Virus record (IMG/VR): IMGVR_UViG_3300031857_000054
Coordinates: 1 to 64,000 of that record
Length of the DNA: 64,000 nucleotides
Reading direction: 5' to 3' (one strand)
Source of the DNA: a virus
In this document: one piece after another, positions 1-64,000 of the stretch
Numbering within the stretch: position 1 is the first letter of the stretch
How the letters are laid out: each line of letters opens with the position of its first letter
The notes under the pieces: model-generated
Databases searched by the model: none
What the model saw: the letters and a program-made list of their open reading frames with translations, nothing else
Told to the model about the DNA's origin: nothing
Made by a program: the position numbers and the translations under genes

Positions 1-2237
1 TTATCATAAAACTTAATATAACTACCGCCAAAGCCGTAAATATAACGATCCATTTGATCGGCAAGATCAATATTACCTTTTACTCTTACAGTACCGTTAA
101 CATCTAACTTATATCCTGCATCGGTAGCTGTACCAATACCCAAACCATTACTGCGGATATAGGAAAACCCTCCTGTTTCTAAGAGTATTTCTGTAGTTCC
201 ACTATTTATTAAATATAATGCACCACGATTATTATTCCCTACTCTTCTAAACTCACCAATGTTAGTTCCATTTTGCTGTAGAATAATACCTCCAGCATTT
301 ACTGTTGTATTAACAGTAGCACCACCTACAGTAATGGCATTGGTGGTGGTGTTCCCTGCTGTGGTTACTTGAGCTAGGGTAGGAACTGAGACCAAGGGAG
401 TACCTCCAAAGATGGTAGATATGGTTTTGTTCTTCCATAAATCCGTAGATGATTCATAAACCAAAAGGTCGTTGTTGACTTCTGAGGCAATAGCTACATC
501 ATGAAGTTCGTGTAACTCATATCCGTTCTGAATACGATAAACTATAGTTCCGTTTGTCGGAGAGGTTCTAGTTACGACCCCTACGTAAACTAAGTGCTGA
601 GGAGCCGAAGGTTTTACGTTCGTAAGATATCCAGGAATTGTAGGGTGAAGGTAAAGAATGTCTCCGTCTACGAGAGTAACGTCTGTAAAAGGATGTGTCG
701 CTACTGAACGAGTATCTAAAGTATCAATCGTTCCTTGAACAATAACATACCCATCTGAGTTGTTGTTTATGTCCGTTGCAACTACACCAAAGGTTTGTGC
801 AGAGTTAGCATCGTTGTTACCTTGGGCCTTTACAAAGTTAGGAAGATGTCCTGTTGAACCTTGGATTCTGATTACTGTGCCTTTATAAAGAGTAGCTCCT
901 GTAGAGTTTCTTCCTAAAGTCATTAAAGCCTCTGCCTTGTCTACGATTCCACTATTGTCTGTGTCGTAAGTGGAGTTTCCTAAGAATACAGGCTTTCCAT
1001 TAAACCTTGTATATAGAGTAGCGTTATCTACTTCTACGCAGTGTACAAATCCCTTATAATCAATTTTATAATTGTCTTTTTTAGCAGTACTCCCTTGTAA
1101 GTTATTGAAATTACAATTTAGTCTATAAAAGTCTCTAACACCGTAGGAAGTAATTGCAGGAGAGCATTTTGTAATTGTGGCGTATCCTCCAAGTTTTAAG
1201 ATTATTTCTTGTAAATCATCAGCCATTCTTTTTGATACAGTAGTAATATTATTACTATTTAGATGACCGTCTCCTTTGTAGTAAGCACTATAAAATAAAA
1301 TTAACTTTTCTGGAGGTAAATTCTTGACAAAAGATGGAATAAATTTATTGTGAGCATGTTTGCCAAACTGACTTAAAAATTTTGCTAGTTCTGAGTGCCT
1401 AAAGTTAAAATGTGCATTCTGGTTGTGAGCCAAAGTTCTTCCTAAACTTCTTGCTAGCTCAACCATAACTTTAGTACAGTCAGCAATAGTTTTGCTTTTT
1501 GTTTGAGTTACGTATATTTTAGTACCAACCACACAACCTTCAGCTAAAAACCAACCTAAGAATTCTAAAAACAAATCATCGTCAATTCCAAAAGGATTAG
1601 TTTCTGTTTTTACTCCATTCCATTTTGCTGTTATTGGAAATGACCTTATTTTTTCTGAAACTTCATCAGCTCTTTCCCAATAAAAATCTTCAGACCAAAC
1701 TAGTCCTCTTTGTCCTCCATACCATTTTCTTACATACATCCTATGGTTAGGAGTAACCAAATAAGATAACTGTTTAGTCTCTCTTCCTAATAGTTCTCCG
1801 TCATACTCGTATTTAAAAATATGATTAGGTACTTGGTATTCTAACTCTTTTGTCTCTTGATTAAGAGTTGCTACTTCATCGTCAAATGAAATGTCAGTGA
1901 TTTTTTTCCAGCCGTTTAGAGTTAATAACTCTGTGTCGGGGTGAAAACACTTATACATATCACCACCTCCACCTCCTCCTGCAACAGGTTTCCACACTCC
2001 GTCATCGGCTAAGTAAAGATTACCTGCTCCTGTAGCACCTGTTCCTAATCTATTGGGATCGATGATACCAGTAGAGATGAAAGCCGCATCGAATAATCTG
2101 AATGCAGGTGTACCAAAGTTTACTGGGTCTGTGGCAAACACATACTTTGGTGGGAACTGAGGAGACAAAAAACCTTGTTGAGCAGATGCTTGTGTAAAGG
2201 TTATAAGGTCTTGAGGAGTCAGAGGATTATTAGACAT
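1..2237 (-). CDS. Tail fibre/spike protein interrupted by an intein (runs off the window at its 3' end)
   Basis: Open frame from ATG at 2237 to the window edge (MSNNPLTPQD...GGGGGGDMYK-[intein]-STYDTDNSGIVDKAE...NGYELHELHDV...GIGTATDAGYKLDVNG). GDMxKSxYD, ELHELHDV and GIGT...KLDVNG are typical phage fibre motifs. Not in the ORF track because it has no stop codon in the window. Confidence 0.85.
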   Translation of the reverse strand, partial: MSNNPLTPQDLITFTQASAQQGFLSPQFPPKYVFATDPVNFGTPAFRLFDAAFISTGIIDPNRLGTGATGAGNLYLADDGVWKPVAGGGGGGDMYKCFHPDTELLTLNGWKKITDISFDDEVATLNQETKELEYQVPNHIFKYEYDGELLGRETKQLSYLVTPNHRMYVRKWYGGQRGLVWSEDFYWERADEVSEKIRSFPITAKWNGVKTETNPFGIDDDLFLEFLGWFLAEGCVVGTKIYVTQTKSKTIADCTKVMVELARSLGRTLAHNQNAHFNFRHSELAKFLSQFGKHAHNKFIPSFVKNLPPEKLILFYSAYYKGDGHLNSNNITTVSKRMADDLQEIILKLGGYATITKCSPAITSYGVRDFYRLNCNFNNLQGSTAKKDNYKIDYKGFVHCVEVDNATLYTRFNGKPVFLGNSTYDTDNSGIVDKAEALMTLGRNSTGATLYKGTVIRIQGSTGHLPNFVKAQGNNDANSAQTFGVVATDINNNSDGYVIVQGTIDTLDTRSVATHPFTDVTLVDGDILYLHPTIPGYLTNVKPSAPQHLVYVGVVTRTSPTNGTIVYRIQNGYELHELHDVAIASEVNNDLLVYESSTDLWKNKTISTIFGGTPLVSVPTLAQVTTAGNTTTNAITVGGATVNTTVNAGGIILQQNGTNIGEFRRVGNNNRGALYLINSGTTEILLETGGFSYIRSNGLGIGTATDAGYKLDVNGTVRVKGNIDLADQMDRYIYGFGGSYIKFYD
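975..1949 (-). mobile_element. Intein (325 aa) with LAGLIDADG homing endonuclease
   Basis: Starts CFHPDTELLTLNGWKKI (block A); block B VTPNHRMYV; LAGLIDADG motifs FLGWFLAEG and FYSAYYKGDG; ends VHCVEV...PVFLGN followed by extein Ser+1. Confidence 0.92.
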
Positions 2238-2261
2238 GACATGGCTACTGATAGTAATATA

Positions 2262-2269
2262 CAAATATA
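2262..2269 (-). promoter_or_regulatory. Bacteroidota primary-sigma -7 element (TATATTTG) for the fibre gene
   Basis: Matches TAnnTTTG about 25 nt upstream of ATG 2237. Confidence 0.55.
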
Positions 2270-2280
2270 AGCCAATATAG

Positions 2281-2311
2281 AAAAAAATAAAGGGGGATAT
2301 AAATCCCCCTC
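2281..2311 (-). terminator. Intrinsic terminator ending the replication operon
   Basis: AGGGGGAT/ATCCCCCT stem followed by a T-run on the minus strand. Confidence 0.7.
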
Positions 2312-2349
2312 TACTTAACTAAAACTATGGAAATGATTACAAATTTCCC

Positions 2350-2691
2350 TTACTCCGAGATAACAGACAGACCTTCTGGTCCTCCTGTTAGGTTCAAGAA
2401 AGAATCAATCTCTCTTGGGTCTTTCAATACTACTACAATTGGCTCACTTGTTACCTCAAATTTAGTAATTTTTATTGGCTCTTTTTGTTTAGTAGTAGGG
2501 TTTATCTTGTATTGATAGTCTGTTGGATTTAACTTATCCGCATTCCTATTCAATATGATTGCTAATCCGTCCTTCTCTGGGTACGTCATAACTACTGAAT
2601 CTAAATCGAAAGAATATCCATTCTTACGAGTTGTTTGAGTGCCTTGCTCTGAAGGTACACTCTCGATGTCTGTGTAATAAAATAGTTTCAT
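2350..2691 (-). CDS. Hypothetical protein
   Basis: 113 aa ORF in the operon, coding-like composition. Confidence 0.7.
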   Translation of the reverse strand: MKLFYYTDIESVPSEQGTQTTRKNGYSFDLDSVVMTYPEKDGLAIILNRNADKLNPTDYQYKINPTTKQKEPIKITKFEVTSEPIVVVLKDPREIDSFLNLTGGPEGLSVISE

Positions 2692-2707
2692 TTCTAAAGT
2701 TATTAAC

Positions 2708-2989
2708 TTACCAGATTAATACAACATCCATCTCACGGATTAAAAACTTCTGACCGCCTTCTACGTCAATAAGTTCTGCATGCATAATGGTGCTAGGTGA
2801 GATATACACCTTATCTCCTACTGCTATATCTTTAACAGTATCACCAATAGCAAATACCTCAAGTGAGGTCATTTCATTTAGTTCTTTAATTAGAACTTCT
2901 TTTTGGGCTTCTTCACTCAAGTGAATGCCTAGGTCTCTACGAGGGGGGCAATTAAGCAATACCCTTGATCCTCTCAGTTTAATAGTCAT
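2708..2989 (-). CDS. groES: GroES/Cpn10-like co-chaperonin
   Basis: LRGSRVLL...GIHL...EVFAIGDTVKDIAVGDKVY...LIREMDVV follows the Cpn10 pattern. Confidence 0.8.
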   Translation of the reverse strand: MTIKLRGSRVLLNCPPRRDLGIHLSEEAQKEVLIKELNEMTSLEVFAIGDTVKDIAVGDKVYISPSTIMHAELIDVEGGQKFLIREMDVVLIW

Positions 2990-3423
2990 ATTGGTTTTAG
3001 GTTGTTTGTTTTACTTACTTCTACGTCACAGGTTTTCAATAGGTTGATGCCTGCTAAATCACGATATTCAGTTATGTAGTATACTTTCTTGATACCACTT
3101 TGAACAATCAGTTTGGCACACTCAGTGCAACAAGAGTGCGTCATGTACAATGTAGCTCCCTCAGTACTGATAGGAGACTTACAAGCCTTACTAATGGCGT
3201 TAGACTCTGCATGCAACACATAAGGTAAAGTCACATCACCTTCTTCACATACGTTAGGAAGACCACTAGGAGTACCATTATAACCGAAGGAGATTATGTT
3301 TCCATCCTTAACAATTAAAGCACCTACTTGTAGTCTCTTACAATAAGATTCTTCTGCAATTCTACGCACTAGATCTAAGTAAAGGTTATGTTTTTTCTCC
3401 GAATGATGCAAGGGACGAGTCAT
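2986..3423 (-). CDS. dCMP deaminase
   Basis: QVGALIVKD, GYNGTPSG, HAESNAI, SCCTEC zinc motifs. Confidence 0.92.
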   Translation of the reverse strand: MTRPLHHSEKKHNLYLDLVRRIAEESYCKRLQVGALIVKDGNIISFGYNGTPSGLPNVCEEGDVTLPYVLHAESNAISKACKSPISTEGATLYMTHSCCTECAKLIVQSGIKKVYYITEYRDLAGINLLKTCDVEVSKTNNLKPI

Positions 3424-3445
3424 TTTAGATTGATTGGTTAATTTG

Positions 3446-3473
3446 CAAAGTTATAAGAAATATCCTATTTTTG
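3446..3473. promoter_or_regulatory. Divergent TAnnTTTG promoters
   Basis: TAACTTTG on minus (3446-3453) before the dCMP deaminase; TATTTTTG on plus (3466-3473) before ORF 3493. Confidence 0.5.
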
Positions 3474-3492
3474 AACATAGAAAATTAATTTT

Positions 3493-3828
3493 ATGACTAC
3501 AGAAAATAGCCAACCAGAAGCACAGGAAAGTACAGTTTATTGGAAACCTGACGAACAAATTACTATCAAAGGCACAGAACTTGCAGCATTGTTGCATCTT
3601 GTTGATCTTCAAACAGTTGCTCTAACTCAAGTACCTCTTACAACTTTGATGGAGTTGTTCTCTACTGCAAACGCAGCTAAGAATGACATCATGGAACGAC
3701 TTGCAAATGAAGGTAAGTTAAGTTCAACTCCAATGGAAGCTGTAATTCCACAAGCAGAACCTACCTTGGGGTCTGAAGCAAAGGTTATTCCTATGGATCT
3801 TAATGAGATTTCAGACGAAATCTTGTAA
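3493..3828 (+). CDS. Acidic hypothetical protein (lone plus-strand gene)
   Basis: 111 aa ORF filling a gap between minus-strand genes, with its own promoter motif. Confidence 0.7.
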   Translation: MTTENSQPEAQESTVYWKPDEQITIKGTELAALLHLVDLQTVALTQVPLTTLMELFSTANAAKNDIMERLANEGKLSSTPMEAVIPQAEPTLGSEAKVIPMDLNEISDEIL

Positions 3829-3870
3829 ATTTGTACTAGATAGCGCTTTTCCATTAGCAACAAGGGAGGA

Positions 3871-4347
3871 CTATAAGTCCTCCTTTATTGTTTCTAATTG
3901 TAAATTAAATCGGTAGATTTCTTGAGTTATGTCTACTTCAACTTTAGTAAAGTTTGCTTCAGGGTCAGAGATATCTAAGAATCCTCTTGTAAACTCATCA
4001 AACCTGCCATGCCTAAAGCTAAACAGGTCTCTGCGATACACATCGTGTACTCTGAATACATACATTCTCATCATACCTTCTCCGTTAGGAATATCATAGT
4101 AGTCGTAGAATGAGTTGAAGTCGACAATTTTTGCTTGGAATTCTTCATAATCCTTAGTTTCCCTTAAGTGAAACAAGAAGAATAGACAATTTTTGTACTT
4201 TTTACTGTGGCCATAGTCATCCAAGTACACATTGACTAGCCCATATGTTCTTAGGGTAGCCAATGCGTCTTTGTTAAACACCATGCAGGTAAGGAACCGA
4301 GCTGTATTAGTTGGAATACTCACTAATACAAAATTAACAGAAGTCAT
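3871..4347 (-). CDS. Hypothetical protein
   Basis: Start moved to MTSVNF at 4347, adjacent to the nuclease stop. Confidence 0.7.
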   Translation of the reverse strand: MTSVNFVLVSIPTNTARFLTCMVFNKDALATLRTYGLVNVYLDDYGHSKKYKNCLFFLFHLRETKDYEEFQAKIVDFNSFYDYYDIPNGEGMMRMYVFRVHDVYRRDLFSFRHGRFDEFTRGFLDISDPEANFTKVEVDITQEIYRFNLQLETIKEDL

Positions 4348-4349
4348 AG

Positions 4350-5330
4350 TTAAAGCAACTTTTCTCCTATAATTCGCACACCATTGTTGAGATAATCTTG
4401 CATAGGGTAATCCCACAAATCATTCTCTAAGTGCCACTCGTATCTCTCAATAGCATCTCTGAAACCTTCATACTGACGACCGTTGTATTCTCCACCGTTC
4501 TGTCCAATATGTAGTATGGTTTTGTCTATCTCATAGATAAGAGGACTACCTGGATAGTCTTGGTTCTCTACAATAAACCTAAAGGGATGTAATGTCTTAC
4601 CACCTAATTTCTCTACTAGACCTGAAGCAATAATACCATAGGTGTAGAAAGCAGCCTGAATATCGTATCTGAACTTCCAGAACATACCTATCCAGAAGTT
4701 AGTAGGAGATGAAGTGGTCTTTAGGTCAATTGGATATACTACTCCTGTTGCCTTATCTACCACTACTAAATCTAGTAGGCCCTTACATTTATGTTTGCCG
4801 TACTCAAACTCTACCACTACTTGCTTGTGGACTTCATACCTGTCTGAGCCGTTTATCCATTCGCTCGTGAATTGATTATTCTTTAGGCTCTCTACTATGT
4901 TGTCTATCTTTGTCTTTTGGGCACTTGTAATTACTGTCTTTCCATTAGACTCTAGCAAAGCTTCATAGTAATACTTACCTTCTTTCTCAAATCGCTCACG
5001 TACTTTATCTAACTTAATCTTAAAGCCAGATCTTTCGTATGCAATTTGTTCTGCATCAGAACTATCTCTGTTAACAAACAACTGCCACACAAACACACCC
5101 ATCATAGCACCTGGCTTTTCTACATCTGTTGTATAGAATGCATCATAAAATGCGTCACTACTTTGAGTTAGTATTAAGTCAACAGCATCTCCGATGAGTG
5201 TAGTTTCTTTTGGTTCGTCTGTGTCATCCTCCGTGTTGTAGTTAATGAAGAGTTGCGGATGCACTAACAACTTCTTCAATTTGCTCTGGCTAAGAGCTGT
5301 ACTACTTAAGTATTCTTCGTTTATTATCAT
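4350..5330 (-). CDS. PD-(D/E)XK exonuclease (RecE/ExoVIII-like)
   Basis: LSQSKLK, KGLLDLV...PIDLKTT, YDIQAAFY motifs; start likely MIINEEY at 5330. Confidence 0.85.
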   Translation of the reverse strand: MIINEEYLSSTALSQSKLKKLLVHPQLFINYNTEDDTDEPKETTLIGDAVDLILTQSSDAFYDAFYTTDVEKPGAMMGVFVWQLFVNRDSSDAEQIAYERSGFKIKLDKVRERFEKEGKYYYEALLESNGKTVITSAQKTKIDNIVESLKNNQFTSEWINGSDRYEVHKQVVVEFEYGKHKCKGLLDLVVVDKATGVVYPIDLKTTSSPTNFWIGMFWKFRYDIQAAFYTYGIIASGLVEKLGGKTLHPFRFIVENQDYPGSPLIYEIDKTILHIGQNGGEYNGRQYEGFRDAIERYEWHLENDLWDYPMQDYLNNGVRIIGEKLL

Positions 5331-5517
5331 ATCGTAGGTAGGTAATTTTAATGTTCCATAGTAACCACCCAATGTATAAAGTGAACAGTTCGTGTTTACT
5401 TGTTCTTGAGATAGTTAACATTGGAAGGAGATAGAAAAAAACAAAGGGTGTATCTCGCTGCCCCCATGTACGTTTGTAGAAACTATTAGTCTCTAGCTTT
5501 AGTTTTCCGATTGTCAT
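5302..5517 (-). CDS. Small hydrophobic hypothetical protein
   Basis: 71 aa ORF overlapping both neighbours. Confidence 0.45.
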   Translation of the reverse strand: MTIGKLKLETNSFYKRTWGQRDTPFVFFYLLPMLTISRTSKHELFTLYIGWLLWNIKITYLRYDNKRRILK

Positions 5518-5881
5518 AGTGTGGTTTCTCCCTCATTATGTATTCTAAAAACATTGTGTTACACATTACATGGCTGATGTGACGACATCCTGATTCAGGA
5601 TCTACATCTTCGCCTCGTAAGAAAGCAAACAAATGCCTCATTAAACTCTCGCTAACTTGAGTTACAGGCATTCCTTTCTTCCAGTTGTCTGGTGCATACT
5701 TAGCTGCGCCATACTCTAACACTCTAACTAGTCCTTCTAGTGAATCAAAGTCCACTAGTGCCCATTGAAGTTTACCTTGGTTGTAGCGAAGTGCTTGTTC
5801 TTGTTTGTCTCTCTCAGACAAAGCTTTCATAAACTCATCGGCTTCTTCATTAACTTCTTTTATAATTGTCTTGTTTTCCAT
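5486..5881 (-). CDS. dATP/dGTP diphosphohydrolase domain protein (DUF5664-like)
   Basis: YNQGKLQWALV...VLEYGAAKYAPDNWKKG...SLMRHL...DPESGCRHISH. Confidence 0.85.
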   Translation of the reverse strand: MENKTIIKEVNEEADEFMKALSERDKQEQALRYNQGKLQWALVDFDSLEGLVRVLEYGAAKYAPDNWKKGMPVTQVSESLMRHLFAFLRGEDVDPESGCRHISHVMCNTMFLEYIMREKPHYDNRKTKARD

Positions 5882-5883
5882 AT

Positions 5884-6324
5884 CTAGTTTGGTTCTGGTA
5901 TATGTGCACCTAGTACATCATTAGCAAACTGAAGAACCTTAGTAATAAACTTGGTTACTTCTTCTTTAGTTGCTTTAGAGAATGACATAGGTAGTTTTAC
6001 AAACTCGCCTCCCATAGCAACTTCTTCATAGAAGTATTTGCTCTTGAGAAACATAATTACTTCTTCCTTAGTTAACTCTTCTCCTTGGAGTTCTTCCAAT
6101 GAGTTCTTGATAACAGGAAGTATTACTCCATAGAAGTAGCGGAGTTGTTGTATGCTTTTCTTGCCTTCAACACGCACTATGCTCAGCTCTACTTCTACAT
6201 CAGGGTCTCCATTCATTACCTCAGTTAAGTACTGTTGTAATATAGCAGGATCATCTGGTTTGAAGTATCTATTGCCATCTACTTTGACGGCTAGTTTACC
6301 TGGTATGTAGATTTTATTTATCAT
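5884..6324 (-). CDS. NinB/Orf-like recombination protein
   Basis: KSIQQLRYFYGV...SFSKATKEEVTKFI resembles the NinB family. Confidence 0.55.
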   Translation of the reverse strand: MINKIYIPGKLAVKVDGNRYFKPDDPAILQQYLTEVMNGDPDVEVELSIVRVEGKKSIQQLRYFYGVILPVIKNSLEELQGEELTKEEVIMFLKSKYFYEEVAMGGEFVKLPMSFSKATKEEVTKFITKVLQFANDVLGAHIPEPN

Positions 6325-6604
6325 CTTCTTTCTTTTCTAATTCTTCTAAAAGTTTAAACGCTAACTCTTCTTCAGCATCTATTAGGTTGCCGTCTCTTAA
6401 ACGTCTCTTAAAAGCTTCGTCTATCTGCTTGATAAAGAATGCGTTAGCGGCTTTTGCATTGTTAGCTGCTTTCTTAAGTTCTGGGTTGAGAAACTCCCTA
6501 ACCCACTGATATTGGATATTAAGGGCCCGTGCTAACACATAGGCCCTTCTTATATCCTTTAGTTTTTGTTCTTCACTTAGATTGCTCACTCTGCCACGTA
6601 TCAA
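6314..6604 (-). CDS. Hypothetical protein
   Basis: 96 aa helical ORF in the operon. Confidence 0.6.
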   Translation of the reverse strand: MIRGRVSNLSEEQKLKDIRRAYVLARALNIQYQWVREFLNPELKKAANNAKAANAFFIKQIDEAFKRRLRDGNLIDAEEELAFKLLEELEKKEDDK

Positions 6605-7235
6605 AACACTTCTTTAACTCTTCTTTCTCTTCTGGGGTAAGCTTCCAATACTCAGGGTTAAACTCAGCATAAACACTCTTAATGTCTTGGAAATAACCAT
6701 CATTAATTTGATTGGTGATATCATCCCAAAAGCATTCTGGATTGTTCTTTTGCTGAAACTCACGATAAGTCAATTGAGTTTCGTCTAGATTACCTTCTGT
6801 ATCTATTGAGAATTCACCTGCAAAATCCATCCCTGGCTCATCGTAGTTACCCTCACAAGTAAGTTTGTACTTCTTACAAAGTTTTACAAACAAAGGAAGC
6901 ATTGGACTCCAAGCACTATCACCTGAAATTGTTAATCCGATTTCATCTTCATTGTGATATTCTTGTAACTCAAGGTAAGCATCAAACCACTTAGAGCCAT
7001 ACTTATTATAGACATCAAAGCCAGTTTTGAAATTGCCATCTTCCTGCTGGTCAGGTCGATTCATCAAGAGTTTAGAGTAGTTCACTGCATACAAGCCAAT
7101 CTCAGCAGTAGTAGGAGTTGATTCACGATATCTAACCTCCTTAGTTTCTTCTAGTTTTTTAGCTTGTGCAAGTAATCTCTGAATCTGTTTACGGCTACCT
7201 ACAAAGTAGCCGTAATTGTAACAATGATTTGCCAT
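6573..7235 (-). CDS. YubB/DUF1281-like ferredoxin-fold protein
   Basis: MANHCYN...YGSKW...DSAWSP...YDEPGMDFAG pattern. Confidence 0.65.
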   Translation of the reverse strand: MANHCYNYGYFVGSRKQIQRLLAQAKKLEETKEVRYRESTPTTAEIGLYAVNYSKLLMNRPDQQEDGNFKTGFDVYNKYGSKWFDAYLELQEYHNEDEIGLTISGDSAWSPMLPLFVKLCKKYKLTCEGNYDEPGMDFAGEFSIDTEGNLDETQLTYREFQQKNNPECFWDDITNQINDGYFQDIKSVYAEFNPEYWKLTPEEKEELKKCFDTWQSEQSK

Positions 7236-7492
7236 TAGAATTCATGAAATAGTAGTGGACCTTTAAGAGAAACTGGCTCTTGTAGGAAGATAACACCTGC
7301 CTCATTACCTTCAGGATCTCTGCTAGGGTAAAAACTTACATCATCTTCCGTCCTAAATATAATGAAAGCTTCACGCCAACCCATCTCTTTTATCTCCTCT
7401 TCGGTTGAGTAACGGATTTCTACAATCTTCTTATCCTTTAACAGTAGGTTAGCTAATTCTAGCCTTTCTACTTCATACTCTAGTCTATTCAT
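7235..7492 (-). CDS. Hypothetical protein
   Basis: 85 aa ORF with a PSRDPEGN motif. Confidence 0.65.
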   Translation of the reverse strand: MNRLEYEVERLELANLLLKDKKIVEIRYSTEEEIKEMGWREAFIIFRTEDDVSFYPSRDPEGNEAGVIFLQEPVSLKGPLLFHEF

Positions 7493-7844
7493 TTTCTTGT
7501 TCTCTCTGTTGGTTAATAAAGTTTGCTTCTTCGTCTCTTAGGTGGTCAAATGCTGGGTCATCGTCGTAGTCAACTTCGGGTAAAGTAATGTCAACTATTT
7601 CTCCACCTACAAATAGCTGGTGAGTGTCTTCTCCATCATGTGTAATAGTGTCTATTTCTGTTAAAGTTTCAGAGATTACTTCAGCTTCCTCTGAGTCATA
7701 CATATCGCAGTCAAAATCATTACTTACATACATTTCTTTAGCTTTTTCTTTAGCTTCTTCTAAACTATTTGCCTCAATTACAGTAGTGTTTCTAACCCAA
7801 ACTGTAAATTTTCTTTCTAGAATAACGTCAAAAAGGTGTTTCAT
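7485..7844 (-). CDS. Acidic hypothetical protein
   Basis: 119 aa, IEANSLEEAKEKA motif. Confidence 0.7.
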   Translation of the reverse strand: MKHLFDVILERKFTVWVRNTTVIEANSLEEAKEKAKEMYVSNDFDCDMYDSEEAEVISETLTEIDTITHDGEDTHQLFVGGEIVDITLPEVDYDDDPAFDHLRDEEANFINQQREQENE

Positions 7845-7845
7845 A

Positions 7846-8403
7846 TTAGTTTGCTGCTATTGCGATAAAGTAGTAGGAACCAGGAGTTTCTTTGTCTGCT
7901 TTCTTGTAACTAATTTCAGACACTAGTGTGCTACTGTTAGTAAGCTTCTTAGTAATATGCACATATGTTTTAACCTTGTGCTCTTCTGTATACTTACGAC
8001 CAATATTAATAGCGTCTATCTGAAACTCACTACTGCCGATTACATCTCCGTCAAACAACTGTACTTCATAGATTGTCTTCCAAACACGATTACCTCTTTG
8101 TGGTGTAGTTGTAACTTGAGTCTTAATCTTGTTGTTGTTAACTACTGGCTTTGTTGTACAGATACCTACAGCACTACCCCACTTAGTAATCTTGTTATTT
8201 TCATACAGCCATTCCGCAAAATCCCCAAGACTTTTGCCTGAGGATAAGTACTCTTTAGTCATATCAACAAAACCTTGAGTTGTACTAATGGTTCCGTTGT
8301 ATGAATCATTGCCGTATTCGTAAACTGCTTCTTCTACTGCATTTCTATATGCCTCTCTCATCGAGGCTCCTCTAGATGTTAATTCAATTAATTGTGCTCC
8401 CAT
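7846..8403 (-). CDS. Hypothetical protein
   Basis: 185 aa ORF in the operon. Confidence 0.75.
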   Translation of the reverse strand: MGAQLIELTSRGASMREAYRNAVEEAVYEYGNDSYNGTISTTQGFVDMTKEYLSSGKSLGDFAEWLYENNKITKWGSAVGICTTKPVVNNNKIKTQVTTTPQRGNRVWKTIYEVQLFDGDVIGSSEFQIDAINIGRKYTEEHKVKTYVHITKKLTNSSTLVSEISYKKADKETPGSYYFIAIAAN

Positions 8404-8418
8404 AATTTTTTTGTTTAG

Positions 8419-10422
8419 TTATTTCTTCCAATAAGGTGCGATACAAGGGTCAGCTTTCAGCGGTATAGTTTTACAAAACTTACTGCCTGCTTTCTCCATT
8501 GCATCTTGTAATGCATTAGCACATTCCTCAGCTAATGATTGAGGACATTCCACTAGGTTTTCGTCGTGGATTGTGTTTACAAACTTTACTGTAAATAGTA
8601 GTTTGTTTGGTACGAGATAGTTGTGCCAGAATAAAACACAAGATAACTTGGTTATTTCTGAAGACTCGCCTTGGATAGGATAGTTCAATGACATACGTTC
8701 AATCTCACCTTTCTTCATAGAGAATGCTTGTACTTCTTTCTTAAGCTCTCTAAAAGTAGGAGTATTGTTTTCTTTGTGTCTTTTGTAACTTTCCCAAAAA
8801 TCGTTAGTCATCTTGCCCTTCTTCTCCATGTACCATTCATAGTTGTCTACGTAAGACTTTTTACCTGTTACTTCTGAAATCAATACATAGCCATTCTTCA
8901 GTCCGAACTGTTTGGCTTTCTCAAAGTATGATTTCAATCCAGGAAATGCTCTGAAGTATGAATCATAGATATGCTGACCCTGATCTAGAGTTAGTCCTAA
9001 CTGATCCGCAATACCTCTTCCGCTGCCTCCGTAGTTGATGGCGAAACCTGCCACCTTTGCTGCTTGACGTTTCTCTTTATGCTTCTTCTTGATGTCATCA
9101 AGTGGCATGCCGTCTAGCTCTGGATACATCTTAGATGCCACAAATGAGTGCATATCTCCAAGATCCTTCCTGTAGAACTCTAATAGGTTCTCGTCAAGAC
9201 ATTTGTTCACTAGAACAATCTGCTCTTGACCTGTGTAATCACAGCCTATTAATGTGTTTCCTTCTTCTGCTACAAAACAACTTCTAGTTTCTACGTCACT
9301 AGGTATGTTTTGAAAGTTTGGATAAGCTTCTCCTGTAGCTTTGTTTCGTCCACCACTAGATAAGCGTCCAGTATTCATCAACTGCTTATAACTTGTGTGT
9401 ATTCTACCACTAACGGGGTTAATTAGCTTTAGCCAATTGTCGCCATACGTTCCGATATTCTTTTGGCATTCTTTGTATCGGATGTATGTTTCAAGTATAG
9501 GAAACTCTTCTACTTGTTTTACTAATTGACTTGACTCTGTAGTCTTCTTAACTACACCTTTGTCTACTATCTCAACGTCTACACCCATCATTTCAAATAG
9601 TTTAATGACTTGGGTTGCGCTGTTCCAGTTGATGTTGGTACTTAAACCTGGATTAAATAGATCTGTCTGTAAATCTACAAACTTGTCGTACTTATTCTCG
9701 ATTACATAGTTGTCAAGTTCTTTTCTTAGTTCTTCTGCTTCATTCTTAATCTTTCCCAATCGGTTGAGCCACTTCTCTACGTCTAGCTTCATACCGCAGT
9801 ATTCAATGTAAGATAAAACAATTACGAACCGATTATCTAGGTCAATAGATAATGTACAGTTCTTTTCCTTGATTAGTTCTTCTTGTTGTCTTCTGATTTC
9901 ATGTAGATATACTACGTCTGTGCCGCTATACCTAATGAAATCTACTGTAAACCTACCAGTAATGTTAAGACGCTCTGCCTTATCCATATACTTACCGCAG
10001 TATCTATCTACACAATCTGCCAAAGAACACTTATGGGTATCTACTCCTAAGTAAAGTGTCTTCTCTGCAATGAATGTGTCATATATCTTAGACGGTATAA
10101 TTCGGTTGTGCAAAAGAAATCTGATGTCAAACTTTAAGTTATGACCTATCAGTTCTTTCTTCTCAAGGATGTCCTTGAAGATTTGAATGTCAACAGTTGC
10201 TGTATCTATTACAAACTGAACTTGAGCATTACCAATCTGAATACATACTATCCTATCAGTATATGGATCAAAGCCCAGCGTCTCTATGTCAAATCCAAGT
10301 ACGTCCTGACTTTCCAAGTAGGATAAACAAGATGAGATTGTACAAGGCAATATCTCATCACGAGATAGTGTCTTGATTTCTTTTTGTAGTTCGGTGTTAT
10401 TTGTAATAAAATACAGTGCCAT
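8419..10422 (-). CDS. polA: DNA polymerase, family A, with 3'-5' exonuclease
   Basis: ExoI FDIETLG, ExoII GHNLKFD, TGRLSS, motif A CDYTGQE, motif B RQAAKVAGFAINYG (Phe at the E. coli 762-equivalent), motif C IHDE. Confidence 0.96.
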   Translation of the reverse strand: MALYFITNNTELQKEIKTLSRDEILPCTISSCLSYLESQDVLGFDIETLGFDPYTDRIVCIQIGNAQVQFVIDTATVDIQIFKDILEKKELIGHNLKFDIRFLLHNRIIPSKIYDTFIAEKTLYLGVDTHKCSLADCVDRYCGKYMDKAERLNITGRFTVDFIRYSGTDVVYLHEIRRQQEELIKEKNCTLSIDLDNRFVIVLSYIEYCGMKLDVEKWLNRLGKIKNEAEELRKELDNYVIENKYDKFVDLQTDLFNPGLSTNINWNSATQVIKLFEMMGVDVEIVDKGVVKKTTESSQLVKQVEEFPILETYIRYKECQKNIGTYGDNWLKLINPVSGRIHTSYKQLMNTGRLSSGGRNKATGEAYPNFQNIPSDVETRSCFVAEEGNTLIGCDYTGQEQIVLVNKCLDENLLEFYRKDLGDMHSFVASKMYPELDGMPLDDIKKKHKEKRQAAKVAGFAINYGGSGRGIADQLGLTLDQGQHIYDSYFRAFPGLKSYFEKAKQFGLKNGYVLISEVTGKKSYVDNYEWYMEKKGKMTNDFWESYKRHKENNTPTFRELKKEVQAFSMKKGEIERMSLNYPIQGESSEITKLSCVLFWHNYLVPNKLLFTVKFVNTIHDENLVECPQSLAEECANALQDAMEKAGSKFCKTIPLKADPCIAPYWKK

Positions 10423-11039
10423 TACTCCCAGATGTTTAGTTTCTTTCTTAGCTCCCCTACTTGTTCTTCGTAATGACTAATCATCGCCATCATCTCATCA
10501 GACGTAAATTTCTTCTGCTCACGAGACATGCGTACCATAGACTCTGCAGTGCCTTGACCATGCAGTTTATCTAAGTTTACTCCGAAAGTGTATTGGTTGC
10601 CACTCAATCCGATGTTACAAGCATAACATTGGGGCTTGCAATTTAGTACATGGAATCGAGTTGAGTAGAATCTTCTTGACTGAAAATGTCCACATTGTAT
10701 CTCTCTCCAGTGCAAAACTTTATCACATGTAAAACATTGAGCACTATGCTCCTTCTTAACACCTGATAATCTAACATAGACGCTAAAGATTCTGTCAAGT
10801 TTCTTGGTGAGAACACCAATAGACTCTGCTTTCTTCTTACGCACCTTCTCTTTGCGCTCTTTAACTTTGGTTTGGTTAATACGCTTTACACAAACTGCAC
10901 ATAGCTTCTTCGACTTGTTGGAATATGGTCTCTTCTTGCCACATTCACTACATATAGTTTCGACTACAGGTTTGTCCTTCTTTACAGGTTCTCCTTTAAC
11001 TGGAGTTTTCTTTTCCTGTGGGTCTTTTCTTCGCAACAT
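10422..11039 (-). CDS. NinG/Rap-like HNH nuclease
   Basis: LDRIFSVYVR...CFTC...QCGHFQSR...TRF...NCKPQCYACN. Confidence 0.85.
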   Translation of the reverse strand: MLRRKDPQEKKTPVKGEPVKKDKPVVETICSECGKKRPYSNKSKKLCAVCVKRINQTKVKERKEKVRKKKAESIGVLTKKLDRIFSVYVRLSGVKKEHSAQCFTCDKVLHWREIQCGHFQSRRFYSTRFHVLNCKPQCYACNIGLSGNQYTFGVNLDKLHGQGTAESMVRMSREQKKFTSDEMMAMISHYEEQVGELRKKLNIWE

Positions 11040-11111
11040 AATACAATATACAAAGGAAAAGAATAACCCAAGCTATACTCAGGTTATTCTGTTCCTAATT
11101 GTTGGTTAATT

Positions 11112-11960
11112 TTAGATGTAAACCTCTACTGGTTTGCTCCGTACAAACTTGTTCTCGATTATGTCAAACGCACGTTGGTTAATACGAGCACCTGCACCGA
11201 ACATCAATGCCTTACGTTTAGTGTCAATGTCTTTGTAAGGAGTCATGTGATTGGTGAAACGTGTAACTGCATTAAACAATCCGTAAGCTGACTCACCGTG
11301 TGCTGCATACTCTGTAGACATTGCTGCTTTCAAATCATTCAGACGGTTGGTGCTACGAGTAGACTCCAAGTGACCTCCAATAATCTCAAACAAGAAATCA
11401 TCATCAATCTTACTAGGTACTACTGTATTGCTCATCTGAATCATACGCTGAATGGTCTGCTCTTCTGCAAACATAGATGCACGCAATGAGTTGATGATTC
11501 CTGCAAGTCTTTCCTTGTGGTTAGGTGTGTGTTTAACTGCTTCGCAATCTTTGAATGCCTGAAAGAAAGTGTTTTGGCAAATCACAACTACGTTAGTTGC
11601 ACCAAACCCAATCTTAGTTAAGCCGTCATGTGCAGTCAAACCTGTCAAGTAACGGAGATTCTTAGAACCACCAATAGTTACTTCAGGTAATTGAAACTGA
11701 TAATAGATACGCTCGCCCATTCCCAAACAACCACCACGTACAGCAGGGATGTTTACACTACCTGCGGCATCCATAAGCATTTCTACCACTTCGTGATTCT
11801 GTGTGATGGTGTACTTACCACCAACTAAGCCTAAGCATCTGTCGTTATCTTGTCTAAAGATACCATAGCCACTGGTAGGCTCTCCATTAGGACCAAACAA
11901 TGGTCTCTTCTCTACTGTCCAATCTGTGTGTGATGCGGTTAATAATTGTTCCTTGTTCAT
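11112..11960 (-). CDS. DUF932-family protein
   Basis: YTITQNHE, AHDG, VVVICQNT, KHT, SAYGLFNAVT motifs. Confidence 0.8.
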   Translation of the reverse strand: MNKEQLLTASHTDWTVEKRPLFGPNGEPTSGYGIFRQDNDRCLGLVGGKYTITQNHEVVEMLMDAAGSVNIPAVRGGCLGMGERIYYQFQLPEVTIGGSKNLRYLTGLTAHDGLTKIGFGATNVVVICQNTFFQAFKDCEAVKHTPNHKERLAGIINSLRASMFAEEQTIQRMIQMSNTVVPSKIDDDFLFEIIGGHLESTRSTNRLNDLKAAMSTEYAAHGESAYGLFNAVTRFTNHMTPYKDIDTKRKALMFGAGARINQRAFDIIENKFVRSKPVEVYI

Positions 11961-12187
11961 TTTAGTTCTTTAATTGTTTTTAAAAGTAATTCTAGTTCTT
12001 TAATTCTTCCTAAGTGCTCACAATAGTCAAACTCACTTGTACCAGCGTCTCTAGTTGCCTTTAACTCATCTAGTCTGTCGCTGACATAATTAGCCAAGTA
12101 GCTTGTTGTTTGTGCCACAGTTCTACTTTCTACGGTCTGTATCAGTTCGTCTAAAGTCTCTGCCATAGTTTTGTTTTCTGTTGTCAT
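11957..12187 (-). CDS. Hypothetical protein
   Basis: 76 aa ORF coupled to its neighbours. Confidence 0.65.
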   Translation of the reverse strand: MTTENKTMAETLDELIQTVESRTVAQTTSYLANYVSDRLDELKATRDAGTSEFDYCEHLGRIKELELLLKTIKELK

Positions 12188-12885
12188 TAAGTTTTAATCC
12201 ATTCGATGTTGTAGCCATTGGCTCCCATCAGGTGTGTGTTAATTTGTTTGAAGTGGTTACAACTCCACTGTCTGCCTTGATAACTTGCAGCTACAGGATG
12301 CTCTGCTGTAAGGACGATGTGATGACTGCCTATTTTACTTTGAAAGGCTTGTGCATCTTTACCCCATAAACAGAATATAACTCCTGTAGAGTACTCGTTA
12401 AGTGCATTGATTACTTCAGTTGTCCAGTTCTCCCAAACTTTCATATGACTACCAGGCTTACCCTGCTCAACGGTTAACGCAGCGTTGAGCATAAGTACAC
12501 CTTGTTTTGCCCAATGTTCAATATCCAAGTCAACAGGGAACGTCATTTCATCTGAATAGAAATCCTCCTTGATTCTATTGTAAATCTGCCTAAGGCTAGG
12601 AGGTATATAATCTCTATCTCTAGGTGCAAATGAAAGTCCACATGCTACTGGTTTCTCTTTATATAAGTTTGGGTATGGATCCATTCCAATAATGACGGTA
12701 TTGACATTATTGTATGGAGTTAGTTGAAATGCTCTGAAGATTTCGTTACTTGGAGGAAAGACATCCGTTTCTTTTCTTTTGGATGCAACATATCTTCCAA
12801 GTTTTGTGAATTCTTCTGATTCAATGTAGTGTCTCAGTTTGTTATACCAATCGTCAGGTATATCTATTCTTTTAGTTAACGACAT
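12187..12885 (-). CDS. ung: Uracil-DNA glycosylase, family 1
   Basis: GMDPYP, GLSF, PPSLRQI, WAKQGVLMLN, LWG, HP motifs. Confidence 0.95.
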   Translation of the reverse strand: MSLTKRIDIPDDWYNKLRHYIESEEFTKLGRYVASKRKETDVFPPSNEIFRAFQLTPYNNVNTVIIGMDPYPNLYKEKPVACGLSFAPRDRDYIPPSLRQIYNRIKEDFYSDEMTFPVDLDIEHWAKQGVLMLNAALTVEQGKPGSHMKVWENWTTEVINALNEYSTGVIFCLWGKDAQAFQSKIGSHHIVLTAEHPVAASYQGRQWSCNHFKQINTHLMGANGYNIEWIKT

Positions 12886-13459
12886 TTTTACTTCTTTTGG
12901 CTTTTCTTTCTGCTTTGATTTTGGCGTATTCGGCTGATTGGTTTTCTAGTACGTCTTTAGTAATAAACAAATGAGGCATCTCTTCTTTGATTCTTGAGAT
13001 TGTATTGAAGTACTTGATTGCATACATAGAGTCACTTTCTAATAAATCTTCGTGAGTACCTGTGTTATGAATGATAGTGCTGTGGTCTCTGCCAAACATC
13101 CTGCCCAAATCAGAGTAAGTATAGGCACGATAATAGTAGAAGAAGCACATGAGAATCATCCGAACCTCAACTATTTCTCTTCTCCTACTGCTAGATATAA
13201 CACTATTAAAGTCATAGTGGTTATAGTCACAAGCTATCTGAACTATCTTTAACTCATCTATACTCATTGGTCTGAATGGCTTAATCTTAAGAGGTTTCTT
13301 CTTCTTATTACTACCAAAAGACTTATTCTTGTAGGGTTTAATAGTTTCTAGTCCTAAGATCTTAGTAACAGTTCTATCTACATACCAAGTATCTACATCA
13401 GGCATATCCTTTGAGCACTCTTTAACGACAATCTCTACAATATTTCGTATTGTTTGCAT
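12872..13459 (-). CDS. DnaA C-terminal (domain IV) HTH protein
   Basis: SRRREIVEVRM...YSDLGRMFGRDHSTIIH matches the DnaA_C signature; no AAA+ domain. Confidence 0.8.
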   Translation of the reverse strand: MQTIRNIVEIVVKECSKDMPDVDTWYVDRTVTKILGLETIKPYKNKSFGSNKKKKPLKIKPFRPMSIDELKIVQIACDYNHYDFNSVISSSRRREIVEVRMILMCFFYYYRAYTYSDLGRMFGRDHSTIIHNTGTHEDLLESDSMYAIKYFNTISRIKEEMPHLFITKDVLENQSAEYAKIKAERKAKRSKNVVN

Positions 13460-14397
13460 AGTTCTATTAGTTTTGTTATTCCGTGTGTTTTAACAATGTC
13501 ACTAGTGTCTTTACCTAGCTGTGCATTGTGTATTATTCTTACTAGTTTAGGGTACTTAGCAACCATTTTTTGTGATTTTTCTTCACCAGTTGCATCAGCA
13601 TCATACCAAATAAACACCTGTTTAAATCTGCTGAACAAATCCTCCATAGTTTCTTCGCTAAGTAAACTTGACTCTGACCTAGGTGATACTGCATTTAATC
13701 CAATGGTAGAAAACACCATAACATCCTTTGTGGATTTAGTTATGATTAGTTTATTTCCCTTTGCTGGTAATACAAAAGCACCTTCAAGTTCTTGAGTATA
13801 GTTATTCCTAAACTTCTTATCCTTATTGAACGGTCTGTACAACTTAATTTTGTCTCCCTCAATATACCTGTAGCATGGATCTCTATCACTATCCATGTAG
13901 GTTAGTGTCTCATAGGTCCATACTTTCTTTACTCTTCTGACATTGTACTTTTTAAGTGTCTTTAGGTCGATGTTAAACTGGCCCCAGAACTCTAAATCTT
14001 TCTGGGTGTATGGTCTAACTTCTACCTTAATTACAGTTTCTTGTTCACTCTCCTCCTTATTGTACTTTATGGTAGGAGTAGGGAGTTCAAGTGGCTGTAA
14101 GTTTGACATCTGTTGATACATGTGATGAGAACTTAAAGACTTACCTGCTCTTAAGTTAGCTATCTGAAAGCAATCAAACTGTTTACCTAAACTAAAGTCA
14201 TTGAATACTAAAACACCGACACGTGTGTAGAAAAAGTAACACTTTGGAGTATTGTCTTCTCTAAATGGATTTAGATAAGCATGTCGTAACCGAATGGGTT
14301 CTCCAAAGTAATACTCCATGATTTGTTCCTGGCTGAAAATAGTCAGTAACTCCTCTCTACTTACTAGCTTGTTGGTTTTAATTGTACTTAGGTCCAT
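13435..14397 (-). CDS. DNA primase (TOPRIM)
   Basis: NPFREDNTP, IITKSTKDVM, YDADATG, KDTSD: crAss-type primase. Confidence 0.88.
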   Translation of the reverse strand: MDLSTIKTNKLVSREELLTIFSQEQIMEYYFGEPIRLRHAYLNPFREDNTPKCYFFYTRVGVLVFNDFSLGKQFDCFQIANLRAGKSLSSHHMYQQMSNLQPLELPTPTIKYNKEESEQETVIKVEVRPYTQKDLEFWGQFNIDLKTLKKYNVRRVKKVWTYETLTYMDSDRDPCYRYIEGDKIKLYRPFNKDKKFRNNYTQELEGAFVLPAKGNKLIITKSTKDVMVFSTIGLNAVSPRSESSLLSEETMEDLFSRFKQVFIWYDADATGEEKSQKMVAKYPKLVRIIHNAQLGKDTSDIVKTHGITKLIELCKQYEIL

Positions 14398-14458
14398 ATG
14401 ATTACTATTAATAGAAAAGAGGGGCAGGTTATACCCCTCTTCCTACTGCTATAACTAA

Positions 14459-15319
14459 TTAACCAAATAGATCATCCTCAAAAGGACTGCTACTTTCTGG
14501 TGCTTTGGTTACTGGTACATCTCCAAATGGATCATCATTAGTTGTCCAAGGGTCATTACCTGAGTCTACTGCATCAGGTGCACTGTCTGCAATATACTCT
14601 TTCAAATTAAAGCTATGACCGTAGTAATGACGGTAGCCATAATTATCATCAGTAATCTTGTTCTTCATGTAGTCGCTCAACTTACCATTAACTGTCAAGA
14701 ACATGCTGTTCCAAACATCTTGGTATTGACCATCCTTAACACCCAACAACACTTTAACACCTCCACCTTTGTTGTCAGCCCAAGCAAAGAACTCACGCAA
14801 TTCTTTTACGTTGCCTTTGATAATGTTCTTAATGTCATCCAACATGAATGGAGAGTTGTTAGTGTCGATGTTACCGTATGCTCTCAACAAGCTATACAAA
14901 TCTTCTTCACCACGCAACGCTTGACGCACGTTATCCAACTTCAACTTGTTGTAGTCAGCCAATTTGCTGTTACGCTCTGACAAATCTCCCAAGCTATCAG
15001 CCCAACAAGTCTTACTGTGATTGTCGATATACTGATTCTTACCTGACTGGCTAGTGCGTGGTTGATTGCTAAGAAACAAAGCAAACTTACCTAAGAGTGG
15101 AGTGGTGATGCTATCGTGATTCTTGTAGAAGAAGTCAATACGAGTAGAGTCTTCGGTAAAGTAATTTGGTTCTTTTACTTTCTCTACATCTACTTCATAC
15201 AACGCTGCAATTTGCTCACGAGTAGGGTTAATGGCTACAATTTTGATAGGAGCAATACCTGTAAACAACTTCTTGTTACTAGCTCCACTAGTTCTGGTTT
15301 CTAAATTTTCTAAATTCAT
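14459..15319 (-). CDS. Putative ssDNA-binding/replication protein
   Basis: Lies between the ATPase and primase; acidic C-terminal tail (FEDDLFG). Confidence 0.55.
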   Translation of the reverse strand: MNLENLETRTSGASNKKLFTGIAPIKIVAINPTREQIAALYEVDVEKVKEPNYFTEDSTRIDFFYKNHDSITTPLLGKFALFLSNQPRTSQSGKNQYIDNHSKTCWADSLGDLSERNSKLADYNKLKLDNVRQALRGEEDLYSLLRAYGNIDTNNSPFMLDDIKNIIKGNVKELREFFAWADNKGGGVKVLLGVKDGQYQDVWNSMFLTVNGKLSDYMKNKITDDNYGYRHYYGHSFNLKEYIADSAPDAVDSGNDPWTTNDDPFGDVPVTKAPESSSPFEDDLFG

Positions 15320-15346
15320 TGTTTTAAATGTTTAATTTTTTTTTTC

Positions 15347-16018
15347 TTAAGAATAATACTCGTCAATGTAATCTGTTACAACTTTCAAGTCGTTAGGAAT
15401 ACGGATTTCTGGAAACATACCTTGTGGTGACTTTGCTGGATACTTCTTCCAACGGTTAGTTACAAACTCGTAAGTTGCGTTGCCCTCATTATCTTCATCT
15501 ACGTGAGTGTACAATGCAATTGTGAATAAGCCTTCTAACACAATTTGGTTGTCAAGAAGTTTACCTGCTGTCTTCATCTTGTAAGAAACGATAGCTCCAT
15601 CGTCCATAATTTCCTCAGGATGGGAAAAGTAGAAAATTTTCAAGTCCGAACGTAATTTGCGGGCCTCCGTAAGTAATGTGACCATGTCCTTGGCCATTAT
15701 GGAAAACTTGGTGAAGCCTGTTTCTGTGGCTTTCTTTACCATGTTGAATCCCATAATGTAATTGGAATCTTCTAGGACTACATTCTTAATGTGTGGTGCC
15801 TTCTCGCTGATACTTTGTAGATACTTTACAACTTGCAGTGCTTCGTCTATTTCTGCATAGTTCTTGTTCTCTACATTGTACATCAAGTTGGAACCTTTGA
15901 ATGGAAGTTCTTTACGAGCGATGTTAATAATGTACGTTTCTTTTGGGTCGAGACTTTTGATTGACGTTGATTTCCCACTACCAGTGGGTCCGATTACTGC
16001 GATTAATTTACTAGACAT
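15347..16018 (-). CDS. AAA_24/Sak4-like ATPase
   Basis: Walker A GPTGSGKST, Walker B VVLED, KTAGKLLD...EGLF, AKSP. Confidence 0.88.
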   Translation of the reverse strand: MSSKLIAVIGPTGSGKSTSIKSLDPKETYIINIARKELPFKGSNLMYNVENKNYAEIDEALQVVKYLQSISEKAPHIKNVVLEDSNYIMGFNMVKKATETGFTKFSIMAKDMVTLLTEARKLRSDLKIFYFSHPEEIMDDGAIVSYKMKTAGKLLDNQIVLEGLFTIALYTHVDEDNEGNATYEFVTNRWKKYPAKSPQGMFPEIRIPNDLKVVTDYIDEYYS

Positions 16019-16030
16019 TTGCTTTTTTGT

Positions 16031-16366
16031 TTATGGTTTATTTTCTTTTATATAATCCAAATCTCCGTCTTGCTCTAGTGCCCATCCATAAAGCAGTGTG
16101 AACTCTTTTACTAGCTTAATTAGGTCGTTTGTGCTGTAAGGTTCATTTGGTCTATAGTCAGATATTTCGAGCAAAGCGTCGTGATTGGCAACTAAGTATT
16201 GGAACATCCACTCTTGGAACTTAATCTCTTCATCAATTGTCCACTCATGCTCTTCCTGCCACATATCTTTCATGATGTCGATATCATTAAAATTTGTACC
16301 AACTCTAGCACACATTTCAATGAGTATAATTTCTAAGTGTTTTCCTGTTTTAAGCTTCTTTAACAT
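16031..16366 (-). CDS. Hypothetical protein
   Basis: 111 aa ORF. Confidence 0.7.
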   Translation of the reverse strand: MLKKLKTGKHLEIILIEMCARVGTNFNDIDIMKDMWQEEHEWTIDEEIKFQEWMFQYLVANHDALLEISDYRPNEPYSTNDLIKLVKEFTLLYGWALEQDGDLDYIKENKP

Positions 16367-16368
16367 TT

Positions 16369-17487
16369 CTATTTCTTCTCTCTAAATTGTTCGTAATAGT
16401 TACCAGTAGACATTGTCTCTGCTCTAGGCAGTTCTTGAAAAAATCCACTAGCACCCTCAAAGTGTAAACCTAAACTAGCGTTTTCTAGTCCATAGTGTCT
16501 ATCCTTGAGGAATTTGAGACAACGATATGTCTTACCCAAGATAGATATGTCATATCCATTGTGAGTTTCTATATCGTAACGTGATGGGTTGAACAGCCCC
16601 AGCACAATCTCGTAATCCTGGTGCACACCTTTGTTAATGTGCAGTTCTTCTAAAGATGGCTCTATCTTTTCTTCAATCAGATGTCCTTTGTTAGTGTACA
16701 CGGCTTTCTCCGAAGATGGAGTTTGCTGATGTACGACTACGTTTACCATTTGATATCTCTTGGCAAACACATCTAAGATATAATCCTTAACCATCAAGTC
16801 AAAGGTTTGGTACGGAGTGTACTTCATCTTACTATCAGGTATAGTTTCGTTAGAAAGCAAACTGATGTGGTCAATGATACAGAATACCCATAGGTTATCC
16901 GACTTGTACTTGTAACCTGTTAACCTTCTACTTCCATCAGGCATCTCTTTGTATATGTTTTCGCCTATCTCTGGATTATCGAAGTAGGCTCTGATGTATT
17001 TTAAGATTCCCGTGGGGTTTCTGATGTAATCTATACACTCTACTGTTTCTTGCAAAACGTTAATGTATCTTTCTGCTTCCTTAATCTTAGCCATCAAATC
17101 AGCACTTACATTAAAACTACCAATAGATTTAAGCTGAGACACACTGATGTTTAGTTTGTGTTGTTGATACAGGTAACTAGAAATAAACGATAACCAAAAG
17201 TCCGTTTGGTTTTCTTCTAAGGCAAAATAAAATATCTTGGCTTTGATGTTGCTCTTATGTGTTCTCCTCAACACATTGTGTACGGTCAGATATTTTACGA
17301 ATTTGGTTTTACCTACTCCCGAAGAAGCGGTAATTGCGGTGATAGAACCTTTGGTAAATCCCCCATAATACTGTGACAGCCTATCAAACGGACCAAGGAT
17401 AGAAGTAATGCCTCCTTCTTCCTTGATACGCTTGTTAGTTTCTATCACTTTTACTAAATCTTGAAACTTAACTAACTCGTGTGACAT
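16369..17487 (-). CDS. DnaB-like replicative helicase
   Basis: Walker A ASSGVGKT, FALEE, IIDHISLL, HQQ, LKDRHYG. Confidence 0.9.
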   Translation of the reverse strand: MSHELVKFQDLVKVIETNKRIKEEGGITSILGPFDRLSQYYGGFTKGSITAITASSGVGKTKFVKYLTVHNVLRRTHKSNIKAKIFYFALEENQTDFWLSFISSYLYQQHKLNISVSQLKSIGSFNVSADLMAKIKEAERYINVLQETVECIDYIRNPTGILKYIRAYFDNPEIGENIYKEMPDGSRRLTGYKYKSDNLWVFCIIDHISLLSNETIPDSKMKYTPYQTFDLMVKDYILDVFAKRYQMVNVVVHQQTPSSEKAVYTNKGHLIEEKIEPSLEELHINKGVHQDYEIVLGLFNPSRYDIETHNGYDISILGKTYRCLKFLKDRHYGLENASLGLHFEGASGFFQELPRAETMSTGNYYEQFREKK

Positions 17488-17527
17488 ACGTAGGGATGTT
17501 TAATGGTGTGGTAGGAAAAAGAAAAAA

Positions 17528-18067
17528 TCAAAGTATTGTGTGACTTGTGTAACGCTTGTTGTTACCATTTCTAACTTCTTCACACCACTTGGATAAATTA
17601 CTTACCTGGACACCGCCTTGTAGTTTACTGATAAAGTAATGAGCCTCTTGTACAAAGCCCATACTGTTAGTTCTTTTTTGGTTGTCAAGATACAAGTCAA
17701 CTGCTGCTAGAATCTCTTCTTCGGTATAGTCATAGTCTTTGTGGAACTCTTGTAGCTTCTTACGCACAGCTTTTATGTTACCACCCTTACCTGCTATACC
17801 AATAGCCTTAGCGCTAAACTTACTAGCAAACTTTCCTGCAAACTCAATCTCTTCAAGATTGATTTCTACTTCTCTTGCCTTAGGTCCTGGCTTATCACTT
17901 AAGTTTACACCACCTATGGACTCCTCTAGCTCTAGGATTTCTAGAGCCTTTGGTGTCCAAAATGTTGTGTTTTTACTAGTGACAAGAAGACCTTCGTCAA
18001 ACCATTTCTGTAGGATTCCCTCTCTCTCCAAGAGACTCCACATTACTTCGTAAAACGACTTCTTCAT
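17528..18067 (-). CDS. Hypothetical protein, possible replication initiator or helicase loader
   Basis: Immediately upstream of DnaB; function inferred from position only. Confidence 0.6.
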   Translation of the reverse strand: MKKSFYEVMWSLLEREGILQKWFDEGLLVTSKNTTFWTPKALEILELEESIGGVNLSDKPGPKAREVEINLEEIEFAGKFASKFSAKAIGIAGKGGNIKAVRKKLQEFHKDYDYTEEEILAAVDLYLDNQKRTNSMGFVQEAHYFISKLQGGVQVSNLSKWCEEVRNGNNKRYTSHTIL

Positions 18068-18281
18068 TGTTAGTTGGTTGATTTAAAGGAAGATTTTCCT
18101 TTAGTGGGGTATCAAAATTAGGCATGTGTTCGGAAATTTGCAAGTCTTTTCCACAATAGTTTTCCTCCTCATTCCAGTCAATTAGAGACTCTTCGTAGGC
18201 TCTTTTTGCCAAAAGAAAATCTGGACTTGTGTCCAGACTTTCTCCATAGCAATTAAACGATAAATCTTTTTTATCTACCAT
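17997..18281 (-). CDS. Hypothetical protein
   Basis: 94 aa ORF. Confidence 0.5.
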   Translation of the reverse strand: MVDKKDLSFNCYGESLDTSPDFLLAKRAYEESLIDWNEEENYCGKDLQISEHMPNFDTPLKENLPLNQPTNNEEVVLRSNVESLGERGNPTEMV

Positions 18282-19618
18282 TGTTTTCTTGTTGTAAGTG
18301 ATTTAGGTTTTTCGATAGTATCATTTGGTCTATTCCAAGTACTTCCACAATAATCACAATCTACATACAACAATAAACTATTGTCAATTTGCACATCACT
18401 ATAGCAGCATGGACAGATGCTATCAGAAAGACAGTCATCTACATAGCTTTGATCATGTAAGATACCGTATCCATCATCTTCTGCATCTAGATGCATAGGT
18501 TGTTGCTGTAAACCTATTTCTCTATCTCCAAGATTATGTAGGTGTCCATACATGTCAGTAATGTAAGCATCTTGTGATTTGTGCTTTGCATTTAGATATA
18601 ATGTGTTACCAGTAGGTGTAATGCATTTAATGGATTCTGGGTTGTTTTCACCAAATGCTGAATAATCAGTATCTAACCAAGAGTTTCTTCCTCCATAACT
18701 GCCATAAGTACCATAAGTATATCCAGTGTAAGTAGGAATTTCTGCTTTGTGTTCCCATACTTTATCCACACCCATTTTGAGTAACTCATAACCGAAGTTA
18801 ATTGCATTCTCAAAGTGAGGTATAGAGATTACTTCGTCATCACCATGCTCGTTAATGTAACCACAACTTACGTTCATAGCCACACAGTTTACAGTGTCAT
18901 ACTTCTTTAAGCCACCGATGTCTGTACAGCTACCGTTGTTCTTGGCATAACCATACTTGTTCATGATTCCTCCAGCAGCCATAACAAACTCGTCACTACA
19001 AACGGTAATTCCATTTGTGTAAGTGATAAGGTCATTTTTGTAAGAGTTTCTGTCCAACTGAACAAGCATGCTACAATCTGCAAAGAAGTTCTTATCTGCT
19101 TTGTAAGTACCTATTAAGCCAATCTCTTCGTCTTTTGGAAAGAACAACTTGATGTTGTCAAACAAGTCAAACATGTGTACTGCAAAGTATACACCGACTT
19201 TGTCATCTGCACCGATACCACATTGCTCTGCTTTGTTTAGGTCAAAGCCAAATATCCAAGGATACTCAGTAATAACCTTAACATTACTTCTAGTTTGTTG
19301 ATTGATGTCAGTATGACCTACAACACATGGATAGAACTCTGCGTTACCTTTAGTTACATACAAGTTACCATAAGCGTCTTTCTGTGTGACGGCTCCTAGA
19401 TTTGTAAAGTACTCGTCTAGTTTGCCAATCAATACATCTTGTAGAGGTCCACTAGAATATGTTCTCATATCTAGCAACATCTTTAGCTTGGTGTAGTCAG
19501 GTTTAATGGCCAACTCTATTTTGGGAACAGGAGTCAATCCCGCTACTGTTATCATTTCTTTCTTTGGGAGTTCGCTTTTTACTATCTTAAGTCTATTGCG
19601 TTTATTTTTTCTACTCAT
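18275..19618 (-). CDS. M20/M28-family zinc peptidase with C-terminal Zn ribbon
   Basis: GHTD, GADDKVG, DEEIG, QLDR, NEH ligands; CPCC...CDYC at the C-terminus. Confidence 0.8.
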   Translation of the reverse strand: MSRKNKRNRLKIVKSELPKKEMITVAGLTPVPKIELAIKPDYTKLKMLLDMRTYSSGPLQDVLIGKLDEYFTNLGAVTQKDAYGNLYVTKGNAEFYPCVVGHTDINQQTRSNVKVITEYPWIFGFDLNKAEQCGIGADDKVGVYFAVHMFDLFDNIKLFFPKDEEIGLIGTYKADKNFFADCSMLVQLDRNSYKNDLITYTNGITVCSDEFVMAAGGIMNKYGYAKNNGSCTDIGGLKKYDTVNCVAMNVSCGYINEHGDDEVISIPHFENAINFGYELLKMGVDKVWEHKAEIPTYTGYTYGTYGSYGGRNSWLDTDYSAFGENNPESIKCITPTGNTLYLNAKHKSQDAYITDMYGHLHNLGDREIGLQQQPMHLDAEDDGYGILHDQSYVDDCLSDSICPCCYSDVQIDNSLLLYVDCDYCGSTWNRPNDTIEKPKSLTTRKQW

Positions 19619-19624
19619 GTTTTT

Positions 19625-21193
19625 TTAAATTAAGTTTAAGTTTAAGTGGTCATTTAAGTCTGAATGAAGCCATACTTCTCCGTTATGCTCCGCAGTATAT
19701 TGTGAAGGTACAAGAACTCCGTCTTTGGTTTCCACACAATCTTCTACTTTGTAGTATTCGTGGTTGTATTCAACATACTCGTAATTACTATGGTTGAGGA
19801 TAAAGTACTCACCTGATACATACTGCTCTAGGTTTCCATCATCATGATCTGCATATCTTCCATCAATTAAAACTATTGCATCTCTAGGTACAATGTATTC
19901 TCCTGCATAATCTGCAATAGCATAATCTCTTATTACCCAGCTATCTACAGAATCAACATACACAGCATATTCTCTAGTGATATTGGTGTTGTGGAAATCT
20001 GAATACACAGCACAATCACAACAAAGGCTACAGTTGTTATTCTCATCATTAGAATTGTCTACGTAATTACTGTCATCTTCTTGAACCTCACGACTACAAT
20101 GCGCACACTCTATGGTATTTGAAGACACGTCCTCGTATTGACCGCTAGTATCATTTAAGATATAGTATCCAGAACCTCTTAAGTGAGTATCATAATTACT
20201 TATGAACGAATGGTTTTCTTCTAGAAACTTCAAACTGTCCATGTAAGGATAATAATCATGAAGTAGTATTACACGCTTATCAAAGTCAGCATTCATTGTA
20301 TCCTCATCAAACCTAATTTCCTTGTAGTTTGAATAACCTGGATAACAAGTTTCAATACCTTGAGTTAAGAAGAACGCTTTCATCCTGTCTTGGATTAAGT
20401 CAGAAGTGTAGTAGATACGGTCGTAATAGTCTACTCCATCTTTTGTCCAAACCAACGCACGACCTTGTACCTTACCTTCTTTGTTTAGCAGAACAGCAAG
20501 TTTACAGATGCTTGTATTCTTTACATAGATGTCTAAGTACTTATTAGTTCTTTCGTAACGCATACATGAGTTGCCCAAAGTACCTGAAAGAGATGCATAG
20601 TTCTTCTCATGGTACAGTTCTGCAATCCAATGACCACGTACATAGATTACTTCTCCTGTGTCACCTTGTCTAAAACCTTCTGTACGAAATAGACTGTTAA
20701 ACGCATCAAAGTCAGCTTCTGTAAATAAGTCTGATAGATTTGTTACGTGTCTTTCGAAAAGTTCGGGTTTGTTGTTAGTGATAACATAGTGAATCCTTCT
20801 ATCAAACTCAGTAACTGGAGGTGATAGATTTACTGGAATTGAAGCAAACAGCTTTCTGATTACCTTACCTGCACCACTGTGGTAGCGGAAGTCTTTATCG
20901 TTCCAAATCCTATGCGACTCTCCCTTACTGTAGCAGGAGTGTACACGGTCATAGGTTAGGTAAGATACTTTAGTAGGATCATCAATACTTACTCCGAAGT
21001 AGTTCATGCTTGAGTTGGTCTCTGCGATAACTCTTTCGCAAGACTCTTGCACTGCACACAGAATCTCAGCAATAAATGAGGATCTCGTAATAGCTAGAAG
21101 ACGTTGTTTTAAATCATCTGAAAAGTGAAGTCGGTCGTAACTAATAGATCTTTCTACCGTTACATTAGTCGGGTGAATTACAATCTCTGGCAT
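19625..21193 (-). CDS. Large hypothetical protein with Cys-rich C-terminal part
   Basis: 522 aa; NSCMRY...GRALVW...DRIY core; CAHC and CCDC. Confidence 0.75.
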   Translation of the reverse strand: MPEIVIHPTNVTVERSISYDRLHFSDDLKQRLLAITRSSFIAEILCAVQESCERVIAETNSSMNYFGVSIDDPTKVSYLTYDRVHSCYSKGESHRIWNDKDFRYHSGAGKVIRKLFASIPVNLSPPVTEFDRRIHYVITNNKPELFERHVTNLSDLFTEADFDAFNSLFRTEGFRQGDTGEVIYVRGHWIAELYHEKNYASLSGTLGNSCMRYERTNKYLDIYVKNTSICKLAVLLNKEGKVQGRALVWTKDGVDYYDRIYYTSDLIQDRMKAFFLTQGIETCYPGYSNYKEIRFDEDTMNADFDKRVILLHDYYPYMDSLKFLEENHSFISNYDTHLRGSGYYILNDTSGQYEDVSSNTIECAHCSREVQEDDSNYVDNSNDENNNCSLCCDCAVYSDFHNTNITREYAVYVDSVDSWVIRDYAIADYAGEYIVPRDAIVLIDGRYADHDDGNLEQYVSGEYFILNHSNYEYVEYNHEYYKVEDCVETKDGVLVPSQYTAEHNGEVWLHSDLNDHLNLNLI

Positions 21194-21333
21194 AGTTAAT
21201 TTCTTTAAGTTTTGTCAAGTTTTACAATTGGTTTTCTTTTCCTTTTGTTATGGGTTAATTGTGTCGAAATGGGAAAGAAAAAAGAGGACCCTTTTGGAGT
21301 CCTCTTTGTAAGTAATCGTTAATAATTAGTAGG

Positions 21334-21645
21334 CTACAGATTGTGTAGGTAGATGCTTACACCTTCCCAGAACTTCACTACCATCTCAAATCTTTCTAAG
21401 GCCGCACCATTTAAGCCGTCTAGCTTTTCTTTGGGTAGATTCTCCAAGGGATTCTTAAACGGTTTGATGTGCTCTAATGCACAAGCTTTACTTAGGTCTT
21501 TAGCAAGATTAGGAGATAATTGTGTTACTGCATCAGTAATTTGAGGATTGATGATATCAAAAAACATCTTGTAGATTTTCTGACCCTGTGCTTCCACAGC
21601 TTTATTCATCATCTCCTCACTCATTTTCATTTCTTCGTTTTCCAT
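21334..21645 (-). CDS. Hypothetical protein
   Basis: 103 aa ORF. Confidence 0.7.
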   Translation of the reverse strand: MENEEMKMSEEMMNKAVEAQGQKIYKMFFDIINPQITDAVTQLSPNLAKDLSKACALEHIKPFKNPLENLPKEKLDGLNGAALERFEMVVKFWEGVSIYLHNL

Positions 21646-21662
21646 ATGGGATTAGTTAGTTT

Positions 21663-21914
21663 TTATTTGTTGTGTATCTCAAAACTTCCAGTTATGTAAG
21701 TTAGTCTATCAGTAACTACAATTTGCCCATAACCCATATTGTTATTGTGTTTGTTGTAGTGGTCTTTCTGTAGAAACTTGCTCACTAAAGCCTCTTCTAA
21801 GTTTGGGTCTTTAACTAAAGCCCAATCTTGACCATTCTTTTGTAATACACTGATTACTTCTACTTTACCTTGTCCTGCCATGTAATGAATCTTATACATC
21901 TCTGTGTTTACCAT
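21663..21914 (-). CDS. Hypothetical protein
   Basis: 83 aa ORF. Confidence 0.65.
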   Translation of the reverse strand: MVNTEMYKIHYMAGQGKVEVISVLQKNGQDWALVKDPNLEEALVSKFLQKDHYNKHNNNMGYGQIVVTDRLTYITGSFEIHNK

Positions 21915-21919
21915 AACTT

Positions 21920-22099
21920 TTAACTCTTCTTTAAGGTTCTACCATCTTTTCTACGTTGCCAAATCAAGTGAAGTTGCCAACGATACCATTGCTGCAAATT
22001 TATGTTATTTACGTTGCAATAGTCTATGAACTGCGGAGTCATTTTCTCCTGCATTGACTTAATTCTTTGCATACTCTTTATGTCTTTTACTTTGCTCAT
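21920..22099 (-). CDS. Small basic hypothetical protein
   Basis: 59 aa ORF (MSKVKDIKSM...) filling the gap; below the track cutoff. Confidence 0.5.
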   Translation of the reverse strand: MSKVKDIKSMQRIKSMQEKMTPQFIDYCNVNNINLQQWYRWQLHLIWQRRKDGRTLKKS

Positions 22100-22293
22100 C
22101 AGATTTGATTGTCTTCACGTTCTTTCTGTTTCCTTTCGTAGTACTCCAGTGGATGTATAGGACAAGCAAAACAAACAGGCCTTTCCTTACTTAATCGTTT
22201 ACCACACACAGGACAAGCATTTTGATAGTACTTGCGGTCTTCTCTCTCGTAAGTAGTTTCTCTATACTTGTTGGTTGGCTTCTTATAAAACAT
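22099..22293 (-). CDS. Small Zn-ribbon protein
   Basis: CPVC...CPIH. Confidence 0.55.
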   Translation of the reverse strand: MFYKKPTNKYRETTYEREDRKYYQNACPVCGKRLSKERPVCFACPIHPLEYYERKQKEREDNQI

Positions 22294-22348
22294 GATTATT
22301 AATATTGCAAGTTAATAAATAATCGAGTATAATCCAAATAGTTATACA

Positions 22349-22582
22349 CTAATCATCTTCTTCTAAGTCAAACGAGTCATACATATCTCCACTAGAATAC
22401 TTGTTTTCTAAATAAGTAATCATACCTACAGTTAAGTCTGAACTACTTTTAGCTTCTTTAGATTTACAGTACTCTTTATAGTAGTTTTGGATAGCCTCAT
22501 ACTGTTCTTGATATGTTAGTGCCTCGTAATCCTCATCATATTCTTTAAGAAGACAGCTAAATGTATACACCTCTAGATTCAT
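22349..22582 (-). CDS. Acidic hypothetical protein
   Basis: 77 aa ORF. Confidence 0.6.
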   Translation of the reverse strand: MNLEVYTFSCLLKEYDEDYEALTYQEQYEAIQNYYKEYCKSKEAKSSSDLTVGMITYLENKYSSGDMYDSFDLEEDD

Positions 22583-22597
22583 AGCCTCGAATATACA

Positions 22598-23215
22598 TCA
22601 AGGTTTAATCATCTCCAAAGTGTGTCTGAATGGATCTCCTTCGATTGTATCTACCAACCTAAACATTTCCCATGCAATGTCCCGTATTTCAACTTGTGCG
22701 TGCTCTGAGGCTCTAAGTTTGAGAAAGTTTGCAAAGGAACGCATGTTGAACTGTACGTCAGCGGTAATCTGTGAGTTGTAAGTCTTGAAGAATCTAGCAC
22801 TCTCCTTGGCCCTCTTGCGACCTAGAATAGGTGTTAACGCTTCTAGGGACTCGTGATAAAGATAGTTGCTATCCGCAGTAAACTTTTCTAGTTCTTTAAG
22901 CCAATCAGCAGGCCAATCTTCTGGCATGTAGTACTTGTCCTCTTTTAACTCCTTGTATCTGGCTGATTCAGCATTAATAGAAGCGATGCGGTGCTTAAGT
23001 AGGTGGATGTGTGAGGCAATATCACAAGTTACCAAGAAGTGTACGTTAGCTTTCTCAAACGGAGTTTCGTGTCCTTCAGACCATAACATCTTAATGAGTG
23101 CTGGTATACGTGCTTTCTTCTCTACTGTTAATTCTCTGCTGGTTGATGTCCAAGCAGATAAAGCGATTGTGGTATCGTCTCCATACCAACCTATTAATTC
23201 AACTTTATTTTTCAT
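22598..23215 (-). CDS. thyX: Flavin-dependent thymidylate synthase
   Basis: GHETPFE, KHRIASINAESARY, KESAR, NMRSFANFLKLR...HAQVEIR. Confidence 0.93.
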   Translation of the reverse strand: MKNKVELIGWYGDDTTIALSAWTSTSRELTVEKKARIPALIKMLWSEGHETPFEKANVHFLVTCDIASHIHLLKHRIASINAESARYKELKEDKYYMPEDWPADWLKELEKFTADSNYLYHESLEALTPILGRKRAKESARFFKTYNSQITADVQFNMRSFANFLKLRASEHAQVEIRDIAWEMFRLVDTIEGDPFRHTLEMIKP

Positions 23216-23792
23216 TGTAGTAATATTTTTTTGTTATTTTGTCAAATTTTATTATTCCTTTTTGTACTAACTTAAAAGTTAAACTTTCTAATTGATTATG
23301 GATTAATCTATGTTCTTTCTCATTGGAATACAAAAGTAAGTTGTCGATTTCGTTATTTAATTTATTGCCGTCAATGTGATGTACACCTTCTCCTTTACCA
23401 TTTTTTGTTCTAATTATTTTCCGTCCTAAAAAGTTCTCTAAGACAGCAATATGTTCAGGTCGGTAGGAAGTCCAAGTATCTGTGTCTTCACTAACTTTAA
23501 TATAACGATATCCTCTTTTAGTGATATAAGAATATCCTTTGTATTTAGGATTTTTTTCACCTCTTAATGCAAAAAAAGGAATACCTTTATTCCAAGGAGT
23601 TTTATCTTTTCTAAAAGTATTTCCAGCAGCAAAACCATGCTTAAAGTTGCTTCTACTTAACTTAAAGGTTCGGTTTCCTCTATTTAGTATAGAATCCCAA
23701 GACCTGTTAGGTAGAAGCAACATTAATTCATCTTTTTGAGCAGTTTGAAATTTTTCTTGAAGAATTTGATCTTCATCTTTAGTCCATCTCAT
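23205..23792 (-). CDS. Free-standing HNH homing endonuclease
   Basis: PWNKG, GEKNPKYKG, EHIAVLE, VHHIDGNKLNNEIDNL; own TATCTTTG promoter at 23800-23807. Confidence 0.88.
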   Translation of the reverse strand: MRWTKDEDQILQEKFQTAQKDELMLLLPNRSWDSILNRGNRTFKLSRSNFKHGFAAGNTFRKDKTPWNKGIPFFALRGEKNPKYKGYSYITKRGYRYIKVSEDTDTWTSYRPEHIAVLENFLGRKIIRTKNGKGEGVHHIDGNKLNNEIDNLLLYSNEKEHRLIHNQLESLTFKLVQKGIIKFDKITKKYYYNEK

Positions 23793-23848
23793 AATGCTTC
23801 AAAGATAGTGTAATTTTTTGGAATTATTAATCAGTTGAATATTTATAA

Positions 23849-23896
23849 TTATTCATCTGATCCGTAATAGCCCAATAGTTCTACTTTATTTTGCAT
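23849..23896 (-). pseudogene. thyX: Truncated duplicate of the thyX 5' end
   Basis: Encodes MQNKVELLGYYGSDE*, versus MKNKVELIGWYGDDT at the start of intact thyX. Confidence 0.8.
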
Positions 23897-23903
23897 TGTT
23901 TAG

Positions 23904-24095
23904 TTATTTTAGTTTTGCTCTTTTGTACAACTCACGAGCAGCATAGCGAGTAATGTTTAGTTTGATTCCACACTTAGCCCAAGAATAGTTTAGTTCGTCA
24001 CGAAGGATTAGCACAGCATATTGCCTTGGGGTAAAGCCTTGTAAATCTACTCGGATTGCTCTTCCTTCATCTGATTGTAGTTCTCCATCTCCCAT
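23904..24095 (-). CDS. Small sigma-region-4-like HTH protein
   Basis: FTPRQYAVLILRDELNYSWAKCGIKLNITRYAARELYKRA. Confidence 0.55.
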   Translation of the reverse strand: MGDGELQSDEGRAIRVDLQGFTPRQYAVLILRDELNYSWAKCGIKLNITRYAARELYKRAKLK

Positions 24096-24352
24096 TCTTC
24101 TTCCATTCTGTTGTAATCGTCTAGAGCTGCTTCAGCAGAGTCTTCTTTACTTGGTAATTTAAGCCAACTTTCAAAATCTAGTAAAGGCAATTTGTTTCTA
24201 TCACATGTAACACAAAATTCTGCATACGCTTGCAATTGCCGACTTTCAATTTCTTTGGCTTTTAGTAATTTCTTTGTAGTTAGCATTCCTTCGTTGTTGT
24301 AGAATTGCTCAATCAACCAATCAACTGCCGTCTGTTGTTTATTGTTTGTCAT
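24047..24352 (-). CDS. Hypothetical protein, KQTAV-family paralog
   Basis: Starts MTNNKQQTAVDWL. Confidence 0.7.
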   Translation of the reverse strand: MTNNKQQTAVDWLIEQFYNNEGMLTTKKLLKAKEIESRQLQAYAEFCVTCDRNKLPLLDFESWLKLPSKEDSAEAALDDYNRMEEEWEMENYNQMKEEQSE

Positions 24353-24756
24353 TTGTTACCTCCGTAGGTTTCGTTGTAGTATTGTTGTGAAAAATCTTCT
24401 GCACTTTGTCGTTTTTCAAGATATTCTAAACCATAAGGCAAATTATTAAGATGAATAAACATATCCATTTGAGCATTTTTAATTTCATCCTTTCGCATTG
24501 CTTCGGCTTGTTCAAGTGCTTTGTCAATATCAAATCCTCTCAATCTCAAATTGATGTCTTTTTTGATTTGTTCAACCAACCACTCTACGCTACTCTGTTT
24601 ATTGTTGCTCATTGTTTTTTCTTTTTCCATAAGTTCTTTAAGTTCTTTTTTTCTTTGTTCTCTTCGTTGTTCTCGGTTTTCAATACGCCATTTGTTTATT
24701 GCTATTGCATCAGATTGCTCGGCATTTTCAAGGAGTTTTTTTATTTTGTCGTTCAT
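24349..24756 (-). CDS. Hypothetical protein, KQTAV-family paralog
   Basis: Internal MSNNKQSSVEWL; ends YYNETYGGNK. Confidence 0.7.
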   Translation of the reverse strand: MNDKIKKLLENAEQSDAIAINKWRIENREQRREQRKKELKELMEKEKTMSNNKQSSVEWLVEQIKKDINLRLRGFDIDKALEQAEAMRKDEIKNAQMDMFIHLNNLPYGLEYLEKRQSAEDFSQQYYNETYGGNK

Positions 24757-24989
24757 TGCTCACCTCCTTGTATTTTATTACGCATCCAAATAGCACCACC
24801 CAAGTATGCTAAATCATAAGGGTCAAATTCATCTACATCAAATTCTTTTTTTATCTCCTCATCACTTGGTAGTTCGATGGGGATTAACAATTCAACTTCA
24901 TCACTACATTTCCCCTCAATATGAAGTCTACCATTATGTACCCCTTTAAAATATATCTCTTTAACCTGTTCTTCTGTGTATAGTTTCAT
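24753..24989 (-). CDS. Hypothetical protein
   Basis: MKLYTEEQV...ELPSDEEI...IQGGEQ. Confidence 0.7.
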   Translation of the reverse strand: MKLYTEEQVKEIYFKGVHNGRLHIEGKCSDEVELLIPIELPSDEEIKKEFDVDEFDPYDLAYLGGAIWMRNKIQGGEQ

Positions 24990-25342
24990 TTGTTACCTCC
25001 GTATGTTTTTTCGTAGTATTGTTCACCAGTTAATGGTAGTGCACTTTCAGGATAATCAATTCCATGAACTGTTCCTTTGTTGTATGCAGTTTCAATTCTT
25101 TCTTTCTCCGTTTCTAAATACATATCCCAATTTACATTCATTCCTCTTGATTTGCATTCAATGTCCAAGGCTTGAATAATTAGTTGTACTGCCGTTTGTT
25201 CTTTATTATCTGTCATCTCAATAGGTTCTGCCAAAGTTCTTTTTCTATTTTGACATCCGTTTTCATCACAATAATTCATTGTACATTTTTGTTCTGGGGT
25301 TTCACAAAACCCGTGTGGTGTTTGTTGTTTATTGTTTGTCAT
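24986..25342 (-). CDS. Hypothetical protein, KQTAV-family paralog
   Basis: MTNNKQQT...MTDNKEQTAV...YYEKTYGGNK. Confidence 0.7.
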   Translation of the reverse strand: MTNNKQQTPHGFCETPEQKCTMNYCDENGCQNRKRTLAEPIEMTDNKEQTAVQLIIQALDIECKSRGMNVNWDMYLETEKERIETAYNKGTVHGIDYPESALPLTGEQYYEKTYGGNK

Positions 25343-25623
25343 AGTCTGTATTTCTTATCAATTAGTTCTACTACATTCCAAACGAACAGCGTTACGCCAC
25401 ACAGTGTCCACATCCAATGTCTGAAGCCCCAATGTGTAGTAGGCATGTGTTCTAGAGCTTCTCCATAGGAACATCCTTGTATTTCATAATATCCTTTTTT
25501 GACCCCAACAATTTTACCCCCTTGACAAACCCAGTCTCCGAAGAAGTCTGGGAATGTCTCTGGAATGAATGAGAATAGGATTACAATTACAAAGATTGCT
25601 ATTAGTCTTAGTTTAAGTTTCAT
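25339..25623 (-). CDS. Two-TM membrane protein
   Basis: Two hydrophobic segments flanking a loop with a Cys pair. Confidence 0.65.
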   Translation of the reverse strand: MKLKLRLIAIFVIVILFSFIPETFPDFFGDWVCQGGKIVGVKKGYYEIQGCSYGEALEHMPTTHWGFRHWMWTLCGVTLFVWNVVELIDKKYRL

Positions 25624-26081
25624 GGTTTAGACATTACATTAATAGCGTTAGTAGAACCACTCATTGTAAACTTATATATATCAGTAGTGCAGTGGCTTTC
25701 GTTAACTCTTACTATAGCAGAAGAGCATTTCTTAAAGTCAGCTAAGAACTCTTGTTGAACTAGACTAAGAATGTCATCTACTAAAAATACAGTGGTGTTG
25801 TCACTTGACTTTGAAGATAAAAAATGATAGCGTTTAGATTCTCCGTTAACAATTAGGGCTACATCTACTGAAAGTTCTTCGTCACAGAAATAACTACCAG
25901 TTATGTAAAAGGCTAGTTCTGTACCTACCAGTTCAAGTTTAAGAATTGCTTTCTTATCTGTTGATGGACAGTAAGCTATCTTATAAGGCTCATCTAAGTT
26001 GTTGTTGATTGTTTTGGCTACCCATTGTCCGTAACTTAAGTTAGAGACAAGTAAAAAGGCGATAATTAATAAGTTTTTCAT
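25620..26081 (-). CDS. Secreted hypothetical protein
   Basis: Sec signal MKNLLIIAFLLVSNLSYG|Q. Confidence 0.7.
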   Translation of the reverse strand: MKNLLIIAFLLVSNLSYGQWVAKTINNNLDEPYKIAYCPSTDKKAILKLELVGTELAFYITGSYFCDEELSVDVALIVNGESKRYHFLSSKSSDNTTVFLVDDILSLVQQEFLADFKKCSSAIVRVNESHCTTDIYKFTMSGSTNAINVMSKP

Positions 26082-26090
26082 AATTGGTTT

Positions 26091-26426
26091 TTATATTGAG
26101 TTTCTAAATTGATCTACTTTTCTTAAGTCTGACTTAACTTCACTTTGTTTCTGGTGTCTTTCCTTCCACTTGGTTCCTCTTAGTTCTGGGTTATGCTCCT
26201 GCAACTTTCTTCTTGTGCGGGTAATTAAATCAGAGGAAACCAATCTACCTTCTGCCATAGCTTTTATGAAGTCTAGTGCTGAACGTTTAGCTAGATTAGG
26301 GTAATACTTATAGTAGTAGGTAGCTACCAAAAACATGTCATCATCTTTAGTTTTTGGATACTTTGTAAGAAGTGTAGTTACATTGGCTGTAACATCGTGG
26401 TCGAAAAATTCTAATTCCTCGTTCAT
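26091..26426 (-). CDS. Hypothetical protein
   Basis: ITRTRRKLQE motif seen in small phage proteins. Confidence 0.7.
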   Translation of the reverse strand: MNEELEFFDHDVTANVTTLLTKYPKTKDDDMFLVATYYYKYYPNLAKRSALDFIKAMAEGRLVSSDLITRTRRKLQEHNPELRGTKWKERHQKQSEVKSDLRKVDQFRNSI

Positions 26427-26851
26427 AGTTTTGAATCTGGTGGGTTAAAGGTTTCTTTTACTTGCTTAGAAATAGGAATAGGCTCTCCTTCTTCATCTAC
26501 TCTTACAAAAGTCATACAGGTCTGCAAAAGAATAACTTCGTCTTCTCTAAATACATTGTATGCTCTTGCTTCTACTCGAAAAGTAGCTGAAGTGTTACCT
26601 ATTTTAATCATTTGGGCGTAAATCTTAACCAGGTGTTTCTCTTTGGCTGGTTTCTTGAATACGCACTGATCTAGTGAAATTGTAATCATGTTTTGAGTAT
26701 GGCATTTCTCCATTGCATAGGCGGCTAATGCTGCGTCTACCCATGCAAGGAGTTTACCACCAAAAAGATTACCGTGGAAGCCTAAATCAGACTTCTTTAC
26801 TGGGTGTGTTACTAATAAATCCATTAGAATATGTATCTTATTGTGTTCCAA
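26423..26851 (-). CDS. Acyl-CoA thioesterase (hotdog fold, YciA-like)
   Basis: DLGFHGNLFGGKLLAWVD...IGNTS...TFVRVDEEGEPIPI. Confidence 0.85.
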   Translation of the reverse strand: MEHNKIHILMDLLVTHPVKKSDLGFHGNLFGGKLLAWVDAALAAYAMEKCHTQNMITISLDQCVFKKPAKEKHLVKIYAQMIKIGNTSATFRVEARAYNVFREDEVILLQTCMTFVRVDEEGEPIPISKQVKETFNPPDSKL

Positions 26852-27705
26852 GGAATGAACTGGTCGTGTAACTCAGTCCATTGTTTGATGTACTTAGCCT
26901 TTAAGTCGTGTCGGTAACGAATGTTCTTACCTCCGTATTGACTTATCTTGTTTTCTTGTATCTCAGGTTGCCACAAGAGATACTCTCCTTTAGTTCCATA
27001 CATAAGGTTGTGCTGATGTTTACCCTCATTGTGTGTGAGGAAGATAACCTCAGCTTTAACTAAATCTTTGTACTTTACATGCTCTTCTACTTGTTTGAAT
27101 AGATACTCGTAGTGTTCTAACCATCTATCGTGTACTATAATTGGAGAAAAGTTGATGTGAACGTCATAACCTGCTTCTATAAATCGGTCTATCGCTTTTA
27201 TCCGATCAAGTATAGGACTGGTATTTGGCTCTAAAAGATCTGCATAGTACTGAGGCATCAAAGAAAACCTAACTCTAACTTTACCTTCAGGGTTGAACTC
27301 AAGTAGTTTATTGTTTACATACTTGGTAGCAAATGAAGCCATAGCTTTAGGATGTTCTTTGAAGAACTGTAGAATGTACTGCCAAGGATAATACCTAAGA
27401 TGTAACGCAAAATCTTCATTACAAGAGATGTCATACGTTATATACTCATCATGTGTTTGGTTAGGCTTATCTACTACGGCAAAAGTGCAGTGGTTGTTTA
27501 TCTCTGTTAGTATATCATTGATATTGGTTGCCACTGTTAATCCATCAGGCTGGTGTCTTTTCATGTAGCAGTAGGAACAGTTGAACAAACAGCCATAGCC
27601 GAAAGAAGGACTAATGAAGTCAGTCGATCTTCCGCTAGGCCGTATGTCAAATGTTTTTCTTACAACTTCACGAATTGGTTGCCTTGCAATGTCCAATCTA
27701 TCCAT
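26824..27705 (-). CDS. splB: Spore photoproduct lyase-like radical SAM enzyme
   Basis: GCLFNCSYCY (CxxxCxxC), DISCNED, FATK, RVRFSL, EP.TS...RI, NFSPII. Confidence 0.85.
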   Translation of the reverse strand: MDRLDIARQPIREVVRKTFDIRPSGRSTDFISPSFGYGCLFNCSYCYMKRHQPDGLTVATNINDILTEINNHCTFAVVDKPNQTHDEYITYDISCNEDFALHLRYYPWQYILQFFKEHPKAMASFATKYVNNKLLEFNPEGKVRVRFSLMPQYYADLLEPNTSPILDRIKAIDRFIEAGYDVHINFSPIIVHDRWLEHYEYLFKQVEEHVKYKDLVKAEVIFLTHNEGKHQHNLMYGTKGEYLLWQPEIQENKISQYGGKNIRYRHDLKAKYIKQWTELHDQFIPWNTIRYIF

Positions 27706-28787
27706 TTTATTTTACTTATGTCAAAGTCCTCTAATGATTTTGCTACCCAGGTTTCGTCTACCGTGTTCTTGAAGCACAATACATGTACTGCTGCTACTTC
27801 ATCTTTGTTTAGACGAAGTGCACGGCCGATTTTCTGGGAAGCTTTCTTCTCGTTACCATAAGAGTGCATGATAACAATGTGTTTTAGATTAGGTACAGTA
27901 ACACCCTCACTGAGTTGTTCTACTGCACTTAATCTAGTTACTTCACCACTAGCAAACTTCTGTAGGTTAATCTCATTAACTGTTTTAGAGTTCTTGGAGT
28001 GGTGAGAATACTGACAGATAGCATCAGCTTGTTCTGTAGTATTGGCAAATAGTAAGCACTTTTCAGTGGGAGGTACTCGTTTAGATATGAAATCGGTAAA
28101 GAACAACTTAGTCTTGAACTGTTTAAGGGCATTTAGAAGGAAGATACGCTTCATAAACACTTGCTTGTCGCTTACTGCAGATTGAATCTGACTCTGCAAC
28201 CAGCTATAGTTCTTAGCTTCACTTGTAAGAAAAGTTTTATTTCCCTTCCCTACTTGTATGTTGTTTGCTGTACCTAAAGGTAATGTATGAACAAAGATTC
28301 TATAGTCGTTTAGAATCTCTTCACCTACAGCCTCGTCTACACCATAAGTATACTTAATGGGATAGTACTGCTCCATCATCTGTCCTTTCTCTCCATAGGT
28401 GTACTTTGGAGGTGTACCTGTAAGTCCTAGTATTCTTCCTGTAAAGTTACCTAAGAACTCATCGTGAGAACTCTTGGTATTGTGTGCTTCGTCTAGAATT
28501 ACAATGTCATAATCTTTTGGATTATGTTTTGTTAAGGAGATATAACTTGTAAAGGTTATACTTTGTAACAAGTACTCTAATCCAAACTTTGCTGCATCGT
28601 TCTTCCACGACTCAAAGATTGTAAGCTTGGGAGCCGCTACTAATACCTTACCACCAAATTTGTTGATGTACTGTAGACCTATATAAGTCTTACCTACACC
28701 CATACTAACATGCAGTCCTGCCCTTCTTGATGACAAGACTGCATCTAGTGCTTCTTTCTGAATTCTTTCTCTAATTTCCTGACTCAT
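27660..28787 (-). CDS. Superfamily 2 helicase
   Basis: GVGKT, DEAH, GLTGT, LSEGVTVP, QKIGRALR. Confidence 0.9.
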   Translation of the reverse strand: MSQEIRERIQKEALDAVLSSRRAGLHVSMGVGKTYIGLQYINKFGGKVLVAAPKLTIFESWKNDAAKFGLEYLLQSITFTSYISLTKHNPKDYDIVILDEAHNTKSSHDEFLGNFTGRILGLTGTPPKYTYGEKGQMMEQYYPIKYTYGVDEAVGEEILNDYRIFVHTLPLGTANNIQVGKGNKTFLTSEAKNYSWLQSQIQSAVSDKQVFMKRIFLLNALKQFKTKLFFTDFISKRVPPTEKCLLFANTTEQADAICQYSHHSKNSKTVNEINLQKFASGEVTRLSAVEQLSEGVTVPNLKHIVIMHSYGNEKKASQKIGRALRLNKDEVAAVHVLCFKNTVDETWVAKSLEDFDISKIKWIDWTLQGNQFVKL

Positions 28788-29295
28788 GTTTGGTCATTCC
28801 TTTTAAGATAGCTACGTAATTACCTGCTTCAGCGTATCTACCATCTATATTACGAAGATAACGATTTTGTATGTGAATATAACATCTAATGTTATCTTTA
28901 AAGGACTTATAACTTGCATGGTTAAGATGCTCTCCTGCTACAAACTCACACTTGTGCCACTTGATACCAAACAGATTTTTGTTTTGCTTACAAACCTGTG
29001 ATTTGTAGTTGCCTGACTCAATTCTAGCTTGAGCTATGGCAATAGAAGGTAAGACACACTTGTGTTTTACCAGTTCTTTTAGAATAGAACTGTCAGTCAT
29101 TGATACATCTCCGATAGTGATTGTGTCGGTAGTGTGTGTATGTATTTTACGAATGCTTGGTTCTTTTGCAATTAATACACAAATAATAATTACAAATACA
29201 AAATTTAGTAGCAAGGAAAATTTAGCTACAATGCCGAGATTACTGACTTTCTTTAACTTAAGGTCATCAGTTAGTTTAAAATATGTGTTTTTCAT
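28771..29295 (-). CDS. GH73 glucosaminidase with N-terminal TM anchor
   Basis: IAQARIESG, KNLFGIK, RYAEAGNY. Confidence 0.8.
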   Translation of the reverse strand: MKNTYFKLTDDLKLKKVSNLGIVAKFSLLLNFVFVIIICVLIAKEPSIRKIHTHTTDTITIGDVSMTDSSILKELVKHKCVLPSIAIAQARIESGNYKSQVCKQNKNLFGIKWHKCEFVAGEHLNHASYKSFKDNIRCYIHIQNRYLRNIDGRYAEAGNYVAILKGMTKHESGN

Positions 29296-29381
29296 AGTAC
29301 TATTTTTAATGTTTTAGATTACTAATATAGTATATTAAAGGGAAAAGAAAAAAAGGGAAGTACAATGACTTCCCTGTAGGT

Positions 29382-30269
29382 TTAATCAAAAGCTTTTAAT
29401 AGGAATTGCTTAAGTTCAGTTACATTGTTTAATGCAAACCTTAAGGTGTCCTTATTAGCTATAACAAAACGCATCAGTTTTCTATGATGAGTTCTAGTGT
29501 AATTAACCTCATGGAACAAGTTTACGAGTGACATAACAAAATATCTATTAGCTGCACGATCCATACGTGGCAGTTGGTTTAATATTTCGTTGATATCAGA
29601 CATCTTTTGTTCACTTGATGCTAAGTTTTTGATTCTAAACTTACCTGTTTTGATGCTGTTAGCCCCTGGAGTACCTGCTTTTAAGTCTAAACCTGCACAG
29701 ATAGCAGCAATCATGCTATACTCTAGGTCATACTTTTTCTGTAGTTCTAGTAGAGTTACGTAGTCACTGTGTATGTTTGACCAAGCTACGATGTAATCTT
29801 TCAACTGCCATGCCTTAGAAGAGGAGTTAAGCAAAGCAATTTTCTCTACCAAAGAAGGCAAAGAATCAATACAGATTTCTACAACAGGTATCTCTGTAAC
29901 TTTTAAACTCAAGAGTGCAGTGTACAAATGCTGACCATCTAAGATGTAGTAATGAGCAGTTTTTGACTTATACTTCAGCTTAACTACAACGATGGCTCTT
30001 AGATTACCCATCTTAAGCATAGACTTGCTTAATTTGTTGGCTTGTGAGGCAGCAACTTCTCTGTTTAGACTCTCAAATTGATAGAGAGGAACATCAGAAG
30101 AGATAAATTTAAGATTCTTAAGAGGATAATTGATGTCTTTACCAATCAATTGTTCATACTCTAGTTGAATCTTTTCGTCAGTTGTTAGAAACTTACTAGT
30201 TTCGGATGTGTCTAGTACCGCCTTAAGCATTTTAGCTGTATTGGCGATGTTCTCTGGAAATGTTTTCAT
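29382..30269 (-). CDS. ParB/Srx-like domain protein
   Basis: NR...LSKSM...IVV...ILDGQH...LNSSSKAW. Confidence 0.7.
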   Translation of the reverse strand: MKTFPENIANTAKMLKAVLDTSETSKFLTTDEKIQLEYEQLIGKDINYPLKNLKFISSDVPLYQFESLNREVAASQANKLSKSMLKMGNLRAIVVVKLKYKSKTAHYYILDGQHLYTALLSLKVTEIPVVEICIDSLPSLVEKIALLNSSSKAWQLKDYIVAWSNIHSDYVTLLELQKKYDLEYSMIAAICAGLDLKAGTPGANSIKTGKFRIKNLASSEQKMSDINEILNQLPRMDRAANRYFVMSLVNLFHEVNYTRTHHRKLMRFVIANKDTLRFALNNVTELKQFLLKAFD

Positions 30270-30329
30270 ATATTTTTTTTGTTAAGTTCAGTTAAAAAAA
30301 GCCTCCTGATTTCTCAAGAGGCTTCATGG

Positions 30330-30710
30330 CTAATCAATCCATCCCACAGTAGGTATTATTTCTCTAACCATACGTAGTTGCTCTATAAAGTTACAGGGTG
30401 TGAACTTGGGATACCCAAATCCCAAATCACCTGTTTCTCTATAACTAGTAGGAACAGTAGTTTTCACAGGAATTGTTACTTCCTGCTCTACTGCTAACCT
30501 ATAGGTAAGGTTAACACGTGCTTCACGCTTATCAGCCAATATGGTATCGACTGTTAAACTTCTGAACATGTCACGAACTTCCCGTGTGTGGATGAATTCA
30601 AGTTTGTCTAGTGCTTTCTTAATAGAACGCGCTTTAACTCTGAAGAAACGACTGGTATCAACTCTCTCGTAAGTTTTACCGTCAACTGTTTTAGATAATC
30701 TTTTTCTCAT
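30330..30710 (-). CDS. Hypothetical protein
   Basis: 126 aa, preceded by the cassette motif. Confidence 0.65.
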   Translation of the reverse strand: MRKRLSKTVDGKTYERVDTSRFFRVKARSIKKALDKLEFIHTREVRDMFRSLTVDTILADKREARVNLTYRLAVEQEVTIPVKTTVPTSYRETGDLGFGYPKFTPCNFIEQLRMVREIIPTVGWID

Positions 30711-30852
30711 AGGTCAGATATTAGTAGAAAGGGAAAGAAAAAATCCGACCGAAGGGAGGAATAAGAAAAGAAAATAGTCAGTCGGTTAAGACTGACTATC
30801 TATGAAAACCACATAAGACTAGACAATCCCATGTGGTTCTTCTTAATAACTA

Positions 30853-31047
30853 AAACAAACTCTCTTCTACGATTACCGTAGTTGTGGATTTTACTTATGG
30901 TTTGTTCCCCATAACCTGTTGACGTGCACATCAGAGCAGGATCCATTACAGCTATCCTTGAGTCATTAATGCTTATGGGTAGCTACTTCCCATAAGTCAA
31001 GTCTTCTTTCAATAGTGCTAACCTATATTCTGTAAGAGAGTTTGTTT
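30853..31047 (-). ncRNA. Candidate structured ncRNA (~195 nt) directly 3' of tRNA-Glu
   Basis: Perfect 14-bp closing stem AAACAAACTCTCTT/AAGAGAGTTTGTTT enclosing at least four hairpins; no ORF. Confidence 0.6.
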
Positions 31048-31121
31048 GGTAGCCCGTAGAGGAGTTGAACCTCTGTTTCTAGGATGAAATCCTATTGTCC
31101 TAACCGCTAGACGAACGGGCC
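31047..31121 (-). tRNA. tRNA-Glu(TTC) with encoded CCA
   Basis: GGCCCGTTCGTCTAGCGGTTAGGAC...ATTTCAT loop...GGTTCAACTCC...ACGGGCTACCA cloverleaf. Confidence 0.92.
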
Positions 31122-31271
31122 ATAAATGTTTCCCCTATTGCTAAGGGAAACAGATATATGAACTTCAAAAACTCTGACGCTATGAGAACATTACCAGATA
31201 ACCAGTAAAGTCAGAGTATAAAGGAAAAGAAAAAAGAAGGATTACTTAGAATCCTTCTAGTGTCTTATTAG

Positions 31272-31396
31272 TAGTCAGGACAGGAATCGAACCTGTAATT
31301 AATCTGTTTCGTTAGTGCTTTGCAGAATAACTATTCTGATTAATCCCCACCTTTCGGCTGTTATCTGGGTAGCGTTTACCATTCCGCCACCTGACT
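31272..31396 (-). ncRNA. tRNA-like RNA without a canonical anticodon loop
   Basis: Acceptor stem AGTCAGG/CCTGACT, D arm TGGCGGAATGGTAAACGC, T arm ACAGG-TTCGATT-CCTGT, ~75 nt central insert. Confidence 0.75.
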
Positions 31397-31514
31397 ATGA
31401 AAAAGTCCCACGAGCAGATCTAAGAGCGTAGCTTCTTAACGGTATGCAGGTGGGAACTTTCGGTTAAGGGATACTATCCCAAAAGGGGTTCAGCACAAAG
31501 ATAATTCTTTGTAG

Positions 31515-31787
31515 TTAATCCTGACCAACTTGCTTAGCCATAGAGTACAGCATGGCTTTTTGGAAAAGGTCCCTTAAGTCTCTGTCGCTATCTAAAGCTG
31601 CAGCTAATGTTTGTACAAGTTGACCTTTTTTTCCTTGGATAGTCGCACGAACAGATGTTTGCTCACCAAGGTCTACATAACCAATAGCAATCAATCCTTC
31701 TCTTTCACCGTTAAGGTCTAGTTGTTTAATAGTTTCAAATACACTGTCTAGTTGAAACTCTTCTGGGTTTTCATTTTGTTCTGACAT
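31515..31787 (-). CDS. Early hypothetical protein
   Basis: 90 aa; cassette motif upstream. Confidence 0.7.
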   Translation of the reverse strand: MSEQNENPEEFQLDSVFETIKQLDLNGEREGLIAIGYVDLGEQTSVRATIQGKKGQLVQTLAAALDSDRDLRDLFQKAMLYSMAKQVGQD

Positions 31788-32374
31788 AGGTTTCTAATAT
31801 TAGTAGGATAGGAAAGAAAAAAGAAAGGCCTATAAGGAAGAGATTAGTTAGCCCGTAAGATTGTATAGCCGCTTAAATTGATTAATCGCACACCATGGCT
31901 ACTGTTACCCTACTCCCCTATATAGAACAACTAACAGTAGAGAGAGAGAGAGAGTAATACCCGTAGATATAGAGAGAGGTATAGTAATGTCCTATAGAAC
32001 CGTATATAACCCTATCTGTAGTTTATCTATATTAAGTCGTTGTCAGTTATCTTAACCTAATGCAATTTAGAGTGAAGAGATAAAACTATGGGGGGATGAG
32101 TCCCCATCTCTCTAATGCATTCATTATCAATTAGTTATGAGAATCAATTCTTTGCTTTTTGCTGTAGTTTAGTGCACAAATATGCAATTCTCAGGCACTT
32201 TATTTGGTGTAAAATAGCGATAAATTGCATGAATTAGCTTCAAATAAGTGGCTTATGATTAGAACGTAAGATGTTAGAGCAGTTGCTTTTTTACTCTCTT
32301 TGGTTCCTACTGTTATTGTCTCTCTCTATATAGGGGAAAACAAAAGCACCCCGAAGGGTGCTCTTGGTTAACTG

Positions 32375-32956
32375 TTAGAAGGGAACATCGTCCGCATTCG
32401 CAGTTTCTTCTGCGGGAACATTCTCTGTAAGTGAAGAGAGGTCCGCTGTAGTACGCTGTGCGACAACCATTACTTTGTCAGCGTAGTCCTTGGTATCAGG
32501 GCGCAAGAAGCACTTACGATACACAAAGTTGCCGTGTCCGTCAGTAACACGCTGTTTGGTTTCTCTGTCCAATTTGAAGGCAGATTCACGAACAATGTAG
32601 TTACCGTTAGCGTCCTTTTCATTGATGATTTTGTAACTAACGGCTTCGTTAAAGTCAGCAGTTTCAATGATTTGGATACGCACAGCACGACCGAAAACAG
32701 ATTCCAAGTTTACAGGGCTGATGCCGTTGTCTTGGAATTTGTAGGGTTCGCTAGAAGAGGTATGCGAAATTTCGTCGGCTTTAATGCCAAAGGCTTTTTC
32801 GAATACATCCATAGAGAATGTGTGAATAGCGGTACGCAATAAACGAGATTGCAAACCGAGTGAGAAGGCGGATAGTGAGTCGGATTCTACGCCACATAGA
32901 ACGCTAACGGAACCTTTTCCGTTAACCCAAGCCGAATAAGCGTTAACTGTGCTCAT
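32375..32956 (-). CDS. Putative ssDNA-binding protein (early)
   Basis: 193 aa ending ADDVPF (SSB-type acidic tip); flanked by hairpin/motif units. Confidence 0.6.
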   Translation of the reverse strand: MSTVNAYSAWVNGKGSVSVLCGVESDSLSAFSLGLQSRLLRTAIHTFSMDVFEKAFGIKADEISHTSSSEPYKFQDNGISPVNLESVFGRAVRIQIIETADFNEAVSYKIINEKDANGNYIVRESAFKLDRETKQRVTDGHGNFVYRKCFLRPDTKDYADKVMVVAQRTTADLSSLTENVPAEETANADDVPF

Positions 32957-33324
32957 ACTGAATAGTAATTAGGCAAAAAGGAAAAGAAAAAACCCCCGTA
33001 GGGGGGATATCGGCCGTTAGGCGTAAGACCGTTAAACGCAAATGACCGAGCGAAGCGAGGTCTTATTGGCTTTGTTTAACTTTTATTTGTCTCAACACGG
33101 GGAATTTTTTGACTAGCCCTGTTTTGTTTAACTTTTTGTTTAACGTTTGGCTTACAAACTTACACAAACTTGTACCTGTTAAGCCGTAATTAGGACGTAA
33201 GATTGTAGTGTAGGCTTATCTTTTTTAGAGAAGAGGTGGTAATAGTAGGAAGGAAAAGAAAAAACGGAGGACGGTGATTAGGACTTAAGATGGTAGTGTA
33301 GGATGTCCTAGAGTACCAAAGGAG

Positions 33325-33612
33325 TCAGTCAGACTCCCTTGGATACACTATGAGACCTTTAGGTGTTAGTTCCGCTAGATCTTCCACAAAGCCGTCAACA
33401 AGTGTCTCTATTAGAGTGTACTTGTCAAAGACCATTACTAGAACTACACCGTGGTGAGTTTTAGTTGCTGTGTAGGATATGGGATGCATGTCTTTTACGA
33501 CATTACTTACGAAGGTTGAGTCATCTGATGTCATCTTCAATGAATCATTGACTTGTTGTCCACATGCTGTACAAGCCATGGACAAGAATAGGATTACGAA
33601 TAATGTTCTCAT
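33325..33612 (-). CDS. Early exported protein or lipoprotein
   Basis: MRTLFVILFLSMAC lipobox-like start. Confidence 0.7.
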   Translation of the reverse strand: MRTLFVILFLSMACTACGQQVNDSLKMTSDDSTFVSNVVKDMHPISYTATKTHHGVVLVMVFDKYTLIETLVDGFVEDLAELTPKGLIVYPRESD

Positions 33613-33650
33613 AGGATAAGAAAGAATAAACCCCCCGAAGGGGGTTATTG

Positions 33651-33998
33651 TTAGTCTTTACGTGGTCTACCCCGTTTGCCTTTAGGCTTGTCACTCTCTT
33701 CAGGTTCTACTGCTACTTCAGGTTCCACGTAATCCCAAGGCTTACCGAAGTACTCGAGATATGTTCTCTCCATTTCACGCAAGGTAGCACCGATGCTTTC
33801 TTGGTATTTGAACTGTTGAGTGAGTGTGAACTCTGACTGAAGGTTGCCGAGCATTTTAGACACGGTTCTTTCTTTGGTCAATTTGTAGAAATCTAATTGA
33901 CGTTCGATAGTGTAGCGCATTTCCATTTCTAGATTCTCTGCGTGTTTTTGAAGCATGTCGTTAATCAACGATTTAGCTTCGGGTGAGTTGGCTCTCAT
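33651..33998 (-). CDS. Early hypothetical protein with AT-hook-like tail
   Basis: Ends KGKRGRPRKD. Confidence 0.75.
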   Translation of the reverse strand: MRANSPEAKSLINDMLQKHAENLEMEMRYTIERQLDFYKLTKERTVSKMLGNLQSEFTLTQQFKYQESIGATLREMERTYLEYFGKPWDYVEPEVAVEPEESDKPKGKRGRPRKD

Positions 33999-34026
33999 AG
34001 CAGTAGGGAAAAGAAAAAAGAAGTCG

Positions 34027-34305
34027 TTAGACTTCCTTAAACTTTTTTAGTTGGTTAGTAAGAGTAGTCCATTCTATTCTTACTGTTGCCATCACCATCC
34101 TTAATGCTTTACTTTGTCTTTCGTTTCTTTCTTTCTCTTCTTGATTTAGTCCGATGAGTGGATTTTTACCTACTCTTTCCCTTCTTCTGTTTTCCACCTC
34201 AATCCTGTAAGTTTCCTTTTCTACCTTTGCTAATTGTCTACCTAACTTACCCAGAATGTCTTCCACAATCTGTAGCCGTAGTTCTAACATTATTTTTGAT
34301 TCCAT
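34027..34305 (-). CDS. Early coiled-coil protein
   Basis: 92 aa; motif 5 nt upstream of the ATG. Confidence 0.7.
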   Translation of the reverse strand: MESKIMLELRLQIVEDILGKLGRQLAKVEKETYRIEVENRRRERVGKNPLIGLNQEEKERNERQSKALRMVMATVRIEWTTLTNQLKKFKEV

Positions 34306-34327
34306 ATAATAGGAAAGAAAAAAGGTC

Positions 34328-34516
34328 TTACGACCCTTTCTCTATCAACTCACGGTATTTCCTAGCCTCATGCAGTAGATCTACTACATTGGATAGGAAC
34401 GACCGTTCAAGTCGAGCCAACGCTTTGTGTGAGTCATTCTCTGACTCATTAAGTTCTAATTGGATATCTACCACGATAGACTCCAACGCATCGAATACAT
34501 ATTCATATTTCTCCAT
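34328..34516 (-). CDS. Early hypothetical protein
   Basis: Start placed at MEKYEY (34516), just after the motif. Confidence 0.65.
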   Translation of the reverse strand: MEKYEYVFDALESIVVDIQLELNESENDSHKALARLERSFLSNVVDLLHEARKYRELIEKGS

Positions 34517-34607
34517 ACAATGAGAAAGAAAAAACTCTCTATCGTAGTTAGTTCTTAAGATTACAGTGCAGCCCAATCCAAGTTAAAAGGGGCTTTCGCC
34601 CCTGATG

Positions 34608-34727
34608 TTAGAATTTGTTGAACTCGTTGTGCCAGTAATTCTTGTTTGACTTGCTACAACTGTGACCACGACCTGATGCGCAGGACATCAGTCCCACAAT
34701 CACCACTGCTACTATTAGATATCTCAT
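34608..34727 (-). CDS. 39 aa putative lipoprotein
   Basis: MRYLIVAVVIVGLMSC...; motif upstream, hairpin downstream; not in the track. Confidence 0.6.
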   Translation of the reverse strand: MRYLIVAVVIVGLMSCASGRGHSCSKSNKNYWHNEFNKF

Positions 34728-34900
34728 ACAATAGAAAAGAAAAAACTACCCTGATATGCAGGGTAGTTGTAAGGGCGCTACCCCATGTTGTGGTCTTACG
34801 TGAACTAGCTTTACGTTCACCGCACTTTGGCAGATGAGTACATAATAGTAGGATATCCCTACTACTATAAGAAAGAAAAAAAGCCCGTGAGGGCTTTCTT

Positions 34901-35074
34901 CTAGGCTTTCTTTCGAGGCCAACTCAATAGTGCAAGTGCCCAGTAACCTAGTGCAATACATGCACTGAAGTACTGAATAGGACTACCAATAGGACACGCT
35001 GTCAAGGCAACCCATGCAGCCATCAAGCCCAATCCTATCAGGAACAAGCTTGGAATCTCTCTGTATTTACTCAT
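34901..35074 (-). CDS. 57 aa two-TM protein
   Basis: MSKYREIPSLFLIGLGLMAAWVALTA...; motif upstream; not in the track. Confidence 0.65.
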   Translation of the reverse strand: MSKYREIPSLFLIGLGLMAAWVALTACPIGSPIQYFSACIALGYWALALLSWPRKKA

Positions 35075-35101
35075 AGCACTATGAGAAAGAATAAACCGTC
35101 G

Positions 35102-35332
35102 TTAGACGGTTCTTCTTCTCTTTGTGTGTGCCATATCAATCCAGGTCAGCACTGCAATTGGCACCATCCATCCGAAGGCGAAGACCCACTCTACGACCTT
35201 GGTGAACTCTTCGCCCCAATCCGCGACCATTCCTGCTCTGAAATACACAGTCATGAAGCCACTTGCTACTACCCAAACCAAACCACTGATTGCCGCAATG
35301 GCAATCAATGTACTCTTTATTATTCTATTCAT
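35102..35332 (-). CDS. Two-TM early protein
   Basis: Start MNRIIKS at 35332, after the motif. Confidence 0.7.
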   Translation of the reverse strand: MNRIIKSTLIAIAAISGLVWVVASGFMTVYFRAGMVADWGEEFTKVVEWVFAFGWMVPIAVLTWIDMAHTKRRRTV

Positions 35333-35358
35333 AGAATAAGAAAGAAAAAACAATAGGA

Positions 35359-35541
35359 CTAATGTCCTATTGCTTTTGACTTACAATAATAGTAGGCATC
35401 CATAGCATCGGATGTTGTTTCATCCCATTCTACTCTTGTCTCTAGTTTAGGGTTCTTCTCGCAGAACTCATTGTAAGTCATTCCTTCTGTGTAGACCAAT
35501 GTCTCATCATTGTACGCTACTTGCGTGATTGTTATCTTCAT
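35359..35541 (-). CDS. Early hypothetical protein
   Basis: 60 aa; motif upstream. Confidence 0.65.
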   Translation of the reverse strand: MKITITQVAYNDETLVYTEGMTYNEFCEKNPKLETRVEWDETTSDAMDAYYYCKSKAIGH

Positions 35542-35587
35542 ACTATGGAACAGAATAAACCTGCCCCGAAGGGCAGGCTCTCTCTCT

Positions 35588-35902
35588 CTAGAACGGCAGC
35601 TCGTCGACCTCTTCTTCTCTTGCCTCGAATGGACTTGCTGCTTCTACTATCATTGGCTCGTCCTTCATCCACCCACCATCTATCCAAGTATAGTAGTAGG
35701 TAGTGTAATCCATACAGTACTCAGGCATGTGTTGGTTCTCGTCTGGATGATATACAGCATACTCTCTCCATGTCCCAACTCGCACGATGCCTCCGTGTCC
35801 TTCCACCTGAACTTCCATCCCACTGACATCAAGACCCATCTCGTTCCACGAAGTTGCCATCTCTTCCGCGACAGCAACTAACTTTTTAAATTTATCTATC
35901 AT
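35588..35902 (-). CDS. Highly acidic early protein ending VDELPF
   Basis: First cassette of the array. Confidence 0.7.
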   Translation of the reverse strand: MIDKFKKLVAVAEEMATSWNEMGLDVSGMEVQVEGHGGIVRVGTWREYAVYHPDENQHMPEYCMDYTTYYYTWIDGGWMKDEPMIVEAASPFEAREEEVDELPF

Positions 35903-36082
35903 AGCAGGATAGAACAGAATAAACTCCTCTGAAATGACGGGGGGTACCCCGACACTCTATCGGAAGATGGGGGGATCTAATCTAACATCCCCCACCCTCG
36001 TATAGACATCCTAAAATTGTGGGGGTTGAAAATTTTGGGGGTGATTTGGCTGTTGAGGTGCTTGGGACCGAAATAGGTAAGA

Positions 36083-36700
36083 TTAGTTACCAGGAACTAC
36101 ATCGTAGTAGTAGCTATCGGTATCTTCTGATACCCATCTGTCTGATTGGTTCTCTACACTTGGGTGTTCTGTGTCTACTTTTATAGCAGTAGGACTTACA
36201 GGGAAGGGTTTAGTTACCCAGTTAGAATCTTTCCAGAATATGCGGTTATTGGGCATGCATAGTAGGTATCCCTCATCTGCTACTAGTATATGCCCTGCCT
36301 TATAGTCGGAAGGCTCATCACTGTATGGGTTATTGTACCAGTCTACTGTGAACAGGTAATTGGCCCAAATCAAACTTTTGTCTTTAAGGATTACCTGGCA
36401 TCTATGCTCGCTTAGGAAATCATAATGAACTATGCTTACGTTTTCACTAAAGCAGTCCCACAGTTGTTTGAAGTGATAGGGAATGTCATTTTCAGTTTCT
36501 TTTAAGTAGAGTTCACTTATAGGTACTCTAGATCTAAGCATTCCGTAGTCTGTAATAACGTGAAAGGTAAGGATTTTACCTGCTACACTCTGTATGGCAA
36601 AGGCATATACGTTGTCGTATTCTAAATCTTCAGAGTTTTTAGTAAAGTAAGAACGTTTGACTAGAGCCTTAAAGTGTGGGATGTTGGAGTTTAGTTGCAT
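36083..36700 (-). CDS. Hypothetical protein
   Basis: Start MQLNSNIP at 36700, after TAACTTTG (36707-36714); QLWDCFS, YLFTVDW, PNNRI motifs. Confidence 0.75.
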   Translation of the reverse strand: MQLNSNIPHFKALVKRSYFTKNSEDLEYDNVYAFAIQSVAGKILTFHVITDYGMLRSRVPISELYLKETENDIPYHFKQLWDCFSENVSIVHYDFLSEHRCQVILKDKSLIWANYLFTVDWYNNPYSDEPSDYKAGHILVADEGYLLCMPNNRIFWKDSNWVTKPFPVSPTAIKVDTEHPSVENQSDRWVSEDTDSYYYDVVPGN

Positions 36701-36987
36701 TGTATACAAAGTTAGTAAATATTTATTTGGTGGATTTCTTTATAGGGTAGTTACGATGGAAGTAGAAGTGGTCTTATTTTATCGGTAAAATGCGGTTCCC
36801 TGCGGGGTTCCCTCTATCCTTAGGTGTGAATAACTTCTTCTTTCCTTTCTCTTGATTTTCTACTTACCTTTGGGGGACTACAGGGGGTTAGGGTGACATA
36901 CCAAGTAAACTGTAGTTAAATCCTTGGGTCCTACTAGTAGTTGAGTTTTCCTTATTAAGGGGTAGTGTGCCTTGTTGGTTTTACCTC

Positions 36988-37017
36988 TTGACTTTAATCT
37001 GTAAAGTGATATATTTG
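36988..37017 (+). promoter_or_regulatory. Host-type promoter for the fibre operon
   Basis: TTGACT at 36988 and TATATTTG at 37010. Confidence 0.65.
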
Positions 37018-37035
37018 TAGTAAGTATCTTTAACT

Positions 37036-37374
37036 ATGAGAGAAAGGCTTCACTTAATGGGTAATGGCTATGCTGGTGAGCTGGTTAGTCTTATAAAAAG
37101 TAAGAGAAGCGAGAATGTAATGATGAGTCCTTATGACTTTAATGTAATTAGAGCTAAGGTTCACTTACTGGATGGGGTTAGTTTGAGTGGAAAGGAATTG
37201 TACATTGAGTCGGTTGATGGGAACTATACAACGTATATTGGAATTAGTTCTACAATGCCGAATGGCAGTATGTACTTTAGCGATCCATACAGAACAGTAG
37301 CCTATCTGCTTTATGACGGCATAGACGAGAATGGATACTTAGTCACAGAAAATGACGAAAGGCTTTTGATATAA
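37036..37374 (+). CDS. Hypothetical (structural module) protein
   Basis: First gene of the plus-strand operon. Confidence 0.7.
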   Translation: MRERLHLMGNGYAGELVSLIKSKRSENVMMSPYDFNVIRAKVHLLDGVSLSGKELYIESVDGNYTTYIGISSTMPNGSMYFSDPYRTVAYLLYDGIDENGYLVTENDERLLI

Positions 37375-38675
37375 TGGCAACCAAAGAAACAAGAGTATCC
37401 CAATTACCTCAAGCAGGGTCTTTAGCAAGTACTGATAAAGTAGTTGTGTTGAAGGCTGGTATTACGTCAATTGCTGATGTGGGTACAGTTACCTCTGCTG
37501 CTTTCTTGGGAAAGACTACTGATGCATTGCCTGAAGGAGGAAATCTTTACTTTACAAACAGTAGAGTTAAAGCTAAGGTCTTCCAAATGATTCAAGCTGG
37601 TACTGGTGTTTCTTTTGCAATCAACGATACAGCCGAGACCATTACAATCAGTGCACTAGGAGATGTAAGAAGCGTCAATACCAAAACAGGATTTGTAAGT
37701 TTGAATACAGACGATATCCCTGAGGGCACTACTAATAAATACATTACCAATCCAAGAATTGATGCTAGAGTAGCAGACTTGTTAAAAGCAGGTGCCAATG
37801 TTACTCTGAACTATAACCCAGGATTGGGGACATTGACCATTAATAGTACGGGTAATGTAAGAAGTGTAAACACGTTAACAGGAGATGTTATACTCACTAC
37901 TGATACTATAACTCAGGGAGTTAGTAATTTCTATTATACAGAAACAAAGTTTGATGCTTCGTTAGCTACCAAAACAACAACCAATTTAGCTGAAGGCACT
38001 AACCAATACTTTACTCCAGCTAGAGTTCGCACTACTGTCCTTACGGGATTTAGCAGTGGAGCCGATGCTCAGGTAGAAGGAACTGATACTGTATTACAGG
38101 GTTTTGGTAAACTACAGACTCAAGTTAGTTCTGCTAAAAACACAACAAACGCACACATAGCAAATACGTCTAATCCTCACAACGTTACTAAGGCACAGGT
38201 AGGATTGGATAACGTACCTAACGTAAATGCTACTGTTGCTTCAAACATAACAAGTGGATTACTTCCAGATGCGAGACTATCGGCAAACGTAACCCAACAA
38301 GGAAATACGTTTAATGGAGTAAACCAATTAGTTAGATTAGACGGATCAGGAAAGCTTCCTGCAATTGATGGTTCTCAGTTGACAGGATTGATTTCTCAAA
38401 TCGCTAATCTTTCTGACGTTCAACTTACTAGTTTACAGATAGGACAAAGCTTATCTTATAACGGAACAAAGTGGGTCAACTCTGCTGTGACGGCAACTGT
38501 ACGACACGATTATCAAGGAGTGTATTCTTACGTAGGAAGAGCACCTCAGTTAAGTTCTGAAGGAGCAAACGTTTGGAAAATAACAAGAATTCAAGTCCTA
38601 ACAGATGGTAACGTACTAATCACCCAAGCATTGAGTGTGTCTTGGAGTGGCAGATTAACACATACATATTCATAA
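37374..38675 (+). CDS. Tail fibre protein
   Basis: Four TTDxLxEGxNxYFT repeats, VRSVNxxTGxV twice, NPHNVTKAQVGL, LSDV...YNGTKWVN. Confidence 0.82.
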   Translation: MATKETRVSQLPQAGSLASTDKVVVLKAGITSIADVGTVTSAAFLGKTTDALPEGGNLYFTNSRVKAKVFQMIQAGTGVSFAINDTAETITISALGDVRSVNTKTGFVSLNTDDIPEGTTNKYITNPRIDARVADLLKAGANVTLNYNPGLGTLTINSTGNVRSVNTLTGDVILTTDTITQGVSNFYYTETKFDASLATKTTTNLAEGTNQYFTPARVRTTVLTGFSSGADAQVEGTDTVLQGFGKLQTQVSSAKNTTNAHIANTSNPHNVTKAQVGLDNVPNVNATVASNITSGLLPDARLSANVTQQGNTFNGVNQLVRLDGSGKLPAIDGSQLTGLISQIANLSDVQLTSLQIGQSLSYNGTKWVNSAVTATVRHDYQGVYSYVGRAPQLSSEGANVWKITRIQVLTDGNVLITQALSVSWSGRLTHTYS

Positions 38676-38694
38676 ATTATAAAATTAGAAACTT

Positions 38695-38991
38695 ATGGCA
38701 ATCATATCAACCAAACCAACCATTGTAGACGGGGTAGAGTATCCTCTACTTCTAGTTAACTTAGCCATATCTCCACTTGTTCAAGAAGGAGGAATCATCG
38801 GAGCATCAGTTGCTATGCGTTTGACTCCTTACAGAGACTTGGGAGGAAACATCGAACAACTTCCTGACTACGCTAAGGCTGTTTCTTACTTTGATGTTTT
38901 TAAAGAAGCTGAGTCTGACCCTGAAATCGCATCTGCGGTAGGAAAGATCATGACAGGTCTTCAAGAGTTTATTACTGATAAAGGACTTTAA
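38695..38991 (+). CDS. Hypothetical protein, possible fibre chaperone
   Basis: 98 aa between fibre genes. Confidence 0.65.
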   Translation: MAIISTKPTIVDGVEYPLLLVNLAISPLVQEGGIIGASVAMRLTPYRDLGGNIEQLPDYAKAVSYFDVFKEAESDPEIASAVGKIMTGLQEFITDKGL

Positions 38992-40781
38992 TGGCACAAA
39001 GGGCTGCAATAGCATCTGGTAACTGGAGTAATCCAGCTATTTGGAACGGGGGAGTACTTCCTGAACCTGGAGATGTTGTTGCTTCTAACGGCTTTACAGT
39101 TACTATTGACCAGAATATTAACGTAGATTCAATTACAAATGCGGCAACTACGGTAGGAACCGAAGTTCCTTTAATGACTTCTAATACCGCACCTAGTGGT
39201 ATTGCTTCTAATAATGGTACAGGAGGTTTTGCAAGTTTTTCTGCTTATTTGTCTTTTGATCGTAGTTTTGGTCTTTGTTATTATCCAGGACCAGTTACAG
39301 GGGATTGGATTGCATACGAATTTGCTACTGCTAAAAAAATAGGAAGATTCGGTGTATCTTTTAATGGAGGTTCAAATACTGTTAGTTATAGCTTAGAAGC
39401 ATGGAATGGTTCTACTTGGATTGTTATTGGAACTCATACAGCAAATGGTAGTTTTACCAGTCCATATTTTGTAAATACAACTGCATATCTTAAGTATAGA
39501 ATAGTACTTTCTGGCACTAATACAGGAGCTCAAATAACTGAGTTTTATTTGTACGATGCCTTGTCTGTAGCTGCAACAGCAGGAGGAGGATTTATTGTAG
39601 ACGCAACTAGAACTTTAACTTTTACAAGTAGTGTCTATAGTATTTCAGCAGGAACGGTAACTTGTTTAACTTACTCTGGAAATTCAAGTACTACATTAAC
39701 TATAAGTGCAGGAGTTGGGGGTATCAGTAGTGTATCTGCTACGAATCGGGGCTGTATTGAGGTTACGGGAGGTGGGAATGTAAATATTACTGCTAATTTA
39801 AATTACTTGCAGGTTTGGGCAACAAATAATTCAAGACTAAGACTTGTAAGTGCAGGCACTGTAAATATAACAGGAGCTTTATTAGCAGGAGGACAGGGAG
39901 GATATGCTGTACATGTAGTAGGTAATAATATAACACTTAATGTAGTAGGTAATTTGTTTGGAGGAGGAGATAATGATGCCTATGCTATTTCAGCTTCTGG
40001 TTTAAATAATACTATTACTGTTGTAGGGAATCTTTATCCTAGTGGAGCTAACAGAGCAGGAGGAATTAATATGGCTAGTACAGGAACTTTAAATGTTACA
40101 GGTAATGTTTATGGAGGATATAATCCTGGACAACCTGGTTACGGCATCCTACTAGCAGCTGTTTGTACTTGTAATATTACAGGAAATATTACCTTAGAAG
40201 GTACACAAAGCGCTCCTGCTTTTTATTCTAACGTAGCTTCTTATGTAAATCATATTGGAGCTATAAGTTCCAGCGTAACAACTTCTACATCACAAATTTT
40301 TATATCACTTAATGCCTCAGCTATTAATATTTTAACAGGGCCTTTTATTTCTTCTCCTACAGGAGGTCAACCTCTTTATGTATCTCGTATGCACTACAGG
40401 AGAACAATGGGTTCTTATTTTGAGTTTAGAAATAACAGTACAAATGGAGCTTTACCTCCAGCTGCTCCTGCTCCTGCTACTAGATTGGTAAGTCCAGATA
40501 CAGTAGCAGACTCTCCTATTCCTGCAAATGTACGACAAGGAACAGTTTATTCATTAGGTTCTCAAACAGGCACAATGATAGTACCTTCTCCGTCTAACGT
40601 AGCCAACAATGTACCTGTAGACAACACAGTAGGAACAGCAGTCCTTGACCCTAACGCTATATGGGCTGTCCCACTAACTTCCATCAATACCTTAAATAGT
40701 ATAGGAAGAAGAGTTAAAAACGCTGCTACAGTAGAAACTACTGGAGCACAAATTCAAACCACATTAAATAATAACGAGTAA
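38991..40781 (+). CDS. Putative receptor-binding/spike protein (paralog 1)
   Basis: SGNWSNPAIW start, discoidin-like insert (PLMTSNTAPSG...DWIAYEF...YLKYR), repeated (I/V)TGN(L/V)YGG beta-helix units. Confidence 0.7.
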   Translation: MAQRAAIASGNWSNPAIWNGGVLPEPGDVVASNGFTVTIDQNINVDSITNAATTVGTEVPLMTSNTAPSGIASNNGTGGFASFSAYLSFDRSFGLCYYPGPVTGDWIAYEFATAKKIGRFGVSFNGGSNTVSYSLEAWNGSTWIVIGTHTANGSFTSPYFVNTTAYLKYRIVLSGTNTGAQITEFYLYDALSVAATAGGGFIVDATRTLTFTSSVYSISAGTVTCLTYSGNSSTTLTISAGVGGISSVSATNRGCIEVTGGGNVNITANLNYLQVWATNNSRLRLVSAGTVNITGALLAGGQGGYAVHVVGNNITLNVVGNLFGGGDNDAYAISASGLNNTITVVGNLYPSGANRAGGINMASTGTLNVTGNVYGGYNPGQPGYGILLAAVCTCNITGNITLEGTQSAPAFYSNVASYVNHIGAISSSVTTSTSQIFISLNASAINILTGPFISSPTGGQPLYVSRMHYRRTMGSYFEFRNNSTNGALPPAAPAPATRLVSPDTVADSPIPANVRQGTVYSLGSQTGTMIVPSPSNVANNVPVDNTVGTAVLDPNAIWAVPLTSINTLNSIGRRVKNAATVETTGAQIQTTLNNNE

Positions 40782-42547
40782 TGGCACTAAGAGCAGCAAT
40801 AGCATCTGGTAACTGGTCAAACCCAGCAACGTGGAATGGAGGAGTTCTTCCTGGCCCAGGAGATATAGTAGCGTCAAATAACTTCACAGTTACAATAGAT
40901 CAAAATATTAATGTTGATACTTTAACAAACACAGCACAAAGTCTAATTACAGCTGTTCCTTTAATGACTTCTAATACAACACCAAGTGGTATTGTCACAG
41001 GGTTAGGAGGAACAAGTGCTTACATTGCTTTTAATGGGTCAGTCTCACAAAACAGTTTTACCAATGCGAATCCAGGTGACTTTTTTGGATATGAATTTAC
41101 TTCACCAAAAGCAATTGACATGTTTACTTTTGTTTTGGGAGGAAGTATCACAACTAATATCTCTTTCCAAAGTTGGGATGGTTCTGCTTGGATTACTTTA
41201 TATACTGCTGTACTTGCAGGTGTAAACACATTTACCAGTCCTCTTATAGGCAATAGTGTTGCTTACATAAAATACAGGTTTTTAATAAATACCACTGCTA
41301 CTTTACAAATGAGGGAAACTTATTTGTATGAGTATTTATCAACTACTGCAGCAGTAGCTGGCGGTGGATTTATTTTAAATAGTGGAATCACAGTAACTAC
41401 TACAGGGGAAACAGGACTATCTGCTGGGTCTACTGACTTAATTACTTTTTCAAGTAGTGGCACGGCAACAATAAATTGTGGTACTGGAAATATACTAAGA
41501 CCGACATCTGCTTCAGCTATTTCTACAATAAAGGTAACAGGAGGAGGTACGTTAAGTATTACAGGAAATTTAGAACCAGGTTCAACGAATGGTACTAGCA
41601 GGATCCTACATATTACAACAACAGCAGGAGCAGTTGTTAACGTGACAGGAAGAGTATATGGTGGAAATTCAAACGGTATTTTAACAGACGTAAGTTGTAC
41701 ATTAAATGTCATTGGCAATGTACTTGGAACTAATACTAACGGACCAGTAGCAAGTATTTGGTTTGGTGCAGGAGGCACATTGAATGTTACAGGAAATATT
41801 TATGGAAGCGAAGGATTTAACAACAATGGTTACGGAATTTATTTTAATATAGGCAATCTTAATATTACTGGAAACGTATATGGTGGTGAAAACCAAGGAG
41901 TGAATGATTGGGGAATACAAATAGTAGGGATTGCAACTGTCTATATTACAGGTAATCTTTTTTCAGGAAACTCTCCTAGCACAAATAATTTTCCAGCAAT
42001 AAACTGTACTACCGCCTCTTACATAAATCAAGTAGGAGCTATCTATGCAGGAAGAAACTCTGTCGGTTTTGTCTCTTCAAGTAGTACTGCTATAAACCTA
42101 TTAACAGGACCTTTTGTATGTAATGAGTATGGATTCTTTCCTTACCAAGTTGTAAGAATGCATTTAATACCTAGTACAAGTTCTTATTTTGAATTTAGAG
42201 ACGAGACAACCAATGGTGCAATACAACCTGGCGCTATTGCACCTGCTACTCGTTTAGTATCTCCTGCAACTTTAGTAGATAACTTAGCAGTTTCTGATGT
42301 GCGGTTTGGTACTACCTACGCTTTAGGTACATTGACTGGGACTTTGAGAATGCCTAGTGCAAACCAAGTAACCTTTGGAATTCCTGTAGATAATACTTTT
42401 GGAAACGCAGTATTGACCGCTGCTTCTGTTTGGGATTATCTAGTATCAAACATTACAGTAGAGAACAGTATAGGAATGAGACTAAAGAACGTAGCTACTC
42501 CTCAAAGTGTTGGAGAACAGCTAGAAGCTTTTCTAAGATTAGATTAA
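40781..42547 (+). CDS. Putative receptor-binding/spike protein (paralog 2)
   Basis: Same architecture as 38991-40781. Confidence 0.7.
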   Translation: MALRAAIASGNWSNPATWNGGVLPGPGDIVASNNFTVTIDQNINVDTLTNTAQSLITAVPLMTSNTTPSGIVTGLGGTSAYIAFNGSVSQNSFTNANPGDFFGYEFTSPKAIDMFTFVLGGSITTNISFQSWDGSAWITLYTAVLAGVNTFTSPLIGNSVAYIKYRFLINTTATLQMRETYLYEYLSTTAAVAGGGFILNSGITVTTTGETGLSAGSTDLITFSSSGTATINCGTGNILRPTSASAISTIKVTGGGTLSITGNLEPGSTNGTSRILHITTTAGAVVNVTGRVYGGNSNGILTDVSCTLNVIGNVLGTNTNGPVASIWFGAGGTLNVTGNIYGSEGFNNNGYGIYFNIGNLNITGNVYGGENQGVNDWGIQIVGIATVYITGNLFSGNSPSTNNFPAINCTTASYINQVGAIYAGRNSVGFVSSSSTAINLLTGPFVCNEYGFFPYQVVRMHLIPSTSSYFEFRDETTNGAIQPGAIAPATRLVSPATLVDNLAVSDVRFGTTYALGTLTGTLRMPSANQVTFGIPVDNTFGNAVLTAASVWDYLVSNITVENSIGMRLKNVATPQSVGEQLEAFLRLD

Positions 42548-42570
42548 TTTAAAGTAAGTAGTAAAAGTAC

Positions 42571-42600
42571 TTGACTTATTTTTTCAATAGTTTATTTTTG
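42571..42600 (+). promoter_or_regulatory. Host-type promoter for the lysis/surface operon
   Basis: TTGACT at 42571 and TATTTTTG at 42593. Confidence 0.6.
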
Positions 42601-42622
42601 TTGTCAAACAAACTATTGACCT

Positions 42623-42877
42623 ATGAAATTTGTAAACTTTATTGGAGGACTTTTCAAAGACGAAAAGGGTAACGTCTCCATGAAACGTTTGTGCGGCTTA
42701 TTTTGCACATTGACTTTGTGCGCTACTTTGTACGCCAATTCTTTTACCGAAGCACACTTTGCTCCTTCTACTCCTTTGGTAGATGCTGTAGCTTTGTTGG
42801 CTTTTGGTTGTTTGGGTTTGACTTCTGTTGAGAAGATCATGAAAAAACCTGAATCTAACTCTACTTCAGCTGAATAA
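42623..42877 (+). CDS. Putative holin (2 TM)
   Basis: 84 aa, SMKRL followed by two TM helices, directly before the lysin. Confidence 0.6.
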   Translation: MKFVNFIGGLFKDEKGNVSMKRLCGLFCTLTLCATLYANSFTEAHFAPSTPLVDAVALLAFGCLGLTSVEKIMKKPESNSTSAE

Positions 42878-42885
42878 TTAATCTT

Positions 42886-43524
42886 ATGAACTATACAAGA
42901 GAACAAATTGAAGCCGCAGTAAAAGCCAAGGGCTATGCTTACTTTGATGGCACAAAAGACTACGATGTAAATATCATCGGAGTACGTAACTCTTCTACTG
43001 GTAACGATGTTACTAACTTGTTTGATGACACTATGACTGTTGCTTACAAAGTAGGAGGCAAATGGGTATTTCACCAATGGATGGCTACCACAGATCCAGG
43101 TACTAAAGGTGTTAGAGAATTTCACAATGCTGGTGGAGTAGCAAGACTAGTTCCAGGTCAGTACAGAGGTTCACACGGTATTGGTCTACACCAAGGTAAG
43201 TACGAAGCTTTGAAGCAAGCTAAACCAGTGAAGGTTTATCGTGATGCTAACAAAGACATGACTTACGATGAGAATACCATCACTGAGGGTATCTACGGTA
43301 TCAACATCCACAAAGCTGGTGCAGATTCTACTTTTGTAGAAAACTGGAGCGAAGGATGCCAAGTGTTTAAGCGTGAGAAAGATTTTAACCAATTTATGGA
43401 AATCTGTAAACAAGCTCGTGGCATTCATGGTAACTCTTTCACTTACACCTTGATTGAGTCTGGTGACTTTATTGTTGCTGACAAAGTAAAAGGCGAAGCT
43501 AAAAGAGCTGCTAAGAAAAAATAA
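42886..43524 (+). CDS. Putative endolysin, L,D-transpeptidase (YkuD)-like
   Basis: GINIHKAG...NWSEGCQ His/Cys motif; TTDPG; basic C-terminus. Confidence 0.65.
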   Translation: MNYTREQIEAAVKAKGYAYFDGTKDYDVNIIGVRNSSTGNDVTNLFDDTMTVAYKVGGKWVFHQWMATTDPGTKGVREFHNAGGVARLVPGQYRGSHGIGLHQGKYEALKQAKPVKVYRDANKDMTYDENTITEGIYGINIHKAGADSTFVENWSEGCQVFKREKDFNQFMEICKQARGIHGNSFTYTLIESGDFIVADKVKGEAKRAAKKK

Positions 43525-43979
43525 TGAAAAGACTACTCGTTAGTCTTTTAATATTCTTGACTATCTCCTGCAAAGCACAAACTATTGCTAAGGCAGGAGA
43601 TGGTTGGGATTTAAAGATTGACTCAGCCATACAACTTATAAAGACCATTGACCCTGAAAAGTACAAAGTCTTTACAGATGTATGTCAAAGAGTTGATTTT
43701 TGGAAAAGTTCTTTTTCTTCCACAGGTGTAGTCGAAGGAGACTATACCATACTAGTAGCAGACGCAGACATTAAGTTAAAGTCTATCAATAACTTAGCGG
43801 CTGTGTTAGTTCACGAAAGTATGCATTTAGTATTTGTTTTACAAGATGCAGTCATGAGTGAAAAGGAAGAAGAGTATAAGTGCTATTTGTATGAATTATC
43901 CTTTATTAAAAACATCCCAACCCCCGAGCCTTGGTTACTGGCAAACCTTTATGAAAAATTGCAAAAATATAAACCATGA
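43524..43979 (+). CDS. Exported HEXXH metalloprotease-like protein
   Basis: Signal peptide; LVHESMH...EEEYKCY. Confidence 0.7.
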   Translation: MKRLLVSLLIFLTISCKAQTIAKAGDGWDLKIDSAIQLIKTIDPEKYKVFTDVCQRVDFWKSSFSSTGVVEGDYTILVADADIKLKSINNLAAVLVHESMHLVFVLQDAVMSEKEEEYKCYLYELSFIKNIPTPEPWLLANLYEKLQKYKP

Positions 43980-45865
43980 AAAAAATACTTTTGTTTGCGT
44001 TGGGATTGTTTATCCTCACTACTAACTTATTTGCACAAAGTGCAAACACTTCTCCTGGAACTGGGCATTGGGTTGTTATCGACTCAGGTTATCAAGTAGC
44101 TACAACTACTGTAGGTAAAACTGTTGCTCCGTTACATTTCTACAACACTTCTACTAGTGAAAAAATTACAGGTATGCAGTTTCGTGTATTTTACGATAAC
44201 ACTGCATTTACTGGTGTTGTACCTTCTTTGAAGATTTCTACTTCAGATCAGTATCTTCAGTATGTAGATAGTAATTTACAAGGATTTTTAACTGTAACTC
44301 TAGCTTACACAGGTTCTAGTTCTACTTTTAACTATTCTGACGGTGCTACATTTGATTTAACTTTTACTCACGCTGCCGAAGCTATATTTAACAACTTAGA
44401 TTCTATCAAGACTTTGAAAGTTGCAGGTGTGAAATCATTTGCAAATAGAGCTGCTACTAACTGGGGTAACGATACCACTTTGGTTGTCTACTCTTATGGT
44501 GGTCGTTTCAACCAAAAGGTTCTTCGCTTTGCTGCTAAGTTTAAAAACGTTACGGGTTCTGATGCTAAGAATCTTTGGGTATCTTTAGAAAAGAAAGCTC
44601 CTACAGGTTCTTGGACACATGTAGAGTCAAAATCAACTAACTCATTGGGCCACGTAGTATTTAAGAAATTTATTGATACTACCTACTGGGATGTAAGAAT
44701 GGTTGTTAAAGGCGATACAATGACTCCTGGTAACGTATTCTCTACTGCTGATGCACAAAAGATTAACCAAGCAATCCTTGCACAATATACTCCAACAGGA
44801 TTTGACTACTACACTATGGATGTAAACGGAACTAGCGGAGACATTTCTATTGCTGACGTTTACTCTGTATACGGACGTTTGGCAGGAAGATTCTCTTCTT
44901 GGCCCAACTCTAAAAAAGACGTAATGTTCTTTACAGTAGCTGAGTATAATGCTATCAACGGTGCTACTGCTAATCCAACCTCTACTTACGCAACTGTTAA
45001 CAACTTCAACTATTCTATTGACGGTAAAGACTCTATTACTTACTACGTAGCAGTTAAAGGAGACGCAAACTCTACAGGATTTAAAATGGCTCGTTTGACT
45101 CCTATTAAAATTGTTAACCAAGCAAATGCTAAGAACTACATCATTGACAAAACAGTAAGCTATGATGATCCTTCTTTGGAGACAGTAGAAATCAATATGC
45201 CCAAAGTAAAAGTAGAGGATGGCAATTTGGTGAGCGTACCAGTTAAAGTTTTAACTAACGGTAAAGACCTTACTGCTCTTCAGTTAGACCTTAAATATGA
45301 TACTGCTTACTTGTCTTTCAAACAGATTGAAGTAACAGAAAAAATCATGAAGTGGACTGCCTACACAAACCCTTCTAATGGAGTTGTGTCTTGGGGAGGA
45401 GCTGACCTTACAAATGACAATCTGTTAAAAGACGGAGAACAAGTATTTACTCTTCAGTTCATTGCTAAGAAACCACAGGATTCTTGGGCTACAGCAGCCA
45501 TCTGGACAGCAGAAAAGTACGTAGGTGATAACAAGGCTAAGGATATGAACATTAGACCTACTATGGGCATTGTTGAGGTTCGTAGAAAAGGATTGGTATC
45601 TATCAACCAAGTAAGTGACCTAATAGCATTTCCAAATCCTTCAGAAGGTGCTATCCAAGTACAATTCAAGATAGCCGAAGAGTCTGATGTAAACTTGTCT
45701 TTGTACAATGAGGTAGGTCAGTTAGTCCAAAATATTCTAGACAAGCACATGCCTGTAGGAAACTATAAGTATAGTGTAGATTTAGAAAGATTACCTGACG
45801 GAGTTTATATCTTAACTCTTAAAACAGAAAAACAATTCCTAGATTCTAAACTATTAATCATATGA
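43976..45865 (+). CDS. T9SS-sorted protein with two cohesin-like and one dockerin-like domain
   Basis: Signal peptide; ITGMQFRVFYD and LTALQLDLKYD cohesin-like motifs; DVNGTSGDISIAD Ca loop; C-terminal FPNP...LYNEVGQLV...LPDGVYIL...KLLII (T9SS CTD). Confidence 0.82.
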   Translation: MKKILLFALGLFILTTNLFAQSANTSPGTGHWVVIDSGYQVATTTVGKTVAPLHFYNTSTSEKITGMQFRVFYDNTAFTGVVPSLKISTSDQYLQYVDSNLQGFLTVTLAYTGSSSTFNYSDGATFDLTFTHAAEAIFNNLDSIKTLKVAGVKSFANRAATNWGNDTTLVVYSYGGRFNQKVLRFAAKFKNVTGSDAKNLWVSLEKKAPTGSWTHVESKSTNSLGHVVFKKFIDTTYWDVRMVVKGDTMTPGNVFSTADAQKINQAILAQYTPTGFDYYTMDVNGTSGDISIADVYSVYGRLAGRFSSWPNSKKDVMFFTVAEYNAINGATANPTSTYATVNNFNYSIDGKDSITYYVAVKGDANSTGFKMARLTPIKIVNQANAKNYIIDKTVSYDDPSLETVEINMPKVKVEDGNLVSVPVKVLTNGKDLTALQLDLKYDTAYLSFKQIEVTEKIMKWTAYTNPSNGVVSWGGADLTNDNLLKDGEQVFTLQFIAKKPQDSWATAAIWTAEKYVGDNKAKDMNIRPTMGIVEVRRKGLVSINQVSDLIAFPNPSEGAIQVQFKIAEESDVNLSLYNEVGQLVQNILDKHMPVGNYKYSVDLERLPDGVYILTLKTEKQFLDSKLLII

Positions 45866-46212
45866 AACTAAAAGAAAAATTAGGTTTTGGCCAAGCAGAA
45901 CCCGTAGCAGTAGCAGACAACAATCGTTTCTACTACATGTTGCAACAAATGCAAGCCAATCGTTGGAAAATTACAGCTATTGTATTGGGGTTGTTTACCT
46001 TAATCATAGTTGGTATTAATGCTGCTGTCTTTGTAGGAGCTTCTATTGGAGAAGACTGGAAAGAAATGTTACTTATCCTCTTAGGAGCTTTTGTAGGTAA
46101 CTTGAACAAAGTAGTTGACTACTGGTTCAACTCTGAAGATAGAGACAAAATGTTAATACAGAAGGTGGATGAGGAGGATGGTGTATCTTTGTCAAACACA
46201 ACTAATCCATAA
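45862..46212 (+). CDS. Two-TM membrane protein
   Basis: ITAIVLGLFTLIIVGI / LLILLGAFVGNLNKVVDYWF. Confidence 0.75.
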   Translation: MKLKEKLGFGQAEPVAVADNNRFYYMLQQMQANRWKITAIVLGLFTLIIVGINAAVFVGASIGEDWKEMLLILLGAFVGNLNKVVDYWFNSEDRDKMLIQKVDEEDGVSLSNTTNP

Positions 46213-46216
46213 TATT

Positions 46217-46540
46217 ATGTCAGAAGAACAAGAAGAAGGCGGAATGTCTGGTGTAAAGAAGGCAATCATCGGAGCAATTACCACAGCGGTAACTGCAGGT
46301 GGTGCTTGGTTTGCTACTCACTTAGGTGGTGGCGAAGATGAAAAACCAGAAACTCCAGCAGCTGTAGCTGCTCCCGCACCTGTGATTAACATCACTACGA
46401 ACAACGAACAGAAGCAACAGGCAAACACTGGTGGCGGTAATACCGTCATCATTAAGGAAAAGGTAGCACCTGCTGCATCTACTCCTGCCCCTGCTGCTCC
46501 TGCATCTAAACCCCAAGCAGATGAAGAAGATCCTTGGTAG
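46217..46540 (+). CDS. Single-TM Pro/Ala-rich protein
   Basis: Start MSEEQEEGG at 46217; TM segment then PAAVAAPAP linkers. Confidence 0.7.
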   Translation: MSEEQEEGGMSGVKKAIIGAITTAVTAGGAWFATHLGGGEDEKPETPAAVAAPAPVINITTNNEQKQQANTGGGNTVIIKEKVAPAASTPAPAAPASKPQADEEDPW

Positions 46541-47210
46541 CCTACTGTTAATAATCCTTATCTATGGTTGTGGTTCTATGAAGACCACAACCGAGGATGA
46601 GGTTATTGAGAAAAAAGATATTTCTAGCGTGTCTGGATATACTGATTCTATTAAGAAGAACGTACAAGTAATTAGCATGGACATGACTAAAGTGTTGGCT
46701 ATGTACCCAAGTCTTCAAGAGAAAAATGTAGGTTTAGGTTTTGCAGAATCCGTATTAGATTATTTAGATGAAACAAATCGTTTTGTATTTACTGAAGAGA
46801 AGGGTGAAATCAAGGAAAGGATGGTAACTCAATTCAAAGCTTCTAAAAAAGGAGTCTTTGAAGAACCTATTGACGGCAAAGGAAAAATTAAAGCTGCCCA
46901 CTACTTTGTTTATGTAACCGTTGCTGATTTTGCAGTAGACGAGGACGAGACTGTACAAGGTGGAAAAGCTAAAGTAGTGGTAACTACTTTTATCCGTTTG
47001 CAAGTTCGATTTGTAGACGCTAAAACAGGACAAATTTACATTGGTTCTGGTGAAGGCGAATCTATAAAAGTAGGAGAGTCGTTCTTAAAATCTCTAGACG
47101 ATATGAAGTTTTCTCAAAGTACCGTAGGTAAGGCAACACGAAAGTCGCTTGAAACAGCAACTACCAAAGTGATTGAAAACCTTATTAGAAACGGTGTCTT
47201 TAAGAGCTAA
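46521..47210 (+). CDS. CsgG/HfaB-like lipoprotein
   Basis: Lipobox IYG|C; TNRFVFTE, YFVYVTVADF, LQVRFVDAKTGQI. Confidence 0.75.
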   Translation: MKKILGSLLLIILIYGCGSMKTTTEDEVIEKKDISSVSGYTDSIKKNVQVISMDMTKVLAMYPSLQEKNVGLGFAESVLDYLDETNRFVFTEEKGEIKERMVTQFKASKKGVFEEPIDGKGKIKAAHYFVYVTVADFAVDEDETVQGGKAKVVVTTFIRLQVRFVDAKTGQIYIGSGEGESIKVGESFLKSLDDMKFSQSTVGKATRKSLETATTKVIENLIRNGVFKS

Positions 47211-48636
47211 CATATTAATCTTACTATTGAGTATAGGACTGAGTTTAAAAGCTCAGTCCTTTACTTACTCGTACAAAGATCCGTGTACAAAAGAATTAAA
47301 GTTCATTCTTGCTGATATGAACTCTCCGATAGTAATAAGTTACTACGGACAAGTAAAAAACTTCAGTTACACAGAATTGCAGGACGGTACATTTGACGCT
47401 TGGTTAAATTATACTTATGCCAATTACAAAACAACAACCCCATGTCAAGGAGTTTTTGCAACAACTACTACAACTACAAGCACAGCAACTATAACTTCTT
47501 TAGTAAATAATGTGATGAATCTTAACTCTTTAACGAGTTTAGATTTATCTTCGACTTCGCTAGGATCAAGTACTTCAGTAGGAAGTACAACATCTTCTGG
47601 CACAAATGTAAAAAATGACTCTAAAAATGGAAGCTCGAATAACAAAGTTGGTAGTAATGGAAACAATAGTACTACTGATAATTCTGGGAATAATTCTAGT
47701 AACAGTGACCAGTCATCTGGACAAGGGTCCAATACGTCGTCGGAAGGACAAGTAGGCAATGGAAGCAACTCAGGTAATAATTCTAATGGCTCTAATGATG
47801 CTGGGGGTAACTCTGGGAGTGGCTCTAGTTCTTCTTCTAGTGGTGGTGGTAATGGTTCTGGTGGAGGTGGTGGTTCAGGCACCGCAGGTGATAAGAAACC
47901 TGAAGAAAAAACTCCTGAAAAGATAGAAGAACAAAAGAGTGAAACTCAACAAGCAGGTGGAAGTTCGTCTGCAAAAGCCGCTGCTAAAGGGAAAGTAGAA
48001 ACTCAAAAACCAGCTATTCTAGTTACAGGAGATATAGTTGGAGTCCAAACAGTGCAAGATAAAGCACAAGACGCTAGGGCAACAATGTCCTTTACTAGAG
48101 TTAAAGGAGACGGTACTGCCTCTGTTGGACTTGCAGCTGACTATATGGTCAATGCTAAAATAGGAAACTTTAACGGCGTGCGTTCTTGGATGGGCGTTAA
48201 CAAGAAAGGCAACAAACATATCAATGTTCTTTCGGCAGGAATTAACCTCATGCCAAAGTCTTACAACGGTTCTTTGTTGTTTGTAAGGGTAAACTCGCTG
48301 AAGAACTTTACAGCGCTCTACGGAGCCGCCGCATCGTATGGCGAGTTATTTCAAGAAGAAGTTATATCTACCCTACTGATAGGCGGTTTTATGTATAAGG
48401 GACAACTTACTAAACACATAGATGCTACTATTATTGCCGCTAGTGTTTACGCTCCTTATACAAAGTATTACACAGAATCTTTATTTGAATCTCAACCAAT
48501 TATAGTTCCTTTTCTAAACATCAACTACTCACTTACAAAAACTTTTAAGTTCGGACTTACAGGAGGAGGCACGTACATCGCCAATCAGGATGTCGTCAAT
48601 TATCAAATCTTAATGGGAGGTAAGTTAAAGATATGA
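47194..48636 (+). CDS. Exported protein with Ser/Gly/Asn-rich stalk and C-terminal outer-membrane beta-barrel
   Basis: GTG start and signal peptide ending LKA|Q; low-complexity linker; alternating hydrophobic strands ending YQILMGGKLKI. Confidence 0.7.
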   Translation: MSLRANILILLLSIGLSLKAQSFTYSYKDPCTKELKFILADMNSPIVISYYGQVKNFSYTELQDGTFDAWLNYTYANYKTTTPCQGVFATTTTTTSTATITSLVNNVMNLNSLTSLDLSSTSLGSSTSVGSTTSSGTNVKNDSKNGSSNNKVGSNGNNSTTDNSGNNSSNSDQSSGQGSNTSSEGQVGNGSNSGNNSNGSNDAGGNSGSGSSSSSSGGGNGSGGGGGSGTAGDKKPEEKTPEKIEEQKSETQQAGGSSSAKAAAKGKVETQKPAILVTGDIVGVQTVQDKAQDARATMSFTRVKGDGTASVGLAADYMVNAKIGNFNGVRSWMGVNKKGNKHINVLSAGINLMPKSYNGSLLFVRVNSLKNFTALYGAAASYGELFQEEVISTLLIGGFMYKGQLTKHIDATIIAASVYAPYTKYYTESLFESQPIIVPFLNINYSLTKTFKFGLTGGGTYIANQDVVNYQILMGGKLKI

Positions 48637-49835
48637 GATGGCTAGTCATTCTACTCTTGTTTGCAAGTCCTCTGAAGGCTCAATTTACTTATTCTGGATA
48701 CTTGTACAATGCAAACGGTTCGGGCGCCTCTAACGTTCCCGTAAAAATATACAAGAGTACAGCAGGTGCTACTACTAAGTCAGGTACTTTTGCTAAGATA
48801 ACTTCAGGTATTCCTTCAGATAGAGGACGAGGAACTTCAGTACTTCACTCAACTGCTAACACAGATGAAAAGTCTGTGGCTATTACATTTCCTTCTGGCT
48901 TTAGTCCTTCTTACGCAGGAACTAGCTATTCTTCAGGCCACGTTAACGCTAACTCTTGGTTTACTTTTGGAACAAGTTCTAGTACTGGATACAACGGAAA
49001 TGCTACTAGTCCTAATCAACCTACTATCCATATTGGGTCGGTGGATAATGGCTCAACAGATAACAACGTTTCTTATGTATCAACTGAAAGTTACACTGAT
49101 GGAACTTACGGTGATGTGTTTAGAGTAAGATACGAGGGTAACTGTAAGTACAACCAAACGGGAATCAATTATGTTTGGGATTTATACTTTATTAAAAACC
49201 AAGCCTCAAAGCAGATAGTGGTTTGGAGAACATTCACCGCAGACGGTTCCAACCAAGAAATAATGGGTATATCTACAGGTAGTGCTTGGATGGCAAGTAC
49301 TCTCGTTACTACTGGTTCTTTTTCTGGCACTAGTTGGGAGATAAACACAACCTCAACCACTACAACAAGTTCTAATGTACTTGACGCTACTGCATATACT
49401 AACTCATCGGGATACTACTCTTTCTCAAGAACTACAGTAGCAGGTAATCAATTCACTATTCAAGTCGATGCTCCAACTAGGATTCAAGCCTACACAAACT
49501 CAGACATCCAAGCAATATCAGACCTCATCCTCAATAAAGTGGTTAAGACTGGGTTGACTTTTCAGATGTTTGACGTAAACGATGACTCTAAAATAACTGT
49601 AGCAGATAAATACTACGTAGCGGCAAGAAAGGCTGGAAGATTTTCTAAGTGGAGAATAGCACCTGATGTCCGTATCTTTACAACAGCACAATATGATGCT
49701 ATCAAAGCTGCCACAACAAATGTAAGAGGAACTTATCCTGGAGTCAGTACTTATACTACTTCTACTCTTACTTCTGGAGGAAGTTTAAGTCTTTACCTAA
49801 TAGCACCTGGTTATGCAGGACAAGTAACATACTAA
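48633..49835 (+). CDS. Exported dockerin-like protein with inserted beta-rich domain
   Basis: Signal peptide; SGYLY...NVPVKIY / TNSSGYYSF split beta-sandwich; DVNDDSKITVAD Ca loop; C-terminal region homologous to 43976-45865. Confidence 0.75.
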   Translation: MRWLVILLLFASPLKAQFTYSGYLYNANGSGASNVPVKIYKSTAGATTKSGTFAKITSGIPSDRGRGTSVLHSTANTDEKSVAITFPSGFSPSYAGTSYSSGHVNANSWFTFGTSSSTGYNGNATSPNQPTIHIGSVDNGSTDNNVSYVSTESYTDGTYGDVFRVRYEGNCKYNQTGINYVWDLYFIKNQASKQIVVWRTFTADGSNQEIMGISTGSAWMASTLVTTGSFSGTSWEINTTSTTTTSSNVLDATAYTNSSGYYSFSRTTVAGNQFTIQVDAPTRIQAYTNSDIQAISDLILNKVVKTGLTFQMFDVNDDSKITVADKYYVAARKAGRFSKWRIAPDVRIFTTAQYDAIKAATTNVRGTYPGVSTYTTSTLTSGGSLSLYLIAPGYAGQVTY

Positions 49836-49836
49836 C

Positions 49837-50277
49837 ATGAAAAAACTAATCATACTCTTAATCCTAGCATTTGCAGGTTCGTTGAATGCACAATGCTACA
49901 AAATTGACACCGTTAGAAACCACACACAACTAAGAACTATTGCAGGTAGGCCTGTAGACTTTGGTATAGTGGCAACGGCTGAACAACTTATCTCTGCCAA
50001 GTATTCGCTGTGCGATACAGGCATTGGAGTTGACCTTGCAATTAACACAATTGCTATGCCTCAAAGACTAATTAACATTGCAGGGTTGCAGTTTTTAAAG
50101 AGGGACTATGTAGTCAATATGTCCATCACAGCTAATAACATTACACATTATTCTAGGAACGTAAAGACCGTTTATGTCAATGCTATGTTCCTAACTGTAG
50201 AGGACATTCCTCACAACAAAAAAGCATACTCTAGGGCAGTAGAGAAGTGCTTAATAGATTTAGTTAAGGAGTTGTAG
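49837..50277 (+). CDS. Exported hypothetical protein
   Basis: Signal peptide ending SLNA|Q; last gene of the operon. Confidence 0.72.
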   Translation: MKKLIILLILAFAGSLNAQCYKIDTVRNHTQLRTIAGRPVDFGIVATAEQLISAKYSLCDTGIGVDLAINTIAMPQRLINIAGLQFLKRDYVVNMSITANNITHYSRNVKTVYVNAMFLTVEDIPHNKKAYSRAVEKCLIDLVKEL

Positions 50278-50366
50278 CCCGTATTTACTGGGGTTTCCAG
50301 TTATAATCTTATCTTAACTTTAGTTGTTAAGTTTTTAGCTTAACTTACTTAGTTATAACTTTAGAC

Positions 50367-50396
50367 TTGACTTTTTATATTAGGATAGTATATTTG
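50367..50396 (+). promoter_or_regulatory. Host-type promoter for the packaging operon
   Basis: TTGACT at 50367 and TATATTTG at 50389. Confidence 0.65.
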
Positions 50397-50426
50397 CATT
50401 AGTTGTAACAGACAACCAACCATATT

Positions 50427-50807
50427 ATGAAAAAACTTTTGCGAAAGTACCCTGACCCTATTTTAATTCACAGGGATTACATTGATGTCTTGCTGAGGCT
50501 AGCAGGTTATCGCTTATCTGATTTATCAGTAACAATTTTAGCATACTCTAGTTACAGAAAAGCATTGACCTCTGAGACTAAGAAAGAGATTGCGGAAAAG
50601 TTTAACACAAGCATCCAAGTAATTTCTAACACAATCACCAAGTTAAGAAAACAACAGTTATTGTTGAAGAACAACTTGAATCCTAAATTGAAACCAGAAA
50701 ACGACAACCAATCAGCATTAACCATTTATTTTACTCTAGAGCCTAAAACTAAAATAAGAAAAACTGTATTGTCAGAAAGTAACATAACGGAACAGACTCC
50801 TGCATGA
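50427..50807 (+). CDS. HTH DNA-binding protein
   Basis: KKEIAEKFNTSIQVISNTITKLRK. Confidence 0.7.
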   Translation: MKKLLRKYPDPILIHRDYIDVLLRLAGYRLSDLSVTILAYSSYRKALTSETKKEIAEKFNTSIQVISNTITKLRKQQLLLKNNLNPKLKPENDNQSALTIYFTLEPKTKIRKTVLSESNITEQTPA

Positions 50808-51364
50808 GAAAAGACCTTCAAATAGAACTCAAGGTATTTGGATTGTATAGTACGGCAGCCAAAGAGTTAAAGTGCACTAGCTCAGAGGTAGATGAAGTTT
50901 ATTCTTGGTATTTAGGAGAAATCGTAGAATCCCTAAAGAAGACCGAGACCAAACAAGTCTACCTCAAAGGCTTAGGACGCTTAAGAGCTAATCCTGCATG
51001 CATACCAAATATCCTATACTATAATATTGTAAGGTACATAGACATGGCTGGGTTTATGGTAAAGTTCCCAAAATACCACACCAAAAGTAGAGCAAACTTT
51101 ATGACTGTTATCTACGAGAACTACAAAAAACTATACGAAGAGGGTTTGAAGAAGATGGACATTCTTATAAATGAACCTATATTTGATAAGCCTATGTATC
51201 ACAAACAAAGACAAAGGCTAGTTAACTTTAACCAAGACAGATTAGAAAAACTATATGAATCCATTTGCAGACTACATGAAGCTGCTGAAGCAGGGAGTAA
51301 AGAACGCGGACAAGATAATCGAGGGGATCAGCAACAAGACATTGAAAGAATTCAATTTACTTAA
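50804..51364 (+). CDS. HU/IHF-like domain protein
   Basis: N-terminal helices then QVYLKGLGRL. Confidence 0.55.
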   Translation: MRKDLQIELKVFGLYSTAAKELKCTSSEVDEVYSWYLGEIVESLKKTETKQVYLKGLGRLRANPACIPNILYYNIVRYIDMAGFMVKFPKYHTKSRANFMTVIYENYKKLYEEGLKKMDILINEPIFDKPMYHKQRQRLVNFNQDRLEKLYESICRLHEAAEAGSKERGQDNRGDQQQDIERIQFT

Positions 51365-51629
51365 TGAAGATGATCAGAACCGTATCTCAAACCGAATGGA
51401 CATATGTAACGCTTGTCCCTTCAACTCTACTAATGCTAGAGTATCTCCAGAGTACATGGCACTCACGGGTGTCCCATACGCTACTGGAAGAACCGAATCA
51501 CACTGTGCGTTATGTGGTTGTGTAATTGAATTTAAAACATCTTGTTTGAGTTGTAACTGTGGAATAGAAACTTGGAACCAAAGACATCCAGAAAAGAAAC
51601 AAGAACTAAAGTGGACCAAAAAACCTTAA
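51255..51629 (+). CDS. Cys-rich (Zn-binding) protein
   Basis: RMDICNACPF...CALCGC...SCNC...KW. Confidence 0.75.
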   Translation: MNPFADYMKLLKQGVKNADKIIEGISNKTLKEFNLLNEDDQNRISNRMDICNACPFNSTNARVSPEYMALTGVPYATGRTESHCALCGCVIEFKTSCLSCNCGIETWNQRHPEKKQELKWTKKP

Positions 51630-51639
51630 CACCTACTAA

Positions 51640-51799
51640 TATGAAAAAACCATCAATCAAATCAAGAGCTAACAAGGTAGAAAACCTTAAGAAAGCTTTC
51701 CGTATCCTTAACGGTTGCGGAGGAAACAAAGGCACTAAGTGCGGAGTTGAAGTTTACTATATGCCAGCAGATAGTAAGCTACAAGAGATTAAAGCTTAA
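51640..51799 (+). CDS. Small basic hypothetical protein
   Basis: MKKPSIKSR...; start uncertain. Confidence 0.45.
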
Positions 51800-51802
51800 C
51801 CA

Positions 51803-52006
51803 ATGACAAAACAACCAACCAACCGTTTAAAACCTGAGAGTAAACCTACTTTCCAAGACAAGTTATTTCTAGTAACTAAAGTCTTTTGGAAAGCAGGTTA
51901 CTCCTATGGTAAAACAGGAAGGAATGAAGATTTTTATGCTCGTGTACTGGAAGACTTTGCAGTCATGCCTGAAGACGAGTTTATAGAAAAATACGAATCG
52001 CTTTAG
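51803..52006 (+). CDS. Hypothetical protein
   Basis: 67 aa ORF. Confidence 0.6.
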   Translation: MTKQPTNRLKPESKPTFQDKLFLVTKVFWKAGYSYGKTGRNEDFYARVLEDFAVMPEDEFIEKYESL

Positions 52007-52007
52007 T

Positions 52008-52325
52008 ATGGCACAGAAAAAACAATCTTACATCTCAGCTGAACTAGAGTGGGCAGAGGAGAAACTTAGAGAATGGAGACAGTATGTGGATTCAAATCCA
52101 CTACATTCTTTAAAAGACCGAGTAGAATGGAAACCAACTTCTAAAGGTGGTTCTATTCCTATGGTAATTGCTTCTATTGAACAACAGATTAAATCAATAC
52201 GTGATACCATGAAAGAGTATCTTGCTCTTTTAGATGTGGTAGATAAACTTCGTGAGAAAGAAGAAGCCAAACTTGAGATACGTGGTTCTCAAGAAGTTAA
52301 TGGCAAGATGAGTAAATTTATGTAA
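52008..52325 (+). CDS. Putative terminase small subunit
   Basis: Helical 105 aa ORF directly before TerL; inferred from position. Confidence 0.5.
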   Translation: MAQKKQSYISAELEWAEEKLREWRQYVDSNPLHSLKDRVEWKPTSKGGSIPMVIASIEQQIKSIRDTMKEYLALLDVVDKLREKEEAKLEIRGSQEVNGKMSKFM

Positions 52326-52326
52326 T

Positions 52327-54327
52327 ATGCATTTAGATAGTCCAGAGTTTTTTGTCAATATGAAGTCTGTTCCTGATAAGGAATCGTCAGAATATGTTTC
52401 TTTTTGGGAAGCAGAAGATAAAAAGATTACAGAGGGTATTACCATTAATGGGTTTCACTTTTCTCCTTTTATCTATTGGCATTTAAATTACTGGTCTATT
52501 TATGTAGATACAATGGTAGGCAAAAGACAAGTTCGTAAGTTAGATCGCCCTCAGTTATGGGATACTTACTTGGCTGTCGATGAAACTATCAATAGAGCAG
52601 AAAATCATCCTGACGGAAAGAAGGGAGTTGTGATGGTAGGTTCACGACGTATCTCTAAGTCAGTATTGACTTCCTCGTATATGACCCATAAAGCAGTAAC
52701 CCAAAAAGGTAGCGACAATCTTATCTCTGCTTTGAATGGGCCTGACTTAAAAATTATAACAGAGTACGTAGACTTAGGTTTACGTAATCTTCCAGAATAC
52801 TTTAAGTTTCCCCGTATTGAAGATGATTGGAAGAGACAAGTAACTCTTGGATACAAAGACAAACAAAACGTAAGACATGAATGGTCTAAATTTCACATCC
52901 GAAACTTTGACGAAGGCAACAATACGGAAGCAGCTGCTGGTCTTACTCTATCTTCTTTTATGTTGGAAGAAGGAGGAAAAGGAAAGATTCTCAATTGTTT
53001 GGCGGCAACTACTCCTTGTTTTGACAGTCCATATGGATGGCGTTGTTCTCCTTTTGTCATTGGGACTTCGGGAGATATGACAAAGGCAGGGGATTTGGAA
53101 GAGCTTTTCAATAACCCTGAAGCATACAATTTTCTTCCTGTAGAGTCACTTGACTCTGGTAAATCCTATGGTTTGTTTATCCCAGGAACTAAATCTTTGA
53201 AGGTACCAAAAGAACCAAAATCTCTTGGACTTTACTTAGAGAATGCGGAACCATCGGAATTAGACGATATAACAATTTGGGTATCTGATGAAGACAAAGG
53301 AAAAGAATTAATCTTAAAGTCTAGAGAACAAATTAAGAAATCTAGTGGTCTAGAAGCATACTTGAAGGAGGTAATGTATTATCCTCTGACACACGAAGAA
53401 TGTTTCCTAGAACTTTCGCAAAACATCTTTCCTGTGGATCTTCTTCAGGAACAATTGCAAAAGATTACATCACTAGATGCAAATCCAGATTACGTAGAAC
53501 TAGTGCAGAAGTCAGATGGAAGCATTGGTCATAAGTTTACAGATAAGAAACCAGTTCAAAACTTTCCTTCTAAACCAACAGATAACTTAGAAGGTGCAGT
53601 TCAGATTTGGGAGTATCCTATACTAGGGGCACCCTATGGTCTTTATACGGCAGGAACTGACCCATATAAACAGTCACAAGCTAAATACTCAACCTCTTTA
53701 GGCTCTACTTATATTTACAAACGTGTGCATGATATTGCAGGGGAAGGGTGGCAGAACATAGTAGTAGCAGCGTACACAGGTCGTCCTAAAAAGATTGAAC
53801 AGTGGTATGAGATGACAAAGATGTTATTGAAGTACTATAACGCTAAGACACTTTGTGAAAACATGGATATGGGATTCATTCAGCATTGTATTGAAAAGAA
53901 CGAATCTGCTTTTTTCTTAGAACGCACACCCTCATTCTTAAATGACATCCACCCTAGTAGTGCAGTAAATCGTGAGTATGGAATACATATGACCAGTGAT
54001 ATTAAAGATTACTTGAACTCACTGATTATAGAATACATCACAGAAGTTATAGAAAGAGAGACAGATGCAGAGGGTAACGTCGTAAAAGAAAGATTAGGAG
54101 TTACTAGAATACTTGACCCTCTACTGCTTAAAGAATTAATTAAGTTTACTCCCAAATTAAACGTCGACCGAGTTATTTCTTTTGGCCTTACTCTTGCTAT
54201 GGCAAAATCCTTAAACAGCAAATCAGTAATAGTATCTTCTACACAGGATTCTCGCATGCAAGAGTACTTTAAATCCATGAAATCAAAACAACTTTTCAGG
54301 ACAACAAGAAGCCCTTTTAGGTATTAA
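52327..54327 (+). CDS. terL: Terminase large subunit
   Basis: GSRRISKS Walker A, MLEEGG Walker B, GTSG, nuclease GTDPY, CEN, NVDRV. Confidence 0.92.
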   Translation: MHLDSPEFFVNMKSVPDKESSEYVSFWEAEDKKITEGITINGFHFSPFIYWHLNYWSIYVDTMVGKRQVRKLDRPQLWDTYLAVDETINRAENHPDGKKGVVMVGSRRISKSVLTSSYMTHKAVTQKGSDNLISALNGPDLKIITEYVDLGLRNLPEYFKFPRIEDDWKRQVTLGYKDKQNVRHEWSKFHIRNFDEGNNTEAAAGLTLSSFMLEEGGKGKILNCLAATTPCFDSPYGWRCSPFVIGTSGDMTKAGDLEELFNNPEAYNFLPVESLDSGKSYGLFIPGTKSLKVPKEPKSLGLYLENAEPSELDDITIWVSDEDKGKELILKSREQIKKSSGLEAYLKEVMYYPLTHEECFLELSQNIFPVDLLQEQLQKITSLDANPDYVELVQKSDGSIGHKFTDKKPVQNFPSKPTDNLEGAVQIWEYPILGAPYGLYTAGTDPYKQSQAKYSTSLGSTYIYKRVHDIAGEGWQNIVVAAYTGRPKKIEQWYEMTKMLLKYYNAKTLCENMDMGFIQHCIEKNESAFFLERTPSFLNDIHPSSAVNREYGIHMTSDIKDYLNSLIIEYITEVIERETDAEGNVVKERLGVTRILDPLLLKELIKFTPKLNVDRVISFGLTLAMAKSLNSKSVIVSSTQDSRMQEYFKSMKSKQLFRTTRSPFRY

Positions 54328-54426
54328 ACTACACTTATTTTAAAATTTTGGGTATCAAAATTAAGATTTGGTATTATTTTTACCGCTAGTTATACTTTAT
54401 AAGTTAATACATTAACATCCATTGTT

Positions 54427-56877
54427 ATGATCATAGAAGCACTCAAAGAGTACACTGATGCACTGAATCACGCATACTTTTATCCAGAGCAATTTGTTTC
54501 TGCAGCCAAGAAACAAAAGCCTCAGTGGATTAAATCTACCCTTGACTACTTTGCAAATATTGCATTTGCCCAGTACCGACAAAACATAAAATTCAGAAAA
54601 AACTACCGTCTATTTAACGGAGAGTTTAACTTTGATGATTACACCAATGAGCCCCAGATACAAGAAATTATTAGTTACCTTTCAGATACTCCTGATCAAG
54701 AGCCAGAAATTCCTCAGCATCTTAAGCATTATCCAATAGTCAACCCACCTATCAATCAATTAAAGGGTGAGTTAATTAACAGACCATTTAAGTATAAGGT
54801 CAAAGCTGTTGACGATGCGAGTGTAGATGAGAACATTGACTTCCGTACTGACTTAATTAAAGAGTTCTTCATGAATAAAATGATGGCTCGTTTAGAAGGA
54901 GTACCTGAAGAACAGTTACAGCAGATTCAAGAAGAGATGATGGCTGAGATTCAAAACAAAATCTTGGACTACACTTCTACTGCCGAAGAGTGGGGCAACA
55001 AAGTACTTAATGCACTTAAGTATAGTTTCCGTTTAAAAGAAAAGTCTAGTCAAGGTTTCTTAGATTTCTTGATTACAGGACAAGAGTTTCACCACTTCTA
55101 CCCAGACAATTCAAGAATCGGATTTAACTACAAAGTAGAAAACCCATCTAACGTATGGTACTTAGCTAATCGTAATGCTATGTATACTACTGATTGTTGG
55201 GCTTTAGGTACTATTGAAGTTCTTTCTATGTCTGAAATAGTAGAGAGATATAATCTTTCTGGTGAAGAAGTTAAGCACTTGAATAGTCGTTCTTTACAGA
55301 ATCTTCGTAACAACGAATATTCTCCATTGTCTCCTGCACTTCCAGACCCTAATGACCCATTGTGGCAGTTGACATTTGAGAACGTGGGTGACTTTGCCAA
55401 TGGAGGTATTGACCACAACGTATTCTCGTTCAACTCTCAACACGCCTACACAGTAGTTACTTGTTACTGGCAGTCTAAAAAGAAGATATATAAGCGTCAG
55501 TACATAGACGAACAAGGATACCTTCAAGAACAATTTGTAAGTGAAGACTACAAGTACGATAAAACTATGGGCGATATTGCTCTAGATGAGTTGTGGATTA
55601 ACGAATGGTGGAAGGGTATTAAGATTGGTGCTGACATCTACATTGATGTAGAGCCTCTAGAGTATAGCCAAACTCCTCCAATTGTAGGTATTGTAAACAC
55701 TACTCGTAATACGCAAGGCAAATCCTTGCTTGATCTTCTTAAGCCTTACCAAGTTCTTTACAACATTTGTATGAACCAGTTGTGGGAGTTACTTGAGAAA
55801 GAGATTGGTGTGGTATTCTTGGGTGACTTAAAAGTAGTGCCTAAGAAAGATTCTCAAGATCCAATTGAGACAATGCTTTGGAATGCCAAGAATCGTGGTA
55901 CTTTGTTTATTGATACATCTCCAGAGAATACTGGTGGAGCTGTTCAGTTCAACCAAATGTCTCGTGTAGACTTGACTAGAACTGCAGAAATTCAATCTCG
56001 TATCCAATTGGCACAAGCTCTCCGTACAGAGGCATACGAACTTATTGGTGTAACTCGCCAGCGTCTAGGTTCAGTAACTCCCTCTGAGACGGCTACTGCT
56101 ACTAAAGAAGGACTTACTCAATCATTCTCTCAAACAGAAACATGGTTTGCTTGGCATGATAACGTAATGCAACAAGTATATCAAACAATGTTGGAGATGG
56201 CTCAGTATACAGAATTGCAAAAGCCTACCTCTACTTTGAACTACTTAAACTCAGAATTGGAAACTGTATTCTTACGTATAACTAAGAATGAGTTACTCCG
56301 TGAGTTGTTTGTATTTGTGACATCATACGCTGAGGATAGAGTAACACTTGAACAGTTGCGTTCGTTGGCTCAACCCGCACTTCAGAATGGTGCAGAGTTG
56401 ATTGAGATTTTTGACCTGTACACCGCTGCCTCAGAACGTTCACTTCGTCACGTATTAGAAGGCGTACAAGAACGTAAAGCTCAATTGCAACAACAGCAAA
56501 TGGCACAACAGCAACAACAGATGGAAATGCAACAACAACAATTCCAAACTAAACTTGCTGCAGATGCTGAACAAAAACAACAAGATGCACAACGTGAGGA
56601 TATGAACAAAGAACTCGACCGTCAGAACAGACTTGACGTAGAGCGTCTGCGTGGTATTGCTAACGAATCTTCTTTCTCACAAGACAAAGATTTGACTCCT
56701 CTATTGATACAACAAGCTAACTTGGCTAAGGAACAATCTAAGATGCGATTTGAGCAACTTAAGAATGCTGACCAAGTTAGTCTTAAGAGTAGAGAGTTAG
56801 ATTTAAAGGAAAAAGACATCGATACTAAGCTGCAAATAGCTAAGCAAAACAAGAATAAATACGATAAGAAGAAATAA
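54427..56877 (+). CDS. Portal protein (crAss type)
   Basis: 816 aa after TerL; NYRLFNG, HYPIVNPPINQLKGE, LKPYQVLYNI, GVTRQRLG; Gln-rich C-terminus. Confidence 0.92.
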   Translation: MIIEALKEYTDALNHAYFYPEQFVSAAKKQKPQWIKSTLDYFANIAFAQYRQNIKFRKNYRLFNGEFNFDDYTNEPQIQEIISYLSDTPDQEPEIPQHLKHYPIVNPPINQLKGELINRPFKYKVKAVDDASVDENIDFRTDLIKEFFMNKMMARLEGVPEEQLQQIQEEMMAEIQNKILDYTSTAEEWGNKVLNALKYSFRLKEKSSQGFLDFLITGQEFHHFYPDNSRIGFNYKVENPSNVWYLANRNAMYTTDCWALGTIEVLSMSEIVERYNLSGEEVKHLNSRSLQNLRNNEYSPLSPALPDPNDPLWQLTFENVGDFANGGIDHNVFSFNSQHAYTVVTCYWQSKKKIYKRQYIDEQGYLQEQFVSEDYKYDKTMGDIALDELWINEWWKGIKIGADIYIDVEPLEYSQTPPIVGIVNTTRNTQGKSLLDLLKPYQVLYNICMNQLWELLEKEIGVVFLGDLKVVPKKDSQDPIETMLWNAKNRGTLFIDTSPENTGGAVQFNQMSRVDLTRTAEIQSRIQLAQALRTEAYELIGVTRQRLGSVTPSETATATKEGLTQSFSQTETWFAWHDNVMQQVYQTMLEMAQYTELQKPTSTLNYLNSELETVFLRITKNELLRELFVFVTSYAEDRVTLEQLRSLAQPALQNGAELIEIFDLYTAASERSLRHVLEGVQERKAQLQQQQMAQQQQQMEMQQQQFQTKLAADAEQKQQDAQREDMNKELDRQNRLDVERLRGIANESSFSQDKDLTPLLIQQANLAKEQSKMRFEQLKNADQVSLKSRELDLKEKDIDTKLQIAKQNKNKYDKKK

Positions 56878-56944
56878 GAATTTCACTTTATCTATATTTA
56901 CACACTCACTTTTTTTAACCTATTGTGTTAATTTTTTAATAGGT

Positions 56945-56952
56945 TAACTTTG
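56945..56952 (+). promoter_or_regulatory. TAACTTTG -7 element for scaffold/capsid genes
   Basis: 30 nt upstream of ATG 56982. Confidence 0.55.
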
Positions 56953-56981
56953 AAAACAGACAAACCAACCAACTAATTGTC

Positions 56982-58193
56982 ATGAATAACAACCCAAACG
57001 ACGACCAATTAGGTTTAGACAACCTAGAGTTCTTTGAAAATTTTGCTACTGATGATCCCCTAGAGGATCCCCAGTTTGATCCCAACGCTAATCTTGCCCC
57101 TGATATTTTGGGTGGCGAGAAGATGGACTTAGAAGACGATGACCTTCCTATGGGAGGACAAGGTAAAAAACCAACGGCTCCTGCAACTCCTGCCACTCCT
57201 CCAGCCTCTACTCCTAATGAAGAAGAAGAGGAAGAAGAAGACGATGACAACAAGTCTGCAGGCAACCAAGAGCTAGAAGATGATGACTTAGAAGATGATT
57301 CTGACGACATTAACTACTACGAAGCTTTTGGTAAAGGATTGCTGAAGTCAGGACATTTTGATTTAGGTGAGGAAATTGATCCTGACCAAGTAGAATGGAC
57401 TGAAGAAAGTTTCCTTGAAATGATGTCTGCTACCGTTGAGAACAAAGCGTGGAAACAACTAGAGGAAATTGCTACTGAGGCTTATGGTCCAGAAGGACTT
57501 GAATTGGTGAAAGACCTTTTCATTAATAAAGTCCCTGTACAACAATACCTTTCTAAGTTCAACGAACAAGTTGCACTTGAAAATGTTGACTTGACTAATC
57601 CTCAGAACCAAGAAGCTATCTTCCGTGAGTATCTTTCTCGCACTGGTTTAGACCAAGATGAGATTGATGAACAACTTGAATATGCTGTCAAGACTAATAA
57701 ACTTGAGAACTTCTCAGAAAAGTACTACGTAAAATTACTTGAACGTAGTAGACAAGAGAGAGAAGTGTTAGCAGAACAAAGTGCTCAGAAACAAAGAGAA
57801 GCACAAGAAAGAGAAAATGCAAGACAAGAATCTTACATTAAAACTTTGGAAGGTGCAATCAAGACAGGAGATATTAACGGCTTCCCTATCAATCAGAATG
57901 AAGCAGCTAACTTATTTGACTATGTAACTAACAAAAGTTATCAGTTACCTAACGGTCAAAAGATTAGCGAGTTTGAGTTTACCTTGGCAAAGATGCGTCA
58001 AGAAGATCCTCAAAAGTTTCTAGCAGTAGCAAGGTTAGTTCAATCTAACTTAGACCTAGCTCCAGTTAAGAAGAAAGGTGTAAGTGAGGAGACTAACTCA
58101 ATTTTCCAAGAACTGCAAAAAAAGTCTAAAAAAGGACCTAAAGGAGAACCTAGAAAAGAGACCCAACTCTTTAGTAATTTCTTCGGTAGATAA
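56982..58193 (+). CDS. Capsid scaffolding-like acidic protein
   Basis: D/E-rich N-terminus, coiled coil; between portal and MCP. Confidence 0.75.
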   Translation: MNNNPNDDQLGLDNLEFFENFATDDPLEDPQFDPNANLAPDILGGEKMDLEDDDLPMGGQGKKPTAPATPATPPASTPNEEEEEEEDDDNKSAGNQELEDDDLEDDSDDINYYEAFGKGLLKSGHFDLGEEIDPDQVEWTEESFLEMMSATVENKAWKQLEEIATEAYGPEGLELVKDLFINKVPVQQYLSKFNEQVALENVDLTNPQNQEAIFREYLSRTGLDQDEIDEQLEYAVKTNKLENFSEKYYVKLLERSRQEREVLAEQSAQKQREAQERENARQESYIKTLEGAIKTGDINGFPINQNEAANLFDYVTNKSYQLPNGQKISEFEFTLAKMRQEDPQKFLAVARLVQSNLDLAPVKKKGVSEETNSIFQELQKKSKKGPKGEPRKETQLFSNFFGR

Positions 58194-58222
58194 AATATAA
58201 GCACACATAAACTAAAAATAAA

Positions 58223-59752
58223 ATGCCTAATCAATCCATTACCAGAGTTAACGGTCGCGTTATAGCTAATGCGCACGTTACCAGCTCTTACTATTCTAAG
58301 AATAGTTTGGGTAAGTTGACCGACAAAAACTTTGTCGAGTCAATGTTGAAAACTAAACCAGACCAGTATGACAAAGTTATGTTGCGTCTGTTCACTGACA
58401 CTCGCTTGTATTCTAACGATTTGTTGGATCTTGTGATGAAGAACGGTAAGCCATTTATGGTTAACGACCCTAATGGTGTCTTCACTTACAAAATCAAGAA
58501 GCGTGCTGAACTTCCAAAAATCATTGCCAACTTTGCTACAACTGTTGCAAAACCTGGTATTGATGGTCAAGAGTTCGAAATCGTATTTGACAAACAAGGT
58601 TTTGTTGTAAACGATATCATCAGCGCACACCGTTATGAGCAAGAGACTTTGGTACAAATCGTATCTGAGCCTGAGCGTTACCAAAATGGTTTCAAATACC
58701 GTTGCCGTGCCGTTGCCGCTAGTAGCACTGACTTCGTTAACCAACGTTTCTTGGTTGTAGGTACTGAGTACTTCAAAGTAGGTAACGTATTGGGTGAGTA
58801 CACCACTTCATTCTCTAGCTTGGGATTGTTCGATGGTCACTTGGAAGTTATGGCTGACGTATTGAGTCAATATGGTGTTGAACACACTATCACTGACTGG
58901 GCTGATGCTACTAAACTTGGTATGCAAACTGACGCTACTGGTAATCCTATGGACTTGACTTACTACACTTTGACTGATCCTACTGCTGAAGCAGAGAAGA
59001 CAAAGATCGTAGGTTGGGAACCAACTGTATCTCGTTTGTTGCGTATGGAAATGATGCGCATGAAAGCAAACATGTTGATGTGGGGTCGCCAAGGTCAAGC
59101 TAAAGACGAAAGAGGTCGCTCTACTCGTATGAAGCAAGGTTTGTGGCAGCAATTGCACTTGGGTAACATTATCCAATACGATCGTGGTCAATTCTCTTTG
59201 AACTTGATTCGTACTGCAATTGGTGACTTGTTCTACAACCGTGTATTGATTGCTGATCGTAAAGTAAAAGTTTACACCAACCGTGCAGGTATGGAGTTGG
59301 CTTCTTCTGCTATCAAAAAAGACTTCAACAGTGCGAACTTTATGGTTAACGCTGATAAGTTCATGGATGGTAAAGATCGCTTGAAGCAAGGTTATGCTTT
59401 CCAATTTGACCACTACATGACTACCGAAACTGGTCCTGTTGAGTTCGTAGAATTGGAACAGTTGAACATGCATGCTACTTTCTTGGAATTGGGACCTAAT
59501 AAGAAAACTCCTCCAATCTTTATCGTACTTGACGTATCTGGTCAAGAAGATTCAGGTATCCGTGAGGTTAAGTTGTCTACTCGTCCTAACATGTACTACC
59601 AGTACATCCCAGGTTCAGTAGGATTCGGAAGCCAACAAACCGTAATTGCTAACAAAGATCCTTATAGCACTTACATCATGAAAGACTTCTGTGGTGTCTT
59701 CTTGGAAGATCCAACCAGAACTGTAATCATTAAAGAATACCCACGCCTCTAA
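58223..59752 (+). CDS. Major capsid protein (crAss type)
   Basis: 509 aa, strongly biased codons, position after scaffold; PGIDGQEF, GLWQQL, FLEDPTR. Confidence 0.9.
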   Translation: MPNQSITRVNGRVIANAHVTSSYYSKNSLGKLTDKNFVESMLKTKPDQYDKVMLRLFTDTRLYSNDLLDLVMKNGKPFMVNDPNGVFTYKIKKRAELPKIIANFATTVAKPGIDGQEFEIVFDKQGFVVNDIISAHRYEQETLVQIVSEPERYQNGFKYRCRAVAASSTDFVNQRFLVVGTEYFKVGNVLGEYTTSFSSLGLFDGHLEVMADVLSQYGVEHTITDWADATKLGMQTDATGNPMDLTYYTLTDPTAEAEKTKIVGWEPTVSRLLRMEMMRMKANMLMWGRQGQAKDERGRSTRMKQGLWQQLHLGNIIQYDRGQFSLNLIRTAIGDLFYNRVLIADRKVKVYTNRAGMELASSAIKKDFNSANFMVNADKFMDGKDRLKQGYAFQFDHYMTTETGPVEFVELEQLNMHATFLELGPNKKTPPIFIVLDVSGQEDSGIREVKLSTRPNMYYQYIPGSVGFGSQQTVIANKDPYSTYIMKDFCGVFLEDPTRTVIIKEYPRL

Positions 59753-59770
59753 TCTAGGCGGTCTTTAGAG

Positions 59771-59794
59771 GGGGAGGGTTCTCGGACTCTCCCC
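59771..59794 (+). terminator. Stem-loop after MCP
   Basis: GGGGAGGGTT/GACTCTCCCC stem, no clear U-tract. Confidence 0.45.
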
Positions 59795-59835
59795 TGATAA
59801 AGATATTAGATTAACCAAAACAATCAACCAAAATA

Positions 59836-60777
59836 ATGAAAGGACAAGAAATCGCACGCGGAACAAAGGTTATTAAACCTTACCGCAAAGAACCTGCAAA
59901 CTCTAGGAGTTTAGAAGGATCACTGTACAGGGAGGGATTTAATTTCATCCCAGGTACATCAAAAAAGTTTTACCCTCGTGTTGATTCACGTGGAGTAATA
60001 CGAACAGGACTAGATGAAAACGCAATGAAGTTGCGAGCAATCGAAGACCCTGAAGTAAGAGAGCAAGAGATGAACCGTATTAAGACTTTAAAAACTTACT
60101 ACGAATCTATTTTAGATGAATCTCTTGACCCTACTAGTACGTTCTATGACGAAATAAAAGAGAATGGGTACACCCTAGAAGATGGAGACAATATCTTTAA
60201 CTTGGAGAATCCCCGTGATGCAATTAACTTCTTTTGGTTACTTGAAACGGATATGGTTGCTCACAGTATAGACGATATTGAAACTGGAAAAGCTGACGGA
60301 TCTATTGTACGTTTTTATGTACACGATGGTGAAGTAGAATCTAAATCCGCTTTTGAACGTAAAAAGCGAATTAACAGTGCGATTGCAGAGTTAGATAGAA
60401 TGACTGCAGTTAAACGTAAGAAGATTCAAAAGCTTTTAGGTTTAGGATTGGCTGGAGATGCAAGTGAGGAAGAAGTATACAATGCTCTAGACGAGTATTT
60501 GCGTATTCCTGCTACTGCTCTTGACCAAGACCCAATCGCTGCGTTTACGAAAATCACTAAGTACAGTGAAGAGACCTTGGCTATCAAGTCTCTAATCCGT
60601 GAGTTGATTGACTACAACGTTATAAGAGTTAAAGGTTCTGTAGTTTATGAAGGAGAGCACGTATGGGCTAGATCAGTAGAAGAGTTAGAATTAACTTTGG
60701 CTGACCCTAAGAACTCCGACATTTACGATGCCTTTAAAGACAAAGTAAAAAACAAAATGAAACTATCCGTTATCTAA
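59836..60777 (+). CDS. Conserved crAss-type protein following MCP
   Basis: 313 aa; synteny with the crAss capsid module. Confidence 0.75.
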   Translation: MKGQEIARGTKVIKPYRKEPANSRSLEGSLYREGFNFIPGTSKKFYPRVDSRGVIRTGLDENAMKLRAIEDPEVREQEMNRIKTLKTYYESILDESLDPTSTFYDEIKENGYTLEDGDNIFNLENPRDAINFFWLLETDMVAHSIDDIETGKADGSIVRFYVHDGEVESKSAFERKKRINSAIAELDRMTAVKRKKIQKLLGLGLAGDASEEEVYNALDEYLRIPATALDQDPIAAFTKITKYSEETLAIKSLIRELIDYNVIRVKGSVVYEGEHVWARSVEELELTLADPKNSDIYDAFKDKVKNKMKLSVI

Positions 60778-60786
60778 TAACCGAAG

Positions 60787-61503
60787 ATGATACCAGTACA
60801 AGAGTTGATATACGAGTTTAAGTTAAGCTTAAATAAGATGGACAGGCAAGACAACGTGCAAGTCCCTCTAGAAGATATTTTGGTTTTCTTAAATCAGGCT
60901 CAATTATCTTGGGTAGAATCTAAAGTAGGAGAAAACAACATTTTCAGACACGGATACGAAGGGACAAGAAAGAGAATTGAAGACTTGCAAGTATTGAAAG
61001 TTGACGATGTTTCTTTGACACTAGTAAAAACAACAGACGTTCTTTATAAAGGCTACAAAGCCAGTTTGAAATCTCTCCCTAACTACATGATGTATGTAAT
61101 GTCGCATGTAGGTGCAAGGAAAGAAGATTGTAAAGCAGGTTTAACAGTAGATTTAATTAGACAAAACGATCTGTCAACATTATACTTTGATGCAAACTTC
61201 AGCCCCTCCTTTGAATGGAGAAACACATTTGCAACAATCGGCCAAGATAACATCACTGTATACACTGACGAAAGTTTTGAAATTGAGAATCTTTACCTTA
61301 CTTACTTAAGATATCCAAAGCCAATAGATTCAGAAGGCTACATCAACTTAGATGGATTGGATTCAGTAAATATGGACTGTGAACTTCCTTACTATGCTAA
61401 ATCAGATATTCTGAATTTAGCTATTAAGTTTGCCGCACAATCAGTAGACAACCAAGGCCAAGCAGCTTTTGCAGAGGACAGAAGTGTTAAAAACTCAGAA
61501 TAA
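60787..61503 (+). CDS. Tail ring/head-tail adaptor protein
   Basis: FLNQAQ...YEGTRKRIEDL...YLTYLRYPKPI...CELP...ILNLAI pattern. Confidence 0.75.
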   Translation: MIPVQELIYEFKLSLNKMDRQDNVQVPLEDILVFLNQAQLSWVESKVGENNIFRHGYEGTRKRIEDLQVLKVDDVSLTLVKTTDVLYKGYKASLKSLPNYMMYVMSHVGARKEDCKAGLTVDLIRQNDLSTLYFDANFSPSFEWRNTFATIGQDNITVYTDESFEIENLYLTYLRYPKPIDSEGYINLDGLDSVNMDCELPYYAKSDILNLAIKFAAQSVDNQGQAAFAEDRSVKNSE

Positions 61504-61520
61504 ACTAATAATATAAAAAA

Positions 61521-62939
61521 ATGAACTACGATTTCACCCAAGTATTTGTTCCGACTAACAAATACACTACAACTGGAAACGGATTCGATGCACTAGGTGC
61601 TCGTATCTTCGGCGTATTTACTCCTACCTATGTCGCTAACACCGATCAGTTGGTAGGCTTTCAATCTGTTAACTACACTACTGGTGCTCCAACTCCTTCT
61701 ACTACACAACCTTTCAAAGAGATTGTGTTGGCTATGGGTACAGGTACTTCTTACCCTGCCAATAAGTTTGGTAGCTTTAAGTCTCCTGTAATCAGAAAAG
61801 GTAAGTTGACTCAAGTTTCTTACGTGCCTGCTGATGCAAGTGCTGCTAAACAACAAATTACTTATCTTGGTTATGATGAGGTTAACGATTTCAAATCACC
61901 TAGTTTTTCTTGTGATGAGGAATACGTTGTAACCATCAAAATCGATGAGTACTGGTCTAAAGGTGTATTCCAACCAATGATTCAAGAGTCAGTTCGTGTT
62001 AAAACTGTAAACTGCTCAGAGTGCGGTGGTGGTTGTGATGCATTGGATTGCTATGATATTATGGCTTCTGTAGCTAGTAAGATCAATGCTAATCCTTTGT
62101 TGAGCAAGTACGTAAATGCTACTCACGTATTCAAAGGTTCTGCACCTTCTTACAAGTACACTTTGACTTTGCCTGATGCTGGTAACTCTACTGCAGAAAA
62201 CGCTGTGTTGACTGCTTTGCAAGCTTACTACCCATCTGCTACTTACGGTACTATTGCTATCACAACTACTGATACTGATGGTGACACTGATGCTGATGCA
62301 TTGGGTAACATCTTGTACGAAATTGCAACTCCTTTGATTGCAAACGTAGCTGATATGCCTACTTACTTAGGTGTAGCTTGGGAGTCAGTTAAGTCAAGTG
62401 CTGGTTCAGTAACTGCTTGTGGTGTTAAATTGGAAGGTAAAGCATTGGATGCTTTCGGAAACGCTTGTGTTCCTGATGCTGTTCCTTACGTATTCAACTT
62501 GGTTCGTTTCCAAGTAGTTGCGGCTAAAGGTCCTTTCACTACCCAAGACTTCGATATCAACGACTTGACTGGTCCTTGGTATGTTACTAAAACTCAAGAT
62601 GTTAAGTATGCAATTGGTGCTGGTTCTGCTATGGCTGAATTGGAGCGTCACTTCTTCCGTAACAACTTGCCTAACGTAGCTGAGTCTGTGTACTACTGGA
62701 ATCCTATCTACAACGAGGATGTAAACCAGTTCTTGTATGTAAACAGCACTTTGTTGTACAACGTACTTTCTGTTAAATTCTTGGATGATTCTCCAGTAGG
62801 ATTTGAAAAGAAATCAGTAAATAGCCATGAGGTATTGATTATGGTAGACACAACTAACGAAGCTGCTAATAGTGTTATTAGTAGTGCAGGTAGTGTTTCT
62901 GCAAACATTCTTGCCTTCTTTAACTATTTCGCTGCCTAA
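61521..62939 (+). CDS. Abundant virion protein (auxiliary capsid protein candidate)
   Basis: 472 aa, MCP-like codon bias, crAss synteny. Confidence 0.65.
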   Translation: MNYDFTQVFVPTNKYTTTGNGFDALGARIFGVFTPTYVANTDQLVGFQSVNYTTGAPTPSTTQPFKEIVLAMGTGTSYPANKFGSFKSPVIRKGKLTQVSYVPADASAAKQQITYLGYDEVNDFKSPSFSCDEEYVVTIKIDEYWSKGVFQPMIQESVRVKTVNCSECGGGCDALDCYDIMASVASKINANPLLSKYVNATHVFKGSAPSYKYTLTLPDAGNSTAENAVLTALQAYYPSATYGTIAITTTDTDGDTDADALGNILYEIATPLIANVADMPTYLGVAWESVKSSAGSVTACGVKLEGKALDAFGNACVPDAVPYVFNLVRFQVVAAKGPFTTQDFDINDLTGPWYVTKTQDVKYAIGAGSAMAELERHFFRNNLPNVAESVYYWNPIYNEDVNQFLYVNSTLLYNVLSVKFLDDSPVGFEKKSVNSHEVLIMVDTTNEAANSVISSAGSVSANILAFFNYFAA

Positions 62940-62952
62940 TTAGACGAATAAT

Positions 62953-62977
62953 GGGGGGACTGAACTCCCCCCTTTTT
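62953..62977 (+). terminator. Intrinsic terminator
   Basis: GGGGGGA/TCCCCCC stem plus T-run. Confidence 0.75.
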
Positions 62978-63001
62978 CTAACTTTTAAAAAATAAAAAAT
63001 C

Positions 63002-63451
63002 ATGGCAAAAGATATTATTCTTAAACTCGGCACCTACATGACCACTGTTAATAACAAAGACATTGCTGCAGGTGCTATCCCAGGAGCTTCTTTAGAGAAG
63101 TTTGTTGTTAACCTTTTAAAGAGCCCTACTTGCTGCGTTAAGTATGTAACGTTAAGCAAAGGAACTGTAACACAGTCAGGTAGTATTACTACTGCAGTTA
63201 CATTGAACCAGCCTGCTGGTGAGATTACAACTGTAAGTGCTACTATTGCTGCAGGTGCAATGTCCTCTTTTACACTTAACAATAGTTTTATTAAAGCTGA
63301 TTCTGTAATTATGGCTACAGTTAACGACACTACTGGTACTGGTCTATTGGCCGTACAAGTTGATGGTATTGTTGCAGGTTCTTGCACAGTATCTCTTGGA
63401 GGTGTTGTTGCGAATACTGGAGTTGTAATCGTTGGATTTGCAATTATGTAA
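63002..63451 (+). CDS. Virion decoration/head-fibre-like protein
   Basis: GTVTQ..SITTAVTLN..AGEITT...FTLNNSFI beta-rich domain. Confidence 0.65.
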   Translation: MAKDIILKLGTYMTTVNNKDIAAGAIPGASLEKFVVNLLKSPTCCVKYVTLSKGTVTQSGSITTAVTLNQPAGEITTVSATIAAGAMSSFTLNNSFIKADSVIMATVNDTTGTGLLAVQVDGIVAGSCTVSLGGVVANTGVVIVGFAIM

Positions 63452-63456
63452 TTAAC

Positions 63457-63479
63457 AGGGGAGAGAAATCTCCCCTTTT
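63457..63479 (+). terminator. Intrinsic terminator
   Basis: AGGGGAGA-GAAA-TCTCCCCT plus T-run. Confidence 0.75.
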
Positions 63480-63491
63480 AAAATGAATTAA

Positions 63492-64000
63492 ATGGCTAAC
63501 TTACAAAGAAATATAGAAGTTTTAAAAGCTAAGGATTGTGCTTACTTATCAATCCTAGATACCTCGTACTATCCTGAAACTTTAGACGAGGCAAACATTC
63601 AAATCACTGCACCTGGTTATGATATTCCATTTGAATTTGCTTTTACTTTAAATGAAGTAAACGTATACAATTCATACACTTTTGGATTCACTACCAATGC
63701 AACGGCAGATTTTGTAGAATTGCCAGATGGTTTATATACTTTGAACTTAACTACTTGCCCTGACACAGGAGTATGTACTAGATATCACCTACGCACTTGT
63801 AGGATTGATTGTAGACTTGCTGTACAATGGGCTAAGTATGCACAAGATTGTGAGGATGAAAAAATCCTTTACTATCTAGATAAGATTGAGTTTCTGCTAC
63901 GGGGAGGAGAAGCTAACGCAGATTTATGTAACCCCGAAAAAGCAATTGAATTATACAGAAAAGCAGATGACTTACTTAGACGATTTGAACTTGACTGTTA
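63492..64000 (+). CDS. Structural (tail hub-like) protein, runs to the window edge
   Basis: MANLQRNIEV...ILDTSYYP...LPDGLY...; 169 codons plus 'TA' at the edge; not in the track. Confidence 0.7.
   Translation, partial: MANLQRNIEVLKAKDCAYLSILDTSYYPETLDEANIQITAPGYDIPFEFAFTLNEVNVYNSYTFGFTTNATADFVELPDGLYTLNLTTCPDTGVCTRYHLRTCRIDCRLAVQWAKYAQDCEDEKILYYLDKIEFLLRGGEANADLCNPEKAIELYRKADDLLRRFELDC

What the first reader, a model, noticed from the sequence alone, without database searches (positions are those of the whole stretch)
975..1949. Homing-endonuclease intein inside a tail-fibre protein
Seen: a 325 aa intein (Cys1, TPNH, two LAGLIDADG motifs, terminal Asn, Ser+1; penultimate Gly instead of His) splits the fibre motif GDMYK|STYDTDNSGIVDKAE. 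Known: phage inteins mostly occupy conserved sites of replication, nucleotide-metabolism or packaging enzymes. Inference: this intein uses a short motif shared by otherwise mosaic fibre genes as its homing site. Splicing must precede fibre assembly, so it could gate virion maturation. The gene is absent from the ORF track.
Basis: partly seen in the sequence, partly recalled or inferred. Interest (0 to 1): 0.8.

Follow-up and report, generated by a model that had tools for sequence, protein, structure and literature searches.

The report
Homing intein in phage tail fibre
A tail-fibre gene of an uncultured crAss-like phage is interrupted by a complete, apparently still mobile self-splicing intein that targets a short motif shared by otherwise unrelated fibre genes; the element is an ordinary intein, but I found no report of one in this kind of fast-evolving host gene.

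Summary
Window 975-1949 (minus strand) encodes a 325-aa intein, Cys1 to Asn325 with Ser+1, inside a fibre gene (3-2237) that runs off the contig end. That truncation is why it was missing from the ORF track.

- **Intein identity:** it passes NCBIfam intein_Nterm and Pfam LAGLIDADG_3. It models confidently (pLDDT 89.5) and matches solved endonuclease inteins (TliVMA, PI-SceI; E 1e-19 to 1e-12).
- **Empty alleles:** intein-free alleles read straight through the site. The nearest, L007, differs by 1 of 81 flanking bases: GCC (Ala) versus TCC (Ser) at +1.
- **Spread:** the same intein (92-99.9% nt identity) occupies the same site in seven or more other fibre genes. These have two unrelated N-terminal families and two C-terminal module types.
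- **Selection:** dN/dS is 0.05 overall and 0.09 in the endonuclease.
- **Target motif:** GDMxK|[S/A/T]TYDxDNxGxVDxAE occurs in 107 IMG/VR stretches, in very different proteins.
- **Penultimate Gly:** this is a trait of the whole intein family, and such phage inteins are known to splice.

My verdict is a genuine, probably active class-1 LAGLIDADG intein: a new member of a known kind in an unusual host gene. The idea that it gates virion maturation is untested. This scan earlier noted an unrelated intein in a lectin-type tail protein on other DNA.

The parts
3..2237 (-). Tail-fibre precursor gene (745 codons inside the window), truncated at the contig start. It reads N-extein, intein, then the first 324 aa of the C-extein.
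   Evidence: One open frame. The window is the first 64 kb of the contig. The other contig end does not continue the frame. L073 overlaps window 1-127 at 100% and extends the frame.
1950..2237 (-). N-extein, 96 aa, family 'A' N-terminal domain (MSNNPL...AGNLYLADDGVWK...GGGGGGDMYK).
   Evidence: It aligns with the N-termini of intein-free L006-L009, L093, L111 and L163. The last 60 nt are 100% identical to intein-free L007.
975..1949 (-). Intein, 325 aa (P0001), class 1 with an embedded LAGLIDADG homing endonuclease.
1620..1949 (-). N-terminal splicing (Hint) lobe, aa 1-110. It holds block A (Cys1, window 1908-1949) and block B (LVTPNHRMYV, T66 and H69, window 1731-1760).
   Evidence: TIGR01445 hit over aa 1-73. 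C1, T6, T66 and H69 are invariant in the family alignment. The model shows beta strands.
1098..1619 (-). LAGLIDADG homing-endonuclease domain, about aa 111-284. Motif 1 is at window 1530-1568 (E137) and motif 2 at window 1260-1301 (D227).
   Evidence: PF14528 at 1.5e-8. phmmer match to the TliVMA intein endonuclease region. Foldseek matches to I-DmoI and PI-SceI. D227 is invariant and E137 nearly so (>=90%). dN/dS is 0.086.
975..1097 (-). C-terminal splicing lobe, aa 285-325. It holds block F (YKGFVHCVEVD, window 1026-1058) and block G (NGKPVFLGN, window 975-1001), ending in Gly324-Asn325.
   Evidence: Family alignment, where the terminal GN is shared by 11 of 13 members. Strands appear in the model.
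3..974 (-). C-extein, first 324 aa. It starts with Ser+1 (TCC). Residues 1-217 (window 322-974) form a conserved fibre module. A divergent distal part follows the junction ...VPTLAQVTTAGNTTTNAITVGG.
   Evidence: tblastn matches to annotated tail fibre proteins. Window 322-972 is 95.4% nt identical to intein-free L005/L021. The module differs from L005 by 2 of 217 aa.
930..1979 (-). The split target motif. GGGGGGDMYK lies at window 1950-1979 and STYDTDNSGIVDKAE at window 930-974. They are contiguous in intein-free alleles.

Best explanation
This is a canonical class-1 intein with an embedded LAGLIDADG homing endonuclease, inserted in a tail-fibre gene of a crAss-like phage. It sits inside the junction motif GDMYK|STYDxDNxGxVDxAE, which links the N-terminal domain to the first distal module.

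**Inferred mechanism, from what is established for inteins:**
1. The fibre is translated as a precursor.
2. Cys1 forms a thioester with Lys-1.
3. Ser+1 attacks that thioester to give a branched ester.
4. Asn325 cyclises and releases the intein. Here there is no penultimate His, which is usual for this intein family.
5. An O-to-N shift leaves a native Lys-Ser bond, restoring the continuous motif so that the fibre can fold and assemble.
6. The freed intein acts as a site-specific endonuclease on intein-less copies of the motif in co-infecting related phages.
7. Recombinational repair copies the intein into the cut allele.

**What is shown here:** intein identity, exact boundaries, empty alleles, same-site copies in divergent and non-homologous fibre genes, and purifying selection on both domains.

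**What is inferred:** splicing, DNA cleavage, and co-transfer of the +1 Ser codon. The last point is suggested by the data but not shown. In N-terminal family A, all six distinct empty alleles have Ala (GCY) at +1, whereas all four sequenced occupied alleles have Ser (TCY).
For: **Identity as an intein**
- TIGR01445 scores above its cut-off and LAGLIDADG_3 gives 1.5e-8.
- tblastn gives full-length 27-29% matches to inteins in Lak phage, coliphage TH47 and mycobacteriophage nucleotidyltransferases.
- The 13-member family alignment shows C1, T66, H69, D227 and G318 invariant, and E137 and N325 nearly invariant.
- The AF2 model has pLDDT 89.5 and pTM 0.89.
- Foldseek top hits are the TliVMA, PhoVMA, PI-SceI and PI-PfuI inteins, E 2.6e-19 to 2.6e-12, with I-DmoI for the nuclease core.

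**Empty sites**
- L007, L009, L006, L008 and L163 read ...GDM[YL]K ATYD..., and L005, L010 and L021 read ...K STYD..., all without interruption.
- L007 differs from the window by 1 of 81 nt around the site.

**Mobility**
- L074 and L076 inteins are 974/975 nt identical, while their N-exteins are 76% and C-exteins 82% identical.
- The window and L074 inteins are 92% identical, against 67-71% for their exteins.
- P0005-P0011 carry the intein at 92-100% aa identity among themselves and to the window copy. They cover all four combinations of two unrelated N-terminal families and two C-module types.
- P0012 carries a 48%-identical intein at the same motif in a third protein type.

**Selection**
- dN/dS is 0.05 overall, 0.007 in the splicing lobes and 0.086 in the endonuclease, with dS 0.38.

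**The +1 codon**
- Occupied alleles have TCC or TCT. Family-A empty alleles have GCY in 6 of 6 cases. The closest C-module donor type, L005, uses AGC.

**Penultimate Gly**
- The Bethlehem gp51 intein with penultimate Gly splices (PMC5050341).
Against: - No experiment exists. Splicing and cleavage are inferred from sequence alone.
- Penultimate His is absent, and the block-F position that is usually Asp appears to be Cys. That is my reading, not a verified block assignment.
- Pfam Hint_2 is below threshold (18.4 bits against 28.4).
- Between L074 and L076, the 60 nt next to the intein are less alike (80-82%) than the following 400 nt (95-98%). Simple co-conversion would predict the opposite.
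- Fibre modules also recombine at this motif without any intein, so some spread could be hitch-hiking.
- All sequences come from metagenome assemblies. A near-identical 975-nt element shared by co-occurring phages could cause chimeric joins.
- DNA for the family-B occupied alleles could not be fetched.
Confidence: 0.85

Rival explanations
1. The intein is real and splices, but its endonuclease no longer drives spread. On this reading the element moves passively with the frequent homologous exchange of fibre modules, or its own 975 nt of near-identical DNA serves as the crossover region. Its distribution would then reflect fibre mosaicism, not homing.
For: - Fibre genes here recombine at this motif without an intein. 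Window 322-972 is 95.4% identical to an intein-free family-B gene, with identity starting at the junction.
- L074, L076 and intein-free L163 share a 93-99% identical tract of about 500-600 nt downstream.
- The immediate flanks of L074 and L076 differ more than the distal flanks do.
- A similar idea was raised for the phiCbK terminase intein (PMC3556154).
Against: - The endonuclease domain is under purifying selection (dN/dS 0.086 at dS 0.38), and the catalytic residues E137 and D227 are conserved across the family.
- The intein is 99.9% identical where both flanks are only 76-82% identical.
- Occupied alleles share ATGTATAAG|TCY at the junction, whereas their nearest empty relatives differ there.
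Confidence: 0.1
2. The intein has been co-opted as a conditional switch. Splicing would be slow or triggered by something such as redox state at Cys1 or calcium at the adjacent D-x-D-x-[DS]-G loop, so that fibre assembly and virion maturation are timed by it.
For: - The insertion lies three residues before an acidic loop that resembles an EF-hand or DxDxDG calcium loop. This is my own reading and was not tested.
- Non-canonical penultimate residues change splicing rates in phage inteins (PMC5050341).
- The precursor cannot form a continuous fibre until it is spliced (inference).
Against: - Presence and absence are polymorphic among close relatives, about 4 occupied against 16 or more empty distinct alleles in IMG/VR families A and B. 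The fibre therefore works without the intein.
- The pattern is that of a selfish element.
- No sequence feature specific to regulation was found.
Confidence: 0.04
3. The insert is a decaying or non-splicing Hint/BIL-type domain, or the interrupted gene is a pseudogene.
For: - Penultimate His is lacking, and Pfam Hint_2 is sub-threshold.
- The gene is truncated in this contig.
Against: - All other catalytic positions are intact.
- dN/dS in the splicing lobes is 0.007.
- Full-length open precursors of 1387-1785 aa exist in relatives.
- +1 is Ser in every occupied allele.
- The truncation is an assembly break. L073 continues the frame with a 127-nt exact overlap.
Confidence: 0.01

Closest known systems
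Homing-endonuclease inteins of the PI-SceI / TliVMA / PI-PfuI type (PDB 1VDE, 7QSU, 1DQ3)
   Same: Both have a two-lobed Hint splicing domain with a LAGLIDADG endonuclease inserted. They share Cys1, block-B Thr/His, a terminal Asn and a +1 nucleophile. The structures match at E 1e-19 to 1e-12 with TM 0.6-0.69.
   Different: - Sequence identity is only 10-17%.
- The penultimate residue is Gly, not His.
- This intein is smaller (325 aa) and lacks the extra DNA-recognition region of PI-SceI.
- The host is a phage fibre protein, not a V-ATPase or an RNR.
Mycobacteriophage class-1 inteins without penultimate His, such as the Bethlehem gp51 intein (Kelley et al. 2016, PMC5050341) and the cluster-C nucleotidyltransferase inteins
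   Same: Both are phage-borne LAGLIDADG inteins with a Gly-Asn C-terminus. The window intein aligns full-length at 27% identity to the cluster-C gp3 inteins. In that paper such inteins were shown to splice and to home.
   Different: The published examples sit in DNA-metabolism or packaging proteins of actinophages. This one sits in a fibre gene of a crAss-like phage, probably with a Bacteroidota host.
Inteins in actinophage virion proteins: portal, minor capsid and tape measure (bioRxiv 10.1101/2025.01.02.630785)
   Same: Both are inteins in non-enzymatic structural proteins. Both show near-identical inteins in divergent exteins, separated by intein-free relatives. Relatives of the window intein also occur in portal (PF04860, PF06074), tape-measure (PF10145) and prohead-protease (PF03420) proteins.
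   Different: - Tail fibre or receptor-binding proteins are not among the hosts listed in that survey.
- Here the target is a short motif reused by non-homologous genes, not one conserved gene family.
Bacterial intein-like (BIL) and Hint domains in variable surface proteins
   Same: Both are Hint folds inside hypervariable, fibre-like proteins.
   Different: BIL domains lack an endonuclease, and as far as I know they mostly cleave rather than splice. This element has an endonuclease, a conserved +1 Ser, and empty alleles that are exactly colinear.

Membership tests
Intein (class 1) | An in-frame insert that is absent from otherwise colinear homologues of the host protein. | tested here: met
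   Eight or more intein-free alleles read through the site without a gap.
Intein (class 1) | A Hint fold with splicing blocks A, B, F and G. | tested here: met
   TIGR01445 scores 25.2 bits against a 24.5 cut-off. The family alignment shows the blocks. The model has pLDDT 89.5 and Foldseek matches inteins, hedgehog Hint and BIL domains. Pfam Hint_2 alone is sub-threshold.
Intein (class 1) | An N-terminal nucleophile (Cys, Ser or Thr at position 1) and block-B Thr-x-x-His. | tested here: met
   Cys1, T66 and H69 are invariant in 13 family members.
Intein (class 1) | A C-terminal Asn preceded by His. | tested here: inconclusive
   Asn325 is present, but the penultimate residue is Gly, as in 11 of 13 family members. 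Published phage inteins with Gly-Asn do splice (PMC5050341), so the His is not strictly defining.
Intein (class 1) | A +1 nucleophile (Cys, Ser or Thr) on the C-extein. | tested here: met
   Ser+1 is found in the window copy, in L074-L076 and in P0005-P0012.
Intein (class 1) | Demonstrated protein splicing. | not testable with these tools
   This needs expression or a virion proteome.
Class 3 intein | The WCT triplet (Trp B:12, Cys F:4, Thr G:5) with no residue-1 nucleophile. | tested here: not met
   Cys1 is invariant. By my reading, B:12 is Met and G:5 is Leu. Only the block-F Cys is present.
LAGLIDADG homing endonuclease (double-motif, monomeric) | Two LAGLIDADG helices, each ending in a catalytic acidic residue. 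| tested here: met
   LEFLGWFLAEG (E137) and YYKGDG (D227). D227 is invariant and E137 nearly so. PF14528 scores above its cut-off. The fold matches I-DmoI and PI-SceI.
LAGLIDADG homing endonuclease (double-motif, monomeric) | Site-specific cleavage of the empty allele, with homing. | tested here: inconclusive
   Only population evidence is available: near-identical inteins in divergent exteins, presence/absence polymorphism, and dN/dS of 0.086. There is no enzymology.
Phage tail fibre / receptor-binding protein (host protein) | Homology to proteins identified as tail fibres, plus virion location. | tested here: inconclusive
   - The C-extein matches GenBank 'tail fiber protein' entries, E 3e-24 to 1e-5.
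- The full-length intein-free homologue L006 hits PHROG tail protein at 3e-35 and tail spike protein at 7e-12.
- The continuation L073 hits PHROG tail fiber protein at 2e-8.
- There is no Pfam hit, no usable structure model and no proteome.

The most novel reading that the evidence does not exclude
The intein may be more than a passenger. It places a site-specific double-strand break, plus 975 nt of portable homology, exactly at the universal joint between the virion-anchoring N-terminal domain and the exchangeable distal modules of fibre genes. In mixed infections it would then act as a motor for swapping receptor-binding modules between non-homologous fibre genes of crAss-like phages, driving host-range shuffling through co-conversion. 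The occupied alleles already cover all four N-family by C-module combinations. The +1 codon of the window allele follows the intein, not either flanking module.
Probability: 0.15. Interest if true: 0.75.

Novelty: new member of a known kind. Interest (0 to 1): 0.5.

Why it matters
Inteins are thought to persist by targeting very conserved sites in conserved, mostly nucleotide-handling or packaging genes. That is where a homing endonuclease always finds its site and where imprecise loss is lethal.

Here a standard intein persists in one of the fastest-evolving classes of phage genes. It does so by using a roughly 20-residue junction motif that many unrelated fibre genes reuse. In one gene family the +1 nucleophile needed for splicing is not even native: the empty alleles have Ala there.

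Three consequences follow:
- **Host range of inteins.** The list of intein host proteins now extends to host-recognition proteins.
- **Annotation.** Such genes are labelled 'hypothetical protein' in public records, and naive gene calls will mis-size fibres.
- **A testable system.** The data offer a natural case for asking whether homing endonucleases promote exchange of receptor-binding modules.

There is also a practical point. The motif may be a tolerant insertion site for engineering fibres.

Tried and rejected
- **megablast of the locus against GenBank phages:** no match.
- **tblastn of the N-extein against phages:** no match.
- **PHROGs on the window's own exteins:** nothing useful. Pfam on full-length relatives found only the LAGLIDADG domain.
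- **AF2 monomer model of the intein-free extein region:** built from 12 sequences to place the insertion site in a structure. It failed (pLDDT 38), so nothing is claimed from it.
- **Search for the rest of the gene at the other contig end:** not there.
- **Second motif copy or second intein in the same genome:** none found.
- **DNA of the family-B occupied alleles (P0005, P0006, P0010, P0011):** The single metagenome scan returned only distant inteins. The +1 codon and co-conversion analysis therefore rests on four DNA copies, all from family A.
- **Class 3 intein:** rejected, because there is no WCT triplet and Cys1 is invariant.
- **BIL domain and pseudogene:** rejected (see the rival explanations).
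- **Literature:** six full-text searches and eight papers read turned up no tail-fibre intein. Subscription journals are not covered, so absence is not proven.
Full report
**What is there**

The window is the first 64 kb of a 107,017-base linear viral contig, estimated 92% complete. On the minus strand, one open frame runs from the ATG at 2237 down to base 3 and off the contig end. This explains why an ORF list restricted to complete frames missed it.

Window 975-1949 (minus) translates to 325 residues, from CFHPDTELL to KPVFLGN. It is flanked by ...GGGGGGDMYK upstream and STYDTDNSGIVDKAE... downstream.

**Is it an intein?**

- NCBIfam intein_Nterm (TIGR01445) scores 25.2 bits against a cut-off of 24.5 over residues 1-73. 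Pfam LAGLIDADG_3 scores 35.2 bits against 22.5 over residues 217-275. Pfam Hint_2 is sub-threshold.
- phmmer against PDB sequences finds the Thermococcus V-ATPase intein endonuclease region and mini-inteins.
- tblastn against GenBank phages gives 181 records, 158 of them covering at least 80% of the intein at 27-29% identity. They include Lak megaphages, coliphage TH47 and the cluster-C mycobacteriophage nucleotidyltransferase inteins.
- I aligned thirteen family members taken from IMG/VR loci. C1, T6, T66, H69, G132, G138, G226, D227, D244-L246 and G318 are invariant. E137 and N325 are nearly invariant. Eleven of the thirteen end in Gly-Asn.
- The AlphaFold2 model built on this alignment is confident, with mean pLDDT 89.5 and pTM 0.89.
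- Foldseek against the PDB returns homing-endonuclease inteins first: TliVMA at 2.6e-19, PhoVMA, PI-SceI, PI-PkoII and PI-PfuI. Mini-inteins, hedgehog Hint, a BIL domain and I-DmoI follow for the separate lobes.

The element is therefore a bifunctional class-1 intein. It is not class 3. Cys1 is invariant and the WCT triplet is absent, although the block-F position that is usually Asp is Cys in most members (my reading).

The penultimate Gly is a family trait. Kelley et al. showed that a mycobacteriophage intein with penultimate Gly splices, and splices faster than its Gly-to-His mutant (PMC5050341).

**Empty alleles**

A search of IMG/VR with the C-extein returned 69 loci. In L006, L007, L008 and L009 the protein has the same N-terminal domain as the window's gene and reads straight through the site...GGGGGGDM[YL]K ATYD[TV]DN.... 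In L005, L010 and L021 a different N-terminal domain is followed by ...GDM[SY]K STYD....

At the DNA level L007 differs from the window by one base in the 36 + 45 nt around the site. That base changes GCC (Ala) to TCC (Ser) at +1. L163 is an intein-free allele that is 93-100% identical to intein-bearing L076 in most of the N-extein. It is 89-99% identical over the first 600 nt of the C-extein. It carries a patch of differences from about -45 to +20 around the insertion point.

**Other copies and mobility**

- Searching IMG/VR with the intein found three contigs (L074, L075, L076) with the same intein at the same site.
- The large protein collection added seven 90%-identity clusters, P0005-P0011. 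P0007 corresponds to L076 and P0008 to L074. All are labelled 'hypothetical protein' or mislabelled.
- L074 and L076 inteins differ at 1 of 975 nt, while their N-exteins are 76.5% and their C-exteins 81.9% identical. The window's intein is 92% identical to these, against 67-73% for the exteins.
- Across the eight proteins the inteins differ at 0-27 of 325 residues. The N-exteins fall into two unrelated families:
  - Family A: MPSNPL...AGNLYLADDGTWK.
  - Family B: ...SAPANAQVLTYNSTTSQWENQTP.
  
  Identity between the two families is 23-47%.
- The C-exteins fall into two types that are 49-55% identical. All four N-by-C combinations occur, and intein similarity tracks neither flank.
- P0012 carries a 48%-identical intein at GGGDMLK|C...AGN|SIYDP in a third kind of protein, so this insertion site has some depth.
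- Between the window copy and L074 there are 58 synonymous and 12 non-synonymous codon differences. By Nei-Gojobori, dS is 0.38 and dN/dS is 0.05 overall, 0.007 in the splicing lobes and 0.086 in the endonuclease.

Purifying selection on the endonuclease, presence/absence polymorphism and intein-extein incongruence together are the classical signature of an active homing cycle. The actinophage survey uses the same argument (bioRxiv 10.1101/2025.01.02.630785).

**The target motif**

An exact degenerate-codon scan for G-D-M-x-K-x-T-Y-D-x-D-N found 107 stretches in IMG/VR. Among the 80 stretches returned there are 69 distinct sites.

The motif GDMxK[S/A/T]TYDxDNxGxVDxAE occurs 41 to 994 residues into proteins of 90 to 1853 aa. 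The sequences on both sides are quite different from one protein to the next. Over the 80 loci, +1 is Ser in 49, Ala in 22 and Thr in 6.

By gene family the +1 position is:
- Family-A empty alleles: Ala in 6 of 6 distinct sites (GCT or GCC).
- Family-B empty alleles: Ser in 6 of 10 (AGY in five, TCG in one) and Thr in 4 of 10.
- All four occupied alleles with DNA: TCC or TCT.

The window's first C-extein module (window 322-972) is 95.4% nt identical to the family-B intein-free gene L005, and differs from it at 2 of 217 residues. The identity begins at the third base of the +1 codon, which is AGC in L005. The Ser codon therefore appears to go with the intein rather than with either flanking module. 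That fits short co-conversion and the chemical need for a +1 nucleophile. This is an inference from four DNA copies.

The motif D-x-D-x-[DS]-G-x-V-D-x-x-E resembles an EF-hand-type calcium loop. That is a resemblance recalled from memory, not a test.

**Host protein and phage**

- The C-extein (residues about 15-183) matches GenBank proteins annotated as tail fibre or tail protein. These include Pseudomonas phage Rollin (3e-24), Nitrincola phage 1M3-16, Synechococcus phages S-N03 and S-SM2, and Roseobacter phage CRP-6.
- The intein-free full-length homologue L006 hits PHROG 'tail protein' at 3e-35 and 'tail spike protein' at 7e-12.
- Contig L073 overlaps window 1-127 at 100%. A 127-nt overlap is typical of an assembly-graph break. 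L073 extends the frame to 978 residues counted from that point, and its distal part hits PHROG 'tail fiber protein' at 2e-8. The precursor is thus probably about 1,680 aa and the mature fibre about 1,355 aa. Because this is an assembly-graph break, alternative continuations may exist.
- The major capsid protein (window 58223-59752) hits Pfam Crass_capsid at 3.5e-28, and a family-A DNA polymerase is present. Other tail proteins lie at window 37-42.5 kb.

The host gene is therefore very probably a tail fibre of a crAss-like phage. No virion proteome or usable structure supports this yet.

**Caveats**

- Nothing here shows splicing or cleavage directly.
- Fibre modules also recombine at this motif without an intein.
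- A second conserved joint, ...VPTLAQVTTAGNTTTNAITVGG, lies about 220 residues downstream. Part of the intein's distribution could therefore be hitch-hiking.
- Between L074 and L076, the 60 nt next to the intein are less similar (80-82%) than the next 400 nt (95-98%), mostly through synonymous changes in the downstream half-site. I cannot explain this.
- All data are metagenome assemblies, in which a shared 975-nt element could create chimeric joins.

**Novelty**

Surveys of phage inteins list the following hosts:
- Enzymes and packaging: terminase, helicase, primase, polymerases, RNR, ThyX, methylases and nucleotidyltransferase.
- Virion proteins: portal, minor capsid and tape measure.

No tail fibre appears in either list. 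A cryoconite study that explicitly looked for inteins in variable genes found 0 in 36 tail-fibre regions. Crassvirales reviews mention inteins in TerL only. My six full-text searches found no tail-fibre intein, but they cover open-access papers only.

Earlier notes of this scan record an unrelated LAGLIDADG intein in a lectin-type tail-module protein of another phage (e1-3288002; unchecked by me). Tail-appendage hosts may therefore not be unique.

My verdict is an ordinary intein mechanism in a new and instructive host-gene class, with a new insertion site.

Noticed in passing
window 1-127 and L073:1-2936: A separate IMG/VR contig (IMGVR_UViG_3300031786_000305) overlaps the contig start by exactly 127 nt at 100%. 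It continues the fibre frame for 978 aa, and its distal part hits PHROG 'tail fiber protein'. It is probably the missing C-terminus, lost at an assembly-graph branch.
   Followed up: partly
window 322-400 (C-extein residues ~190-224): A second conserved module joint, ...LWKNKxISxIFGGTPLxxVPTLAQVTTAGNTTTNAITVGG. After it all alleles drop to about 50% nt identity, so these fibres are built from modules of about 650 nt separated by conserved joints.
   Followed up: partly
window 322-972 versus L005/L021:4003-4653; window 42884-43371: The first C-extein module is 95.4% nt identical to an intein-free fibre gene with a different N-terminal domain. In that phage the gene sits next to a homologue of window 42886-43524 (PHROG 3000, endolysin-like). 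The same module is therefore used at two different genomic positions in related phages.
   Followed up: partly
L074 and L076, first 60 nt on each side of the intein: These two inteins are 974/975 nt identical, yet their immediate flanks are only 80-82% identical, with mostly synonymous changes downstream. The next roughly 400 nt downstream are 95-98% identical. Simple co-conversion would give the opposite pattern. Unexplained.
   Followed up: partly
window 930-965 (DTDNSGIVDKAE): The conserved half of the motif reads D-x-D-x-[DS]-G-x-V-D-x-x-E, like an EF-hand or DxDxDG calcium-binding loop. The intein sits three residues before it. This is a resemblance from memory only.
   Followed up: no
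window 1026-1058 (block F, VHCVEV): Most members of this intein family have Cys where class-1 inteins usually have Asp in block F. [quoted passage not shown]
   Followed up: partly
window 58223-59752; 8419-10422: The major capsid protein hits Pfam Crass_capsid (3.5e-28), and a family-A DNA polymerase is present, so this is a crAss-like phage. Earlier notes of the scan on the same genome say the same.
   Followed up: partly
window 2292-2311: A G+C-rich hairpin (AGGGGGAT ATA AATCCCCCT) lies between the fibre gene start and the preceding gene at 2350-2691. It is probably a terminator, which would leave the fibre gene with its own start signal.
   Followed up: no
window 975-1949: The intein has 32.8% G+C, against 37.5% for the genome and 40-44% for the exteins.
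   Followed up: no
P0013-P0124: Distant relatives (25-36% identity) of this intein sit in portal (PF04860, PF06074, PF07230), tape-measure (PF10145), prohead-protease (PF03420), metallophosphoesterase, NrdD, RNA polymerase beta and terminase proteins. This Gly-Asn intein clade is thus widespread in phage virion genes as well as in enzymes.
   Followed up: no

Follow-up and report, generated by a model that had tools for sequence, protein, structure and literature searches.

A pyrimidine-rich signal, mostly adjoining a predicted terminator, separates single-gene units in the non-structural arm of a freshwater crAss-like phage

Organization of the array

The source of the sequence is a freshwater crAss-like phage with a 107-kb genome, whose host belongs to the Bacteroidota. 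The window, i.e., the whole stretch of DNA analysed (64,000 nucleotides, positions 1 to 64,000 of IMG/VR record IMGVR_UViG_3300031857_000054), contains an array that heads the non-structural arm of this genome and comprises 16 strong and 2 weak putative terminator/start-signal units (29334..35957, minus strand), delimited by motif, hairpin and matrix scans. Between the units lie 11 small ORFan genes, 3-4 non-coding stretches and one tRNA/sRNA cluster. Their common element, found in 16 strong and 2 weak copies from 29.3 to 35.9 kb, is a signal of 20 bases with the consensus T6-CTTTYCY-NTWNY-R on the minus (gene-sense) strand. The first-pass annotation had counted 18 copies in the array: 16 are strong, and the remainder consists of a weak overlapping copy (30764-30776) and a degenerate one (about 32335-32347) that falls below the matrix threshold.

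All units lie on the minus strand and are described here in gene order. Unit 1 (35904..35957) has its hairpin (35932-35957) 9 nt off the signal (35904-35923), a G as fixed purine (35905) and the ATG of a 104 aa gene at 35902; it is kept in 4 IMG/VR relatives. At unit 2 (35540..35580), a hairpin with a UUCG loop and a stability of -19 kcal/mol (35557-35580) is followed by the signal (35540-35559), the purine of which (35541) is the A of the ATG of a 60 aa gene. The same holds for unit 3 (35331..35376; hairpin 35347-35376, signal 35331-35350, purine 35332), whose gene codes for a 76 aa membrane protein. Unit 4 (35076..35112; UAAC-loop hairpin 35093-35112, signal 35076-35095, G at 35077) precedes an ATG at 35074 (57 aa), in place of which the relative L004 carries a different gene. 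Unit 5 (34862..34899; hairpin 34878-34899, signal 34862-34881, purine 34863) leads about 115 nt of non-coding sequence (34746-34861) closed by the next terminator, and a homologue of this stretch lies at another place in the array of the relative L002. Unit 6 (34726..34768; hairpin 34744-34768, signal 34726-34745) starts a 39-aa lipoprotein-like peptide at its purine (34727 = A of ATG), and the first T of its signal is where homology with 4/4 IMG/VR relatives begins. Unit 7 (34515..34585) lacks an adjacent hairpin and consists of element X (34542-34585) and a signal (34515-34534) with its purine at 34516, the A of the ATG of a 62 aa gene; a separate terminator lies nearby (34588-34603).

Unit 8 (34304..34339; GUAA-loop hairpin 34320-34339, signal 34304-34323, purine 34305 = A of ATG) precedes a 92 aa gene, in place of which L004 carries two others. 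Unit 9 (34000..34038; hairpin 34017-34038, signal 34000-34019, G at 34001) is followed by an ATG at 33998 (115 aa), and unit 10 (33611..33646; UUCG-loop hairpin 33629-33646, signal 33611-33630) by a 95 aa gene whose ATG begins at the purine (33612); at unit 10, L004 carries one additional cassette flanked by two signal copies. Unit 11 (33245..33317), without a hairpin, combines element X (33271-33317) with a signal (33245-33264, purine 33246) that leads about 250 nt of conserved non-coding sequence (32993-33244). Unit 12 (32973..33006; UACG-loop hairpin 32993-33006, signal 32973-32992, G at 32974) opens an 18-nt leader before the ATG (32956) of a conserved 193 aa gene. The degenerate copy (32329..32363) consists of a terminator hairpin with a UUCG loop (32344-32363) and a 13-mer with 3 mismatches, and stands before a non-coding region of about 500 nt (31823-32334). 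Unit 13 (31803..31886), without a strong hairpin, comprises element X (31843-31886) and a signal (31803-31822, purine 31804) with a 17 nt leader and an ATG at 31787 (90 aa); L004 lacks the region between this signal and unit 14, and the junction lies within the signal. Unit 14 (31216..31258; hairpin 31235-31258, signal 31216-31235, purine 31217) leads an ORF-free stretch into tRNA-Glu (31047-31121) and freshwater-1 RNA (30889-30950). Unit 15 (30724..30801) has a terminator hairpin (30772-30801), the weak signal mentioned above and a full signal (30724-30743), whose purine (30725) is followed by a 15 nt leader and an ATG at 30710 (126 aa). Lastly, unit 16 (29334..29375; hairpin 29354-29375, signal 29334-29353) has a 40-nt leader, and its gene (ATG 29295), endolysin-like and 174 aa long, opens a long operon.

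Three outlying copies at 21.3, 17.5 and 11.1 kb, also reported at first pass and located by their 13-mers at 21271-21283, 17515-17527 and 11055-11067, head replication operons. The first (21264..21307, minus strand; hairpin 21281-21307, signal 21264-21283) stands in a 140-nt gap before a 522-aa gene, the second (17508..17527, minus strand) has no hairpin and stands 27 nt before a DnaB-like helicase gene (ATG 17487), and the third (11048..11086, minus strand; hairpin 11064-11086, signal 11048-11067) precedes a NinG-like gene (ATG 11039).

Distribution and conservation of the signal

The window holds 29 matches to the 13-mer with at most one mismatch, against 3.7 expected and a maximum of 9 in 100 shuffles, and 17 of them lie on the minus strand within 29341-35923. 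A weight matrix trained solely on copies from relatives and run over the 107-kb genome at a threshold of at least 14 bits, the genome-wide scan proposed with the original annotation, returned 19 minus-strand sites between 11 and 36 kb (null mean 1.2) and none on the plus strand; 4 weak sites lie antisense in the late arm. The signal is strand-specific and restricted to the minus arm. In the 13-mer and matrix scans it was never found in front of the plus-strand late genes, which, as first described, have host TAnnTTTG promoters; their full form is TTGACw-N16-17-TAnnTTTG, their leaders are A/C-rich, and their box is different from the signal. Conversely, the host-type box is absent before all array genes, and no other candidate promoter was found there. 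Outside the array, a host-type box TAACTTTG (36698..36714, minus strand) stands 6 nt before the ATG of a ferredoxin-like gene.

The signal is maintained across 27 related contigs, in which the first array protein falls to 36% identity, with 183 distinct copies, a count that overstates the number of independent events because copies are partly orthologous between contigs and recombination may have homogenised those within a genome. It is absent from the two other genomes checked, phi14:2 and the Leptolyngbya phage Lbo-JY46. Position 7 is an invariant C (69/69 copies), and a purine stands exactly 6 nt past the 13-mer. In 72/183 copies (about 40%) the ATG begins with this purine and lies at +5, and in 44/183 (about 25%) it stands 3 nt upstream of an ATG at +8. 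In the remaining copies it opens a leader of 15-23 nt or else a stretch of non-coding RNA or tRNA: the ATG is 20-28 nt away in 27/183 copies and absent in 24/183. The longer leaders are A/U-rich, and Shine-Dalgarno sequences are absent from the units. A pyrimidine-purine step occurs at +5/+6 in 88 of the 111 copies with an ATG elsewhere than +5, against a background of 23% (p about 1e-35).

The close spacing first noticed between 33.6 and 35.9 kb holds for 9 of 10 copies, with the ATG 5 or 8 nt past the 13-mer. Likewise, the copies that had been seen before non-coding stretches (33252, 31223 and the degenerate 32335) are joined by one at 34869, which agrees with the view that the signals are unit boundaries and not merely ribosome signals. 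In several genomes signals lead non-coding stretches and a tRNA cluster while the downstream sequence varies, for which a translation signal is an inadequate explanation; a ribosome signal does not fit the pattern of the copies.

Hairpins and termination

A GC hairpin with a stem reaching into the T-tract adjoins 136/183 copies (about 74%), relatives included, and the hairpin-less 26% keep the entire signal with its T-tract. In the array, 12 of 17 copies adjoin a hairpin (dG -9 to -19 kcal/mol), in keeping with the original observation that most copies follow one; the sense-strand loops, TTCG, TACG and TAAC, complement the GAA, GTA and GTTA loops noted on the other strand. Terminator-like sites are enriched between 28.5 and 37.5 kb (32 against 5.9 expected), and strong hairpins followed by T6 stand between nearly every gene pair of the array. 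The stems (5-12 bp) and loops (3-8 nt) have no conserved bases, the hairpins are centred about 30 nt upstream of the fixed purine, and wobble pairs (6 G.T against 0 A.C) favour the sense strand. Judged by its form, the hairpin with its T-tract is an intrinsic terminator of the preceding unit.

Cassette exchange between relatives

The cassette maps of related phages vary in gene content and order. Between this phage and L004, 8 of 12 homology boundaries fall inside a unit (BLAST; p 5.5e-7), and the same is true in 6 of 7 contig pairs (p<0.002), many of the boundaries coinciding with the first T of the signal. The proposal that breakpoints coincide with the motif was thus borne out when checked; since BLAST boundaries necessarily end where the conserved signal abuts a replaced gene, they are evidence that cassettes are replaced at the signal and not of the mechanism of recombination. 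Within this limit, the alignments show that related phages swap genes at the signal. As the signal is the sole sequence common to unrelated cassettes, recombination between its copies would insert, delete or replace single promoter-gene-terminator cassettes.

A probable joint between transcription units

Each copy of the signal probably joins two transcription units of one gene each and acts as terminator, start signal and recombination site, a reading to which we assign a probability of about 0.55. According to this model, the GC hairpin and the following T-tract would end the upstream unit as an intrinsic terminator, and the T-tract would double as the first third of the 20-base signal. The terminator and promoter roles, originally offered as alternatives, are then likely not exclusive, given that the pyrimidine signal shares its T-tract with the terminator; of these options, near-leaderless messages and a terminator-like hairpin are supported, and an N4-type promoter hairpin on the template strand is not. 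The signal itself is probably a compact phage-specific promoter, with the pyrimidine block at about -18 to -6 and the fixed purine as the start point. Where the start codon begins at the purine the mRNA would be leaderless, and in other units the purine would begin an A/U-rich leader, a non-coding RNA or a pre-tRNA; near-leaderless mRNAs, as first suggested, are probable from the spacing in 116/183 copies. Because serial strong terminators coexist with the lack of any host-type box, the downstream genes would be transcript-starved unless transcription re-initiated at each unit. Moreover, the array units match the geometry of the leaderless host-type promoter of the phage (36714-36698: 8-mer box, 6 nt, A(+1) of ATG), but their box differs. 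We know of no characterised precedent for a pyrimidine-only promoter.

The reader of the signal would most likely be the crAss-type RNA polymerase of the phage, which is the least certain step of the model. The candidate, a giant protein of 2498 aa, is a crAss-type two-barrel enzyme and contains GGDYDIDKL (a DYDID motif), which aligns with GSDFDIDKL in a giant protein from Crassvirales; searches of the minus arm turned up neither a sigma factor nor a second polymerase.

Among the other explanations, an RNA signal within read-through polycistronic transcripts, preceded by a terminator or attenuator, is unlikely, though several features speak for it. The U/C-rich stretch could be an unstructured pyrimidine platform that loads ribosomes (S1-type) in a host without Shine-Dalgarno pairing, or an endonuclease could cut the pyrimidine-purine step and free hairpin-protected mRNAs, a kind of intergenic processing with a precedent in T7 early mRNAs. 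An ATG 5 or 8 nt past the signal in 116/183 copies would suit such a role, as would the resemblance of the hairpins, with their UUCG and UAAC loops and wobble bias, to RNA structures of the sense strand and the purine at -3 of the ATG in the +8 class, for which a Kozak-like -3 preference reported for Bacteroidota could account. However, the 51/183 copies with an ATG 20-28 nt off or absent retain the signal and the fixed step, copies also precede non-coding RNA and tRNA stretches, and the late genes of the same phage have very different A/C-rich leaders. In addition, reading through up to 16 serial strong terminators would leave little RNA, the hairpins are shorter than RNase III needs, and the invariant C at position 7 suggests specific recognition and not a generic U-rich platform.

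It is improbable that the entire 20-mer serves the phage polymerase as a sequence-specific terminator with an optional hairpin, which would imply that promoters are few or located elsewhere. The T-tract at the start of the signal, mostly after a hairpin, and the conserved motif at 7 termination sites of a related two-barrel virion polymerase fit this idea, but it leaves unexplained both the exact +5 or +8 position of the ATG and the fixed +6 purine where the ATG is elsewhere; hairpin-less copies, moreover, stand right before genes that follow non-coding stretches, and the array genes have no other candidate promoter.

Quite improbable is a set of operators through which a phage or host regulator jointly shuts off early genes, as T4 RegA does on early translation start regions. 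Many copies overlap start codons and are highly uniform, as such sites might be; non-coding units, however, carry the signal too, no candidate regulator was identified, and a promoter per unit would still be required, so that this would be an added role at most.

An N4-type promoter, in which the injected polymerase would recognise a hairpin extruded from the template strand and the pyrimidine tract would space it from the start, is very improbable: the distance from hairpin base to fixed purine is a constant 19 nt or so in 74% of copies, and the template-strand loops would be GAA, GTA, GTTA or GTGA, which form stable DNA loops through a G..A pair and are of the type found in N4 promoters, but stems and loops are unconserved and variable in length, 26% of copies have none, the centre lies about 30 nt and not 11 nt before the purine, wobble positions favour the sense strand, stems extend into the T-tract in terminator fashion, and the candidate polymerase is not T7-like.

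Comparison with known systems

Promoter-early stem-loops (PeSLs) of T4-type phages are small composite terminator/promoter elements among ORFan genes of a plastic region (PMC2839356, PMC4122927); their stem-loop likewise insulates adjacent units, and the insertion, deletion and replacement junctions of close relatives lie inside the elements. Given the homology breakpoints on the signal, the units described here behave like PeSL cassettes. PeSLs, however, have a host sigma-70 consensus (-35/-10), a Shine-Dalgarno leader and a stem-loop of variable position, whereas this array, from a crAss-like phage of a Bacteroidota host, has a pyrimidine 20-mer unlike the host box, a hairpin that is always 5' where present, usually leaderless genes and no Shine-Dalgarno sequence. 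Similarly, in bacterial promoter-coupled terminators, the start site lies about 10 bp past the termination site (bioRxiv 10.64898/2026.08.19.745784), and the hairpin and T-tract overlap the next promoter, with the T-tract just upstream of a -10-like element. Those promoters, from cellular genomes, are of the sigma-70 type and have a normal -10 hexamer, whereas here CTTTYCY follows the T-tract in a dense phage array.

For the virion two-barrel polymerase of Thermus phage P23-45, which belongs to the family including the crAss enzyme, conserved motifs occur upstream of 14 start sites, at the pre-early promoters, and at 7 termination sites (bioRxiv 10.1101/2022.12.01.518664). Both phages have a much-repeated phage-specific motif, but that of P23-45 is AT-rich and experimentally mapped, and the present one is unrelated to it, deduced from sequence and fused to hairpin terminators. 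In N4, three early promoters (P1-P3) have a conserved template-strand hairpin with a 3-nt loop centred at -11 and are read by a T7-like enzyme (PMC4496689); a small hairpin is associated with injected-polymerase promoters there, whereas the hairpins here are variable, dispensable, farther upstream and terminator-like. In phi14:2, the replication-gene arm is transcribed early by the injected polymerase, and no common upstream motif was found for the early transcripts (bioRxiv 10.1101/2020.03.07.982082). In both phages the replication arm occupies one strand and the structural genes, under host-type promoters, the opposite strand; non-coding RNAs abound close to where the early arm begins, and the polymerase is of the injected DFDID type; by analogy of position, the array would belong to the early genes. 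phi14:2 has A-rich leaders and no such shared motif, whereas the present lineage has an obvious and dense signal, a candidate, open to testing, for the start signal used by the RNA polymerase that crAss-like phages inject.

A repeated signal in the minus-strand array

The small ORFan genes between 29.3 and 35.9 kb on the minus strand are separated by 16 strong and 2 weak units, in which a hairpin is usually followed by a 20-base signal, T6-CTTTYCY-NTWNY-R. Its first 13 bases (T6-CTTTYCY) occur 29 times in the window with at most one mismatch, against 3.7 expected, and the factual statements of the first-pass annotation on this array all hold. Read in the gene sense, the anatomy of the copies is constant: usually a GC hairpin, then T6, CTTTYCY, and seven more constrained positions (N-T-W-N-Y-R-Y). 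In a set of 69 copies taken from five genomes, position 7 is always C, a T stands two bases past the 13-mer in 67, and a purine six bases past it, hereafter the fixed purine, in 64. A weight matrix trained only on the copies of the relatives finds, over the whole genome, 19 minus-strand sites at 11-36 kb and none on the plus strand, with a null mean of 1.2. Four weak matches (14-17 bits; genome positions 68897-68916, 78051-78070, 86858-86877 and 97674-97693, minus strand) lie antisense to late genes where about one is expected on both strands, and they could be due to chance or mark antisense starts. At 11055-11095, two signal copies on opposite strands face each other as the arms of one palindrome, and the plus-strand copy has no gene to serve.

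The array pattern is confirmed, and it extends to a whole freshwater lineage. The signal was found neither in phi14:2 nor in Leptolyngbya phage Lbo-JY46, the nearest named relative by terminase, both of which have A-rich leaders, and it is therefore lineage-specific. It is also absent from the other phages that share the ferredoxin-like gene, and a scan of IMG/VR with the 20-mer pattern gave scattered single matches among the matches listed. In Lbo-JY46, the same T6-A6-7-rich 28-mer precedes two genes (5235-5262 and 7281-7308) and ends at the ATG; it may be that phage's own start signal. The array proteins match no Pfam or PHROG family, and a megablast of the region against GenBank phages gives no match.

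The hairpins as probable terminators

The region contains 32 terminator-like sites against 5.9 expected, five times the frequency in shuffled sequence. A hairpin of -7 kcal/mol or better stands directly before the signal in 136 of 183 copies (74%), compared with 16% at random positions; the other 47, about a quarter, lack an adjoining hairpin and keep the T-tract and all downstream signal positions. The GC-rich stems follow stop codons, pairing usually continues into the T-tract, and hairpin and T-tract together have the sequence makeup of an intrinsic (factor-independent) terminator. The hairpin sequences are wholly different between units and even between orthologous positions, because each hairpin travels with its upstream gene.

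As for the strand on which the hairpins act, a strand-neutral search for non-Watson-Crick positions able to pair on one strand returned six G.T pairs in the sense strand and none in the other. Sense-strand loops are frequently TTCG (25), TAAC (16) or TCAC (7), and their reverse complements are never seen. On the sense strand, these loops fit stable RNA families (UNCG, UMAC); since the complementary sequences make stable loops in DNA, loop type by itself does not settle which strand folds. Folding energies favour the sense strand (39:11) only with the T-tract included; they are equal on both strands when it is left out, and the evidence for sense-strand RNA structures is thus moderate, not strong. 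Combined with the T-tract, it constitutes the signature of intrinsic termination, and the hairpins are best read, on the features of their sequence, as terminators.

One of the readings first proposed, that the hairpins are N4-type promoters, is not supported: in the conserved hairpin of an N4 promoter, the 3-nt loop is centred at -11 and the bases of both stem and loop are conserved (PMC4496689), whereas the loops here are mostly of 4-6 nt, the stems are unconserved and the hairpin centre lies about 30 nt before the fixed purine. Such a promoter should moreover make the hairpin indispensable, yet the hairpin-less copies keep the signal, and it needs a T7-like single-subunit enzyme, whereas the candidate here carries the DxDxD motif of two-barrel enzymes, which aligns to a giant protein from Crassvirales.

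The pyrimidine signal as a candidate promoter

The pyrimidine signal is an element separate from the hairpin, as the hairpin-less copies indicate from one side and, from the other, terminators at other genome positions that have a T-tract and no CTTTYCY (minus strand, 30299; plus strand, 62972 and 66736). Nor is it a translation signal only: in the set of 183 distinct copies, drawn from 27 contigs, no ATG occurs within 32 nt of 24 copies, and for another 27 the ATG is at a distance of 20-28 nt. The fixed purine is the A of the start codon in 72 of the 183, and when the ATG lies elsewhere than at +5 from the 13-mer, a pyrimidine-purine step is still present at +5/+6 in 88 of 111 copies, against a background of 23%. 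The most distant lineage usually has its ATG at +8 while keeping the step at +5/+6. Because the step persists regardless of the position of the ATG, a single nucleotide at constant spacing from the pyrimidine block stands out independently of the sequence after it, and the simplest reading is that the fixed purine would be the point where transcription starts. Numbered from that point, the pyrimidine block would span about -18 to -6, with the hairpin extending upstream from about -19. Examples of the predicted start positions are window 35541, 35332, 34727, 34516, 34305 and 33612, all on the minus strand.

The arrangement of the array points the same way. As many as 16 strong terminators follow one another and none of the array genes has a host-type box before it, so the distal genes need start signals of their own, and the pyrimidine signal is the one conserved sequence that could serve. 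A control within the phage is the ferredoxin-like gene immediately upstream of the array, which has a host-type box, six bases and then the ATG (36714-36698), that is, the same box-N6-A(+1) layout as the units with a different box. Reading the six bases before the purine as a sigma-70-like -10 element (TAnnnT) is rejected, since fewer than half the copies have its A and such a hexamer would be too near the ATG. Metagenome contig ends, examined as possible transcript ends, gave no consistent pattern. Taken as a pattern of sequence, the 20-mer is slightly better than evenly favoured to be a compact phage-specific promoter with a fixed start, which would produce leaderless mRNAs or mRNAs with a 3-nt leader.

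Non-coding stretches and further repeats

Copies of the signal also head non-coding stretches in the window, including a run into tRNA-Glu and a freshwater-1 RNA. The latter (RF02979, 30889-30950, minus strand), whose 79.7 bits exceed the gathering score, comes shortly after tRNA-Glu, within unit 14. Unit 11 heads a conserved non-coding stretch of about 250 nt (32993-33244, minus strand), whose core (33040-33150) is more conserved in four genomes than the adjoining genes and contains three direct copies of an A-rich 11-12-mer (AGTTAAACAAA), possibly origin iterons or a protein-binding RNA. Between unit 5 and the next terminator, about 115 nt on the minus strand (34746-34861) hold two internal hairpins and no ORF; a homologue stands elsewhere in the array of one relative (L002), which makes this stretch a candidate small RNA carried as a cassette. 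A further 500 nt or so of non-coding sequence, partly conserved in relatives, follows the gene for a 193-aa protein (31823-32334, minus strand) and includes a (GA)n run near 31940-31955; long non-coding RNAs are likewise abundant in phi14:2, close to where its early arm begins. Rfam holds no family for the signal or for the long non-coding stretches. A tRNA-like gene (31272-31396, minus strand; 41 bits against the Rfam tRNA model, missed by ARAGORN) has an insertion of about 50 nt and is preceded by a host-type TAnnTTTG box (31496-31503), not by the array signal.

Another family of repeats, element X (core ..ACTAC.ATCTTA.G...CTAA..), occurs in six minus-strand copies in the window, at 33271-33317, 33183-33227, 34542-34585, 31843-31886, 33010-33041 and 32254-32294, and weaker copies in relatives. 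Three copies are directly upstream of hairpin-less signal copies and two lie in non-coding stretches, and the element may serve as an upstream promoter element or a protein site, or may belong to the small RNAs. Lastly, the 160 nt before the first unit (35924-36082, minus strand) contain C5-6 and G5 runs and could fold into three GC hairpins in a row. In relatives, 7 of 19 whole metagenome contigs start inside the equivalent stretch, which could reflect either an assembly break at the homopolymers or, next to the array, a physical end of the genome or the edge of a terminal repeat.

Cassette exchange at the units

An array-gene backbone is common to the window and four IMG/VR relatives, and content and order vary among the five genomes through single-gene insertions, deletions, replacements and order changes. 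The breakpoints agree with the suggestion that the units may be recombination points: 8 of 12 homology boundaries with the closest relative (L004) fall inside a unit (p 5.5e-7), and boundaries are also enriched in units in 6 of 7 further contig pairs (p<0.002). Specifically, identity with this relative starts with the leading T of the signal at 34745 and 34019, one extra cassette of the relative is placed at 33618-33630, between two signal copies, and it lacks 31238-31813 (a 90-aa gene and the tRNA-like gene), with the junction inside a hybrid signal. Replacement thus happens at the signal, in a pattern that may come from homologous recombination over about 20 bp or from selection for intact units.

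To judge from this breakpoint pattern, the units are very probably the exchange points of a system like the PeSL elements of T4-type phages, for which cassette shuffling through regulatory repeats was first described (PMC2839356, PMC4122927). In both systems, a terminator or attenuator stem-loop, here predicted from sequence, lies inside the intergenic element, the elements occupy a plastic region, mostly upstream of ORFans, and the indel and replacement junctions of close relatives fall within them. Conversely, the PeSL promoter has the host primary-sigma consensus and a Shine-Dalgarno leader, whereas the array units have neither TTGACw...TAnnTTTG, nor sigma-70-like -35/-10 elements, nor such a leader.

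A candidate polymerase for the signal

The source is a single contig of 107,017 bp, of which the window is the first 64 kb, and its terminase, portal and major head protein each match PHROG families. The best tblastn match of the terminase is Leptolyngbya phage Lbo-JY46 (38%), followed by many Crassvirales (about 28%). Non-structural genes (PolA, DnaB-like helicase, ThyX, dCMP deaminase, UDG, NinG and others) occupy 1-36.7 kb on the minus strand, and structural genes run from 37 kb onward on the plus strand. The same two-arm layout is found in phi14:2, whose replication-gene arm is early and transcribed by an injected rifampicin-resistant polymerase (bioRxiv 10.1101/2020.03.07.982082). Within the minus arm, the product of 5486-5881 matches PF18909, the N-terminal domain of dATP/dGTP diphosphohydrolase (1e-28); enzymes of this type go with non-standard purines in some phage genomes, and dCMP deaminase, ThyX and UDG-family genes are nearby.

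Three giant proteins (2284, 2498 and 2299 aa) are encoded at 82.8-104.1 kb and match nothing in PHROGs or in PDB sequence searches. The middle one (2498 aa; genome 89707-97203) carries GGDYDIDKL, which aligns to GSDFDIDKL in a giant protein encoded by crAss phage cr60_1 (tblastn, E 1e-24 for the pair), and 95 Crassvirales records match this stretch. Its assignment as a polymerase is based on the DxDxD motif and tblastn, DFDID being the catalytic motif of the phi14:2 virion polymerase (bioRxiv 10.1101/2020.03.07.982082).

The signal differs from the host-type promoter. TTGACw-N16-17-TAnnTTTG precedes the late genes and a few minus-strand genes and resembles the middle and late promoters of phi14:2 and its relatives, which are read by the host enzyme (bioRxiv 10.1101/2020.03.07.982082). 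The units do not carry the Bacteroidota primary-sigma box (-33 TTG / -7 TAnnTTTG, about 7 nt before the start): the 8-mer in its place is TTCTTTCC-like, and no copy has the A of position 2 or the G of position 8. Because the signal is unlike the host box, and a Pfam search of the minus arm found no sigma factor and no second polymerase, the giant protein with the DYDID motif is the remaining candidate reader. For a related virion two-barrel enzyme, that of phage P23-45, a conserved motif lies upstream of 14 mapped starts and another at 7 termination sites (bioRxiv 10.1101/2022.12.01.518664), and the literature searched defines no promoter for the virion polymerase of any crAss-like phage. By exclusion and by this analogy, the signal can be tentatively assigned to a crAss-type virion polymerase.

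Joined together, these elements suggest a full reading, to which a probability of roughly 0.35 is given, in which the signal is a virion-polymerase promoter. The enzyme would start at the fixed purine, yielding leaderless early mRNAs and small RNAs, and would stop at the hairpin and T-tract of each unit, a few bases short of the following start. Throughout early expression, stopping and starting would then be coupled from one single-gene cassette to the next, and the cassettes would be exchanged through the promoter itself.

Implications for crAss-like phages

The signal bears on how crAss-like phages begin their infection programme: for phi14:2, whose early genes are transcribed by the injected polymerase, no promoter could be defined (bioRxiv 10.1101/2020.03.07.982082). 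The present lineage supplies a short, invariant and densely repeated signal with a predicted start nucleotide, which lends itself to simple tests. Cassette shuffling of the T4 type through regulatory repeats also operates in Crassvirales, with a quite different signal, and shuffling via this signal would explain the turnover of their ORFan-rich early regions. Bacteroidota ribosomes do not use Shine-Dalgarno pairing, and leaderless mRNAs, if true, would represent a second mode of translation start in Bacteroidota phages.
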